Assembly: GCF_964204865.1 (NCBI RefSeq) | Contig: NC_135257.1 | Location: 13,454,001 to 13,518,000 of the forward strand | Direction: 5' to 3' | Length of the DNA stretch: 64,000 nt | Origin: Styela clava | Lineage: Eukaryota | Shown here: piece after piece, positions 1-64,000 of the stretch | Layout: every line of letters starts with the position of its first letter | Position numbering within the stretch: position 1 is the first letter of the stretch | The notes under the pieces: model-generated | The model's database searches: none | Seen by the model: the letters and a program-made list of their open reading frames with translations, nothing else | Told to the model about the DNA's origin: nothing | Made by a program: the position numbers and the translations under genes

Positions 1-109
1 AGCATTTAAAATGCCTTCGTATTAATTTACTTTTGTTCGATGTAGCCTAACTCATCAATGCCTCGTCTTACGAAGAATAAAATGTTTCAAAATACCACAG
101 CAATCAAAA

Positions 110-387
110 ACACAAAACTAATGGTAAACTGCCCTATTATAATTAATTTTGATTCGCACTCTCGTACTTACGAAAATAAAAAGGGCATACTACTATAAAA
201 TATCACGGCAATCGGCGGATATAAATTTTCTGGTAGCCAGCTTGTAGGTAACGGTAATTCCATTGTTTATTGTATGCTAATTCCGCCATAAAGATAAGCT
301 TGCATTTATTTTCGAAGTATTCGAAACTTAAATAATAATTTTGAATGTATTCGAAATAGTAAATTATTCGGTATTGGCCATCCCTGA
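110..387. mobile_element. DNA transposon fragment ending in ...GGCCATCCCTG, plus a repeat unit shared with 19.1-19.4 kb
   Basis: 290-387 is near-identical to 19699-19809 (tattcgaa subterminal repeats, then tattggccatccctg). 110-230 matches the ~110-bp unit at 19090-19390. Confidence 0.55.
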
Positions 388-812
388 TGCCGTTTGAAAT
401 TTGCTCAATTAGTTTCACAATGTTTATGATATGACAGCACAAAATGAATATCCATGAATGTGGAGAAGGGGCAACATTTTTTAATTATGACCGACTGCAC
501 TCCTATGGCCTGAAGTAACATCATTGAATCAAATGTCTCAATGTTAAATGGCGGATAAACAGTTCACCAATCTGCCAATAGGATATCTGTATAACTCAAA
601 ATAAATAACGCCATTTCAGCATTTGGTTAATAATTTCTGAATTTAGTTTAAATCAGAAATAGAGTTTGCTATTGGGGCATCATCGAATAGATAGGTTAGA
701 TTTTACGAGAAAAAGTTTAGGAATATCAAATATGTCCTGAAGTCACCTCAGGATTGACACGTGAAAAAATTGTTATGCTACGCCTACTAGAAGTACGTTA
801 GGTAGGAAAGTA

Positions 813-1627
813 GGGTGGCTTACCCACTTTGCGACCATCAACTTCATCGATTAAATTAATGCCGAAAAAATTAACGAACCGCGACGATATTTCTCACACG
901 TTATCGTCCACTTATCCCTCGTAGCTCTGCGAAAAGACACTAAAATGCGGCCACAAATAAAAAAGTTACGACCGAAAACCTGACCGAAGAAAAAAAACGG
1001 ACCATTTTACCATGTCGCCAACTACCCATTGTTCCCTCAAAAAAGCTTGAAAATCCATACAAATATAAGAGATAAAGAGATGAAACTTGGCAGGTGGGTA
1101 GAGTTGTGTTTCTTTCAACCATCTTTAAAGTTTCGCGTTTCTACCTTCAAAGGAGGGGGAGTAGGGGGGTGCGCATTTCCAATACGTCAATAATATCTTT
1201 GTCAACTAATTTGCGACCACCGTGTTTTTGTCTGTTTGATTGTTGTGATGCGGTGCTTTGTTTATAATTTGAAGAATTTTGTTTGAAATAACCGTGTTCT
1301 TAAAATATATAACGGTCAGAAATGCAATTAGAAGCCCATTTTTTCACGCATGGCTGCGTATGCCCCAGTCTCGACACAGCAGAAACGATGTTCAAGGCTT
1401 GAAATCCGTGATCGCACACTGGTCGTTCGGTCGCAAATACGTCTTCAGAGTGTCGTACTTTGGTGGTTTGTATAGCTTTAACCCCTGGTCGTAGAAAGTT
1501 AATTCGAAGTTCAGCGTGTAGAATAAATGCCAATGCACTTACGGTGAAAAAATTAACGGGTTAGAAATATTGGTTTTTGTTTTATAGCGGTTTGAATGAA
1601 ATCGTCCGCAGATTGGCTACACCACCC
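813..1627. mobile_element. Degenerate non-autonomous TIR element (MITE-like), possible TA TSD
   Basis: Imperfect ~25-bp TIRs (ta|gggtggcttacccactttgcg ... cgcagattggctacaccaccc|ta). No coding capacity. Confidence 0.45.
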
Positions 1628-1816
1628 TACATGAGACCCTAATTTTTCTAGTAACACTAAGTGTAAATAATGACTTACAATAACTTACTGTATTCAGATA
1701 TTAGTATGTACCATAGCCCAGTAGTCTCATATTACTGTACCGGTATTACAGTATTAACTGCTGCTGTTGCCAGACTGCAGTATTGTGATCACAACATGCA
1801 GATATGCATACCATAC

Positions 1817-4800
1817 ACCTCTGTGAAGCTAGCAGCAAAACACGAAATTGTGACTGACAGAATCGCAGAAAATACCCACGCGTAAAATTAAATGTTCCCA
1901 ATGATTTTTATAAGAAAGTGTATATTTTGATTATTTTCACAATAGCAATTAAAGCAAAACAATCATTAACTACACTCCTCGTATTGTTAATATATGGTAA
2001 ACAAGCTAAAGCGACTGTTACAGTGCACAAAATTTTTTTATAATTCTTTGAGAGATGTTTAAAAATGACTGAATTTTCGTCGTGTAACATGGTCGTTTCA
2101 TGAAAACCTCCAATAAAGGCAGCATTGCAACACCATTGGTGAAAAGTAGAAACCTCAAAGATTCGATTTCAATATGTCAGAACAGTCTCAGCACGTTTTG
2201 ACTTGACCATATATAATACTAAACATAGCGTATATTCTTCAATTTTTAAAACAATGTATATATAACAAATTTGAAACTGATTTTGTATTTCAATTAAAAT
2301 TACTGGATAGTTCATCAAAGAAGATATTTTTCTCTTTGTCACACAACAATAATGCACTTCATTAAACTTAGAATAAGTTGAGTAAAGTCTGAAATACTGA
2401 AAAAAAATTTACGCCCTCTTGTGGATTCTTTGATAAATTTCACAAAGTTATCGTTTTCGAAAGGGCAATTTCTCAAAAACCGCCAATAAAGGCAGCACTA
2501 CGACACATTCGAAGAAAAGCAGATACCCTATAGATTCGATTTTAATATGTCAGAACAGTAGCAGCACGTTTTGACTTGGCCAAATATAATTCCAAACATA
2601 GCGTATATTTTTAATTTCATTGAAAAAATGTAGATGTGACATATTTAAAAACGGTTTGGTATTTCAACTAAATTTACTGGAAAATTCATCAAATACTTTC
2701 TTCTCTTGGGTATACAACAAAACTGTACGTTTATTAAACTTGGAATTAGTGTGCAAATGTTAAAATGCCAAAAAATGATTTGACGCCCTCTTGTGGATCC
2801 TTTTCGGAATTTCGAAAAATTATCGTTTTTGAAAAGGGCGATTTCTCAAAAACCGCCAATAAAGGCAGCACTACGACACATTCGGAGTAAAGCAGATACC
2901 TAATAGATTTGATTTTATTATGTCAGAACAGTAGCAGCACGTTTTGACTTGGCCATATATAATACCAAACATAGCGTGTATTCAAACTTTTATAAACAAT
3001 GCAGACGTAACATATTTAAAAACGGTTTGGTATTTCAAATAAATTTCCTAGATAATTTATCAAACATCTTTTTCTCTTGGACATACATATATACTATACG
3101 TTCATTAAACTTGGAATAAGTTGCGGAAAGTATAAAATACCAAAAAGCATTTTACGTCCTCTTGTGGATTTTTTTCAAAATTTCAAAAAATTATCGTAAT
3201 TGAAATAGCGATTTCTCGGAAACCGCCAATAAAGGCAGCACTACGACACATTTGGAGAGAAGCAGATACCTTATAGATTCGATTTTAATAAGTCAGAACA
3301 GTAGCAGCACGTTTTGAGTTGGTCATATATAATACCAAACATAGCGTATAATTTTTAATTTTATCAACCATGTATGTGTAACATATTTAAAAACGGTTAG
3401 GTATTTCAACTTAATTTACTGGATAATTCATCAAACACTTTTCTCTCTTGGTCATACATCAAAACTGTATGTTCATTAAACTTGGAATTATTGTGCAAAT
3501 CCTAAAATGCCAAAAAATGATTTGACGCCCTCTTGTGGATTATTTTCGGAATTTCGAAAAATTATCGTTTTTGAAAAGGCGATTTCTCAAAAACCGCCAA
3601 TAAAGGCATCACTACGACACATTCGGAGTAAAGCAGATACCTTATAGATTTGATTTCATTATTTCAGAACAGTAGCAGCACGTTTTGACTTGGTCATATA
3701 TAATTCCAAACATAGCGTATAATTTTCAATTTTATCAACTATGTAGATGTAACATATTTAAAAACGGTTAGGTATTTCAACTTAATTTACTGGATAATTC
3801 ATCAAACACTTTTCTCTCTTGGTCATACATCAAAACTGTATGTTCATTAAACTTGGAATAAGACGGCGAATCCTAAAATAACAAAAAATGATTTGACGCC
3901 CTCTTGTGGATTTTTTTCGAAGTTTTAAAAAAATATCGTTTTTGAAAGGGCGATTTCTCAAAAACCGCCAATAAAGGCAACACTACGACACATTCGGAGT
4001 AAAGCAGGTACCTTATAGATTTGATTTCATTATGTCAGAACAGTAGCAGCACGTTTTAACTTGGCCATATATAATACCAAACATAGCGTGTATTCAAACT
4101 TTTATAAACAATGCAGACGTAACATCTTTAAAAACGGTTTGGTATTTCAAATAAATTTCCTAGACAATTTATCAAACATCTTTTTCTCTTGGACATACAT
4201 ATATACTATACGTTCATTAAACTTGGAATAAGTTGCGGAAAGTATAAAATACCAAAAAGCATTTTACGTCCTTTTGTGGATTATTTCCAAAATTTCAAAA
4301 AATTATCGTTATTGAAATAGCGATTTCTCGAAAACCGCCAATAAAGGCAGCATTACGACACATTTGGAGAAAAGCAGATACCTTATAGATTCTATTTTAA
4401 TATGTCAGAACAGTAGCAGCACGTTTTGACTTGGCCATATATAATTCCAAACATAGCGTATATTTTCAATTTTGTTAAAAAATGTAGATGTGACATATTT
4501 AAAAACGGTTTGGTATTTCAACTAAATTTACTGGAAAATTCATCAAATACTTTCTTCTCATGGGTATACAACAAAACTGTACGTTCATTAAACTTGGAAT
4601 TAGTGTGCAAATCTTAAAATGTCAAAAAATGATTTGACGCTCCTTGTGGATCCTTATCGGAATTTCGAAAAATTATCGTTTTTGAAAGGGCGATTTCTCA
4701 AAAACCGCCAATAAAGGCAGCACTACGACACATTCGGAGTAAAGCAGATACCTTATAGATTTGATTTCATTATGTCAGAACAGTAGCAGCACGTTTTGAC

Positions 4801-7800
4801 TTGGCCATATATAATACCAAACATAGCGTATATTTTCAATTTTATTAAAAAAATGTAGATGTGACATATTTAAAAACGGTTTGGTATTTCAACTAAATTT
4901 ACTGGAAAATTCATCAAATACTTTCTTCTCTTGGGTATACAACAAAACTGTACGTTCATTAAACTTGGAATTAGTGTGCAAATCTTAAAATGCCAAAAAT
5001 GATTTGACGCCCTCTTGTGGATTCTTTTCGGAATTTCGAAAAATTATCGTTTTTGAAAGCGCGATTTCTCAAAAACCGCCAATAAAGGCAGCACTACGAC
5101 ACATTCGGAGTGAAGCAGATACCTTATAGATTTGATTTCATTATGTCAGAACAGTAGCAGCACGTTTTGACTTGGCCATATATAATTTTATCAACTATGT
5201 AGATGTAACATATTTAAAAACGGTTAGGTATTTCAACTTAATTTACTGGATAATTCACCAAACACTTTTCTCTCTTGGTCATACATCAAAACTGTATGTT
5301 CATTAAACTTGGAATAAGACGGCGAATCCTAAAATAACAAAAAATGATTTGACGCTCTCTTGTGGTGTTTTTTTGAAGTTTTGAAAAAATATCGTTTTTA
5401 AAAGGGCGATTTCTCAAAAACCGCCAATAAAGGCAGCACTACGAAACATTCGGAGAAAAGAAAATACCATATAGATTTCATTTCATTATGTCAGAACAAC
5501 AGCAGCACGTTTTTACTTGGCCATATATAATACCAAATATAACGTGTATTTACAATTTTATAAACAATGTACACGTAACATATTGTAAAAAGATTTTGTA
5601 TTTTAACTAAATTTACTGGATAATTCATCAAACATCTTTTTTTTTGGACGTACACCAATAATGAACGTTCATTAAACTTGGAATAAGTTGCAAATTGTAT
5701 AAAACAACAAAAAAATGACTTACGCCCCATAGTAATTTTGTTTAATATCTCGAACATACCGTTTTTGGAGTGGCGATTTCCACAAAACCGCAAATAAAGG
5801 CAGCACTATGACACATTCGAAGAAAAGCAGATACTCCATAGATTTAGTTGAAATACCAAACCGATTTTAAATATGTCACATCTACATTTTTTAATAAAAT
5901 TGAAAATATACGCTATGTTTGGAATTATATATGGCCTAGTCAAAACGTGCTGCTACTGTTCTGACATAATGAAATCAAATCTATAAGGTATCTGCTTTAC
6001 TCCGAATGTGTCGTAGTGCTGCCTTTATTGGCGGTTTTTGAGAAATCGCTCTTTCAAAAACGATAATTTTTCGAAATTCTGAAAAGCATCCACAAGAGGG
6101 CGTCAAATCATTTTTGGCATTTTAAGATTTGCACACTAATTCCAAGTTTAATGAACGTACATTTTTGTTGTATACCCAAGTAAAGAAAGTATTTGATGAA
6201 TTTTCCAGTAAAATTTAGTTGAAATACCAAACCCTTTTTAAATATGTCACATCTACATTTTTTAATAAAATTGAAAATATACGCTATGTTTGGAATTATA
6301 TATGGCCTAGTCAAAACGTGCTGCTCCTGTTCTGACATATTAAAATCGAATCTAAAAGGTATCTGCTTCTCTCCAAATGTGTCGTAATGCTGCCTTTATT
6401 GGCGGTTTCCGAGAAATCGCTATTTCAATAACGATAATTTTTTGAAATTTTGAAAATAATCCACAAAAGGACGTAAAATGCTTTTTGGTATTTTATACTT
6501 TCCGCAACTTATTCCAAGTTTAATGAACGAATAGTATATATGTATGTCCAAGAGAAAAAGATGTTTGATAAATTATCTAGAAAATTTAGTTGAAATACCA
6601 AACCGTTTTTAAATATCTTACGTCTGCATTGTTTATAAAAGTTTAAATACACGCTACGTTTGGTATTATGTATGACCAAGTCAAAACGTGCTGCTACTGT
6701 TCTGACATAATGAAATCATATCTATAATGTATCTGCTTTACTCCGAATGTGTCGTAGTGATGCCTTTATTGGCGGTTTTTGAGAAATCACCCTTTCAAAA
6801 ACGATAATTTTTCGAAATTCCGAAAATAATCCACAAGAGGGCGTCAAATCATTTTTTGGCATTTTAGGATTTGCACAATAATTCCAAGTTTAATGAACAT
6901 ACAGTTTTGATGTATGACCAAGAGAGAAAAGTGTTTGAAGAATTATCCAGTAAATTAAGTTGAAACACCTAACCGTTTTTAAATATGTTACATCTAAATA
7001 GTTGATAAAATTGAAAATTATACGCTATGTTTGGTATTATATATGGCCAAGTCAAAACGTGCTGCTACTGTTCTGACATAATAAAATCGAATCTATAAGG
7101 TATCTGCTTTTCTCCGAATGTGTCGTAGTGCTGCCTTTATTGGCAATTTTTGAGAAATCGCCCTTTCAAAAACGATATCATTTTGAAAATTCCAAAAAAA
7201 ATCCATAAGAGGGCGTAAAATGATTTTTTCGGTATTTCCTACTTTACGCAACTCCTTCCAAGTTTAATGGACGTACAGTATGTATGTATACCAAAAGAAA
7301 ATGATGTTTGATAAATTATCTAGTAAATTTAGTTGAAATACCAAACGGTTTTTAAATATGTTACGTCTGCATTGTTTATAACATTTTGAATACACACTAT
7401 GTTTGGTATCATATATGACCAAGTCAAAACGTGCTGCTACTGTTCTGACATAATGAAATCAAATCTATAAGGTATCTGCTTTACTCCGACTGTGTCGTAG
7501 TGCTGCCTTTATTGGCGGTTTTTGAGAAATCGCCCTTTCAAAAACGATAATTTTTCGAAATTCCGAAAAGGATCCACTAGAGGGCAAATCATTTTTTGGC
7601 ATCTTAAGATTTGCACACTAATTTCAAGTTTAATGAACGTACAGTTTTGATGTATGACCAAGAGAGAAAAGTGTTTGATGAAATTTAGTTGAAATACTTA
7701 ACCGTTTTTAAATATGTTACATATACATAGTTGTTAAAATTGAAAATGATATGCTATGTTTAGTATTAAATATGGCCAGATCAAAACGTGCTGCTACTGT

Positions 7801-10004
7801 TCTGGTTTGGTGAAATCGAATCTTTAACGTATCTGCTATTCTCCAAAAGTGTCGTATTGCTGCCTTTATTGGCCATTGTCCGAGAAATCGTCACTCCAAA
7901 AACGGCATGCTTGGGAAATTGAAAAATTATATATAGGTTGTAAGACATTTTTCACTTTTTCATACAATTTGCATCTTATTCCAAGTTTAATTAACACACA
8001 GTATCGGTGTTTGAAAAAGTAAGAAAACGGAATATTACGATATTAGGTGAGTTTATTTGAAATACCAAACCTTTTCAAAATATGTGAACATCTACGCTAT
8101 TCAAATATTTGAGATATACGCTAGGTTTGGTATTATAAATGGCCAAGTCAAAACGTGCTGCTACTGTTATGGTATAGTGAAGTCGAATCTAAAAGGTATT
8201 TGCTTTTTTCCGAATGTGTCGTAGTGCTGCCTTTATTGGCGGTTTTCGAGAAATCGCCCTTTCAAAAACGATTATTTTTCGGAATTCAGAAAAGAACCCA
8301 TTATAGAGAGCGTAAAATGTTTTTTTTTTTATTTTAAACTTTCCCAATTAATTCTTAGTTTAATAAACGTACAGTATTCATTTGTGACAAAGAGAAAAAT
8401 ATATTTGATCAATTTTCCAGCAGCTTCAGTTGAAATACAAATCCCTATTAAATTTGTTACGTCGACAATGTTTATAAAACTGAGAATACACGCTATTTTG
8501 GTATTATATGTAGCCGAGTCAAAACATGCTGCCACTGTTTTGTTATAGTGAAATCAAATCTATAGGGTATATACTTTTTCCGAATGTGTCGTAGTGCTGC
8601 CTTTATTGGCGGTTTTCGAGAAATTCCCCTTCCAAAATCGATAATTTTTCAAAATTTTGAAAAGAATCCACGAGAGGGCGTAAAATATTTTTTTGGTATT
8701 TCATACTTTTCTTCTGCAACTCATTCTAAGTTTAATAGACGTACAGTATTAATGTGTGACAAAGAGAAAAATATATATTTTATCAATTGTTCAGCAAATT
8801 TAGTTGACATACAATTCCTTTTTAAATTTGTTTCGTCCACATTGTTCATACGCTATGTTTGGTATTATATATGGCAAAGTCAAAACGTTCTGCTACCGTT
8901 CTGACATAATAAAATTGAATCTATAAGGTATGTGCTTTTCTCTGAATGTGTCGTGATGCTGCCTTTATTGGCGGTTTTTGAGAAATCACTAATCCAAAAA
9001 CGATAATTTTCGAAATTCTCAAACTAATTCAAGGGGGTGCGCAAAATTTTTATTACTACTTTATACTTTCTGAAACTTATTCTAACTTTAATAGACGTAC
9101 AGTATTGATGTGCGACAAAGAGAAAAAGATATTTGATCAATTATCCTGCAACTTTAGTTGAAATACAAACCCTTTTTTAATATGTTACGTACCTTTGTTT
9201 TAAAAATCGAGGAATATACGCTATTTCTGGTATTATATATGGCCAAGTCAAAACGTGCTGCTACTGTTCTGGCATAATAAAATCGAATCTATAATGTATG
9301 TGCTTTTATCCGAATATGTCGTAGTGCTGCCTTTATTGGCGGTTTTCGAAAAATCGCCATTTTAAAAACGATAATTTTTTGTAATCCAGGACAGAATCCA
9401 CTAGGAGTCGCAAATGATTTTTTGCTGTTTTATACTTCCCGCAACGTATTCCAAGTTTAAAAGATGTACAGTATTAATGTGTGACAAAAAGAAAATGATA
9501 TTTTATCCATTATCTAGCAAATTTAGTTGAAATACAAAATCAATTTTAAATTTGTTACATCCATGCCGTTATTAAAATTTAGATTACACGATATGTTTGG
9601 TAATATATATGGTCAAGCCAAAACGTACTGCTACTGTTCTGTTATAGAAAAATTGAATTTATATGGTATCTGCTTTTCTCCAAATGTGTCGTGGTGCTGC
9701 CTTTATTGGCGGTTTTCGAGGAATCGAGGTTCCGAAAAGGATAATTTTCCGAAACTTTGTATTTGCGGAATACCTGAAAACTCATTTTTCGCTTAGTTAG
9801 TCTTTTTTTGAACACTATTTTCTTGTTAAATTTAATGTAATCATTCAGTTTAAAGATTTTTCATCTATTTTCGTGACAATATTATATTTTGATCAGCATT
9901 TTCAATTTTCATATTTACCTATAAGTGAACACTATATGCGCGTGGAACCTATATTCAATGTGTAAAAATATTCTGGCTGAAAGTGCTGCTAGCTTCACAG
10001 TGGT
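1817..10004. mobile_element. Foldback (FB/MULE-like) transposon, 8.2 kb, non-coding
   Basis: Termini acctctgtgaagctagcagca / tgctgctagcttcacagtggt. Perfect 9-bp TSD ATACCATAC at 1808-1816 and 10005-10013. Arms are inverted tandem arrays. Confidence 0.9.
2110..9720. repeat. ~370-bp tandem units: ~10 copies in + orientation (2110-5840), then ~10 inverted copies (5840-9720)
   Basis: Anchor aaaccgccaataaaggcagcactacgacacattcgg recurs every ~370 bp. Its reverse complement gtgtcgtagtgctgcctttattggcgg recurs after 5840. Confidence 0.95.
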
Positions 10005-10490
10005 ATACCATACGGTCCAGCCATATTAATTGGAGACTTCTGGAGAGCGAGAGAAACTAAGCTTGTATCCAGCTATAATTCTTTTGACTTAGGTCACTAC
10101 CGGTACTGTACTACTGCTGTACTGTCAGTGTTAACTGGAGTTACAGGAGTCCAAATACTGAAATGATTTAAAAAAGCAGCGCAGCTCGCGTTTCGAAAGC
10201 CTGATATTGGCTTCATCGACTTCAAAGTGAGATCGACATGGCCAAATGCGCCCTCTAGTTTTGCGCTTGTAGGAAGGGATATCAAATGGAAATCTCAATG
10301 CATGTTTTTCCACAATTTAGAAAACAATTATTCCATGCTGAGAACCGATCGTATTTTTTTATTTCGCAATCTGTTTCTGAATAGCAATAATTGTTTTTTC
10401 ATTGTTTGGTCACAATTAATTTCAAACAAATTTATTTATCGCCATATTTAAACTGCATGATTGCTCTTTTCTTGTCATTGTTGTAAACTG

Positions 10491-10533
10491 CTTGTCTGAG
10501 GAAGTCTGATTTTGGTCAGACGAAACGTTACAG
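10491..10533 (+). ncRNA. Minimal type I hammerhead ribozyme (Penelope-like element type)
   Basis: ttgt-CTGAGGA-a-GTCTGA ttttgg TCAGAC-GAAA-CG-TT-acag: conserved core boxes, perfect 6-bp stem II, palindromic AACGTT stem III region, short stem I. Confidence 0.7.
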
Positions 10534-11985
10534 AAATATATTTGTGTTAGTGTGCAGCAGGACTCTTGAATTGCATATTAGAAAACACGTGTGATATTTA
10601 AAATAAAACTACATTTTTTGATTTCAAACAAACGCATTGAACTCTTCTAGTATTAAAATTAAAAGTAATGAGAAAAAAATCTAACAAAAATTATGGAGTC
10701 GAAATACGAGTTATACTTATCTTTTGAATCATTAGCACTATTTGCAAATTTGTTGCCTGTGATAAGTTTTATAAAATTCTATTGCTCAAGAGATCCTGAC
10801 GCAAATGAGCATGTGCGTTGATGAAGGAATATAATCTACGAATCCTATTTACTGACAAACGTCTTGAATAACACGCTTACATAAAATGCAAGTTTATATT
10901 CAATTTTCATAATAAGGACACAAACAATGTAAAAGGGTGAGTAAGTTTATTCCCGATGCGCTCTTATGCAAAGCAAACAAAGATTAACATAAAAATGTGA
11001 AGGCAGTTATACTTGACATGAACAAAATAAAATATACAATAACAAAGCTTGTTTGGTCAAAAAATTTGTCAATTTGCCAGCAAGTGCCATCAAATGATCA
11101 TGTCCAGAATTTAGCAAAAGCTCAACAAAGAAAACCGCTTTCAAGATAAAAAAAAAAAAAGACAAAAACATTGAATATATTCAAGGTGAAAACTTCAGAT
11201 CAAAACATGTTTAAAAAAACATTAGTTCAATGAAAGGGAAAATCAGGAAGGTTCATGGAAAGAAGGAATATATAAGTCAATTTAGAATAATCAAATTCTA
11301 GAGAATATGCAACTAAATTCATAGTAAGGTGGAAAGAAAAAACATCAGCATCAGTACCCACCAGACAACTACATTTAGAACATTCTTAGACTGTAGAAAT
11401 TTTTTAGGGACAGTTATACTTACAAGTTTTTTGTGCCCATTCGACAAGACTGCCATTTAATGATTGGTTCTTACAATAGGTTCAATGATATCTAACACAA
11501 GATGACAGTGATTAAATGTGTTATAGCATGCTAATCAGACACACTTAAAACTAGATACATTAAATGAATGGGGCAACATTTACACGAATATATACAAAAC
11601 ACAATGATAAAATGAACGCACCAAATGATTACATTGCTTGTATAATTTGACAAAATATAGTAAGAGCTCATGAAAGAACAGAAAAGACCAATATTAGAAT
11701 CCTACATATCATGTACTCCATGCAACAAAATTCAGTTACTTCAAAACAATTAATAGTTGGTAACTGTCTTCAACCGAAGTAAAGTATTATAAAACAGAAA
11801 ATCATTTGGATATGAACATTTGCAAAGTTACTTCTAATTTTCAATTCATTTGGTAGCAAACTAGCCAATAATTAATTAATATCACACTTTGATAAGAAGA
11901 GCGCAGGCAGTAAAAGATGAGCTTTCGCCATTGTTATAGAGCAGTAGCATGCAAAGCAAAGAATTTAAACTTTTGTTAAAAATTC

Positions 11986-14900
11986 TCATCGTCTAAAATC
12001 ATAGATCGCACTGCTGCGGACAGCTTTGTTCTGTTTAGCTTGATTATTTATTTCTTTTGCAAAATCATTGTAGTGAGAGGGATCAGCTTCAAACAACGGA
12101 GCAGATTTTGCAGATGATGTTGTGCTTGATGAAACAACTGTTGTGCTGAGTGACGTCTTTCTTGAATGATTTGCTGGGGCGCTTTTAATAGAAACGGCAT
12201 CATCCTGTTTCTTAGGTGTTTTTGTACGCGGAATACGAGCCTTCTTTGTAGCACTAATTGGTGTTCGGAGCCTGGACAATGGGGGCTTTCCTGCGAGATA
12301 AAATAAGGAATAATCATAAATTGCTCAGATTTTAACAGCAAAATGAGCCACCTGTAACAGAAGTGTTTTTTCCGAAATGCTGTAACTATACACAAATTAC
12401 CTGAAGGTGAAAGACAAGTAGCTGCAGTCCTATTTATATTAGTAGTATGATGTGTGAGCACACTGCGACATGTATTATCCAATCCACCTCGCCTTGCCTT
12501 CTTTGGATCCGTAGGAGTTTTTAGTATTGTGGTTGTGCCGATAAATCTACGCTTAGTTGGTGTTTTTGGAGTACTACCGTAAACCATCTCTGATTCCATT
12601 TCCTGATAAATGGTAATAAATTCATATGTGAAAAAGAAATTCCTGATACATTGCTTTTGTAAAATCGTTTTGAATGATTTAAATATTTACGGTACCTGTT
12701 TTTTCTTTACTAGCCTTTGGTATTTTTCATTCTCCTTGCGTTGTTCACATGCTTCCCATTGTGAATGAACATATTCACGAAAAGCGATTCCTTCAACTAA
12801 AAATCTACTTCCACATTCTTGTTCCCATCTATGAATATTTAAATGTGAAGAGTCAAAAAAAAAAAAAAAAAAAAAACATGAAATATTCATTTTATAACAG
12901 ATACAAAAAAGTTAAAAAAAAAACTACGAACCTGTCAATATCTTTAAAAAGCTCTTCTTCAATTTTAGGTAGTTGTTTATGAATCTTCTTTCGTTCTCTT
13001 TCCTCTTGCAACAAATTTCCACCACGATTTGCATACCTGAGTACATATTCAAACAATGATAATATATATTGATTCATGTTCAGTACCACAGCCACTCACT
13101 AATCAATATTATGATATGTCAAATTTTATCATCGAGTAGTGTGAACTCACAGTTTCAAACAATATGCAATGGGATAGTAGCATCTTGTAAATTTACCAGG
13201 TAATTTGCTTTGAAGCAATTATTTCTAAAATTTTCGAATGGAAGTAATGTGTACATCAGTCAATTCGTGAGCATTGAGAATAAATGCTGATTTTCTATGT
13301 GTAACACTTATTTATTGTGCAACGCAGATCAAAGGTTTTACAGTACCATCAAGATGAAGATATTTGTTCTATGCCATGCACTATTTAAATTGTTTGTAAA
13401 TAGATCAGGCTCAATAAAATTTATTACCTGTTCACATCTCTTGCTTTAGATTCCAAATCCAGCATTCTATAAAATAATTGTTGCCACTTCCCAACATTAG
13501 AAAACATTTCCTTATGCTCCTCATAATATGCCTGAGTATAAAAATGAATTTTGCATTACAAAAAAATTCAAATCTTGACGAGGATGTGAACAACTGCCCA
13601 GTTTCCTAATTGAAAATTGCCAAATGTATAACACAAATATTCTTGACAGTTGGCACACAATGAACTAATAATATTTATTGTATATTGATATTAAACTGCA
13701 CCCTTACCAAATATAAACATACAAGCATTGCCTTACCCAGCTCTACATTTGCCAATGGTACAACTTGGCCATTTGTACTCTTACCATTACTCTTCTTAGC
13801 ACTATGGTTCAAAAACAACTTGAAAAACTACTTAAGAGTTAACCCACATATTAAGCTATACGTCAACTTTGGCGAGGAAATAAGGAAATCAGTCAAAATT
13901 AACCATCTGGTTTCGCACCGCACAATAGATGGAAAAAGGTGGAACTTTTTTCGAGTATTTTCCGAGTTTTAGAATAATTTTAATGAATGATGAATAGAAA
14001 TCCCCCTACCTAATATAATAAATAGCGATGGAATCATTATCTGATATTTCAAAATATACTTTTGCAAGCCATTGATTCCTCAATCAATTGGCGTCGGCTA
14101 GTAATTTTTTCACCACTAGAACACACCATATAAAACCCAAAATTTGTCTTGAGGAGAAAAATAGAAAATTATAAAAATTAAGATAGGAATAAAATGCACA
14201 ATTTATACAAACATGCAATCTGGTAAGTTCCTCCTCATGTAAATTTAACAATTCTTCTGTGTATGATTCCTCATAAGCTGGTGAGAATGCATGTCTCTGA
14301 TCTTTACTGTAGTAGCATTTATCCCACAATATCGCTATGTCTGATCTAGAACGTTCTGTTAGTTTTTGAATGTTTGCCCGTTTCAATTCCTCCAATTTGA
14401 ATAATTCCTAAAATTTAAAAAGTATGACATTTCAAAGTTAGGCATGAGAAGTCAGGTTATCCAAGACAGGAGTCTTCAGAACTCGGTAACAGGAATTTTG
14501 TTTGTCATCAAGTTCAATATTAAATTTCTTAAACTAAGGTGTTGAGCACCATATGTTTTATGTAGCTTAAACAGGATGTAAAATGCGACTTGTGTTAAAG
14601 TAATAAATTGGTAAACATTATAATTTTTGGACACCTATGGATCGTTTCGTTATTATATTGTTGTTGTTCTTAGAATTTTTCTTCCTATCGTTATGAAAAA
14701 AATCGCTTCTCTTTAATTACTAGATCAATTGCTTTGAAATTTAGTTCAGTTGGTATTTCAATTCACATTGAAACTGAATTATAAAGAATGGATCATCGCC
14801 ATAGGGAAAAGCTGGGACAATCCCTGATACAGGTACCATATTGGTAAGTTAAAGCATATGATATTTCCCTCCATATGATTGAGCACAGCTCTCTTGTTTC

Positions 14901-17900
14901 AATTGTATTGGTTTAGAACAGGGTGGTCCAAGGTTGTCGCCTTCGCTGGCCACAAAAATATTTTTGGATTGTTCGCAGGCCACAATAGCGTCAGAAATAT
15001 GTAAACAACAAACACTTTTATCGTGCAAACGATTGATCATCGTTTGTCATTTATCGAGTTAAATCATACAAAATACGCCAGAAAAATCACTGAAACATGC
15101 GAAAGTTTTTATTCTCAGGCCATAACATTAATATTTATTTATCATATTCAGTTATTATAACTGTTGGAATATATTTCCAACCAAATAGATAGAAATCCAG
15201 TGAACAATTTGGACTACCCAGTACCCAATCACACTCAATTCAACTTTGCTAGCTGTTTCAGCTAGCCGTGAGCCCGTGACACTAGTCAATTCAGTGACAT
15301 TAGTGTAACAAGATGTCGAAAAGATTTTCTGTTATTTATATGACGAAACATCAAATGCGATTTTTCGATTACTCTTCAGCACAGGCAACACAGGCCACAG
15401 ATAATGACGATGCGGGCCACATGTAGCCCGCAGGCCTGGGTTTGGACCACTCTGGTTTGGAATGTTCATAATAAATACCATGGAAATGGAAGTCTTCAAA
15501 ACTAAGTGAGCACAATTCACTTTTCGTTGGGGAGACACCTAAATCAGTGATTTTCAAACAGTGTCCCACAAAATGCTGGTGGTTCATGAAAGACCTTCAG
15601 ATGTTACGTGTCATATGATTTGAATTGAACTTTCGTCTAGTGTTATATGGTATAAAAAAGTGTTCCGTGGTTCAACGAAGGTTGGGAAATACTGCTTTAA
15701 AATATCCTACCTTTCTGAGTCCTTCAATATCGCTAGGTTTGATTCCCCGAAAACAATCTCTGACAGATTTTCTTTCCTTTTCATCAATCTCTAAACGTTC
15801 CCATAATTGTTGAATTTGTGACCACAAGCCTTGAACAACCAACTCCATATCTGTTTTCTTTTTACTTAATTCTCTGTGCAAATCAGCCAAGTCATCCATC
15901 TTGTTTGTTGATAAAGCAAATGAATCCTCCATCTCCGTAATAAGATCCTGAAATATCAAAAAAATTATATATATATATATATTGCAATTAGTAAATCAGA
16001 CTTCACTACTATATAAAAAGTAGTATTGTACAATCAAATTGAAATTGCTGAAAAAATTTATTATACTGATTATCATGGGTTGAAATTGAAATACTCTGTC
16101 AGATCTATGGTCCAACTACACATGTTCACCAAGAGTACATCAAATTTAGTCAGTTGTACTAGCACTTATTCCGTTGGGTCCTTTTTGACAAAGTTAAGCT
16201 TAGGTTAGGATTCCCATATTTATCCTAGGGAAAACAAAAACAGCTTCATCATATGATAAACTTGACCGGTTACCAGACCATGTTATGGGAATTGTTCATC
16301 AGTTATTTGCTTTATGTACACAGACTTTGGCTATTTTTAAAAAGTCCTATACGGAACAAACTATATCTCAAAATAGTAAATACATAAATTATTTTGCAAT
16401 AAAAATCATATTTCTCAGCACAATTGAGTATATCTCATGTGTACCTGTGCAAAAGATGTTTCAGGAACTAATTCTAATTCATCATAAAGACAAACAATTT
16501 GTGATTTTTTAGTTCGATAAACTTTCCATCTTCTCTTTTTCTCTTCCTCCAGTGTATTGATATGTTCCTAAATTGAATTTTTTAAACTAAGTTAGGTAGT
16601 TTAATAATAAGTGCTAGAGCAGTGTCACAGCCAAATTTTTTCGCGATCCTCAGGAACTTTATTAAGATGTGCTTGCATATTCTCATACAAAAGATCGAAT
16701 CGTGTCAGTAAGTACTGTTCCAACTTTGATCAATATTTTGTTTTACCATGAGCCAGATTTTTCAATGAGATGAGTGAAGGCAAAAGAAAGGAGAATAAGT
16801 AAGGCTAGTTATGACAATAATAGGTAATAGGTAATGTGAGTCGGGGATCAGGTTGAAGAGCCCTGTGCTAATGTATTAACATGTTCCTAATTTGAATTTT
16901 CAGCCGAGTTACTTTAAATATATGTTCTAGAACAAGCAAGACAGGAATTATTCTGTTTTCAATTTAGTGAATTTTTTAACATTCTAATCATGGAAAACAT
17001 GAACCAATAAACACAGAGCGTCAGGCAAATGTAATGAAGTTCACCACTGCAAAATTTCTTTCATAAAATAAAATAGAAACCTTTAATCCTGTAAGCTGTT
17101 CATCACTTGGTATTGAATTTGTAGGGACATAATATGGTGTTGAACATAGTTGGTCACATAATTTCTGTTCTACTAATTGTAATTCCTTCAATACTTTTAG
17201 TCTTTCGTGTTTCAGTTTCTTCAGTTTGTTTAGTTCAACTCTATAAAAATTAAACATTTAAGTAAGGATTAAGTATTTTAAAAACAAGCGACTACTAAAA
17301 TAGTTGAACACATATCTTCAAGAGATATTTCGTAGGATAAATAATTCTGAGATTTCAAAATTCAAGAGAATCAAATCAAAAGGCTTATAAACCTGAGTTC
17401 CTTTTCCTGTTGCATGATTGTTATACCAGCAGTAGATGTAAAATCAGGAAGAGATAACTTTTCAGAAATGTCTGTTATTTCATTTCGGTATTTCTCAATA
17501 CTTTCTAACATTGTCTTCTTCAAATGTTTTTCTTCATTGACCATCCCAGCAAGAAGGTTTTCAATATGTAATGCGACAGTAGATCCTCTTATTTCTATCT
17601 GTAAAAAAAATGAATCAAAAATTTAGGAAAGTACATCCCTTTTAATTTAAAGCGAAGTAACATTAAGCATATCCGACTTCAAATATAAGTCTGAAAATAG
17701 GAGAACACATTTATATCTACTCTGTTCCAATCAGTTGCCCACCCAAGCTGTCAAGCAGTAAAATGAAATATACCAAACAGAAGCATCGATAGTTCTAAAT
17801 TTGGCCCTGATAATGCAATTTATTATAAGTTATGGTTCATTTATCAAATATAATAAGAACAATCAAGTACCAGAATTAAAACCCTTACCTGCTCATCTGG

Positions 17901-17996
17901 AATGCCAATTTCATCCCATATTTCCCGCAACAAACTCATAGTTGTATTAAACTTCCGCTGCAGATCCATCTGCATGACCTCGCTTTTGCGCGGCAT
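11986..17996 (-). CDS. PRC1: Protein regulator of cytokinesis 1 (MAP65/Ase1/PRC1 family), ~11 exons
   Basis: Exon 1 MPRKSEV...LREIWDEIGIPDEQ (17996-17889). Internal exons ELNKLKKLKHERLK, QIQQLWERLEI, LWDKCYYSKDQR, NRGGNLLQEERERKK and EMVYGSTPKTPTKRR match PRC1. GT-AG boundaries; stop at 11986. Confidence 0.9.
14919..15454. mobile_element. hAT (Charlie-like) MITE in a PRC1 intron
   Basis: TIRs cagggtggtccaa / ttggaccactctg. 8-bp TSD gtttagaa / gtttggaa (1 mismatch). Confidence 0.7.
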
Positions 17997-18948
17997 GTTG
18001 AAATTATATTAATGCCAATTTAATTATTTTGCTTGGTGAATATAAAAACAAACAATGTTACTTTTATCAAAAAATGCTGACTAACTAGATAAATTCTGGC
18101 CCAATGCTAAATATTACAGTATTATAATATTACCGGCAGGTTATAGACTACTGTTATAACCAAACTTTGATCTATAAAATCCAGAAAATCATAAGAAAAA
18201 ATTTTGCAGAAAAGGAAACAATTTTAGAGAATATCATATTTTTCGAATTCCCAAATTTCATATTGAAAAAAAATTGACATTTTAAGCCACTTTTCGCCGT
18301 AAACGTGGTGTTTCGTTTTTTTTTTTTTTACGGGAATCTTTAAACGACTTTTTAAATCGGCACTTTGATTGTTTATATTCTGTGCGACCGTACGTCGCAT
18401 TTTGCGACACATTTGCACGTTTGCGTGGGTGGACATTGCCGACATTCGTGTACGAGGCTTTTAATTTACAAATTCATTTCCATTACGTCGAAAAATTGAG
18501 AAAGTATGTTTCTTTTTATTTCTATGTGGCCTGCTTATTATTCGCATGAGTCTTCTCAAGCATGATTTGTGTAACCTTATATTTGGGTCTTAGGGTCTGC
18601 CAATCATGATATTTAGTCGCAGGCTGGTTATCGTTACTTCAAAGAGGAACACGGCCACCAAGATAAAGTGATTTGTGACCCTTTCGTTTTGCCGATTCAG
18701 CAAGACACGACAGGGACAGGAAAACACAGCTGTGAAATAACCCGTGGACGTACAGTGTAGTACTCATCCCATTCCAAAATTATTTCAACATTCAGGTTAA
18801 TAGGTTGTCCAAAATGATTGCCGCTTTACAACTTAAATTTACCACTCAATTGTTAAAAATAGTTAATTCTGTGAGTATGATTCTACCAAACTAACATGAT
18901 CTGGTTCTAAACATATAAAATTATTAGCGAATTTTTCTACCCGTCTTA

Positions 18949-19500
18949 CAAAATCATCCTAGTAAAAAGTCCATACTTTTAAATACAAACCAATGGCAAC
19001 CATTACACAAATTAGTTCCCAAGAGTTGGATAAAATATAAATTCTTTTTCCGACTTGTGACAATTTTTCGTGAGTACGAAAATAAGAATCAAAACTAATT
19101 ATATTCGGCACAATATCACGGCAATCTGTGGACATAAATTGTGTGGCAAACTCGCGATTAATATTAATTTTTGATTCCTATTTTCGTATTTACAAAATAC
19201 AAGGCGATCTGTGGACTTACAATGTGTGGTAAACTACCCGATTATAAATAGTTTTTGATCCCTATTTTCATATTTATGAAATAATAAAAGTATTATTACT
19301 CAAACATACAACGGCGATCTGCGGACTTAAAATGTGTGGTAAAGTTCCCAAATATAATTAATTTTTGATTCGTATTTTTGTACTCACGAAAAAATTGTCA
19401 CAAGTCGGAAAAATACCTCATACTTTATCCCGCTTTTCGTCAAATGATTTGGATAATGGTTGGTATTTAAAAGTATGGGCGTTTTACTAGGGTGATTTTG
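18949..19500. mobile_element. Inverted-repeat element with internal ~110-bp tandem units
   Basis: 18949-19105 is an imperfect inverted repeat of 19350-19500 (ccgacttgtgacaatttttcgtgagtac / gtactcacgaaaaaattgtcacaagtcgg). Three ggc(a/g)atctg(t/c)ggac units lie inside. Confidence 0.65.
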
Positions 19501-19698
19501 TGTTGCGCAAATATTCAAATCCATCATCGATACCACTATTGTCGTATTAATTTAATTCTGTTAACATGACTCATGGTATATAAGATATATACTGCAATAA
19601 TCTGCAAATATGAAATGCCTGGTAATATAGCTAGGTTGTAACTTGTAGATAGCAGTTATTGCATTGCTTATTGTATGGAAATTCCTACATACATTTAG

Positions 19699-19809
19699 AT
19701 AAGCTTCAATTAGTGGATTTTATTTTCGAAGTATTCGAAATTTCATATTCGAAAAAAATAATTTCGAATGTATTCGAAATAGTGAACTATTGGGTATTGG
19801 CCATCCCTG
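19699..19809. mobile_element. Transposon terminus, same family as 290-387
   Basis: tattcgaa repeats followed by tattggccatccctg. Confidence 0.5.
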
Positions 19810-20639
19810 GGTAGGCTACCGGTACCGTACAAGCCTCATTTAGAAGTCAGTGCCTCCTGAACTATTCTATTTGAAACTTTCAGTGCCTGCAGGTCTGAGT
19901 GTAGTCAAATACAGAATTAGCAAAATTCCTAATCACACATGTAACTCAGGCTGCAAAAATACACAACGTGAGGAAGTTCATTTTGATAATTCTAGAATGT
20001 GCTAAACAGAAAAGTAAAACCTGAAAACAGTGTCGTAAGATTGTGAGAAGAAGAATGAATTTATTTCAATCAATCAGAACTTATTTCAATCAATTTTATT
20101 TTGGTCACTCTGCCATAAAACACGTTCATAGGATACATATGATTCAAACCTGCCATCGAATAAATAACCAACGAAGAAAATATGAAATTACGTAATACAT
20201 CCTACGCTTGGCCGTCGTATAACATTAAACTTATCCTCAAGCATCACAACAACAACGCAATGTTCAAAACTCGCGCACTGCGCAGCAGTATGCGCAGAGA
20301 CACAGTCGTCAATGATGCGTATAATATTTTTCTCTTCATCTATGTTTAATTTTTGTTTTAGATTAACGTGTATGTATGTATGTCCATTGTCTTGTGTATA
20401 AATTGTACTTTTTATATCATATGCATATCGGATTTCGAAACAATTTATCGTTTCCCTGTAATTCTTATCTCTCTTGATCTGGTGACCATAACCGGTTGCT
20501 TAATTTTGGAGAAATTTCATGTTCGCGCGATTTCCATTATGCCGACGCATTTAGTTCCTATTCCAGTTAATATGGTTACCAGCAAAAACCATAAATAACA
20601 TTAAGTAATATTCCTGTTGTTGGACAAGAGATTCTAGTT

Positions 20640-20850
20640 CGGCTGTGCGGGACGGGAGAAGATTCCTGGACTCCTCGCCGCCGCAGGGTGGTTCACACAC
20701 ATCACCGCTGGTCTACCTTAAAGTCATGCCTCCGATAACAAATAACTGACTAACTAATCACAAATCTGACTTTGACCGAACGAGAGGCTGTGGTTCTACA
20801 GTGGTGATTAAGCGGTCTCTGCTCTGTCCTATAAATGTATCCTATTTCTA
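20640..20850 (+). mobile_element. Degenerate SINE-like interspersed repeat
   Basis: GC-richer island with ggactcctcgccg...ggtggttcac...accgctggtc, aactgactaactaatc and gacc...gagaggctgtggttc...gattaagc, ending atcctat. Resembles abundant ascidian SINE bodies from memory; not verified. Confidence 0.45.
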
Positions 20851-21697
20851 CCAATGAGAATTATATTCTGATTTAATTTCAGACTTCTCAACATAAGCTT
20901 ACCAAATTTTGGCAAGGCTTATTTCTAGACGTTTTGTTCAGAACTGTACAATTAAAAAATGAAGCTCGTGAATGAAAAAAACATAATGTTTTATTATTCT
21001 AAATTCAATTAAATCACAGTTAATTCATATTAATTTATCATGCAATTAGAAGCAGATGTCTTTTCATTCGCACAGTGGCTCCTACAGAAAGTTGCACATG
21101 CTAGAAAGATATATCGCATTCACAGGTACATCCAATCCTGATGCACAAATGAGTGCTTCGTACTCCGGCTGGCTGACTAGATGCTAAAACTACTCAATTA
21201 AAAGTTGAAGTAGCTGGTATGGATGGATAGCCATATTTTAATACCTCCTTCAAGTTGGTATTTTGATGTAGTCTTGGAACTGTGAATTTTAAACTCGTTG
21301 GAAGCATAAATATCAATAGGAAAGCCAATACCGTAGCTGTGGGAAACATCCCATGAACAACCAGCAACCTTCTTAACATGAATATCGCTAGAGTTGAACC
21401 ACATTCAGGGTAGCCAGCAGTTCAATGGCACAGTCGTTTAATACAAACCGCTGGTGCTTTTGAAGCTGGTTCTGACAACCTGGATCTTAAAGTATAAATC
21501 CTCTTATTCTGAACCTTAAATCATGAATATTTTGTATATAAATATGTGAAAATTTGTTGCCATTAAATAAAAAGTATGTTATGGAATCAAATATTTCTGG
21601 CCTCATGCTGTAGAAGCACATTGAGCTAAAAACCGCTCGATTGTGAATAAATTATGTGCTTATTAAATTGAAGGCAGCACAGGATTTGATTCTGTTG

Positions 21698-24600
21698 TCA
21701 GCCAAAACTGGTAGAATTTTCAATATCTTCATCAGTATCGACAACTTCTCCATCACTAAGTTCCGCGGGTAATTTTTGAAACCCACTGACCATTACTTTC
21801 GAAGAATTTTCAAAGAAGCTATTCACATTGTTAAAGTTCGAATCAGCAACAAAAGTCTTTGACATATTACTAGATTGTATGGAAATGTCATTTGTATTAA
21901 AATCCATTTCATGCCCATCTTTAGATTCTGCTGCCATGCTCCATGAATTTGGGATTTGTTCCATTGGTTCAGGTTTCTTTTTCCGTTTAGCGATTTTGCG
22001 CTGTTCCCATTGCATTCGCTCCCTTTCAGATTCTACACTGAATATATTCTGTAAAAATTATATACAGCTACAGGTATGAGTGAACTAAATTTAATATCAT
22101 AATACGGTTTACAAGAATATTTTAATCTTGAATTTAAATACCAATTGGGCCTGAAATGGGCCACAGAGGATGATTCAGTGCATGGAAGCTGGATAATTGA
22201 CAAAACAAAGAGACAAAATACAAGACAAAATACCTAATAGTGTCTAGATTTGTCTTATCAAAGACTTTTATCATAGAAGGAATGAATTCGTGTAGCCAAA
22301 AATTCTATCAGTACATATACAATAAAAAAGATCTAAAAGCTGTCTTGGCTTAGCACAATGAAACATTTTCTAATGGAAATCGGCGAAGGGAGAAAGTATA
22401 TGTCAGTCAGTATGGAAATATTATTAGTATTTTAAAAACGCTGTACACATTACCAAACCTTAGATCCATAGTCAATATTTAATGCACTTACATTAATTTG
22501 CTGTTGATCTAAATTGGGATCATTTCTTATAAGATAGAGAAATGTACCACCCGGAGTTCTTCTTCTCAACCCCTGCAAAAATACAGATATAATTAAAAGA
22601 TGTTAACATGACTACGTAATGAAATACATGATTTCTGAATTTAATTTTGACAAATATGAAAAGGTAGCTCAAGCATGAAACGAAACTATTTTGCTTGATT
22701 GTCAATGTCAGTCCAGATAAAGTATGAGAACAGTTTGCTATTTGAACAATCAGATGATAAATATAAAATTATTTGTAATGAAGTAAATAAGTTCAATGAA
22801 ACAATGCCTAATTACAAAATTCTAAAACATCCACTTTGCCAACTAAATCACGGTAGGCCTATGCATGTAATACAAACCGTCATAGTTAAAAGTCCCCCAC
22901 TCTTCTCAATATCTTGGGTCTTGTTGCAAAAATCAATAGCTTTTTTAACACCTAGAGTTTCTGTCAAAGATCGAATTAAATCTTTTTTGCGTTCCCACAA
23001 CCTATGAAAACAAAGCAATAATACTTTGAATATGTTGAAATGTATAGAAGTAATGATGATACTAGGTAAAGATAAAAAACTTGCAGAAAAAAGAATCAGA
23101 AAATTAATTTGAATACTACCCAATTGTTATGTGCATAGTGCTATATATATAACCAGTTTCGAGTTATGTCTGTGCAGAACTGGGAGGTTTATAGAGCATT
23201 ATATCCATGCTGAGGATACAAAAATATTTTGCCCCAAGAATCGTCCGCTATTAAAATAACATCACATTTTTGCGGAATATTGAACAATCATGGCAAATGA
23301 TTTTACAGCACAATCTTAATCAATGGAATTATGTTTCACTCTCATAGTCCAACTTTTCGGTAGTGCTATTAGTTACAGTACCTTTACACAACTGGATGTA
23401 AAATGAGCGAACAAAATTAGTTACATCCATATTGGTACACATACTTCTGGAGCGCCAGGGTTCAATAAGCAAAAGCATATCTTTATAAAACAAAATCTAG
23501 CATTCTTTTTTATCAAGTTAGATGCTATCTGTTTTAAAAAACTGAAATATACCTGAACGCTATTTCTTCTGCTACTTTGTCGACAGGATCTGTATCTGCC
23601 AGTTCACATCTTCTATTAAGATTAACCTCCTGGCCCGGCTTGAATGTCGGGACATTTTTTTTCTTTTTACTCGCTTTTCTTTTTCTTCGCCGTCCTTGAG
23701 ACCCTAAACAACAAAGGAAGTATTTTGTAATGAAGATTAAAAAAGTTGAGACCTTAACTAAGTTTGATTAGGTATATATTTTATCTTTGTTACATATGGT
23801 CTGAATAGCCTGTCTTGAAGGTGCGCTCACTCAAAGTATATGAGACTAGTTTTATTAATAATAATTCTCTCTTTCGAAATGGGCATATATTATATTACAT
23901 TAATAGAATTCAAATGTTCTCTAATCTCTACCATTTTTTTCTGCTTCATTTGTTTTATGTTGTTGCATTTCTGTGTCATAACATTGATTATGTTGTTCCT
24001 CTGATTCGTCATTAGAAGATTCATTGGAATCAGATTCAACATCTCTTTTTTTGTGTCCAAAATGTGAAGGAAGATCAAATGATTCTGGACCTCTATTGAA
24101 AAATTTTTGAATCATAAAATGTACAATAGGCTCTATGAACGGGATATTCAAAAACAGCAATAAATTTTTTGGAAACTTTTGTGAATCCCATAAAGTGAAT
24201 TACTATGAAACAGAAATAGGTCTGATACTTAAGAAATTAATATGTTTATTACACTATTAAGGTCAGATGACAGTGTAACAAAAATATCAATAACTAAATG
24301 CAATGACAAATTCCAAGGCAATTGAGAGAGAATACGAGCTTTCAAACGCTTGGCTGAATTCGAAGCAGAAATGCTGCTTGTGCTAGTGTGCAGCAAGGCT
24401 ACTGAATAACCTGGATAAGTCATCTTAACTCTTGCTAGTTCCTACAGTTCACATAGATTATACTAATTCAGAGAAAAAAAACAGCAAAATAGAAAGTTGG
24501 GTCCATGGTTATGCATACACCCAATTGATAGAACATTATTAAAAAAAAGATTCAAAATTATTAACCTGGATATTAGATGTTGCATGCCAACAGCCCCCAA

Positions 24601-24861
24601 ATTTGTTGATATATCCTGAGAACTTTGTTCAGTCAGAACTGATCCCCATATATTTGCATTTTTACTTCTTTTGGGTTTAGTAAAATTGTTTTGTACAGCA
24701 GGCTTATTTGTCTCTGAATAATTGTTTGCATTGGTCTTTGCCCGCTTCTCCATATATGATATATCATCATCGTCACTATTTGAGTCACTACTATTTACTT
24801 CACCTTCATCAGATGAAATTTGTATTTTTGATGCAACTACAGTTCGATAACTAGATGCCAT
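21698..24861 (-). CDS. PHAX: Phosphorylated adapter RNA export protein, ~6 exons
   Basis: NIWGSVLTEQS motif. RNA-binding domain split across exons: VAEEIAFR | LWERKKDLIRSLTETLGVKKAIDFCNKTQDIEKSGGLLTMT | GLRRRTPGGTFLYLIRND. Last exon ends at 21698. Confidence 0.9.
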
Positions 24862-25493
24862 GTTTTTTGCTTTCTAAATACTTCCTTACAAGAAAAATTC
24901 ACAAGAGGAAAACATTAAATTTACAATTGACTACCACAGTTAATAGTATAATATAAATTAGCAACAAATACAGGCGACATTAAAACATTCCAAATTTGAA
25001 ACTCATGGAAAAAGATTGAATAATCAGAAGTATGCTAAAATGCTTCCCATTAAAATCATGACATTGAATCACAGTTCTGTCAATGTCATCTTAAAACATA
25101 TTGTTTATGATCAACTGCAAGACAAGAGCTATGAAATTAAGAACTATTCAGTAATGAATACACCCCTTACAAGCTCATTACTCTCAATGGACTATGATGA
25201 CATACATTAAACAATTCTCCTGATATTCACTGACAGTTGTGTTATATACTTCGTGGGAATGAGCTAAAATGCAAAATAGATAATCAAATATCTAAACAGT
25301 GATATGCAAAAATTTAAAATGATGCATAAAATTAAAAAATACCGTCACCAATCAGAATAACTAAAAATATACTACAACATGAAGAACTCAGTAGATCAGG
25401 ATAAGTACAATCAACATTAAATAAATTACTCACAATAATAATACTGCACATTGAAGTTACAAATGATTACATTAAAAGTCATATACAACATCA

Positions 25494-25946
25494 TCAAAGT
25501 TGAGATTCGATTTTAGATTCAATCCTATCAATCACATATTCTGGATCAACCATATACGAATTATTAAACATTGCACGATGCAACAAACTCATCGATGATG
25601 CAGGACATATAATATGGAGGTGAAGATGTTCAATAGATATAAATGGAGGCCAGTGAAAACCAATCTTTGTGTCTTTTTCTTCTACATCATTTTGCTTCTG
25701 AAGATAGTCCTTTCCGAATGAAACCATTTCTTTGATTATCTCCATATGCTCTTTAGTGTTAAGAGTCTTCGGATTATTTATATGTTGTTTCGGTACAACA
25801 AGATAATGATGTTTTGCTGCAGGGTTTATATCACTAAATATAGCCAGTTTCTCATTTTCAGCCAAAATATTTTTAGAATCAGGATGCTCTTTTCGGCATA
25901 TCTTACAAAATATGCACTTATCTTCAGAACTTCTTGTATTTCCCAT
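25494..25946 (-). CDS. HINT3: Histidine triad nucleotide-binding protein 3 (intronless)
   Basis: CIFCKI, DINPAAKHHYLVVPKQHI, GFHWPPFISIEHLHLHII (HINT3-type HIT motif). Confidence 0.92.
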   Translation of the reverse strand: MGNTRSSEDKCIFCKICRKEHPDSKNILAENEKLAIFSDINPAAKHHYLVVPKQHINNPKTLNTKEHMEIIKEMVSFGKDYLQKQNDVEEKDTKIGFHWPPFISIEHLHLHIICPASSMSLLHRAMFNNSYMVDPEYVIDRIESKIESQL

Positions 25947-27020
25947 ATCACTTATTAAATAAATTAACTAGTGTAAAAACAAACATGAAAAATAAGTAAG
26001 ACAATAAATACTCAGGCTTGGTGAGCAGCAAGCTGAATAGAACAGGCTAAACAAATAGGCAATTGTGCTGTTACTTGTTAAAAAAAGTTTGATAGTATAG
26101 CTTAGCATTATCCCTAGTTTTGTTATAAATGAACAGAAAACTACATTATATAAAAGAAATAAATATTTCAGCCATAGTCAAATTTTACTTTTGAATGAAA
26201 ATATTTCAATGTACCACATCCCTCTCAGCAACGAACAAAAAAGCCTCAAAATTTCATTAAATGAATGATCACAAGCGTGTAACATTTATGATGGGATTAA
26301 ATATTATGTTTAAATTAGGTATATTCAAGTTCACAAAAACAATTTGAAACATACTTCTGAGTCGTTGATATCAGACTAGTGCTGGCTTCGGCAAAAATGT
26401 TACTAACAGTTCATCTTCATTGCAATCAAAACATGGTAGTACTATGAAATATGATACAAAAGCAAATAAAACCACATGAGTAAGAATACCAAGTTATGTA
26501 TACATGTGGTTTTTTGCATTCATTTCATAAAAACTGTAAGATAGAAAAAAGAAATACATGGAGAGTCACTGTATTTACACAGATAACATATGATTTTTAT
26601 TAACATACATACGACATGATACTTGATGCCCCAAAATAGGGCTGTTGAGTTTTTCTGATATGAAAGTAGAGGCCAGAATTGTACTTCAGGCTGAAGAATA
26701 AACTTCCAATTTAAATAGTTTAAAATCAGTTCAAATAGTCAAAATTTTATTATTCCTCAGTTATCATATGAAATATGGGACAATTCACAGCCAAACTTGC
26801 AATTCATGAGGAGTTATTGCCAAATCTTTTTAAACCTGGAGTGATGAGCTTCAATTGAGAGTGGAAAACTTGTAGTCGCTAAAAGTAGATTTTAAAAATA
26901 AACACATGGAGCAACCCTGCTAAAACTATGCTAAAAGCAATCAATGCGTACAATCAGAACACAGCTACTAGTGATGTGCAAACAGGTCAAATGATTAACT
27001 TTTAACTAGATGGATAAATT

Positions 27021-27647
27021 TTATCTCCGCCTACGTTTTCTTCTATAATAAGGGTGAGATGCTTCTTTTGCAGCTGCAGCGTTTTGTTTAGAAAGAGCCA
27101 AAGCTGGATGCAATTGACTACCAGAAGCTGATTGCATGGAAGAAGGGCAGGAAGAACTTTTCACTCTTTCCATTTGATTCAGTTTTGCTTCGATAGCTCG
27201 AATCATTGCCTCTGAGGAATTGGGATTCAGTTTTTTGGTTTGCGGTTGTGTTGCATCATCTGTATCAGATGGTAGTTTGAGGGTGTCCTTGGGACCTGGT
27301 TTTTCTTGTGGTTGATTATGAGCCCATCGTACTTGAATACGCCTTGACAGGACCTTCATGTTATTAAGCTTTAAAATTGCCCTGGCAGCATCCACTTCTT
27401 TCTCAAAGCTCACAAAACAGAACCCACGTGGCTGGCCTTGTAGCGGACCAGTTTTATGTATCAGATAATCGAATTGTTTAATAGATCCGAACTTTTTCAA
27501 AATCTGTACCATAGTGTATTCTGTCACCTTCAAGTCAACATTACCAATCCATATTCTCTGTGCGAGTGAGGTACCTTGAAATTCTTCTTCAAGTGGAAGT
27601 GGTTCTGATGTTTTGTCATGTTGAGCAGTCGTAAAGCGATCGGTCAT
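27021..27647 (-). CDS. RBM18: RNA-binding protein 18, single RRM (intronless)
   Basis: RIWIGNVDLKVTEY...FDYLIHKTGPLQGQPRGFCFV...VRWAH, and IRAIEAKLNQME. Confidence 0.92.
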   Translation of the reverse strand: MTDRFTTAQHDKTSEPLPLEEEFQGTSLAQRIWIGNVDLKVTEYTMVQILKKFGSIKQFDYLIHKTGPLQGQPRGFCFVSFEKEVDAARAILKLNNMKVLSRRIQVRWAHNQPQEKPGPKDTLKLPSDTDDATQPQTKKLNPNSSEAMIRAIEAKLNQMERVKSSSCPSSMQSASGSQLHPALALSKQNAAAAKEASHPYYRRKRRRR

Positions 27648-28053
27648 ATCAGAATTAAACCAAATTCGTTATAAATATGCCAACGAGGCACCTAACCTGT
27701 AATTTATTCTGAAATAAAATGTTCAAAAATAAATCATAAAAATGTATAAATTAGCACTAAGGGATAAAGAATTGCAGGAAATATTTATAACTGGAAATAA
27801 GCAGATGTTTTCGCAGGGATCGCATAATAATTTAGAGTACTAGGTCAGGTCCTGGTTAGCAAATTGTTCAACCAAAGTCTACCCATTTCGCCCAGAGAAG
27901 TCAGGGGAAGAAAAATATTAAGTTCCCAACGGCTCTCTATGTCTAAGTGGCATAGAATATAGATCATCTCATAAAAAATGCAAATATTTTTTCATGTAAG
28001 GTGAATAAATCAAGTTAGAAAAAACTTAATTAAAGGAGGGTGATCCAAACATA

Positions 28054-31000
28054 TTAAATTGTCATAAGCAATTGAATTTCTTCTATAGGGGTCCTAACTC
28101 TCAAACCCTTTTTCGTCATATGAGAAACAACGTCAACAAGCAAATCAGGATTCACAGTTAAAATTGCTAAATGTAGTTCTTTCGACCAAGAACAAGAATT
28201 TATAGCTCTGGTGTACACTGACTGAACCCTATCAGAGCCAAATTCTATTTCAGCTGCCAAATAAGCCTGCCAGAGTACTAGCGAGCCCATGTTGGTTCCA
28301 ACAGAAAGTGCATGTTCAAATAAATTACGAATTCGAGTATCAATATGAGTTTTTGACTCTACAGTTTCAGATGATGACATACAAGCATTCAAAAGTTTAT
28401 TTCTGCGATGTAGTTCAAATTTTATTGCACAAAGCCAAGGTATCACGGAATCTGTCTCATTGCAAATTTTTCTGTAATGTTTTCTAACATTTCCACATAA
28501 ATAGGATGGCATATAGATTTCTCCAAACTTCTCAGCAAAATAAGTGTTAAACGGGAAATCTGTGGCAGCATCTGATACAACTTTTGTATGGATACTTCGC
28601 GATTGTGGTGAAAAAACTTGTAAAATATTTATATTATAGTGATATAAATGTTCGAGATCAATCTTGACTTGTTTGCTGCAACTGATTTGTTTTGTGTGTA
28701 AAAATTCAAAAGCATTTTCAAAGTTAACAAGTATCTGTGATTTGGAATGAATTGAAAAAATATACTGACAAATGGAAAGATTAAAGTAATCACTCGAATT
28801 TGCATCTGAATTTAGATCATTTTTTTTTTCAAATGCAAATTGTTCATATAATGATTGCGATTCTTCTATAAGTCGAGTAAATCCTGCAGATGCTTTTATT
28901 ATACTAACAGAATGCAAATTAGAATCAGTTTTACTAAAATATTCAGCAAATTTATAGTTATCTCCTAAAGCACACAGTGAACGTATAACTGCAAGTTTGA
29001 AATCACAAGTTTTTGAGTCTGTGTGATTTGATGACGGAAAACAAGTCTCACACATGGTTAAATGAAGAATTGCAAATGTTTTACAGATGTAATGAATATC
29101 TGCCAACAACTTTCTCTTTTGAGTCCTATCTGCTGTCTGTAATGATTTTACCGACATTGATAATGTAGTTTGAAAAATTTTACAAGCCTCATTTCTTTTA
29201 CCACATATCCATTCAATTATTGCAAGACTGCACCATATATGTAACAGATTGGGTTTGTCACTTAAAATCTGTTTGGCAGCCTTTCTCGCTTCTTTACCAG
29301 TTTTACGAAGTTGGGATGTTTTGCCTTCAATAAAAACACATATAACTCGGTGTTCGTGATATGTCATGTATTCACCGCAAAGCATAGTCTTTAGCTCATC
29401 ATCACAGGTGGAGGTAATGAGCTGGCAAAATACTTCACACAGAAAAGTATGTTTCGATGCAACAATGGAACCAAATGATCGGAAAAGTAATGGCTTCATT
29501 CCATATAAACGTTCATCTTGTTTTAAAACCTGATCTGGATGACTAAATGAAAATATATTCTGAGATGACAAGGGTTTGGATGTGGTTGAACTATAATGTT
29601 GAGCAGATCCCATGATACGAACAAAGTTTTTCAAAATCACAATTTTTAACACTTTGCTATCAACGACAAACAATAAATCTTTTATACTAGAAAATGACAC
29701 AATCCTCTCAGAATCATGACATTCATCACCTTCAAAAGATGGCTGCCATCGTAACCATTGTTTATCACAACGAGATTTTTCAATATTCAACCAATTTTGG
29801 GTTAGATTTAAAGAGGGATCGACGTCATCTTCAATATCATCTTCTGTCATGCTTGTATTGTCAGAAGTTGAGACCCATCCACCAGTTTGATTTTTCATAA
29901 TCCAAGCATTGAAACCTTTTGAATCTTTCTCACCAACTTTTGGTTCGCTACTCACAAAATATTGTCTGATAGCGTCAATGTGTTCTGCCCATGTATCTAT
30001 GTCATCTTGACTTCGAAAATTTAGCTCAATCATACACTGATAAAGGCTTGTCAATTGTTCCATGTGTCCAGTGGCAGATAAAAAGTCTGTGTATTCTAGA
30101 AACACCTCAACCAATCTATCTTCAGCAGATATCTCAGAAGATGTATCTTGTTTATATAATCCATTTTTAATTGATCTTAAAATCTCCACGCAATGAGAAA
30201 ATGCTCTTCTTGTTCGGTTAAGACTGAAAGTTGAAACACTGTTACAATTAATGTAGAATATATAGCCTCTCCATACTTCTATATTATCTGGAAATCGAAA
30301 TAATAAATTTTCCCATTCATTATCAAGTGTAGCATGATCAGATGCTATTTCCGACTTCAAACGTAATTTCATCAAGTGTAATTTTGCATCTCTGGGATTG
30401 GCTTTGATAGCTTGATTCAAAATTTCAATTTTTTTTTCAGAGATAATACGGGATCTTCCGTGTACCAAACTGCCTTTTAAAACTTCATCCTGCCAAGATA
30501 GTAGTTCCATCCATCCATCTATATCTTGCGGGTTTTCTCTCACCCTTCGATTGAGTTTTTCTGTTATAGATCTCTGTAGTGTTTCATTAGAATCTATCTC
30601 ATCATTTTCATTTGTTTGGTCTTCTGAATTACCAGTTATTGCAATATAATTGTCAGTGAGAAACTGTAGTTTTCTTCCTTGCTTATGAATTCCAGAAAAA
30701 GTATCAGCAACTGGCAATTTTGTACCAAAATAGCGATGATTTGTTTCATCATTTGCGCGCTTTCTTCTTCTCTTTTTCTTAGATTCTTTGATTTTTATAT
30801 ACTGCCATATTGGAGTCCCAACACAGCATGCAAGGTCTCGATAATACTTCGATGTATAAACTTTATAAAGTCTGCCAAAATGTACATTATCCATATCTGG
30901 AATTTTATCCGCTTGAAATATTGGCATGTCAGAATGTAACTGATCAACTATGACTGATAATTTTTCATTTTTAACACTGTCAGCAGTCTTCAATTGTTTT

Positions 31001-31251
31001 TTATATTTTGGGGAGAGTGACCTATGCTTCTCTTTCTTTTTCCTCTTCTTACTTTTTGATATTCTCACGTTAGTTTCAACCACATCACTAGAATCATCAC
31101 TTGGTGTATCAGATTCATGTTTTCTGTCTTCTAACTCGGTTAGTACAGATGCTGTTTCAGGAAGAAAACTTTCATTTTTCAACCAATCTTTGTGTCCCCT
31201 GTCTTCCTTTTTCTTAAAAGTAGTTGTGGCCGCCGCAGGAAACAGACTCAT
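28054..31251 (-). CDS. NRDE2: Nuclear exosome regulator NRDE2 (intronless, ~1065 aa)
   Basis: Likely start is MSLFPA (ATG at 31251). LNRRVRENPQDIDGWMELLSWQD, EKKIEILNQAIKANP, ECHDSERIVSF, C-terminal KGLRVRTPIEEI. Confidence 0.9.
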   Translation of the reverse strand: MSLFPAAATTTFKKKEDRGHKDWLKNESFLPETASVLTELEDRKHESDTPSDDSSDVVETNVRISKSKKRKKKEKHRSLSPKYKKQLKTADSVKNEKLSVIVDQLHSDMPIFQADKIPDMDNVHFGRLYKVYTSKYYRDLACCVGTPIWQYIKIKESKKKRRRKRANDETNHRYFGTKLPVADTFSGIHKQGRKLQFLTDNYIAITGNSEDQTNENDEIDSNETLQRSITEKLNRRVRENPQDIDGWMELLSWQDEVLKGSLVHGRSRIISEKKIEILNQAIKANPRDAKLHLMKLRLKSEIASDHATLDNEWENLLFRFPDNIEVWRGYIFYINCNSVSTFSLNRTRRAFSHCVEILRSIKNGLYKQDTSSEISAEDRLVEVFLEYTDFLSATGHMEQLTSLYQCMIELNFRSQDDIDTWAEHIDAIRQYFVSSEPKVGEKDSKGFNAWIMKNQTGGWVSTSDNTSMTEDDIEDDVDPSLNLTQNWLNIEKSRCDKQWLRWQPSFEGDECHDSERIVSFSSIKDLLFVVDSKVLKIVILKNFVRIMGSAQHYSSTTSKPLSSQNIFSFSHPDQVLKQDERLYGMKPLLFRSFGSIVASKHTFLCEVFCQLITSTCDDELKTMLCGEYMTYHEHRVICVFIEGKTSQLRKTGKEARKAAKQILSDKPNLLHIWCSLAIIEWICGKRNEACKIFQTTLSMSVKSLQTADRTQKRKLLADIHYICKTFAILHLTMCETCFPSSNHTDSKTCDFKLAVIRSLCALGDNYKFAEYFSKTDSNLHSVSIIKASAGFTRLIEESQSLYEQFAFEKKNDLNSDANSSDYFNLSICQYIFSIHSKSQILVNFENAFEFLHTKQISCSKQVKIDLEHLYHYNINILQVFSPQSRSIHTKVVSDAATDFPFNTYFAEKFGEIYMPSYLCGNVRKHYRKICNETDSVIPWLCAIKFELHRRNKLLNACMSSSETVESKTHIDTRIRNLFEHALSVGTNMGSLVLWQAYLAAEIEFGSDRVQSVYTRAINSCSWSKELHLAILTVNPDLLVDVVSHMTKKGLRVRTPIEEIQLLMTI

Positions 31252-32103
31252 GACAGAATGAACATACAACACTAACAACAACTGGCATAATATATGTACC
31301 TAAGAAAAACAGAAATAAATCATTTTATTAGATGAAAAAATGATAAAGCCTTCAAACATTGAATATTTTCATTAAGTCTGAGAGATGTATTAATTATCAA
31401 AACATACATTCAGCCATAAGATGAGCCCTCCTAACCTGCCAATGATATCATTTTCAATAGGGTTTGGTATTCCTTGATAAGAAATAAGTAAATTATTGAC
31501 ACATCTGACAGACAAATGTCAGAAATCTAAATGACCCCCAATATTTACGGGTAGGTTAATGCCATGCAGTTTTTTTTGTACTATACCAAGTTAATGGGTT
31601 TTTGCCTCCACATTAATACACATAATTTATCATAGTAGTGATGTATGATGATCTAATCAGATTGCAATAACAGTACGTTAATTGAATTGCTGGGAAAACC
31701 ACGCTTGATAACATAACCATTGACAATATTCATTCCATTATATATTGAAACTTTCAAAATATAAGTCAGATTTTATCTTGTTCAAACAAATATTAATTTG
31801 ATCACAGAAAATAGTCTTATATATATCATAATTTTGTTATTTATGTAGAATAGATTAGGAAGTATTATATAACAAGATAACGACTACTTTGTGGATTTTC
31901 ACAAAAATATCCTCAGACACAAAACTTCCATCAGTTCAGATACTGTCCCTAGAACAGTAAGGAAGAATTTGTGACTTTAATCTCATTCCGTTTGTCCATA
32001 TTTTATCGTAGAAGTGGATAATATCCATTGACAGCACCATGCCCATATTCGACTGTGAACGGAATTCTGAGACAATATCCAGACCAAGGCATCGCATCCC
32101 ATT

Positions 32104-32499
32104 TCAAGTATTCTTTCTTAAAGCCTTATATTCATTCATCTGTTCTGGATAAACAGTTGATAATTGTGAAAGAAGTTCTTGTCGAAACTTCTGATACATT
32201 TCTATTTTACCTTTAACATCCTCATTTTTTGTTAAAGCTTTTTCAATACAATGTTTTGTATACAACTGAGGATTTTTTCCATCATCAATGTAGTCAAAAA
32301 CTTCAAGGGGTATATTGACTCCTTGTAGACTTGATTTACATGCTTCTATATCTTTCAGGCCTGTTATCATAGAATTTATTTTCTGGTTTAAAACTGCCTG
32401 GCCTTGAGGCTGAAAGTCACTAGCAATAATTCCAAGTTGACGAACATTCTCGATAAACTGCTCCAAGTTCTCTTCCAGCTGTTCAAATTTTTCCGCCAT
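32104..32499 (-). CDS. MED10: Mediator subunit 10 (intronless)
   Basis: MAEKFEQLEENLEQFIENVRQLGIIASDFQP...IPLEVFDYIDDGKNPQLYTKHCIEKAL. Confidence 0.96.
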   Translation of the reverse strand: MAEKFEQLEENLEQFIENVRQLGIIASDFQPQGQAVLNQKINSMITGLKDIEACKSSLQGVNIPLEVFDYIDDGKNPQLYTKHCIEKALTKNEDVKGKIEMYQKFRQELLSQLSTVYPEQMNEYKALRKNT

Positions 32500-33672
32500 T
32501 ATATATACTTGATTAAGTGAATAAATCTATTTGAAAGCAAACAACAAGTTTGGCTTGCGAGCACGATTAAGTACATATCAATGAGTAGGCCTATTACATT
32601 TGGGATAGAAAAACATCTGAAATAATGTTGTTGTTATGAGTAATATATTTTACTTGAGCGCCATTGTACAAAAACGTAAAATTTTTTTCCGTGATATTTT
32701 TTAAACAAATACAATCGAGTTAATACGCAAAAAACTATACACTTATTCAGAAAAATGATCTGTACTCTTGCCATAACATCTGTACATTATACGCACACAG
32801 ATCTCCATTAAAGAAGAAGCATAGAACAAGTAGTCGAACAGAACACAAATTGACAGCTGACATTTTCATAATTAGATTTATGAAAGGCAAAGTCACAAAC
32901 ATTTTTCATAAATATACAATTACGATATTTCACATACTGCCGTATGGATTCAACCATTTTCAGCCCGATCAATTTTCGTGAGATGTTCTGTACAAACATA
33001 ATAGCAAATATTTCATTTACCGGTACATACGACTGAGCAAGATAGGTAAAATGAGAAGTGCCCTCTTTCCCAATTCGACAGCATTTTATTGTTACAATAT
33101 CAGTTTTAAAACCAAGAATTTGATATTTAGAAATTCTGAACGAAGAAATGTGCCCAAAATGAATTTAATTGAGTAGGCCGGATACAACAGCCAAAAAAAA
33201 ATGTACAAGACTATTGTAATTAGGTCGACTTAACAGTGGTGGGAATAGGTTTTATTAACAAGACATATTATTTCAAGTCCAGAATGTCTCTATCTGAAAC
33301 AAATTATTTTGTTGCAAAAGTTCACTGATAAATAGTAATTCAGATATATATGACATATTAAAAAACCCTTCACACAAACACATTACATATTATGTGAACC
33401 TGGGGGCATGCAAATTAATGAATAACAATGCAACATGTTAGGCAGTAATTTGAAGTTATTATACAATGACTGTTACCAGGGGTCATCGTATACAGTCTAT
33501 CCATGCAACATTTTGCATCTTGTAAAAATAAATCACTATGAAGTATGTCACTAAACTTAAACGAATATTGGGCTTTTATGTCATCGCGGAATATTTTACA
33601 AGTCTTGTGTAAACCTTATTTCTCAACAAAGGCGCATTAGTGACTCATGACGAATAAGCGATTATAAGTTTG

Positions 33673-34206
33673 TCATTTTACAAGAGCAGACTTTATTCCC
33701 AGCTTCTCTAGTTCATCTACTAAATCCCCACTTTGATGCATTTGAAGCAAAATATCACAACCACCAATGAAATCTCCTTCAAAATAGACTTGCGGAATTG
33801 TTGGCCAATCAGAAAAGTCTTTGATGCCTTGACGCAATTCTTCATCTTCCAAGACATTATGTGAGTCATAATCTTCAACTCCGTGCATTCGCAACACTTG
33901 TACAACTGCGTTACTAAATCCACACATAGGTTGATCAGGAACTCCTTTCATAAAAATCACGATTTTTTTATTTTTGACCATTTTTTCAATTCTTTCACTT
34001 ATAGGCATCGAGTTTGTTTGCTCATTTTGTGAAAATAGGGGAGTATAAACAGATAAGAGTCGATAGCAATTTTTCCTGGGAAAATAGCTCTGATTTTCAA
34101 TTTTGAGTGATTCGAGATTCCGAGTGGTTAATCGTCTTGCTAAAATCCTATATGATTGTTGATAGAGTGGATTGAGTCGAAATACGATAAGCCTGCTGGA
34201 ATTCAT
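33673..34206 (-). CDS. GLRX5: Glutaredoxin-related protein 5, mitochondrial (intronless)
   Basis: Arg-rich presequence, [14 protein letters not shown] monothiol motif, [13 protein letters not shown]. Confidence 0.96.
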
Positions 34207-34480
34207 TTTTTGCTGTCAAAAATCACTATCTGGTTCTTGATTTTTAATCTAAGGTTACAACAGTACAATATTCACCATCTAAATGCAGAAATGAACAGAT
34301 TGCAACAAAAATTAAACTCAATACATAAAAAATAATTGCTTATGCCAGTATGCTGCTGAAAATTTGTATTAATTTGAATTAAATATACAATATGCAAATT
34401 GCAACAAGTAAAGCCAATGATAATATTCAAAACGTAGTATTATAAGAATTTTTCAAAGTGTCTAAATAAGTGCCTAGCAT

Positions 34481-34783
34481 GCATATGTTGTGATCGAGCA
34501 GCGCGTGCACCTCCTTATAAAACTACGTTTTAAATATTATCAATGGGTTTACTTGTTGCAATTTGTATGGCAATATTTAATTTTTTATTCTCAAATAACA
34601 TTACTAGACTCAAGTATATTCGTTAGATATTTACCGGGACTAAGATGGTTAATTCCCATTTTCTATAATTTTTGAAGTGCTTGGCATATGTGGTGATCGA
34701 GCGTGTGCGCTTCCTTATAATACTACGTTTTAAATATTACCAATTGGTTTACTTGTTGCAATTTGCATGACTAATATTTAATT
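34481..34783. repeat. Two ~100-bp direct repeats upstream of GLRX5
   Basis: gcatatgt.gtgatcgagc...ccttataa.actacgttttaaatatta.caat.ggtttacttgttgcaatttg at 34481 and 34684. Confidence 0.85.
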
Positions 34784-35690
34784 CTAATCTTAATATTTTT
34801 AATTAATTCATTATGTTTTTAAAAGTTATTACGCCTATTTTACCCCCTTTTTTCGAAGTGCCTAATTTTCAAGTGTCTACTTTTAGTCCGTCCCCTATAG
34901 CAGGGTTGCCAGATCCCAGTGATCAAAAAAAGCCAAATCAAGACATAAAAAAGCCAGAAAAAGTCAACAATTTTACTAAGTACAAAAGCCCCATGATTTG
35001 ATGCTCATGGCACAATAATGGGTTTGCAATATGGTGATGTAGATCCATCAGTTCATTTAGTGAGCCACACAAATGTCTTTTCCCATTGAAAATTGTAATT
35101 TCGGTTGCTATCATGACAATTTCCACTTCAGCGGGATGAAGGGTCCAAAAGTAAAAATGATTAATTGAATGACAGCACCAGAATCTACATTCGACATAAT
35201 ACAGTTAAGCTGACATCTATATGAAAAAGTTGAGAAAAAAATAAATAAATAAAAACATCAATAGAACAGCATTAATCCACAATTCAATATATACACAGGG
35301 TGCCGCTTCAGTACCGGTATGTGATATACCTGTATACCTTAAAACATTTTTCCTGAACATTTTGAATCCATCATTTTTATTTAAAAAAAATATCTAACCA
35401 CTTCCAGGTGTCACTTACAGGTGGACTACTGATAGCTAATTTTAGCGCGGTTAATCACATCCAGACATCGTTCGTGAGGCTAAGTTTTGATTACTGCAAC
35501 TAAACTAAAGCTCCTGCCCTGAGAAGGTGACAATTAAGTTACATACTGTATACAACTATTTTGGGGAAATAGAACTAAAAACTGACAAATAACAGCAAAA
35601 ATAAAAACGAGGCAATGTTTACAAACCTGCTTGAACATCTGTCTGAGCGGCTGCAGAGACTGCAATTATATCTGATTGGTTATGGTTAAG

Positions 35691-38600
35691 GGGTCTCCCT
35701 AAAACCAGGCACTTGCGAATTCAGGCACCATTTCAGGCACTTTGATATTTTTTTATTTTTACCGTACGTCATTGGGATTTCCAATTTACCTGACAAGATA
35801 ATTAGACTTTAAATAATTTTTTGCATCCCTATATTGCAATAAAACAATATTATTTCCAATTTATTAGGGTATAAATAATTTTTCAATAGTAAAATGTGGC
35901 AACATTGATTACAAAATATAGAAATCAGGCACTTGTGAAATTTCAGGCACTTGGTCAAAACCTATTTTACAATGTATCTGATTACTCTAAAACAGAAAAT
36001 TAAATATATACACTTTGTATGGTTGAATTTACAACATTTTGGTAAAATACAATAGGTACCGTTTGTGACTGATGGAGACGTGTCATATTTCGCAAGTGCC
36101 TGATTTTTCATTTTTCTCGGTGACAGTTGCCATATTTTTTCGCAATTATTTTCTTGAATTATTTGCGTCAGCACTTACTATTCTTTGCTTTCTAACGCAA
36201 ATTCATTGTTCCACAACAATTTGAGCGTTTTTAATATTGCAATGAGCAATACCATTTGACAACATATGGTCAACCATCGTACTTTCTGGATTTATTTGAA
36301 ATTGAATATGAATAATAAAATCTGGCAACCTCAAGCACAAAATACTAAAACCAGGCACTTGTGAAATTTCAGGCACTTCGTAAAAACCTATTTCTCGATG
36401 TTTTTACTTACTTTGAAGCAGAAAACTAAAATATACACTCTTTTGTATGATTGTAATGACGTCTTTTTGGTAAAAAACAAGAACGATTGGGACTGGTGAT
36501 GAGGGGTCAAATTTCGCAAGTGCCTGATTTTTCATTTTTTTCGATTACAGTTGCCATATATTTTTGCAATACTTTTCATAAAATCTTTTTCGTCAGAACT
36601 TACTAATCATTGCTTTTTAAAGGAAATACCTAGTTCTACAACGATTTCAGCGTTTTTAATAATATTATTAGCAATATCATTTGATAACATATAGATAACC
36701 ATCGTACTTTTTGGATTTATTTGAAATTGAATATGAATAATAAAATCTGGCAACCTCAAGCACAAAATACTAAAACCAGGCACTTGTGAAATTTCAGGCA
36801 CTTCGTAAAAACCTATTTGTCGATGTTTTTACTTACTTTGAAGCAGAAAACTAAAATATACACTCTTTTGTATGATTGTAATGACGTCTTTTTGGTAAAA
36901 AACAAGAACGATTGGGACTGGTGATGAGGGGTCAAATTTCGCAAGTGCCTGATTTTTCATTTTTTTCGATTACAGTTGCCATATATTTTTGCAATACTTT
37001 TCATAAAATCTTTTTCGTCAGAACTTACTAATCATTGCTTTTTAAAGGAAATACCTAGTTCTACAACGATTTCAGCGTTTTTAATAATATTATTAGCAAT
37101 ATCATTTGATAACATATAGATAACCATCGTACTTTTTGGATTTATTTGAAATTGAATAGGAATGATAAAATCTGGCAACCGCAAGCACAAAATACTAAAA
37201 TCAGGCACTTGTAAAATTTCAGGCACTTTGTAAAAAACCATTTCCCGATGTTTTTGATTACTTTAAAGCCGAAAATCCAAATATACATATTTTGTATGAC
37301 TGAATTTGGTATTTTTATTGTTCAAAACAAGAAGAACTGTCACTGGTAGGAATGTGGCAAATTTAGCAAGTGCCTGATTGTTTGGTTTTGTCAATGGTAG
37401 TTGCCATATCTCTATAATTTTTGTCTTTTTTTTATATGTTGTTTCCCTATTGCATTATTTTATAAAAGTCAATGTTTGTATGAGAGCTCCACTTAGCATA
37501 AATGGAATTAAACTTTTAACATCAGTATGTACATCCGGAAATCGGTATTTATTTAAACCAATCACGCTTTTGCAAAACTATTTGAATATTGTAAAGTTTG
37601 AATGACATTGTGTTGTTTATTTTTATTAATTTAAAAGTATGACATATGTATTATTTAAATACGGGTTTAAATTTGACAGATCTGTAAAGAATATTAGTTA
37701 TTCAGACGACATCTTTATAGTAATGTTCGGAACCCTTGAAATTGGTTTAAAACTTCTTCTAATTTGTTATAAACATTTCGAAGTAATATATTACCCAGGT
37801 AGCAACAATCGCATTGTTATAAAGAACCTAATTTGTCTTCTGGCAATATTAGTTCGAAATTCCAGTTTTAATTGTTATCGGACGACGATTTTAATAATGT
37901 AATTTGGCCTATGACTTCATATAAACTACATAAGAGAAACAATTAACTTATGTCGTATAGAATTTTTTATAATACGTATCCAAGTCACATTATCCCTTAA
38001 TAGAACATAATTTACCGTTCACAAAATGTATAAAAGCCTGTGCAAAATCTATATTGACAACCAGCGGTGTTCAACCACGGCTACAATAAAGATATTCAAT
38101 CACTTGCTGTTGCTGTTGTATAATATTCTTTACAACCTGAAGATCTGACTGTAATATCTTTTCATGGATAGTTTATGGAATGGATTTCATGGATAGTTTA
38201 CGTAGAATTATTTGTACATTATTTCATGCTGTAACAGCTAACTGTAAAACACGTAGTTCCCAAATAAGAAGAATGGCTACAGGATGGTAAATGCGAGATG
38301 GCAATGTCACCTAAACAAAATTCGCTCGGCGAATGACATCAGGTAGCTGATATGCCCAAAGTTAGGCTTAAAAGCATCGTTAAACGAATGTTACAATAAA
38401 AATCCTTCAATATTCAACACGCCAGTAGTCAGTCAACAATTTTTTTTTGCGTTATTCAAAACGTTACAAATATATAAAAACGTAAAACAGTAATTGTTTT
38501 TAATGTCACAGAAGCCGTATTAAACTCTCGATTATAGATCTTTCTTCACCAGTAATTGGGGATATAAATTTGAATTTAAATTTATTAAGGAGATAAAACA

Positions 38601-40808
38601 TTAAAAACACAACTTCACAAAGGAAGTGTATGAGTGAACACTAATCGAAGCTTTCAGTTTGAAAATTATTAGAAATATTGAGTATCCAATGAAACTCCTT
38701 ACTATTTGTTCTATTTTGACATGATATGATTTACGTATCTTGCAATTAGGTAAAACCACAGATCTAAGAATTGAAATTTTTAAAGGTCAGTTCTGAAATT
38801 AAACATGAAAAGGTTTTGTGTATATTTTGCTACTTTTATATGTCGGGCGTATAGTTTCTTCATGTCGCGAATGAGCATCAGAATAGGTTGTGCAGAAAAT
38901 GGTGCTCCCGTAGTATGTGCACAAAGTTGGCACACAACCCGAACAAAGTATGTGTACCAAGATAGAGGTAATAGGTTGTGCGCCATCTTGGAGCACATAG
39001 GCTACTACGGGAGCGCCCTGAAAATGCCCACATTTGCAACACCGACTTACCGAATACAAATTTTACACTTCCACAATTTCGCTTTCGATACTTTCTCACA
39101 TGTATCATGATACCAACGCTTGCAAACGAAGCATTGATATTGTACTTGCTCCCGTATACATTTCGCACTTTAACAGACACTCCAATTATTATTTTCCAGA
39201 AAGCAAAATTCATGCATCGGAATTTCAGAGTATATGAGTGGCGACGATGCAGTGCGACAACGTTCCAAATGTGATTGAATTTTTGTTGACTCCGACTTGT
39301 TCAATCTTCCATCTGGGCGTTTTGAAGAGGTATGTACTCACTTCAAATATAAATACTTGCACCACCTTCGGGCAGACGTCGAATTGAAATTAGCGATAAG
39401 AATAGCACTCAATATACATCGGATTGTCTTAAAAAACATTTTACCGGGAAAGCAAAGTATAGTAAGTACTAAGTTTTGACGAAAATGATTTTATGAAATA
39501 TATTGCAAAAATATATGGCAACTGTAATCGAAAAAAAAATGAAAAATCAGGCACTTGCGAAATTTGACCCCTCATCACAAGTCCCAATCGTTTTTCTTTT
39601 TTACCAAAAAAGACGTCATTTCAATCATACAAAAGAGTGTATATTTTAGTTTTCTGCTTCAAAGTAAGTATAAACATCGAGAAATAGGTTTTTACAAAGT
39701 GCCTGAAATTTCACAAGTGCCTGGTTTTAGTATTTTGTGCTCACTGTTGCCAGATTTTATCATTCCTATTCAATTTCAAAAAATCCAAAAAGTACGATGT
39801 TTATCTATATGTTGTCAAATAATATTGCTCATTGTAAAAACGCTGAAATTGTTGTAGAACTAGGAATTTATTTTAAAAGCAATGATTAGTAAGTTCTAAC
39901 TCAAATAATTTAGAAAAGTTGTTGCGAAAATATGTGGCAACTGTAATCGAAAAAAATGAAAAATCAGGCACTTGCGAAATTTGACCCCCCATCACCAGTC
40001 CCAATCGTTCTTGTTTTTTACCAAAAAGACGTCATTCCAATCATACAAAAGAGTGTATATTTTAGTTTTCTGCTTCAAAGTAAGTAAAAACATCGAGAAA
40101 TAGGTTTTTACGAAGTGCCTGAAATTTCACAAGTGCCTGGTTTTAGTATTTTGTGCTTGAGGTTGCCAGATTTTATTATTCATATTCAATTTCAAATAAA
40201 TCCAGAAAGTACGATGGTTGACCATATGTTGTCAAATGGTATTGCTCATTGCAGTATTAAAAACGCTCAAATTGTTGTGGAACAATGAATTTGCGTTAGA
40301 AAGCAAAGAATAGTAAGTGCTGATGCAAATAATTTAAGAAAATAATTGCGAAAAAATATGGCAACTGTCACCGAGAAAAATGAAAAATCAGGCACTTGCG
40401 AAATATGACACGCCTCCATCAGTCATAAACGGTATTGTATTTTACCAAAAAGTTGTAAATTCAACCATACAAAGTGTATATATTTAATTTTCTGCTTTAG
40501 AGTAATCAGATACATTGTAAAATAGGTTTTTACCAAGTGCCTGAAATTTCACAAGTGCCTGATTTCTATATTTTGTAATCAATGTTGCCACATTTTACTA
40601 TTGAAAAATTATTTATACCCTAATAAATTGGAAATAATATTGTTTTATTGCAATATAGGGATGCAAAAAATTAGTCAAAGTCTAATTATCTTGTCAGGTA
40701 AATTGGAAATCCCAATGACGTACGGTAAAAATAAAAAAATATCAAAGTGCCTGAAATGGTGCCTGAAAAAGTGCCTGAATTCGCGAGTGCCTGGTTTTAG
40801 GGAGACCC
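35691..40808. mobile_element. MULE/foldback element with ~1.4-1.7-kb modular TIRs and a ~2-kb loop
   Basis: Termini gggtctccctaaaaccaggcac / gtgcctggttttagggagaccc. Perfect 9-bp TSD ATGGTTAAG at 35682-35690 and 40809-40817. ~425-bp internal units rich in caggcacttg. Confidence 0.92.
39047..39439 (-). pseudogene. Decayed ORF end with a C-terminal PHD finger, in the foldback loop
   Basis: Manual translation through two stops: ...WSVC*SAKCIREQVQYQCFVCKRWYHDTCEKVSKAKLWKCKICIR* (C4HC3 spacing). Confidence 0.7.
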
Positions 40809-42201
40809 ATGGTTAAGGCAGTACCGTACCTAAGGTAATAAACAAGGATGCTAGGGGAATTTCAAATGTTATGTAGCTAAGCAATAGACTATTGTTAAAC
40901 AAAAATATTGTATTTCATATGATTTTAATAACAGACACTAAAAGAGGCCAAAGAAAAGCCAAACGTGTTCGAAAAAAGCCAAAAATGGCAAATTTGGCAT
41001 TAAAAAAGCCAATATGGCAACCCTGCCCTATAGTCCAGTAGTCACTTTGATAACAACAAGATGACATTACGCAGAGTGACTATAACACTTTATTGTCATT
41101 ACGGTATTATAGTCACTTTGCTTTTTTGCAAAGCCCATATTACCTGCTTTTACGCATATATATGGGTATGGGCTTTGCTTTTTCTTCGTCACCTACATCA
41201 TCTAGTGGTAGTTTACTACTTTGGACTTTTCACGGAGAGCGCTAGCGTTGTCGCCGCGCTTTTCATACTGTATCTGGCAGTAGTCTAATATAGTTCACAT
41301 GATATCTACAAAGCAAAATACCTAAAAAACGTGACCTTTCTAACCTGTAAGAAATCTAATATGAAGTCATTTCTCTGTGTGGTTTTAATGATTTATGACA
41401 TTATTATAATTATTTTTTAACATATTAACATATTCTTTTCAAATTTGGAAACCTTGGAGAGGAGATGAATAAAAAACTCCTATGCATCGATATATATATA
41501 TATATTTTTTTTTTTCTAACGGATCAGAGTTTTTCCAGTCTCGGATCAGTGTCTTGAAGACACGTCATATCCGAGTCATATCGGTATTACGCTTCATAAG
41601 CATGCCACTGCGTAAGCAGCGGTCATACACATAAGGCGGCTTCCGTATCCGCTATGTATTGCAAGGCAAAGACTTCGGCCCCGAGCATCAGTACATGCTA
41701 TGTGCCAAATAGCAGGACGTCTGCCCAGGGCTTCCGTCAATGCCATGCTTAGTACAGCTCAACTTCCGCCACCCCCGGCTTTTTTTATTTTTTTATAATT
41801 TACGGATCAGAGTTTTTCCAGTCTCGGATCGGTGTCTGAAAGACACGTCATATCCGAGTCATACCGGTATTTCGCCTCATAAGCATGCCACTGCGTAAGC
41901 AGCAGTCATACACTTAAGGAGGCTTCCGTATCGCTACGCATTACAAAGCAAAGATTTTAACCCCGAGCTTTGGTACATGCTATGTGCCAAATAGCATGAC
42001 GTCTGCTCGGGGTTTCCGTCAATACCATGCGTAGCATAGCTCAACTTCCGCCGCCCCGGCTTCTGTACATACTGTGTAACGACCTTTAAACACGCACCCA
42101 GCATGACATCCACCGCGAAGCTTTTGGTTCATCATTTCCGTATGGGCTGGGGATGGTATTTCATTTTATTATGCTCCCATTTATGGGAGTTGAAGAAAGC
42201 G

Positions 42202-45200
42202 CTATTGAAGATGTTGTTTCCAGTTTTCCTGGAGTTTGAGTTTATCTGTAGCGTCAAATTTAGCTAAAAGCGTGTCTATCTTCATTATAAATTCTTTGGA
42301 AATCAGTTTCCGTGTGTCGCAGATATCATCTGGAACTGCGTACCTGTTGGCGCGGTCGAGTCGGGACTTTAGTCGAATTGTAACGTCTTTTAAAACGGAG
42401 TAGAATTTAAGGACTATAACTTGATTTATTTGGTTGTAAGAGTTGTTCATGATACTTTCCCTGGTGATGGAGATTGTGTCACCAGTTATGCGGGCGAGTT
42501 TATTTTCAACGAAGCTGTGTAGTTCGTAATATATTGGACACGATAGAAAGATATGATGGGTATTATCCCTACCCCGCGCACACAATTTGCAATTGTGTTT
42601 TTGATTTTTGTTTGACCCCGAGCTTCCTAGTAGACCGTATCGCCATTTACGGTGTCCGTATAAGAAAGCGTCCTGGTTTATTCTGTACGACGTGATGCGT
42701 TCGTTATTTGAGAAGAAATGTTTTATATCGGCGTCAAGGAGATTTATTTGGGTCCAGTTTTTTGTATCATGATGTGATCTTTCATAAGTCTTTTCTTTTA
42801 AACTTCTGTAGATGGTTTTCAGATTCATTGTTTCCCATTCTTTTGGTTGGGGGTCCAAGACATAGCTTATGTTCATGATGTGACTCCAATGTGCGTCTAA
42901 TTTTGATGAGTGAGGAGTCGAGTTGGTATAGAGGCAATTTTTGATCAATTTTATTTTTGTGCCGAGGGTAAAAAGGGCTTCATGGTGCCAAAATTCTGAC
43001 GGATGGTCCATATTATATAAGTTGCTTATCTGTTCTAACAAGCACGCATGGGATCTTAGTTTGACATCGACCATGTCAATTCCACCTTTCCCGACTGGTT
43101 GTAAGAGCGTTTTTCGCGACAGGGGCTCTATTCGTTCTGGGTGCCATAGGTACCTGAAACATTGAGCCTGAATGATATTAAGGATCCGGATTGGTGCGGG
43201 CCGTACTTTGGCTCCCATCGTGATATGAGGAAGCACCAAAGTTTGTATGACAGTTTTCTTCCCTAGCCATGACAGTTCACGTGTTTTCGCTGATTGCAAG
43301 ACATTATTTATTTTGCTAACTTTCTTTTCCCAGAACATCTTTGATGCGCCTTTTCCGTAATTCAGTCCGAGTATTTTTATGTTTTCCCTATGGTATTTTT
43401 GGTGCTCAGTGGTTTCCAAATTTCGTCTGGCGGTACTGTTTAGGCATAGGATTTCGGTTTTATCGATGTTTATTTTCTGGCCCGTGGCGCGTCTAAATAA
43501 GTCTAGTTCGTGGAATATGATGTTTATGGAGTGGGGGGATCTGATCGTAAAACTGGTGACGTCAGCATATTGCTCCATTATTTGGATTTTCTTTCCCAGA
43601 ATAATACCCTTTATGTCCGTGTTGGACAAGATTGCCCTGGCCAGGGGCTCAACATTGAGGGTGTAGAGCAACATGCTCATCGGGCATCCTTGTCTGATCC
43701 CTCTTTTTATTTGGATTTTTGGGGTGAAGGCCCCGTTTACTTCTATTGTGCTGGATATGTTAGAGTAAATTTCTTTTATTATGTCTAGGTTTTTTTTACC
43801 AATACCTATGTTCTCTAACAGCGAAAGTATGAAACTGTGGTCGACGAGGTCAAAGGCCTTCATCTGGTCAATCGTGAGGATGTATCCTGGGATTGATTTC
43901 ATATGGGCATATCGAATGATACTATCTATGTTTCTGTGAGTATCTGTCATTTTACGGCCAGGGATCGTGCATTTTTGGGATGGGTTTATAATTTTACCAA
44001 ATTTCAATTTTAGTCGGTTTGCCAAGAGTTTCGTTAAAATCTTATAATCAACGTTTAGATTGGATATGGGTCTCCAGTTTTTTAGGCATGTTGGGTCCGC
44101 TTTTTTGTAAATGAGTATAACTCTGGCAATTTTCCAGCTATCTGGCATGGTTGCGAATAATATGGAGTTGTTTATGATCTGCGTGAATTTGTTTTTAATT
44201 TGGGGCCAAAATGTTATATAAAACTCTTTTTCGAGTCCGTCCAGACCAGGTGATTTGTTATTGTCCATACTCTTGATGGTGGTTAGTATTTCGGCCTCGG
44301 AGGCGGCCATTTCTAGATCCGTAATGTCGCTTTGGGATAGAGTGGGCTCCGACATTAAGTGTTTGTAGTGAGTTTGGATTCTTTTGTCTGTGGTTGAAGT
44401 ATCGCCCCATAGGTTTTTGTAGAAAGAAAGAATACTCGCCATGATTTGAGGTTGGTCACTGGATGTCGCTGTTTGGCCCGTTTTTATCTCTGTCAAGGAA
44501 GAATTCTTCTCTCTCTGGGCAATTTTATCGTAGAAGAATTTAGTTGGTTTCTCGTCTTCCTCAGCTTCCTTTTGATTCGCTACATACTTTGCGAAAGCTT
44601 TTCTTTCGTGAATGATATTGGATAAATGTAGTTTTTTGCTGTCGAGGTCTGAATTTTTTAGTACGTCTGTTCGCTGTTGGTGTTTAAGAATTTCTTTTTC
44701 TATGCTTTTTTGTTCTAACATTTGTTTATGCTTCTGGCCAATGCCAAAAGCTATTGCTTCTTTTTTGATCTGATTTTTAACGTGGTCCCACCAAATATGA
44801 AGGTGATCGTACATTTCCAATTCAGCCAGGAGGTAGTTATATTTATTTTTGATTAATTCACGGAAGACTGGGTTGTTATAATGCTTGGTGTTGTTTCTCC
44901 AGCTGCCCTTACCCCAATTCGGCTTAAGAGTGGCGCCGAGTTCAATTGAGGGGAAGAGAGTGTGATCAGAGACTATGTTCGTATGATACTCGCATGATTT
45001 CATGAAATTTTTAAGCTCCTCTGAGATGTATATCCTATCTATTCGCCTGGCTTGAAGTTTGCGGTGAATGGTATATAAGGTCTTGTTTGGGTTCTTTTCG
45101 CGGTAGGGGTCACTTAGATTCGTGCTCTGAATGAGTGTTTTAAGAAATTTTTCGCCTTTTTTTAGTCCGGATTTTGTTTTATGTAAGGCGTCTATATGGT

Positions 45201-45684
45201 CTGTGATGGCATTAAAGTCTCCTGCTAATATGAGGTTGGCGTGGTGGGGAAAATCTTGAAATAATATAGTTGTCAGCGATTCGAAGAAACTTGTTTGTGC
45301 AAGACTACCTTTATGTGGGGGTCCATACACATTTACAATTTTTAAGGTGTCGTTCTGAAATTTTAGTTCTAGTAGTGAGACTCTATACCTTATTAGGGCT
45401 TTGAATTGGATAACTGCTCCTACTAGGACGTTAGACACTAGAAAAGCAGTTCCTGCAGAGAAGAAGCGTTCGTCGGTTCTTGTGTGGTCAATGGAGTCTA
45501 GAAAAATTTTGTAGCCCAGTTTGGAGGACCATGCGTAAATTCCTGTTTTGTGGAATTTGTGTACTTCCTGAAGAAGGACAATAGCAGGTTTGTATTTTTT
45601 TATTGTAAATTCCAATTTTTGGAGGTGGGGCATGATACCGTCTACGTTTAAAGAAATTATCCTCATTTTGGTTTGACAAGTCAT
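42202..45684 (-). CDS. Tx1 ORF2: APE endonuclease + reverse transcriptase + C-terminal CCHC; RT motif reads YADV
   Basis: SLNV, LQEVH, NVYGP, AGDFN, RIDRIY, SDH; KSPGLDG, NWRPIS, KAFD, GIRQGCPMS, QYADVT; CKLC...HIFLSC. Confidence 0.95.
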   Translation of the reverse strand: MTCQTKMRIISLNVDGIMPHLQKLEFTIKKYKPAIVLLQEVHKFHKTGIYAWSSKLGYKIFLDSIDHTRTDERFFSAGTAFLVSNVLVGAVIQFKALIRYRVSLLELKFQNDTLKIVNVYGPPHKGSLAQTSFFESLTTILFQDFPHHANLILAGDFNAITDHIDALHKTKSGLKKGEKFLKTLIQSTNLSDPYREKNPNKTLYTIHRKLQARRIDRIYISEELKNFMKSCEYHTNIVSDHTLFPSIELGATLKPNWGKGSWRNNTKHYNNPVFRELIKNKYNYLLAELEMYDHLHIWWDHVKNQIKKEAIAFGIGQKHKQMLEQKSIEKEILKHQQRTDVLKNSDLDSKKLHLSNIIHERKAFAKYVANQKEAEEDEKPTKFFYDKIAQREKNSSLTEIKTGQTATSSDQPQIMASILSFYKNLWGDTSTTDKRIQTHYKHLMSEPTLSQSDITDLEMAASEAEILTTIKSMDNNKSPGLDGLEKEFYITFWPQIKNKFTQIINNSILFATMPDSWKIARVILIYKKADPTCLKNWRPISNLNVDYKILTKLLANRLKLKFGKIINPSQKCTIPGRKMTDTHRNIDSIIRYAHMKSIPGYILTIDQMKAFDLVDHSFILSLLENIGIGKKNLDIIKEIYSNISSTIEVNGAFTPKIQIKRGIRQGCPMSMLLYTLNVEPLARAILSNTDIKGIILGKKIQIMEQYADVTSFTIRSPHSINIIFHELDLFRRATGQKINIDKTEILCLNSTARRNLETTEHQKYHRENIKILGLNYGKGASKMFWEKKVSKINNVLQSAKTRELSWLGKKTVIQTLVLPHITMGAKVRPAPIRILNIIQAQCFRYLWHPERIEPLSRKTLLQPVGKGGIDMVDVKLRSHACLLEQISNLYNMDHPSEFWHHEALFTLGTKIKLIKNCLYTNSTPHSSKLDAHWSHIMNISYVLDPQPKEWETMNLKTIYRSLKEKTYERSHHDTKNWTQINLLDADIKHFFSNNERITSYRINQDAFLYGHRKWRYGLLGSSGSNKNQKHNCKLCARGRDNTHHIFLSCPIYYELHSFVENKLARITGDTISITRESIMNNSYNQINQVIVLKFYSVLKDVTIRLKSRLDRANRYAVPDDICDTRKLISKEFIMKIDTLLAKFDATDKLKLQENWKQHLQ

Positions 45685-45706
45685 CGAGGTGTGTAAGGTT
45701 TTTTTT

Positions 45707-47023
45707 TTAGTCTGATTTGAGAATTACTTCCCTTTTTTTGGCTGACGGTTGTTGTGTCAGAGAGGTAGAAGACGAGGCAGAGACAGAAGAATTTGTCTGG
45801 CTCCTGTCCCTCTTATTTTCATGGGTCGTTAGGTGGCGCGGCTGAGTTTTTTCGAGGTCCGTGGTGTTGTCTGACTGCTCCGTGCCCAAGCAGGCTGGAG
45901 CGGACGAGATCTGAGGTGTTTCCGGGAAGACCGGGTCGTACGAGGCCGCCTGGTGGTCATACTCAGGAAACCTTTTCGAGTAGTGACCTCCCACCTTAGG
46001 GGGTTGGAATGGCGTATTGCCTATAGTGGAGGTCATCTTTAGTTTCGGTCTACGTGGTGCAATCGGAGGTAGCGGGTTCAGGTGGAATGATTCCTCGCTG
46101 ATGTCGGGGCTGAGAGACCAATCTTTGGTCTCGTTGCTTTCAACGTCAATCTCCCCCGACTCACTGCTGCCCTGTGATGTGGTTTTTTCTTCTTCATCTC
46201 CTGTGTCTTTTTTGACTGGCGAAGTTTCCTTCGCCGATGTTCTATGAGAAGTTTCTTTCCCTGTTAGTTGGTGGATTTTGTTTTTCGCTGGTAGTTTATT
46301 CACTACAGTGTCTTTAAACCATGACCTAAGAGACTGTTGGGTGCCAATTACCTTATCTGGGCAGTTTGAGCTTATGTGTCCCTCCTTAGAGCAAGTTCGG
46401 CACCGTTTGGTATTTTTACAGCCGCGCGCCGTATGTCCCGTTTCGAGGCAGTTTATACATTTTGGCACGTAAAGTTCCGTCGGCAGAAATGTTTTGTAGC
46501 GCGCCCCGTCTATGTCAAGGAAAGGTGGAAATTTGACATGGTCGAAGTCGGTGAACCATGCCGCTACGTAGCCATTGAATAACGTCGTACCTCGGTGGTA
46601 GAGTTTGTTTACATTTTTTAGTTTACCACACTTAGCTTTAATTAGTACGCCAATCACTGATTGTCGAGTGACTTCATCAGGTAGACCCTTAATGCTAACA
46701 CGCGTCGGCGGTTTTGTCGGCGGCAGGAACTGAATGTTTACATTCCCTGTTCTTATCACGTTTGGGTTATCTCTTAAGAAATCATCTCTCTTAGACTTAT
46801 TTTTATCGTCCTTTCCTATCTGCCGAAAAGACAGAATCCAGATCCTCGGTCTCAACTCATACATTGCAGTGAGATCTTCAATGTATTTCCTAGTAGTTGG
46901 CGAACTTGTTAGGATGTCTAGAAAGGTAGGCATATCTAGATCACCACTTACCTCGGCAACCACTGAACGTGGACGCTTTCCTTGAACTTCAGCCTGGCCC
47001 GAGACTGCAGCGGAGTAATCCAT
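45707..47023 (-). CDS. Tx1 ORF1 nucleic-acid-binding protein with two CCHC zinc knuckles
   Basis: MDYSAAVS start, CINCLETGHTARGC and CRTCSKEGHISSNC, disordered C-terminus. Ends 22 nt upstream of ORF2. Confidence 0.92.
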   Translation of the reverse strand: MDYSAAVSGQAEVQGKRPRSVVAEVSGDLDMPTFLDILTSSPTTRKYIEDLTAMYELRPRIWILSFRQIGKDDKNKSKRDDFLRDNPNVIRTGNVNIQFLPPTKPPTRVSIKGLPDEVTRQSVIGVLIKAKCGKLKNVNKLYHRGTTLFNGYVAAWFTDFDHVKFPPFLDIDGARYKTFLPTELYVPKCINCLETGHTARGCKNTKRCRTCSKEGHISSNCPDKVIGTQQSLRSWFKDTVVNKLPAKNKIHQLTGKETSHRTSAKETSPVKKDTGDEEEKTTSQGSSESGEIDVESNETKDWSLSPDISEESFHLNPLPPIAPRRPKLKMTSTIGNTPFQPPKVGGHYSKRFPEYDHQAASYDPVFPETPQISSAPACLGTEQSDNTTDLEKTQPRHLTTHENKRDRSQTNSSVSASSSTSLTQQPSAKKREVILKSD

Positions 47024-47124
47024 ATTATAATCCAGAATGTGTAATCCTTTGTTGTTATTCCTTAATCAGACAGCGACTCAATATTGTACTTAATACAACA
47101 AAATACTCCACTGCCTAAACTTAA

Positions 47125-47179
47125 TCAGCCTTTACCTCTTCCAGACATGTCTTTCGTTTTTTGTGCGTACGTTTTTTGT
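47125..47179 (-). other. Histone H4/H2A mRNA-like 5' head on element A (31-nt leader + uORF MSGRGKG*)
   Basis: Minus strand: acaaaaaacgtacgcacaaaaaacgaaagac ATG TCT GGA AGA GGT AAA GGC TGA. Confidence 0.8.
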
Positions 47180-47427
47180 CCCCCGGCTTCCGTACATACT
47201 GTGAGGCGTGTAACACGTACACCGTGTTATGACATCCACCGAGAAGCTCCCGATTCATCATTCCGCAGAAAGTTATGGATGGTATCATCTGAATTAATCT
47301 CCCATTTATGGGAGGTGGAGGTATGGCGTCATTTATAAAATAGTCAAAGTGGATTCATCAATTTGTTCAATCATTTAGAATATGTTTCCAGTTTTTTCTG
47401 ATACCAAATATTTCCAGGTTTTCGAAT

Positions 47428-50023
47428 TTAGTCTCGAGTAGGGTGAGAAATTCTGTCAATTTTTTTTAGAGTTTGATCTAGAATATTCTTATCAGTATAC
47501 CTGTTTGAATACCTGTCTTCTCTGTCCAGTTGGATTTTTCTTTTTATTATATTAATCTTCATGATAGTGAAACCTTTAATGACCAGAAGTTTTTGTGGGC
47601 CGTCGTAGCTATTGTCCATGATTTCCTGTCTTGATATTGTAATATTTGTGTTACATAATCCGTTGATTGCTTCCGTGGTTTCTGCGATGTATATTGCTGT
47701 TTGGCGGCAGTGGAGGAAAAGATGCTTGGAACTATCTAGTGGCAATTTGCAGAACTTACAATTCATGATCTTAAGTTCGCCAGATGGTTTGAATCGAATG
47801 CCCATTCCTCTCATCTTATCTCCGAATATGTATCCTTCCTTATATATTCGGTAGGATACTATTCTTTCGCTGTTGGTGAAGCTGGATCGGAAGAACCTTT
47901 CGCGGAGATGGACTTTATTCCAATTTGGATCGTTTTGTTGTTCGATGTGGTTTATCTTTAATTTGTGGTATAGGTCTCTGTGGCGCGCGGTCTTCCACTC
48001 GTCTCGAGAAAGGCCAACTTCTTTGAAGATGTCCAAGATATTGGTCCAATGTTTTGGGGTGATTAAGCTATGGGGCCTAGAATTACTATAGAGGTTTTTG
48101 TTGATAACTTTAATTTTGTATCCTAATGAAAATAAAGCCTCCATTTGCCAGAATTGATTTTTGGTGCGGTCATGTACAATTTGTTTCATTTTTTCCACTT
48201 TGCAAGCTTTAATTTTTGCGGTTAGGTCAATCATGTTGATCCCCCCTTATTCCACGCTTTTTGTAAAGTTGATCTCCGTTTGGCTTCAATTCGTTCCGGG
48301 TACCATAGGAATTTATAGCAAGCGCTCTGAATCCTTTTGACGGTTTTCTGTGGGACGTTCTTTACTCGGGCATGGAATATAATTACAGACATTAATATTG
48401 AATTTATAATAATCTGTTTAGCATACCAAGTTAATTAACGTAGCTTGATATAATTTAGAGTTCGAATTAATTTGTTAGCAATATCATTCCACATTTTTTC
48501 TAGCCCTATTTCTCCGAATTGTATGCCAAGGATTGTGGTGTGTTTCTTTATGTATGTCCGATATGGTGAGTTGAAAATTAATTGGTGCGAGGCAGTGTTC
48601 CCTCTAAGGTGTGCGCGTGTGCGCGCGCACACAGCTTTCAGAGGCTGCGCACACGCATAGATTTACTGCGCACAGACGTATTTCGATGTAATGTAACAAT
48701 TTTCTCGGTTGGCAGGTTGAGAAAGTTTGTTGTTGGCCCACCCATTACCCGGTTAGAATGCCAAAATCTCTTCATTGGTTTTTGCACAAATATTAGCCAT
48801 TTCCAAAAAAGTGCGCACACATCAAAATTTCTGCGCACACATACTACAAGAAATTAGAGGGAACATTGGTGCGAGGTTTTTGTAAGGTACAGTATTTCTG
48901 TCTTCTCGATGTTTGTTTTTTGGCCAGTTGCTATTTCGAAATGGTTTGATTCTTTGAATATTTCGCTAACTGATTCATAGTCGCGAACTGCAAAGGTTAC
49001 ATCGTCGGCGTATTGGTCCAACTTATGTTCGAAATTTCCTAATTTTATCCCATGTATATCTCTATTGATCAATATAGATCTGGCGAAGGGCTCAGTATTT
49101 AAGGCGTACAAAAGCATGCTCATCGGGCATCCTTGCTTAATTCCCCTTCGAATTGTTATTTCATTCGATAGCTTCCCGTTCACATCCACTTTGCTGCTGA
49201 TTCCTGTATAGATATTTTTTAATAAAGTAAAAGCCCTATTTCCAATTCCAATTTGTTGCAAAATTTTAAACAGAAAACCATGGTTGACCCTGTCGAAAGC
49301 TTTTAGGTTATCGATTAAAATTATCGTCCCGGGGATATTTTTCATTTTACAGTGTCTTATGATTGCGTCCGTATTGTAGTGCACGTCTTCGATGCTCCTT
49401 AGGGGGAGTGAACATTTTTGAGTTTTGCCTATGATCTTATCCAGAATTGGCTCAAGGCGCATAACCAAAATTCTCGAAATAATTTTATAGTCTGTATTTA
49501 AGGTGGTTATTGGTCTCCAATTTTTGAGTAATTTTTCGTCGCCTTTCTTGTATATAAGTTTAACTTTCGCAGTTTTAGCAGAGTTTGGTAGATGGCCGAA
49601 ATAGAAAATATTGTTAATCAATTGAATAAAATGAGTTTTAATTAAATTCCAAAACGTGATATAAAACTCTTTACTAAGGCCATCGAGCCCTGGCGATTTA
49701 TTGTTTGGCATGTACTTGATGGCATTATATACTTCTTCTTCCGTAATAGGCCTTTCCAAAGTGGTGTTTTCGTCCTCTGCTATTGTTGTCTGGCTCATTA
49801 GCGATATATAGTAGTTTTGGCTTGATTGTTGCGTCTCGCTCTCCTTCCCCCATAGGTCCGTGTAGAAGTTCTCCACAGTTGTTACAATTTCTTCTTGACC
49901 AGATACCACCAATTGATTGTCGGTCATTAGTTGGTCAATTGTCGTCTTTTTTGCTCTTTTCCTAATTCTCTCGTAGATGGTCGATGTCGGCTTTTCGCCT
50001 TCTTCTAGATCTTTCATCTTCGC
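47428..50023 (-). pseudogene. Disrupted ORF2 (RT and C-terminal zinc finger) of Tx1 element B
   Basis: KSPGLDG, NWRPIT, GIKQGCPMS, QYADDVT, CKFC...HLFLHC. Broken by a MITE, a stop at 48435 and a frameshift near 48250. Endonuclease lost by truncation. Confidence 0.9.
48593..48868. mobile_element. hAT MITE inserted in element B ORF2
   Basis: TIRs cagtgttccctctaa / ttagagggaacattg. Perfect 8-bp TSD GTGCGAGG at 48585-92 and 48869-76. gcgcacac subterminal repeats. Confidence 0.92.
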
Positions 50024-50056
50024 CATCGATATAGCATAGCCTAGGTATGTAAATAC

Positions 50057-53000
50057 CAGTGGCGGCGCGTCAATAAGGCCAATCGCGGCAATGCCCCGGT
50101 TGTTTTTTCGGGATAATAAAAAATATTCGAAAAATACCGCAATATCGGTTGCACAGACTGTCTACACTAGCCATATTCTCCCGACATGGTTCATTTTTCG
50201 CTCGCAAAGCCTTCGCCGAACGTCGACGGGGCGACGCCGATTTTGCCCCGGTTGCTCATTGTATATCGTATTCTCTCTTTTATCTTCCACTCGCCGCGTT
50301 TGTCTCGTTTGTTTTCTGTTTCTTTTACTAAATCATCGCGGCCGATCGGGGCTAGCCCCGAAATTATGACGACACAATGCCGACGTTTCTTACAACAACG
50401 TGTTGACATATTCACGCATTCCTTCTCGTTCGTTGGTTGCTTGAAGAGTTGATAGTTTCCTCGCCTTCGTTTTTGTCGCTTGTTTCCCTATTTGAATCAG
50501 TTAGAGACCTTTAGTCCATTTGCTTTCGATTTTCCACTTTCCTTTTGAGCTCCTCACTTCTTTCCGGCTTCGCATTTCTTAGCCTTAGACCTCATAATGA
50601 ATAAGGTTGATGCACTACTTCGCACTCCGTTTTCGCAGCTGCCGCTGGAACATAAATTAGAGGTACAACGTCTTGGGCCTTATCAACCAAAAAATTGTTC
50701 ACTGGAACAATCCCATGACGGAGGAAAGCGTCGGCGTACATTCTGCGCAGAAACTTGGTATAAAAAACACGAATGGTTGTGTTACAGCGAGGACAAAAAT
50801 GCACTTTTTTGTTTTCATTGCCTACTTTTTGCTACCGCCCGTGACTCACGTTGGTGTAAATTTGGTTTTAGAGATCTTAAACATCTTTCCGAGCGTGCCA
50901 ACTGCCAGGGATCATCAATCTTCTATGGAGCATCTGGACAATGCAGTAAAATACCGAACATTCGGGAATGTTAATATTGCAACACAGTTGGATGAAGGAC
51001 GCGCGGTTTCTATTCGTCGGCACAACCAAAACGTCCAGAAAAACCGCCATGTTCTCGGTCGATTGATAGATGTTTTGAAGTTCATTGGTTGTCACGAGCT
51101 GTCCCTCCGTGGGCACGATGAACGGGCTGGCTCTTCTAATAGAGGGGGATTTTTGGATATGGTGGAATACACCGCATCCCTAGATACAGTATTGAGAGAT
51201 CATCTTGATGCCGCAACTGTTTCGAAAGGGACATCTAAGGATATCCAAAATGATTTGCTCGACTCAATGTATAAAATTTATTTACAACATTTGGCTCTGG
51301 AAATTGAGAATTGCCAGTTCCTTTCGATTCAGTCTGACGAGACAACTGACATCACGTGCGTTTCCCAACTGGCTGTGATTTTTCGGTTTGGGAAAGATGG
51401 TAAACCTACCGAGAGATTTCACAGCTTTGTACCAATCGTTGATCGCACGGCTTGCGGGATATCGGCTGTACTGAAAGAAGTGTTACAGCCTTACAACGCG
51501 AAGTCAAAATTGATAGCTCAAACTTATGACGGCGCGGCAGTCATGAGTGGGTCGAAACATGGTGTTCAAGTTTATATAAAAGAAAATTTTCCTCATGCGC
51601 ATTTTTTATATTGTTATGCACCCCAATTTAACCTCGTTATTAAAAATATGTGTCTTGATACCCCTCTCGTCCGTATATTTTTTGCAAATGTTTCGGGGTT
51701 TTCTTCATTTTTTTCCGTTTCGCCGAAGCGCTCTGACCTCCTTCGCCAGATATGTAGCCGCCGTCTCCCAGCTTGTGCACCAACACGTTGGAACTTCCAA
51801 TCACGCGTGGTGCAGGGCGTGTCCGAAATTAGGTCTGAGCTCATTGAGTGTTTCAATGGCATTCAGAGCTCTCCGGTTTGGGACGAACGCTCTGTGAGGG
51901 AGGCAGGTCTAAAGCGTCTGCTAGAAGATGGTGAGTTTTCATTTTTTCTCGCTTTTTTTCTCCACAATATTCTATCACGTGGATGTATTATACGGCGCAT
52001 TGCAGTCAAGGCTAATGGATGAAGCGTCTGTGCAGTCGTGTATTTCAGACTTCTGCGATGCTGTATCTCGTATCCGGGAAACAAAATACGACGACACATG
52101 GAGTGCTTCTTTACGCCGCGGGCAAACAACGCAGCGTTTGATTTTGTCTGCAAAGGAATGCTGTGACATTCTGGTGAATCAAATAGGCGATCGTCTGCGC
52201 ACTGAACACCTTGCCGCGTTCTCTTTGATGAACCCCAACAATTTTTCAAAATTTGCACGTCAATTTCCCATCCATTTGTTGGCTACTGTCTCCAAATTTT
52301 ACCCCATGATAAACGTGGGTAAATTGGAAAATGAATTGCGATGTATATACACCAATCAAACTTTTTTGAACATCACATCAACTTGCGCGCTCTATGGGTT
52401 CCTCATAGATAACACTCTAGTAACTACCTTTGCGGCGTCTGCAAAATTTCTTGACATCATTTTGACGACGCCTATTTCTTCAGCCGACGCAGAGCGAACA
52501 TTCAGCACGCTGAAGCGTATTAAAACGTATCTCAGAAACACAATGAAGCAAGATAGATTAAATTCCTTGGCTGTTTTATCCATTCACAGAGACGTTATTT
52601 CTGGGATGCATGACTTTAATCAGCGCGTTATTGAGCATTTTGCTTGCAAGAAACCGCGGCGTGTTGCATATATGTTCAAGCAGTAGAAGTCTAGCAGCAT
52701 ATATATCTATGAGTGAGCGACGCATGTCCTTATCTTTGCATTAACTTTCCTTTCTTCATAGTAACGTTTTAAACCTTATTTTAGGTTTTGTCTGCTTTCC
52801 CGAAGTTTCTGTTAATATGTCATTGTATTTATCTGGGTAAATATTGCCTTTCCTTTTGAAAGAGGTTTCAAAATAAACTATGTCTATATTTATTAATCCC
52901 TTGACTTGGACCGGTTTTAAAGACACTTTCTTATCGTTAAAAATTGTCGCTTTTGCCGATTGGTTGTTACCGATGGAATGGTTTTTATACTCATCAAATG

Positions 53001-53099
53001 ATGGGAGAACTTACAGCGCTCATCCTGTCCCCGTAGATGGGGGTGACGTGGTCCCGCAGTAGCTTGCCCCGGTTGTCAAATGACCACGCGCCGCCACTG
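50057..53099 (+). mobile_element. Full-length hAT DNA transposon (ZMYM1/Tip100-like)
   Basis: TIRs cagtggcggcgcgt / acgcgccgccactg. Perfect 8-bp TSD GTAAATAC at 50049-56 and 53100-07. tgccccggttg subterminal motif at both ends. Confidence 0.95.
50597..52686 (+). pseudogene. hAT transposase with two frameshifts
   Basis: TTF-type finger (WLCYSEDKNALFCFHCLLF), LRGHDE, SDETTD, QTYDGAAVMSG, TRWN, dimerisation domain ERTFSTLKRIKTYLRNTMKQDRLNSLAVLSI. Frameshifts near 50901 and 51955. Confidence 0.92.
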
Positions 53100-54459
53100 G
53101 TAAATACATCTTTAGAGTTATTATTTTGAAATCTTGGGCAAATAAAACAGCATAAAATTGTAAGTTGTTAATTACCTGAAATCTTTTGCCATTGTATATT
53201 TCTGTTGAGCCTCTTGGTATTCATATTGACCAACATTGGCATGGCAGGATGGTTGGTTGAGTCTATTGCCGATATACATTATCCAGTCAAGGGCTTCCAG
53301 CATTTTCAACTCGCAAAAATACTATTATAGCTCGTTTTTACAGCAATTTAATTTTATGATTTATTAATCATTCTAATAATATCGTATTATATCATCAGGC
53401 ATAACATTAGAGATTTGTTTGAATTTGATAAAAAATATTTATAATAGGGATGTTATGACTATTTGAAATACCCTATTACAACAGAACTTTATGGAAATTG
53501 AATATTCCAGTTCAAACTTGTGCATAAGATTTCATCTGACAGTTTGTCAGAATAGTAATTAGCAACTTTCAATAAAAACTGAAAATCAATTTGCCCTTGA
53601 GCATACATATATACTTACTGATTACATATTACGCACTGATAATCATTTTCAAATAAACATTGTCCTAACGCACCTGAAAATTAATGATTAAGTTTTTTTT
53701 TTGCATTAGTCCATGCTCTTTTGCAAATCTTGTTGTCAAAATATCGAAACTGCATCATGCGAACTTCTGTCATAAATTATGGGATTACTGAAAACATATC
53801 GAAGGTCGAAGCAAACACTTCCGCATTTAGACATATGTGCATAGTTAATGTGAGTATCAATGTTGGTAAATCCATTGGAAGGCCTGGAAAAGAAAATCAT
53901 ATTTCAGATCCTGTATATTATTGTATAATATAGTTATTTGATGAATACCGCTACCTCTGTTGGCCGATTGTTTAGTAACCTTTGCAGACTGTGCCTAAAT
54001 TTGGACATGTATTACTCAAATTGTTTATTTTTATTTCATGCATGTTTATGCATTATTCCGAAGCTTGAAATGTCCATACCAATGATAATCACTTAAAACA
54101 TACTTTACACTTACAATTTGTAAGATGTCTTAATTTTTAATAAACGAATAATTTACTTATGAAGAAATGAAAGTTTGTCTGAAACACAATCATTCGCGAG
54201 TAAAGATGTGCGCGGGTACAAATGTACGTGGGTGAAAATGTTTGCAGGTGCAGATGTACATGGGTGCAATCCAGTGCCGGATATAAACGACGTTTCACGG
54301 TTGTGTAAAATTTCTTAACTTGGACGAAATTCTTGTTACAGGCAAAATAGTACGCTAATCACGGATGAGGTTGAAATTTATTTGAAAACACTGATTTCAT
54401 AAGGGTATATCGCTTGATAAATCGTCACTAGAATTCATAAATAAACAATATAACTTGTG

Positions 54460-55046
54460 GGGCTGGGAATTTCAGGGAAAACACGTTAACTGTTAAACCG
54501 GGTAAAATTAACCGGTTAATCGCAGAGTGATGTTTCACGCATCGAGGTAGTTTCATAATCGCTCTTCTACAAGAGTGGTTCGGACATTTGAAAGTATTTT
54601 AGTAAAACCCGACCCCGTTATTGAATGTCATTTATGTGACGAATATTCAGTGCCTGATGTGCAGATTCTACTTTGAGATATCATAAAGAAAAACAGCATC
54701 AGCTGTACACGTGTTGGATGACATTAAATATATATACGATTTTGCAATAAAATCGTTGATAATGTGTTTCGACCTAAAACTGATTCTGAATTTATCATTG
54801 TCAAATTTTCATAATCAGCAATCCTGATACTTTAATTATTCTCACAACTATTGGGTCATTATCGATACAGTTAGTGATATTCTTTTGAATTAAATGCCAC
54901 ACGAGATAAAATTTAGATGACGTAATCATTTTTGAAAGACTTGTACATTATAAAGACGATTTGCACTTGAGATGTCAGTTAACGGTTAAAAAAATCGTAA
55001 CCGTTAACCATCTAAAATCGATTAACCGGTTAACCATTCCCAGCCC
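54460..55046. mobile_element. MITE with ttaaccggttaa subterminal repeats
   Basis: TIRs gggctgggaat / attcccagccc. Repeated ttaac(c)ggttaa near both ends. TSD unclear. Confidence 0.6.
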
Positions 55047-55679
55047 TTAATATAAGATGTAAAAGAAATATGCAATAAATCTTTGGTTGATTTAAATTTT
55101 AAGACATAAGTAAATAACGAATAGGTTTTGGCAAATAGCCAGAAATTATCAAATTGAAAAGAAACATTAAATTGATTAAAAAATTAATTGGAATCCATGT
55201 CGATAATGATAATACGACGAATACTGTATTTTAAAATGCGGGCGCTTTTGACAAAGTGGCAAATAAAACCTACGAGTCCGAAAATTGGATGCTTAATATG
55301 CTTGAGGCAATTTAAACTAAAAAATTTAGCGATATTTTAGAGCGTCTTGTTATAATATTACTCTATCGGATATATTGCGTTTTGAAAGGTTTTAAAACCA
55401 AAGTAGAGTATATCGTGATCAGGATGGCAAATGAATGTTCGTTTAACAAATTTTGTAATAGTTAGAAATAGAACTCTTTTTTTAATAGAAACTAATGGGG
55501 GGAGAACCATATGCAGATAGAATATTGAGGGATAAAATGTCAGAGTGTAATAAGAACTACAACAGAAATATCGATGGGGTGAAATTTCGGCTTCATAACA
55601 CTTTAAGTTTATTTATCATTGTGTTATTTCTGTCACTTTTATCCATCCTAATTCTAATCAGATATTTTCTTCACAGAGA

Positions 55680-58600
55680 ATGTTCCACTTGAGGACGAAA
55701 AGAAAAATCATTTATACTATTCTAGCATGTGTTCCATTTGCCTTGTTACACTTCATCATCAATAGCAAATTTGCTGATAAAGACAAAAAGTCCTTTTTCG
55801 TGAAAGATACAAGCAAAGAAGATTCGTACGAAGATTTAAACAACGTCAATCGCGAAGAATTGTATTATAGAGTTATGCGTGAAGCAGAAGTGGCATTTCA
55901 GGCCCAAAAGTTGAACTTGACAGTAAAATCTTTTTATAATGATATTTTTCAATTAAGCGACAGCAGAGTTAAATTCTATAGACGCAAAAACTATGACGAA
56001 GTTGAAAATTCATTAGTAAACAAGAGCAGAGTTGAAGATTCGTTCCTAAAATATTTCCCGATGTCTCCAGAAGGTACGGACATATTTGAACTCGCTTCTG
56101 ATAATAATATATGTTCGAATTTGTCAATTTGATGTGGCTTGAATATTTATCAGATTTTCGTAATTGCAATATGTGTACTGTAGAAAGAAAATGCATTTTA
56201 GAGCTTTGTATTCGTTTTGTAATGATCAATCAGAAATGTTATTTGTAATTGTAGTGAGTAATCCCATCATTCCGCCATGTCGCGGGATTGCAGAGGGCTA
56301 TTACGCCTTCGGGTATGAAACAATGCAAACAAAAAAGAAACGATAACCGATCTGTAACTTTCAAAGCTGTACACAAAACAGCGGTTTTACGGCATTGTTG
56401 CATAACAAATTAAAACATTTTATATTGTGGGACCCAATCAAGGACACAACGTGGGACACCATTTGATAAATACTTCTTATTGATTACAGACGCAATCCGT
56501 AGGTTTGGGAGTAAATTACCATACTGGGAGAAATATGAAATTCTAAACTATCCAAAAGTATATTACCTCGGATTGAATGCCAACAAAACTCAATTGAAAG
56601 AAGACGGCAAAAACAATTTTGGATTTGATTTTGATACATTGGTTGAAAACGAATCTGAGGGAAATTATGACGTCAGTGGTCACTATAAAATGGTAAGACA
56701 TAAATATATTAGTTTTGATTATTATTACATGGTGAAGAGAAAACTGCACTTTATATTTTTGCATGTTCTAATCCAGGGGTGCGCAATTACTTTCCAGAGT
56801 GGGCTAGGCTAGTTACACATAATAGACTTGGTTACTAGGCCACAGACTCAAAACTATGAATAAAAACAGTCTATTTACAATAGCAGCTAGGCTAACGTTT
56901 ATATAATAGCAGGAAGCACAATGTGACAATCGGGGTCATTATGACGTTGTTTTTAGCGGGAATTTATAGTATAAAAGTATAGTCGTGATTTCAGCAGACA
57001 CAAGTGGGCCGAATGGAACACTTCGGTGGGCTGGATCCAGCCCGCGGGCCGTAATTTGCCCACCCCTGTTCTAATCTAATCAATTCAATGTTTTTTGTTC
57101 TATTATTTTAAGGTCCCTGGTGATCATATCGGTTACAGATATGAAATTATCAAATACGTTGATACTGGCTATTATTGCGATGTTGTTGTAGCAAGAGACT
57201 GGTCAAATCCAATTTTAAAAAATGTTGCCATTAAAATCATGCGTGTTAGAGGTCACAGGTAACTGAGTCCTAATTAAATACGATAAATCTTTACAGGTAA
57301 ATTTCACTGATATTAATGCATCCGCCGTGGTCGATCTCATGTGCAAAGTTTGTACCCGAAATTTAGAGCAAGAGTTTTTGAAATGGTCACTTCCTTAATA
57401 ACAAAACCCTGATCACCATTCCTGAATCCCGGCAATTAGCGAGAATTTATATATTTCATAAACGCCCATACATTTCGACCAATGAATCAGGGATAGGAAA
57501 AATTGGGTGTTCATTATCTTCGTAGTTTTCTTTCTAACAACCTTGCCCATTGCACAAATTATTAGCCTTGGCATGCTATTTCATTCCAATTATCTATTTG
57601 AAGAACGAGTTCAACTGAGGTCACCAGGGGTCAAAAGGTCACGAAAATCTGAGTGGGGAATCGTATTATCGCTTTGATAGATAAAAAAAAAATGACAGCA
57701 TGGATTAGGTCAAGGTATATATCATCTGTATTATCTTTAAAAGTGCTATGTATGGATGAAATGTCTTTTCCCTCCTTCCGTCACTCTCATATTATTTGGT
57801 TAAAAAAGAACAAAAGGCCACAACTAACATACCACACACCCATTGTTGTGCTCTTCTTAGCTGACCTTTGTAGGCTGGGCGTTTGGCTACGATCAGTAGA
57901 GATTTCCTGCGTTTATGTATAGTTCGCAGATGTTAAATATATCTGGTACATTTACTATGGTAAGTAGCGAAAAACTGACTTTTATTGTTTATCATCATTT
58001 TAATTACCCATAGCCAACGCAAAAACATTTAAATGTGTGATATGCACATTTTCTGGCAATTGGTACTCCGTGCATGTGTCGGCGAAAGTTGTTGACCAGA
58101 CCGTTCTAGTAGAATGTAGATGATTCAAAATGTATAATCTGTCCCGAGACTTCTATTGAGAAAACGTTAGGAACCGAAAATGGACGTGGGATGGGATGGG
58201 ATATGGGATGCACCATCAATTGAGGATGGCGTTGAAAGAAAGCGACTGAAAGTTGTCTGTCACAGTAAATTTTTATATCATCTGAGTAACTCGTGCTACA
58301 AAGCATACACGATAAAATCTCAACTTGAAAGAATTTTAATTTATGTCCGATCTTTGAAAGGGATGCAGATGTTGAAAGAAGTGTTCCAGGGCTGAGGTGC
58401 GAAGCATTTTTTAAGCAAGACGAAAGGGTAGCTAAATATGAGAATGTTCTTAACACACTTTTAAAGTAAAAGTCCTCATATGAACTGAAGGTGAATAGAG
58501 CATTTAGTAAGGCAGGGACTTTATTCGAGGGAACTAGCACTCAATTTATCCTGAATGTCGCACAAAAAAACGAAAATCCTCTTGAAATGCCCCCCTAAAG

Positions 58601-61600
58601 AGAAAAGGCTACACAACATCCTCTCCTCAGTAACGACGTTATGCCCATCGACGTCAAAGAACAACTTCTCCATGTAAAATAAAATGCTGATGAGTCATAC
58701 AAGAAACTTCGAACTGAAAGATTCATAAATGAAAAAATTCGACTTTCATCGTACCAACCTGAAAACAATTACTCCGAGAAAGGTGTACAGAAATTGAGGG
58801 CGAGGCAGCAATTAAGAAAGAAGATGCCCACATGAGACGAAGCTTGCAAATCGCCCAGGAGAAAAGGTTTTATTATGAATGAGCTACTTCAGTGTGATGT
58901 GTGTACAAAGTCCCCTCTACATCATCGACGTTATAAAAAACATTCGCAAACTTCCAAATAAGAATTTCGAAAGATTTGGGCATTTTTCAAATGCATTTTT
59001 GAGTTTTATCGCCTCCTCAACAAAGGGTGCTGAAATAATTGACTTTGAATTTGACTTGTACAAGGAAAGATCGTTGATTCTGAGCGTCAAAGAAGAGCGA
59101 CTGTGGCACCCATAGAAATGCTTTATTGCAAGTCATTTCTACGGACTTAGTGGCGGCATTTTCATTGTTTGTAGGTCAAAGGCGTCTGATGCCACAGTGC
59201 CTTTATCCGACCACAGTGAAAGAAACTGACATGAGATGCAAAGCACGCCGCTAATTAAAGAACAAAACCAAAACATATATATCGTTGTTTTATCATCCGT
59301 TCGGACGTCTTCATCTTGTTTTTCTTACTACCGGAATAAGCTACATAGGGGCGGCCTCAATGAGCTTTGGATTAAAACTGGTGTTAGCAGTTCAACAAGA
59401 ATATTCCTGTGCACATTTTTGCCAGAAAAAATTGGACCTGGTATGTATGATGTCCTTCCTGCTATTCATGCATTAATAACCGGCTGGGAAGGTTTTCTAA
59501 TAAGGGAAGTGACCCTTTTGAAAACTTGTACCCAAATTTCGGGTACAAGTTTTGCACACGAGATCGGCCACAGCTGATACACTATATGCACCTATTATAT
59601 TTTGAAAACATCGCACGTGACACGATGGCACAGAAGGGCCATGTCGTGATTATGTATTCAATAAATGTAAAGCCGACTTTCGTGCATTCACGAACGAATT
59701 TTTCAGTCGGATTCCTAATTTATCGCTAAGTGGTCACTTCACCGACGCTGAATTAATCTTCTTTTAAAGTTTTGTTTTGTGTTTTCAGCACCCTTAGACC
59801 TTTCTGGCAAGAAGTAGGTATGCTGCAGTATCTCAATACCCATGCTTCCGATTTGGATTATTTTACACGCATGTTGGCAACCTTCGAATTTCGCAACCAT
59901 CCCTGTATAGTTTTTGAATTGTTGGGGTTAGTATTAGTCTCAGAAATAAAATACAGTGTATTTTAAAGAAGAGGTATCCTTAATTATTACATTTATTTGT
60001 ATGCTCCCATAATTACATGAGGGAGACCGTGCGCTTTCGGAAAATGTTGTGAAAAAATCTAGTTTGCTACTATTGCATCAATCAATGTCAAATTTTACTA
60101 CTTGAATCCGCTAAAAGGATATATATTCTTTTTTTTCAAGTACGATATTTTACTCAAAATTTTTCTGTTTCATTTAAAATTTAAATCCATTGAACTACTT
60201 TTTATGAAATTTGGCAACACATTTTTCCTAAGCAATTGTTGGCTTATGTCAGGTCGCCGTCACATTTCTCCACCGATCTTTTCAGCAAACTCAACTCAGT
60301 TAAAAAGCTGAGGCGGTACGTGTCCATCCATATATTTGAGCATTGCTCTATTAATCTGATTTACTAAAATGCTTAATGAATAGATAACATGTTATGTATT
60401 TGCTAAACATAGCATGATATCTATTTGGATGCAGAATTATTTTACTTTTACATGCATTTTTTACTTACCAAACTTTAATGTACTTCACAGAGGAACTATT
60501 GACTTAAAATATTTGAAACACTCCGTGCGAAACACAACATTGATACGAAGATATGCAAGTGATGCTTTGCATGGTTTGCGTATTCTCAACAGAATCGGCG
60601 TGTTGCACGGAGATTTTAAACTGGTAAATGCAATATATTGTCACATGCTGAATAATCATTGTTAATTACAATTTTACTATAGTGTGTAATCTGCCCTGAT
60701 AGTGATAATTAGCAACTTTATCTCAATGAGAAACGACACTTTGGAAATTCACTGGTGCATAATGCATCAGTTTTGTGCTCTTGGCATTTGAGTTTTCGCT
60801 AGTAGTGGTTTTTCGTTAGTTTGCTTATATGTCTCTGTGTAGCAACAACACTTGAAACATAAAAGAACTCCATACAAATCCATACTGTTGGTTGTAGTTG
60901 GCTTGTGTATATATGTAAAGATTCTCTGATCACTAATAACTATAGTGCCTGAATATGTATATATTTATATATATTCTCTATGATTAAGCTTGCAAGATTA
61001 TTCGCTAATCCATCCAAGTTCGCGTTGCTATTAACTAATATTGTCTGCTTATTTGGTAATATGCGCTAAAAGTTTATAAAACGGGTCGAGGCTTGAGACA
61101 AAGAGCCGCGATGACATTGGGTGCGAAACTGTCTCAAGGCCAGCTTCTTTTGATAATAGCAGAAAAAAATATACGCTGTGCTAAAACATAGCGGGAATTA
61201 AATTTTTCTATATGTTTTCAGCATAACCTGATGTATATTCATGGAAAAAATAATGAAAGCAATGGACAATTGATAAAAATAGGGGATTTTGGAGGAAGCT
61301 GCGTTGTTGGTCAACCAAGTATGTCTTTCTGAGATTATGATATTAAAAGTTATATCATTAGATTTTTGGTGCACAAAGTTCATGAATATAACGAATTTTT
61401 AAACTATTGTTAGAATGAACTAAAAAAATGATATGAAATGCTTATGAAACTGAATTTTTATCTTTTTATAGAATGTGGAATTCGGTATTACTTTATTACT
61501 CGAGCCTATCGTGCTCCTGAAATAATTTTCAACCTTCAACACACAACTCAGATTGACATGTTCAGTTTTGGGGTTTGGCTGGCAGAACTGTTTTTGGGTC

Positions 61601-63163
61601 AGCCCCCATTTTATGGTGAAGATAATGAGGAAGATCATTTAGGAGCAATGATGGAAGTACTCGGGCTTCCTCCAAGTCATATGATTGCAAAGTCACCTAG
61701 GAAGCACATATACTGGGGTAACTACATTGATAAACTTTATCTAGGCCAGTGGTTCTCAACCTTTTATGGCTCGTGGCCCCCTGTTCTCCATTCCAAAAAC
61801 ATTAACGTGTTGGATTGTATTATGTTTTTATTACCTTTTACGGAATGCAAAAGCAAACCACGGACAAGAAAGTAAGAGTTTTCTAGTATACAATCAATGG
61901 GAATCGCTCGGGACTGTCTGACGAATAACGAATAAGTTGCAAATCGCAACTTGCGACAAATGAACTAGCAGTGAAGAAGCTTTCTTTCTTAGTAGTGGGT
62001 AAGAATTTGATATGCCACCTCAAAGTTGCATTCAAAAGCGGGCTTTTCCTCCGGCGAAACTCGAACTTGGCCAATGTTGCCTTATTGTCAATCTAATTTG
62101 CTTGGCAGCCAAGAATATCAACGCTTTCACCCGGTGATGATTTTTGTCACGGTGATTTTGGAGTTTAGATGGACTTAATGATTCATTGCTCATTACATTC
62201 GAGAAATGCAAGTATTGAGGACATTCTCTGTCATCTCGATTTACTTTGGTAAAACCAAAGTAAATGTCGTTCCATTTTCGTATTTTGGCCATTAGGAATT
62301 TTTACAAATGGGTTATTCCGTCTATAGTACGATAGCGAAGGTTATCTCGCAGTCTAGTGAAACTACAGGTTAGACGGCCTACCAGCGAACTATTTTGATT
62401 GGTAGATTGCAAATTCCATTATGATCAAACAATTCACACACAAGAAAGTGAATACATATTAACCTATTCAGGCACTTAAACTGCGGCGAACACCTCAACA
62501 GAGAATTTTATTATAAAAGGAAAGTGTGCAAACGAAATCGTTTTAGGATCAATTATTAGCCTTGTGTCATTCATTGGCCCATTGTGTCATTCATGGCCCC
62601 CCTTGAACTTGGGATTCAGGGATTTTCCAACCTAATTATTTCTTTTGAATTTTCATCTTTGCTTTCTTTATATATATGTTTGTCTAGATGCCTTTCGACA
62701 CAAAATTCACGATAAAGGAACGTATCGAAGGCCTTATAGTAGACCATTGTTGAAAGTTTTGGAAGGAATGGACTTCGTGTTAATTGACCTGATTTGCAGA
62801 TGCCTCGAGTAAGTTTTGTTGAAAATCATTTAAAACGTTGTGTATTTTGTTTGTGATTGGGTTTCGTACGTTTGAATGTAAAAAAAAGAAAACATTTGTG
62901 TATGTCTAGTCACCTCATAGATCAGACTACATATTTTTTTTGTGCTTTTCCGTGCGTACTTATCCAGATACTATGTTATGGCGACACCATAAAATTAAGT
63001 TTAGGATCTAAGAACTTGGTGATTCATAAACCTCATGTACAGATGGGACCCTAACCTACGCATAACACCTGAAGAAGCACTTCGTCATCCTTCTATGACT
63101 GGAGTAGAGAAAGATTTGGAAGAATATCCAATAGTCATCCAACGATTTCTAGGGAAAATTTAA
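55680..63163 (+). CDS. Divergent class-2 DYRK (DYRK2/3/4)-like kinase with an N-terminal signal anchor; 9 coding exons
   Basis: Exons 55680-56073, 56490-56692, 57113-57258, 59789-59926, 60491-60623, 61222-61318, 61472-61717, 62688-62808 and 63043-63163 join in frame via GT-AG. Motifs: NAPA-like PMSPEDAI...EILNYPKVYYLG, GHYKMVPGDHIGYRYE, VAIK, QEV, HGDFKLHN, DFG, YRAPE, IDMFSFG, RCLEWDPNLRITPEEALRHP. Confidence 0.88.
56774..57068. mobile_element. hAT (Charlie-like) MITE in kinase intron 2
   Basis: TIRs caggggtgcgcaa / ttgcccacccctg. Perfect 8-bp TSD TTCTAATC. Confidence 0.88.
57436..59729 (+). mobile_element. Decayed Academ-like (XPG-containing) DNA transposon in kinase intron 3
   Basis: Frame-broken remnants KCIICP, YHLSNSCYKAYT and LWIKTG...EKIGPGMYDVLPAIHAL.TG (XPG/H3TH-like). 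Possible TIRs ttagcgagaattta / taatttatcgctaa. No TSD confirmed. Confidence 0.45.
61747..62605 (-). mobile_element. Truncated hAT Buster/Charlie element with a decayed transposase N-terminus, in kinase intron 7
   Basis: Terminus cagtggttctcaacc...ggccccc. MAKIRKWNDIYFGFT...CPQ...VMSNESLSPSKLQNH resembles the ZBED5/8 Buster BED-finger region. Confidence 0.7.
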
Positions 63164-63585
63164 TGTTGAAACTTGGTAAACGAAATTCGCAGCAGACGGA
63201 GGTGAATCGCCGCTCAGTGCGCTGGGATTTCAGATTCAAATATTTATTTTCGTCATGCAAAAACAATGTGCGATATGAAAAAAGAATAAATAATATAATG
63301 TAACAAAATGACGAACGGATATCGGCTTGTTGCAGTTGAGACGGGGTCGCGAAAAGACTCAGAGCGTCATCTAGTCAGCTGCTTTTTAAAAGTATCGGTA
63401 AAGAGATTAAGCCTAGTTTATCACAACTATTTCCACACTAATTTTTTACATGTTTTGTGTATGAAATATATAATTTTGCAATGAATAATAATTGCTTCCA
63501 CATCGGACCAGCGGGGATTGGCAGGACAAAGTTAGATGGTGTGATAGTTGCCATACTAAGGACAGGTAATTGATTTCTGTTTAGA

Positions 63586-63979
63586 ATGTTCAATTGATCA
63601 CAAGAAGCGACATTTGATTTATTCAATGCCGCTAAGGTGGTAAACTTAGTGGAAAAGAGCGACAGTACGGCAGTATGAAAAGTGGTGGTTATGAAGGAGG
63701 TGGCCAGAATGTTAGTGGAGAAAGGATATGACGAAATAGATGTGTAAATTTTGCAGTAAAATAGAAATGTAGAAAAACAAGTATATATAAATAAGAATAC
63801 TGATTTTTTCATGTTGCTTGAATAGAGTTACTGTGAAGAATAAGTGGAAGCGGCTGAAGGCCAAATATAACAGCATAAGAACCAAAACATCACAATCTGC
63901 ACAAAGCTCCAGGTCAGCTTTAGCATGGCCCTATTTCAGGGCCATGCATGAGCTTCTTGGCTGTAGACCAAAAGTGCAG
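63586..63979 (+). pseudogene. Myb/SANT-like (trihelix) DNA-binding domain pseudogene, probably from a Harbinger transposon; runs off the window
   Basis: MFN*SQEATFDLF...V*KVVVMKEVARMLVEKGYDEIDV | VTVKNKWKRLKAKY...WPYFRAMHELLGCRPKVQ. Intron 63744-63825; two in-frame TGA stops. Confidence 0.7.
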
Positions 63980-64000
63980 GTGAGGTCGCAATTAGTAAAT

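Follow-up and report, generated by a model that had tools for sequence, protein, structure and literature searches.

Site-specific LINEs have been described for the genes of rRNA, snRNA, tRNA and the spliced leader, for transposons and microsatellites, and for telomeres. The target-specific LINEs of the Tx1 clade include Keno, Mutsu, Dewa, Kibi, Koshi and Tx1L (Kojima and Fujiwara 2004, via PMC4640811 and PMC4494074), and in these accounts the targets are RNA genes, transposons or microsatellites. In Kojima 2015 (PMC4494074) the specificities of the clade are set out, along with the idea that a transcribed target makes a promoter of the element's own dispensable; the known-target list in PMC4640811 contains no histone gene and no other protein-coding gene. 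R1 and R2 of the rDNA depend on co-transcription with their target gene and occupy a minority of the tandem units, and target-derived RNA ends may aid precise integration, as stated in PMC4494074. R2 has a restriction-like endonuclease, a single ORF, Pol I transcripts and a self-cleaving ribozyme. Upstream host sequence at the 5′ end of a copy is described in PMC4494074 for L1 5′ transduction and for the SVA subfamily with the MAST2 promoter. Searches of the full-text literature yielded neither a histone-targeting LINE nor a published case of a LINE that is site-specific for a protein-coding gene family.

We analysed a 64,000-nt stretch of DNA (the window) that carries on its minus strand, at 41772-47197, a complete LINE (element A) together with its duplications and a mimic of its target site. 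Element A is a Tx1-like LINE that is site-specific and whose target belongs to a new class. Its home site is very probably one exact position in replication-dependent H2A genes, and this reading as a whole is the best explanation of the data. Element A resembles Keno and the other Tx1-clade LINEs, as these are characterised in the accounts cited, in its APE-type endonuclease, two ORFs, single orientation, exact site, multicopy target and several families per target. Unlike them, it uses a protein-coding Pol II gene and inserts within the coding sequence, at codon 3-7. It shares with R1 and R2 the occupation of a minority of tandem units, and would, as they are, be co-transcribed with the target gene. 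Unlike R2, it is APE-type with two ORFs and would be expressed from a Pol II mRNA-type transcript, and its own first codon ends a 7-codon uORF derived from the host. The host promoter of an L1 or SVA copy is an accident of one source locus, whereas that of element A comes with its target, and every on-target copy would regain a host promoter.

The features of element A and of the LINE that surrounds it (element B) are listed in Table 1. ORF2 of element A was aligned with human L1 ORF2p over residues 6-883 (E = 2.6e-64). With APE and RT domains alignable to L1 ORF2p and a separate ORF1, element A is a member of the L1 superfamily (L1/Tx1 group). Its placement as Tx1-like is provisional. The top matches in a protein homology search were unnamed and at most 32% identical; a plant protein with the automatic name "Transposon tx1" was also among the matches. 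No clade emerged from a search of the protein atlas. The 3′ end of the element reads ...GATCCGT and is followed by the A-rich tail. Further long ORFs of 449 aa, 252 aa and 1075 aa, located in the window at 50673-52686 (+) and 28054-31281 (-), gave no match to the proteins of element A at E ≤ 1e-5.

Table 1. Coordinates of element A, its insertion site and element B in the window.
Feature	Position	Strand	Remarks
Element A proper	41782-47127	-	Intact, young copy
TSD, 5′ copy, AAGCCGGGGG	47189-47180	-	10-mer recurring at 41781-41772; inside element B 3′UTR
8 extra nt, ACAAAAAA, at 5′ junction	47179-47172	-	Neither H2A nor target sequence
Transduced H2A 5′UTR, final 23 nt	47171-47149	-	100% match to C8 histone array units
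Transduced H2A codons 1-7, ATG TCT GGA AGA GGT AAA GGC (MSGRGKG)	47148-47128	-	
Element A own 5′UTR, 104 nt	47127-47024	-	First base as in H2A-resident copies
ORF1, 438 aa	45707-47023	-	Intact; CCHC zinc knuckle
ORF2, 1160 aa	42202-45684	-	Intact; APE-type endonuclease (PF03372) and RT (PF00078)
3′UTR of element A, 400 nt	41802-42201	-	Conserved in many families of the genome
Box C-like ATGATGA	42135-42129	-	Element A 3′UTR
Box D-like CTGA	41810-41807	-	Element A 3′UTR
Terminal stem, ACGGA / TCCGT	42141-42137 / 41806-41802	-	Element A 3′UTR
A-rich tail of element A	41801-41782	-	Short, impure; boundary to duplication ambiguous by 1-2 A
TSD, 3′ copy	41781-41772	-	Directly after A-rich tail
Element B, upstream part	47190..50041	-	5′-truncated, frame-broken ORF2 and start of 3′UTR
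Element B 3′UTR, first part	47427-47190	-	3′UTR homology
Element B, downstream part	41771-41505	-	Rest of 3′UTR and own A11 tail

A preliminary description of this DNA had noted a histone head directly after the duplication, encoding MSGRGKG and followed by an in-frame TGA, and had left H4 and H2A as its possible sources. The head is arranged as described, and a search of the element's own genome identified the gene as H2A. Over their 44 nt, positions 47171-47128 showed 100% identity to the 3′-terminal 23 nt of the H2A 5′UTR and codons 1-7, and this head matched more than 80 H2A genes of the tandem histone repeat on contig C8. The histone unit has a period of about 5755 bp (5.75 kb) and the order H4 (-), H3 (+), H2B (-), H2A (+) and H1 (+). 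Upstream of the H2A gene lie a TATAAATA box and a CATTC motif, and past its stop codon there is a histone 3′ stem-loop; the matching gene is a replication-dependent H2A. The 23 nt of 5′UTR in the head lie between the TATA/CATTC elements and the H2A ATG. An origin of the head from H4 was rejected: the H4 start is nearly identical but has GGACGAGG in place of GGAAGAGG of H2A, and the gene that matches the 44 nt is H2A.

The A-rich leader of 31 nt had been proposed to match a real histone 5′UTR. It consists of 23 nt that do so at 100% identity and, on the outer side, the 8 extra nt, in whose place the H2A gene reads ...CATTCAATAC upstream of CGTACG. The last 13 nt of the transduced codons 1-7 are the duplication formed at H2A genes. 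As had been read from the sequence, the first three bases of the element's own 5′UTR, TGA (47127-47125), are in frame and close the H2A reading frame, and the next ATG after the histone one is that of ORF1. The 5′UTR has stops in all three frames and zero ATG; between the duplication and ORF1, ATG occurs only at 47148 and 47023, and the gap from the TGA to the ORF1 ATG is 101 nt.

A source copy inside a histone gene after codon 7, flanked by a 13-bp duplication, had been predicted, and two such copies were found. These full-length copies, which we assign to family A1 with the window copy, lie at C8:7646939 and C8:7717779, are 97.8% and 98.3% identical to the window copy, respectively, and have ORF1 and ORF2 intact. 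In both, an unchanged H2A promoter, 5′UTR and codons 1-7 are followed by the element, which starts with TGATTAAG. On the 3′ side, 41-47 A are followed by AAGAGGTAAAGGC (with a single base changed in one of the copies) and the remaining H2A coding sequence. The duplication at H2A is thus 13 bp, with the first-strand nick placed between ATGTCTGG and AAGAGG. In their flanks, occupied units share 99.3% identity or more with empty ones. The two A1 array copies can be told apart by the lengths of their tails, by a single duplication base and by the 3′UTR. In the copy at C8:7646939 the final ~330 nt of the 3′UTR are A2-like and contain 41 of the 72 differences from the other A1 copy, which suggests recombination or template switching between families.

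A second family (A2), with 71% nucleotide identity to A1 and 64% aa identity in ORF2, has the same H2A junction. Its copies at C8:7626415 and C8:7663836 are 37.4 kb apart and end in identical short tails; a single insertion, duplicated along with its array segment, probably accounts for both. A third family (A3), at C8:7869540, lies in the same H2A gene start with its junction after GGT (ATGTCTGGAAGAGGT). All A1, A2 and A3 insertions in H2A genes are in the sense orientation. At least three families use the H2A gene start, and relatives use other histone sites. One of these, at C8:8040308, lies after codon 8 of a diverged H4 gene that has AAG, whereas the H4 genes of the array have ACG. Four further H4 heads (including those at C8:7940042, C8:7986180 and C14:2922209) are not followed by normal H4 sequence.

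By pattern counts, 81 H2A sites were empty and 5 on C8 were occupied (5 of about 71 on that contig), and the 67 H4 genes in the C8 array all lacked an insertion within the first 35 nt of the coding sequence; the contrast in occupancy between H2A and H4 is not significant on its own and is only suggestive. In the host, about 6% of the array H2A genes are disrupted. Only a handful of element A-type copies exist, and the locus counts are lower bounds: among at least 8 loci with the 5′UTR of element A, 6 are in C8 histone genes and 2 (the window copy and a relic on C3) are dispersed. These two also carry the only H2A heads outside the histone arrays. The C3 relic is a diverged piece of ~130 nt that comprises the head and 5′UTR, with no ORFs and no 3′ end, and therefore gives no second off-target site. 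Separate insertions were thus found at one nucleotide of a repeated target in a single orientation, with few copies outside the target (2 of at least 8 5′UTR-bearing loci). These results indicate that element A is a well-supported H2A-specific LINE, which is inserted after codon 7 and flanked by AAGAGGTAAAGGC.

Base for base, head and element meet in the window copy just as they do in the genome at the H2A-resident copies. The window copy was therefore templated by a transcript begun in an H2A gene upstream of the element, as the 5′ head of H2A 5′UTR and seven codons likewise shows. The off-target copy is direct sequence-level evidence on the RNA that was copied. The window head starts at CGTACG, 41 nt after the start of the TATA box and 9-10 nt after the CATTC motif, and the head of the C3 relic starts at the same base. 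This common start would fit, though not prove, an RNA 5′ end that is set by the H2A promoter. CATTC is the expected cap site and the head starts 9-10 nt downstream of it, which leaves the true start site uncertain.

The main competing explanation accepts the specificity for H2A and places an internal promoter in the 104-nt 5′UTR, so that the window head would stem from sporadic read-in transcription and would not reflect how the element is normally expressed. Internal promoters are common in L1-type elements. The 5′UTR, which could hold one, is 88% identical between A1 and A2 against 71% for the rest of the element, and the distance of the head start from the expected cap motif also agrees with this explanation. 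However, both dispersed copies that retain the 5′ end have an H2A head with the same start base, and the own-genome search found no headless full-length copy of element A. Moreover, the start of the element closes the H2A frame in every family, which has a consequence only where the transcript includes the H2A ATG. Across the five junction types, the conserved TGATTAAG-like beginning of the element always ends the histone frame no more than 7 codons from the junction, though chance may account for this arrangement. We consider an internal promoter unlikely. The preferred reading is that the RNA would start at the H2A promoter, the element having no need of a promoter of its own, and that its expression would track histone expression.

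Element A was inserted into the 3′UTR of element B and not into ordinary host DNA. ORF2 of element B aligns to residues 363-1116 of element A ORF2 with 30-48% aa identity, and the ORF at 47428-48234 is its C-terminus (33% identity). The 10-bp duplication, the A-rich tail and the 8 extra 5′ nt are the signature of an ordinary target-primed insertion. The mimic site ATGTACGGAAG (47197-47187) matches the H2A start ATGTCTGGAAG (47148-47138) at 9 of 11 positions, in agreement with the preliminary description; for a random site in the fixed register P = 1.3e-4, with the comparison chosen post hoc. The off-target site ATGTACGG^AAG and the H2A site ATGTCTGG^AAG are in register, and the primed strand of both reads CTT^CC..ACAT. 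The window copy is an off-target insertion at a mimic of the H2A start, and the 5′ transduction that had been proposed for it is present as the H2A head.

Two units of ~275 bp downstream of ORF2 (GCCGGGG...GGCGGAAGTTGAGC) were considered as a SINE or a small-RNA gene and as the real target of the element, and these readings were rejected. Such a unit follows ORF2 in every family and is therefore part of the LINE 3′UTR; the second unit is the displaced remainder of the element B 3′UTR. Rfam gave nothing at gathering level for these units (chance-level matches only, E > 2), and ARAGORN found no tRNA in them.

Families that share the 3′UTR type of element A but are only 31-47% identical to it in ORF2 have exact insertion sites of their own. 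At four loci in C8 7.33-7.84 Mb (L040, L041, L042 and L050; ORF2 31-34% identical), poly(A) is followed by TTGAACAAAAAAAAAATGGCC, which is histone H3 5′UTR, at the same base each time. At L044, L048 and L049 (C8 7.80-7.82 Mb) and at L065:2002-2060 (ORF2 47% identical), poly(A) is followed by CGAAAGACATGTCTGG, and the insertion is in the H2A 5′UTR, 8 nt before the ATG. At L065, this copy is immediately followed by an A3-type element within a single H2A gene. On C6 at 19.5-20.05 Mb (L045, L046 and L058), poly(A) is followed by TTGTGGACCGAGTCG...TATTTAAGAC at three places, which is a recurrent target. At L057 (C9:13121367 region), a LINE whose head is U2 snRNA nt 3 to about 37 lies inside the 3′UTR of another LINE, and at L057 and L047 poly(A) is followed by TAGCGGATGTGATGAATCGG, so that these two loci are insertions at one site within a LINE 3′UTR. 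U2 snRNA at about nt 37 is the Keno site, as given in PMC6136364. Here a relative with the element A-type module adjoins an element whose U2 head ends at the Keno site, a further likeness to Keno.

The module runs from ACGGA-A-ATGATGA to CTGA-TCCGT, which follows ~325 nt later and just ahead of the poly(A). The boxes and the stem were all present in 22 of the 24 3′UTRs examined, which come from families no more than 31-47% identical in ORF2, and the other 2 each had one stem mismatch. The ends of the 3′UTR resemble a box C and a box D closed by a terminal stem of 5 bp, for which covariation gives no support, the stem columns being invariant across the 3′UTRs. A wider reading can be drawn from these observations. 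Element A would represent the first LINE lineage for a protein-coding gene family, driven by a histone promoter (S phase/early embryo) and using a 7-codon uORF, within a radiation that shares one C/D-like 3′UTR module. The targets (histone, U2 and possibly spliced-leader genes) would gather at Cajal/histone-locus bodies, an RNP on the 3′UTR would guide the element there, and the endonuclease would pick the site. We offer this combination tentatively and regard it as doubtful.

The sites of the sister families in the H3 and H2A 5′UTRs also bear on the origin of the copies in the array. A single chance insertion into H2A, spread by unequal crossing-over and without true site specificity, would fit the two A2 copies, whose identical short tails and distance of 37.4 kb agree with segmental duplication. 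However, A1 and A2 differ by 29% and yet have a common junction, the A1 copies differ in tail length, one duplication base and the 3′UTR, and a third family lies at the same gene start with another junction. Furthermore, the off-target site mimics the H2A site, and the sister families have exact sites of their own. This explanation is highly improbable. A one-off chimera of the U6-L1 kind, in which RT switched from LINE RNA to H2A mRNA, could be suspected from the occurrence of only one high-identity dispersed copy with a head, but it is ruled out, with next to no probability left, by the genomic junction that the head shares with the H2A-resident copies and by the duplications and downstream H2A sequence of these copies. 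The preliminary description had itself raised a one-off chimera and headless copies at unrelated sites as the contrary outcome; the full-length array copies lie in H2A genes and have a shared junction.

The site-specific reading is thus retained, and the steps of the life cycle may be outlined from the junctions. The endonuclease would recognise roughly ATGTNNGG^AAG. The cDNA end complementary to the co-transcribed head could pair with the new H2A gene, so that 5′ joining would proceed by homology. Such pairing would keep the junction of each family constant (13, 7 or about 11 bp), unlike the 10-bp duplication of the off-target copy. A uORF of 7 codons with a spacing of about 100 nt favours reinitiation in eukaryotic translation. 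In the case of element A, ribosomes would initiate at the H2A ATG, terminate at the TGA and take up translation again 101 nt on, at ORF1.

Relative to the two A1 array copies, 72 differences are private to the window copy. The private changes in the ORFs comprise 36 synonymous and 25 non-synonymous ones (P = 4e-7 against the neutral expectation of 28% synonymous). This excess of synonymous changes indicates that most of them arose in a functioning lineage, and the element A lineage evolved under selection for its proteins. The direct source of the window copy is an element that is sister to the array pair and absent from the assembly.

The use of the H2A coding start as a target widens the safe-harbour strategy of insertion into multicopy genes to include protein-coding genes transcribed by Pol II, and suggests that a LINE can forgo its own promoter by taking one that ranks with the cell's strongest under cell-cycle regulation. 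Element A also provides a natural endonuclease with a defined target of 11-13 bp, which is useful for biochemistry.

The histone array itself is irregular at C8 7.29-7.86 Mb. It flips orientation several times, e.g. near 7.42, 7.45, 7.53 and 7.61 Mb, and many of the unit spacings there are 11-13 kb instead of 5.75 kb, which suggests that many units carry an insertion of ~5.5-7 kb.

What the first reader, a model, noticed from the sequence alone, without database searches (positions are those of the whole stretch)
55680..63163. DYRK-derived kinase with a type II signal anchor: candidate luminal/secreted CMGC kinase
Seen: the protein starts MFHLRTKRK-IIYTILACVPFALLHFII-NSK (basic stretch, then ~18 hydrophobic residues). 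A ~100-aa stem follows, then NAPA/DH-box-like segments and a full kinase domain. It has six N-x-S/T sequons (NLT, NKS, NKT, NES, NTT, NES). The catalytic VAIK, alphaC Glu, HxDxKxxN and DFG are all retained. Known: DYRKs are soluble nuclear/cytosolic kinases. This N-terminal layout is typical of Golgi type II enzymes, and recognised secretory kinases (Fam20C, VLK/PKDCC, POMK, Four-jointed) are not CMGC kinases. Inference: an independent recruitment of a DYRK fold to the secretory pathway, perhaps phosphorylating extracellular/tunic proteins or glycans.
Basis: partly seen in the sequence, partly recalled or inferred. Interest (0 to 1): 0.8.

Follow-up and report, generated by a model that had tools for sequence, protein, structure and literature searches.

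The report
Membrane-anchored DYRK kinase family in a sea squirt
This sea-squirt (Styela clava) gene encodes a DYRK2/3-type kinase that has gained a short basic tail and a membrane-spanning segment at its start; it belongs to a family of at least ten such genes, and the sequence predicts, but does not prove, that the kinase works inside the secretory pathway, which is not known for kinases of this group.

Summary
Window 55680-63163 (+) is a phase-consistent nine-exon coding region, and it equals the RefSeq Styela clava protein XP_077971394.1, "DYRK3-like". Its product starts MFHLRTKRK, followed by a 20-residue uncharged core, a poorly conserved stem, the NAPA/DH-box region and a full kinase domain. 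Human DYRK3 and DYRK2 are its closest solved relatives.

There are two corrections. The tandem paralogue has a frameshift in that stretch, and the exon does not change the predicted topology. A tempting 30-nt microexon (60286-60315) is not used.

The gene is not unique. S. clava has at least ten genes with this N-terminus, and two transcripts from another species carry it too. All form one clade, and soluble-type DYRK2/4 genes are kept as well. All 12 N-termini have an acid-free tail of +4 to +6 and a 15-26-residue core, and all predict N-terminus in, kinase out.

Features shared by the family:
- an ANK[T/S] glycosylation sequon (13/13 copies, against 0/15 canonical DYRKs);
- loss of the HCD cysteine;
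- a new activation-loop cysteine.

A luminal location is the best-supported reading (about 0.55) but is untested. This scan had already noted the same architecture in the chromosome-3 cluster.

The parts
55495..55578 (+). Upstream exon of the RefSeq model (MGGEPYADRILRDKMSECNKNYNRNIDG). It has a GT donor at 55579 and is spliced to the acceptor at 55675/6. It is probably 5' leader or an optional N-terminal extension.
   Evidence: The N-terminus of P0124/P0003 matches ORF 55495... In the tandem copy the same stretch carries a 1-nt deletion and TAC>TAA, so it is not conserved as coding. No RNA contig covered it in four runs.
55677..56073 (+). Exon holding the conserved start codon (55680). It encodes the basic tail (55680-55706), the uncharged membrane core IIYTILACVPFALLHFIINS (55707-55766) and the stem with sequons NLT and NKS (55767-56073).
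   Evidence: The joint 56071/3 > 56488/90 (GT..AG) is seen in the RNA contig of the paralogue. Paralogue exons are 84% and 38-54% identical with the layout kept.
56490..56692 (+). NAPA2/DH-box exon. It carries the family-invariant sequon ANKT (NKT = 56582-56590) and, in this gene, a 13-aa insertion holding NES.
   Evidence: It aligns to the DYRK2/DYRK3 NAPA region. ANK[T/S] is present in 13/13 family copies and in 0/15 canonical DYRKs.
57113..57258 (+). Exon with the degenerate glycine loop (VDTGYYCDV) and the VAIK lysine.
   Evidence: Joint 56691>57112 appears in two RNA contigs.
59789..59926 (+). Exon with the alphaC Glu (FWQEVGML) through beta5 (HPCIVFELLG).
   Evidence: A contig of run X4 with one mismatch covers it, so this gene itself is transcribed.
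60491..60623 (+). Exon from alphaD-alphaE to the catalytic loop HGDFKL, with sequon NTT. It is joined directly to 59926.
   Evidence: Joint 59927>60492 with no letters between. P0124 reads FELLGGTIDL.
61222..61318 (+). Exon with HN of the catalytic loop, the family-specific insert GKNNESNGQ (sequon NES) and DFGGSC.
61472..61717 (+). Exon with the activation loop (new Cys; Tyr and both Arg kept), YRAPE and the C-lobe.
   Evidence: Pfam Pkinase 2.7e-12. The best solved relative is DYRK3 at 1.9e-16.
62688..62808 (+). Exon with a shortened CMGC insert and the start of the LICRCLEWDP helix.
63043..63163 (+). Last exon, WDPNLRITPEEALRHP ... QRFLGKI, ending in stop codon TAA at 63161-63163.

Best explanation
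The gene encodes a catalytically competent kinase derived from class II DYRKs. It is inserted into the ER membrane by an uncleaved N-terminal signal anchor. The short polybasic tail stays in the cytosol. The stem, NAPA region and kinase domain face the lumen of the ER/Golgi, or the cell exterior (type II topology).

It is one member of a lineage-specific family: at least 10 genes in Styela clava, with orthologues in at least one other species. The family arose once from a soluble DYRK2/3/4-like ancestor.

Shown here: the gene model, its DYRK ancestry, the conserved anchor layout, the retained catalytic residues, and transcription and splicing of the near-identical paralogue.

Inferred: the orientation, from the charge rule and conserved sequons; Golgi or ER residence, from the short core and polybasic tail; kinase activity; and any substrate.
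For: Gene and ancestry:
- The exon model equals RefSeq P0124.
- DYRK3 and DYRK2 are the best sequence matches (2e-59, aligned from the NAPA region) and the best fold matches (3k2l, 5y86).

Anchor:
- All 12 family N-termini have M, then a 9-11-aa tail with net charge +4 to +6 and no Asp or Glu. Positions 5, 7 and 9 are basic or His.
- The uncharged core is 15-26 aa (16-20 in ten of the twelve N-termini).
- The charge difference (C-flank minus N-flank) is negative in 12/12, from -1 to -7.
- The core sequence itself has diverged (34-38% identity) while its hydrophobic character is kept.
- No second hydrophobic segment exists.
- AlphaFold models residues 28-58 as one helix, followed by a disordered stem.

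Family-specific changes that fit a luminal setting:
- The ANK[T/S] sequon is present in 13/13 copies, toggling between S and T. Canonical DYRKs have A[K/C/H/R]K[I/R] in 0/15, including S. clava's own DYRK2.
- Stem sequons persist at two places despite low sequence conservation there (5 of 6 sequences each).
- The family-specific insert before DFG carries N-x-S/T in 8/13.
- Sequons total 35 observed against 23 expected in the family, and 70 against 75 in canonical DYRKs.
- The HCD cysteine is lost in all members, and a new activation-loop Cys lies 8-11 residues after the DFG+3 Cys in 7/7.

Single origin: the anchored proteins form one clade with 100/100 support.

RNA: a spliced contig joins the anchor exon to the kinase exons in the tandem copy.

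No paper on an anchored or secreted DYRK was found.
Against: - There is no direct evidence of location, glycosylation or activity.
- In several members, including this gene (+2), the C-flank is also positive, so the charge margin is modest.
- Overall sequon enrichment is weak, and the family members are not independent samples.
- Four ancestral, probably buried cysteines remain, and no clear new disulfide pair is proven.
- The glycine loop is degenerate in this gene (DTGYYC).
- RNA evidence does not cover the start codon or the membrane-core codons of this gene.
- RefSeq's in-frame upstream ATG could give a 38-aa tail.
- SignalP and DeepTMHMM were not available.
Confidence: 0.55

Rival explanations
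1. The protein is a membrane-tethered kinase that faces the cytosol. The hydrophobic segment anchors it to the ER, Golgi, mitochondrial outer membrane or another organelle, with the N-terminus translocated or the segment dipping into the bilayer. The DYRK domain then acts on cytosolic substrates at a membrane surface.
For: All known DYRKs act in the cytosol or nucleus, and CMGC kinases are enriched in the nucleus (PMC8175086). The ancestral cysteines and the NAPA auto-activation region are retained. Several members have positive residues just after the core, as outer-membrane signal anchors do, and moderate core hydrophobicity of 1.6-2.0. Overall sequon enrichment is weak.
Against: The conserved, acid-free tail of +4 to +6 would have to cross the membrane. 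The charge difference is negative in 12/12. The C-flank ranges from -3 to +5, so it is not consistently positive. Several cores are very hydrophobic (2.3-2.9). This reading leaves unexplained the family-invariant ANK[T/S] sequon, the persisting stem sequons and the loss of the HCD Cys.
Confidence: 0.27
2. The N-terminal segment is a cleavable signal peptide rather than an anchor, and the kinase is released as a soluble luminal or secreted protein.
For: The n-region and h-region layout fits a signal peptide. Two members have small residues at positions -3 and -1 after the core: AKA in P0005 and GIA in P0006.
Against: An uncharged core of mostly 16-20 aa is long for a signal-peptide h-region. 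There is no consistent -3/-1 site across members, and none in this gene. The strongly conserved tail motif suggests a part that is retained and functional.
Confidence: 0.08
3. The segment directs mitochondrial import. The short basic tail acts like a presequence and the core as a stop-transfer signal. The kinase would then sit in the intermembrane space, or be held on the outer membrane as PINK1 is.
For: The tails are basic, acid-free and start like presequences, for example MLSFRRSRRF and MLRLKAKTKVR.
Against: Only 9-11 residues precede the core, far shorter than typical presequences (my own knowledge). Conserved sequons have no role in mitochondria. The RefSeq extension in this gene adds acidic residues.
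Confidence: 0.07
4. The anchor is an annotation artefact. The exon is untranslated or mis-joined, and the real protein is a soluble DYRK.
For: RNA contigs did not cover the start codon of this gene.
Against: The exon is joined to the kinase exons in a spliced contig of the 84-91% identical tandem copy. The open frame, start position and layout are conserved in 12 genes or transcripts, including two independent transcript assemblies from another species.
Confidence: 0.03

Closest known systems
Class II DYRKs (human DYRK2, DYRK3, DYRK4; PDB 3k2l, 5y86)
   Same: The NAPA region and kinase domain align from residue about 151 to the end (E 2e-59, 31-33% identity). The VAIK Lys, alphaC Glu, catalytic Asp/Lys/Asn, DFG, the activation-loop Tyr with its two Arg, the CMGC Arg and the LEWDP helix are all kept.
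   Different: An N-terminal basic tail, membrane core and stem have been added. HCD has become HGD, and the glycine loop is reduced to one Gly. There is a 5-aa insert before DFG, an activation-loop insert with a new Cys, a shortened CMGC insert and a new ANK[T/S] sequon. A long branch separates the family from canonical DYRK2/4.
Secretory-pathway kinases (Fam20A/B/C, VLK/PKDCC, POMK, FAM69/DIPK, Four-jointed)
   Same: They share the predicted architecture: a signal peptide or type II anchor followed by a luminal kinase-like domain. POMK is a type II membrane protein (PMC9941534). Atypical nucleotide-loop motifs are common among them (my own knowledge).
   Different: There is no sequence or fold kinship. 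Pfam and PDB searches return only Pkinase/DYRK. Those families are atypical kinases, whereas this is a canonical CMGC fold. Luminal location is not shown here.
Golgi type II enzymes (glycosyltransferases, sulfotransferases)
   Same: They share a short polybasic cytosolic tail, a short (about 16-20 aa) aromatic-rich membrane core, a fast-evolving stem of variable length (about 100 to 330 aa here) and a C-terminal catalytic domain. Basic tail residues promote ER export of such enzymes (PMC3014094, title and abstract).
   Different: The catalytic domain is a protein kinase. No Golgi localisation data exist.
PINK1 and Tom20/Tom70-type N-terminally anchored mitochondrial proteins
   Same: They have an N-terminal membrane segment followed by a large C-terminal domain, which in PINK1 is a kinase.
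   Different: Those proteins face the cytosol, and they rely on a long presequence or a positive C-flank (my own knowledge). Here the tail is 9-11 aa and the C-flank charge is inconsistent.

Membership tests
Class II DYRK (DYRK2/3/4) | Kinase domain closest to DYRK2/3/4 by sequence and by fold | tested here: met
   DYRK3 2.3e-59 and DYRK2 1.9e-56 rank ahead of DYRK1A at 3e-34. Foldseek top hits are 3k2l, 8hlt and 5y86. Exon 8 alone gives DYRK3 at 1.9e-16.
Class II DYRK (DYRK2/3/4) | NAPA region and DH box N-terminal to the kinase domain | tested here: met
   The alignment to DYRK2/3 starts at FPMSPEDAIRRF...YPKVYYLGLNA. The DH box is recognisable but degenerate and interrupted by a 13-aa insert in this gene.
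Class II DYRK (DYRK2/3/4) | Activation-loop YxY tyrosine with its phosphate-binding arginines | tested here: met
   IRYYFITRAYRAPE aligns to YTYIQSRFYRSPE, with the second Tyr and both Arg kept. They are lost in the cluster member P0133.
Class II DYRK (DYRK2/3/4) | Signature motifs GxGxxG and HCDLKPEN | tested here: not met
   The motifs read DTGYYC and HGDFKLHN here. The catalytic Asp, Lys and Asn are kept, but the Cys is lost in every family member tested.
Class II DYRK (DYRK2/3/4) | Soluble cytosolic or nuclear protein without a membrane segment | tested here: not met
   There is an N-terminal uncharged core of 20 aa with mean Kyte-Doolittle hydropathy 1.93. The feature is conserved in 12/12 family N-termini. 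Actual localisation cannot be tested here.
Type II (N-in/C-out) signal-anchor membrane proteins | A single N-terminal hydrophobic segment with a more positive N-flank than C-flank, and no later membrane segment | tested here: met
   The charge difference is -3 for this gene and negative in 12/12. The next-best hydrophobic windows are kinase-core helices. This is a prediction only.
Type II (N-in/C-out) signal-anchor membrane proteins | Luminal domain carries used N-glycosylation sites and/or disulfides | tested here: inconclusive
   The conserved ANK[T/S] (13/13), the stem sequons and the insert sequon (8/13) argue for it. Overall enrichment is weak (35 against 23 expected). One new conserved Cys lies near the DFG+3 Cys, but no disulfide is shown.
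Secretory-pathway kinases (Fam20, PKDCC/VLK, POMK, FAM69) | Homology to one of these families | tested here: not met
   Pfam gives only Pkinase and PK_Tyr_Ser-Thr. The PDB sequence and fold searches give DYRKs.
Secretory-pathway kinases (Fam20, PKDCC/VLK, POMK, FAM69) | Experimentally luminal or secreted, phosphorylating secretory cargo or glycans | not testable with these tools
   This needs localisation, glycosidase and protease-protection assays.
Mitochondrial outer-membrane signal-anchored proteins | Moderately hydrophobic core with net positive charge within a few residues of its C-terminal end | tested here: inconclusive
   This gene has NSKFADKDKK (+2 over 15 residues). Across the family the flank runs from -3 to +5, and several cores are strongly hydrophobic.

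The most novel reading that the evidence does not exclude
Stolidobranch ascidians evolved, from a soluble DYRK2/3/4 gene, a multigene family of canonical-fold CMGC kinases that act in the Golgi or ER lumen or outside the cell. This would be the first secretory-pathway kinases from the CMGC group. It would be a case of a cytosolic kinase adapting to an oxidising, glycosylating compartment through loss of the HCD Cys, a new activation-loop Cys, gained sequons and a relaxed glycine loop.
Probability: 0.5. Interest if true: 0.8.

Novelty: new variant of a known kind. Interest (0 to 1): 0.62.

Why it matters
Known secretory-pathway kinases (Fam20, VLK, POMK, FAM69) are atypical families, whereas CMGC kinases are textbook cytosolic or nuclear enzymes. 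A DYRK domain placed behind a conserved type II-like anchor, and expanded to at least ten genes, would show that a standard eukaryotic protein kinase can be moved into the secretory pathway. It would also offer a natural series of intermediates, from members with an intact glycine loop to this gene, for studying what such a move requires.

If the cytosol-facing reading is right instead, membrane-tethered DYRKs would still be new for the family. The proteins are already in RefSeq as "DYRK2/3/4-like", and those names do not mention the anchor.

Tried and rejected
- Exon-by-exon Pfam scan: only the 81-aa exon 8 reached significance, because the other exons are too short.
- The 30-nt microexon at 60286-60315 looked phase-perfect, but both the RNA contig and RefSeq reject it.
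- Whole-library HMMER search with exon 1: it returned only the gene's own cluster plus one spurious repeat protein. The tail and stem region therefore has no detectable relatives outside the lineage.
- Read laying, single call of 6,000 letters: the informative contig belongs to the tandem paralogue and stops short of the membrane-core codons. The start codon of this gene therefore remains without RNA proof.
I could not read the 5' UTRs of the two foreign transcripts or learn their species.
- Overall sequon enrichment is too weak to carry the argument alone.
- A C-terminal KDEL-like signal is absent: the C-terminus reads ..QRFLGKI.
- A consistent signal-peptidase site is absent.
- Literature searches for anchored or secreted DYRK or CMGC kinases found nothing relevant.
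- I never typed or searched a joined spliced sequence. Exons were searched one by one, and all full-length work used database proteins returned by the tools (P0124 and others).
Full report
**The sequence and gene model.** Reading 55000-64000 and its ORFs gives a phase-consistent gene on the + strand. ATG 55680 opens an exon ending at 56073 (131 codons plus 1 nt). The following exons are 56490-56692, 57113-57258, 59789-59926, 60491-60623, 61222-61318, 61472-61717, 62688-62808 and 63043-63163 (TAA), all with GT..AG borders. Full-length analyses used proteins that the databases returned.

**The organism and the public annotation.** The organism is Styela clava. RefSeq XP_077971394.1 (P0124, 561 aa), which lies on a contig of exactly the window contig's length, equals my exon translations from MFHLRT to the stop. 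The gene is therefore already annotated, as "DYRK3-like".

The membrane segment then starts at residue 39.
  - The tandem paralogue is 95% identical in this upstream DNA, but it has a 1-nt deletion and a TAC>TAA change there. Its RefSeq protein starts at MFYLKTKSR (P0125).
  - All other family members start with Met at the same position before the basic motif.
  - So 55680 is the conserved start, and the extension is at most a gene-specific lengthening of the tail.
- A 30-nt stretch at 60286-60315 has perfect borders and phase. Neither the RNA contig (joint 59927>60492) nor RefSeq (FELLGGTIDL) uses it.

**RNA evidence.** Four runs of the same species held part of the gene. I laid them on 55000-60999, which is 6,000 letters as prescribed.
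- Run X2 gave a 1,219-nt contig joining 55762-56071 | 56488-56691 | 57112-57256 | 59810-59927 | 60492-60623 and running on into the next exon.
- Its differences from the window (K>R, D>A, N>K, K>E in exon 1, and the 23 letters that read GTSRFYWR) are those of the tandem paralogue. It therefore proves that the anchor exon is spliced to the kinase exons in the 84-91% identical neighbour, not in this gene.
- The contig begins just after the codons for the membrane core, so neither start codon is covered.
- A short X4 contig with one mismatch shows that this gene's exon 59789-59926 is transcribed, there joined to an alternative exon at 57658-57714.

**What the kinase is.**
- Exon 8 alone hits Pfam Pkinase, and its best solved relatives are DYRK3, DYRK1A and DYRK2, ahead of GSK3.
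- Full-length P0003, an allele of this gene, aligns to human DYRK3 and DYRK2 from FPMSPEDAIRRF, which is the NAPA region, to the C-lobe (2e-59).
- The AlphaFold model has mean pLDDT 71, with the kinase core at 80-97. It matches DYRK2 and DYRK3 structures best.
- Kept: the VAIK Lys, the alphaC Glu, the Asp, Lys and Asn of the catalytic loop, DFG, the activation-loop Tyr with both Arg, and YRAPE. Changed: the glycine loop is DTGYYC and HCD is HGD.
- S. clava also keeps ordinary DYRK2-like (C8) and DYRK4-like (C1) genes with GKGSFG, HCD and AKKRQG. The anchored genes are therefore additional, derived copies.

**It is a family.** Searching the genome exon by exon found:
- a tandem copy 22.7 kb downstream;
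- a third gene at C9:17.35 Mb;
- a cluster at C3:16.95-17.05 Mb.

Scanning for the N-terminal layout found a matching first exon upstream of each of seven cluster genes, on the correct strand.

Protein searches added RefSeq models (P0004, P0006, P0012/P0133) and two transcript-derived proteins (P0005, P0007). These two match S. clava exons at no more than 68% and 83% identity, so they come from another species.

In a tree, the anchored proteins form one clade (100/100) on a long branch from canonical DYRK2/4. P0005 is sister to the C9 genes and P0007 is sister to P0006, so the family had diversified before the species split.

The profile search shows a score gap from 459 bits (P0012) to 319 bits (canonical DYRKs of other phyla). 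It returned no named tunicate other than Styela. The whole-library search with exon 1 found nothing outside its own cluster.

**The anchor.** All 12 N-termini share this layout:
- Met;
- a 9-11-residue tail with net charge +4 to +6, no acidic residue, and basic or His residues at positions 5, 7 and 9 (often M-x-C-F/W-R-x-K-x-K-x-R);
- an uncharged core of 15-26 residues (16-20 in ten of the twelve), rich in F, Y, C, S and T;
- a stem of very variable length and sequence, about 100 aa here and about 330 aa in P0006.

The charge difference between the 15 residues after the core and the tail is negative in all 12, and is -3 for this gene. By the established charge-difference (positive-inside) rule this predicts a cytosolic N-terminus and a translocated C-terminus. 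No other segment is hydrophobic enough to span a membrane. That the tail is better conserved than the core or the stem suggests it is read by cytosolic machinery. This last point is inference.

**Signs of a luminal setting.**
- The motif ANK[T/S] in the NAPA2 region is a glycosylation sequon in 13/13 family copies, alternating between S and T. Fourteen canonical DYRKs and S. clava's own DYRK2 have A[K/C/H/R]K[I/R] there.
- In the poorly conserved stem, a sequon persists at two places in 5 of 6 sequences each, while control motifs show no such clusters there.
- The family-specific 5-aa insert before DFG carries N-x-S/T in 8/13.
- Sequons total 35 against 23 expected from composition in the family, and 70 against 75 in canonical DYRKs.
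- The HCD cysteine is lost in every member. A new cysteine appears in the activation loop 8-11 residues after the DFG+3 cysteine. A disulfide between these two is only an idea.

None of this is proof. The family members are related, this gene's C-flank is also positive (+2), and localisation predictors and experiments were not available.

**Rival readings.**
- A cytosol-facing tether (ER, Golgi or mitochondrial outer membrane) is the main rival, at 0.27. It fits DYRK biology, but it requires translocating a conserved polybasic tail and leaves the conserved sequons unexplained.
- A cleaved signal peptide (0.08) lacks a consistent cleavage site.
- Mitochondrial import (0.07) is unlikely with a 9-11-aa tail.
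- An annotation artefact (0.03) is excluded in practice by conservation in 12 genes or transcripts and by the spliced contig.

**Comparison with what is known.** The protein works as a DYRK-fold kinase, and by descent it is a class II DYRK. It fails two signature motifs (GxGxxG, HCD) and the soluble architecture. It resembles Golgi type II enzymes and secretory kinases such as POMK in layout only (PMC9941534) and has no homology to them. The human kinome map places CMGC kinases mainly in the nucleus (PMC8175086). I found no paper on an anchored or secreted DYRK.

**Earlier notes from this scan.** The scan had already noted the same architecture in the C3 cluster (s1-813310) and the loss of the activation Tyr and Arg in some cluster members (s1-813382). 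I found the cluster's N-termini independently and saw the Tyr/Arg loss in P0133.

**Verdict.** It is a new variant of a known kind.

Noticed in passing
window 60286-60315: This 30-nt stretch has AG/GT borders and the correct phase (KLNSVKKLR), so it looks like a microexon. It is skipped in the RNA contig and in RefSeq.
   Followed up: yes
window 57658-57714: A low-depth contig of run X4 splices this stretch inside intron 3 (GT donor) to exon 59789-59926. It may be an alternative or poison exon of this gene. It contains stop codons in several frames.
   Followed up: partly
window 56790-57070 and 55000-55047: The first is a short element in intron 2 with terminal inverted repeats (CAGGGGTGCGCAAT ... 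ATTTGCCCACCCCTG). The second is another repeat upstream of the gene. Both are covered by many unrelated RNA contigs in all four runs, so they are dispersed MITE-like repeats.
   Followed up: no
G000 C3:16983452 (L037 3452-3598): One cluster copy has an in-frame stop in its NAPA exon (FGK*LSP). It is probably a pseudogene within the C3 cluster.
   Followed up: no
G000 C3:16955534, 16990597, 17010804 (L026, L028, L029): Some cluster members read DFD or DFA instead of DFG, and HSD or HMD instead of HCD. P0133 has also lost the activation Tyr and one Arg. Part of the family may consist of pseudokinases.
   Followed up: partly
P0001 (XP_039272066.1), tandem copy: RefSeq isoform X2 of the tandem paralogue skips the 246-nt activation-loop/C-lobe exon in frame (450 aa instead of 532 aa). 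That isoform would be catalytically dead.
   Followed up: no
C-termini of P0124, P0125, P0004, P0005, P0006, P0007: The extreme C-terminus is conserved, reading [E/x]xP[I/L/P]x[I/M][Q/K]R[F/L]xG[K/E][I/L/V]-COOH. Canonical DYRKs and P0133 lack it. Its function is unknown.
   Followed up: no
window 58106-58540 (- strand), intron 3: A 144-aa ORF and several other ORFs lie in the 2.5-kb intron 3. They look like remnants of an inserted element. I did not examine them.
   Followed up: no
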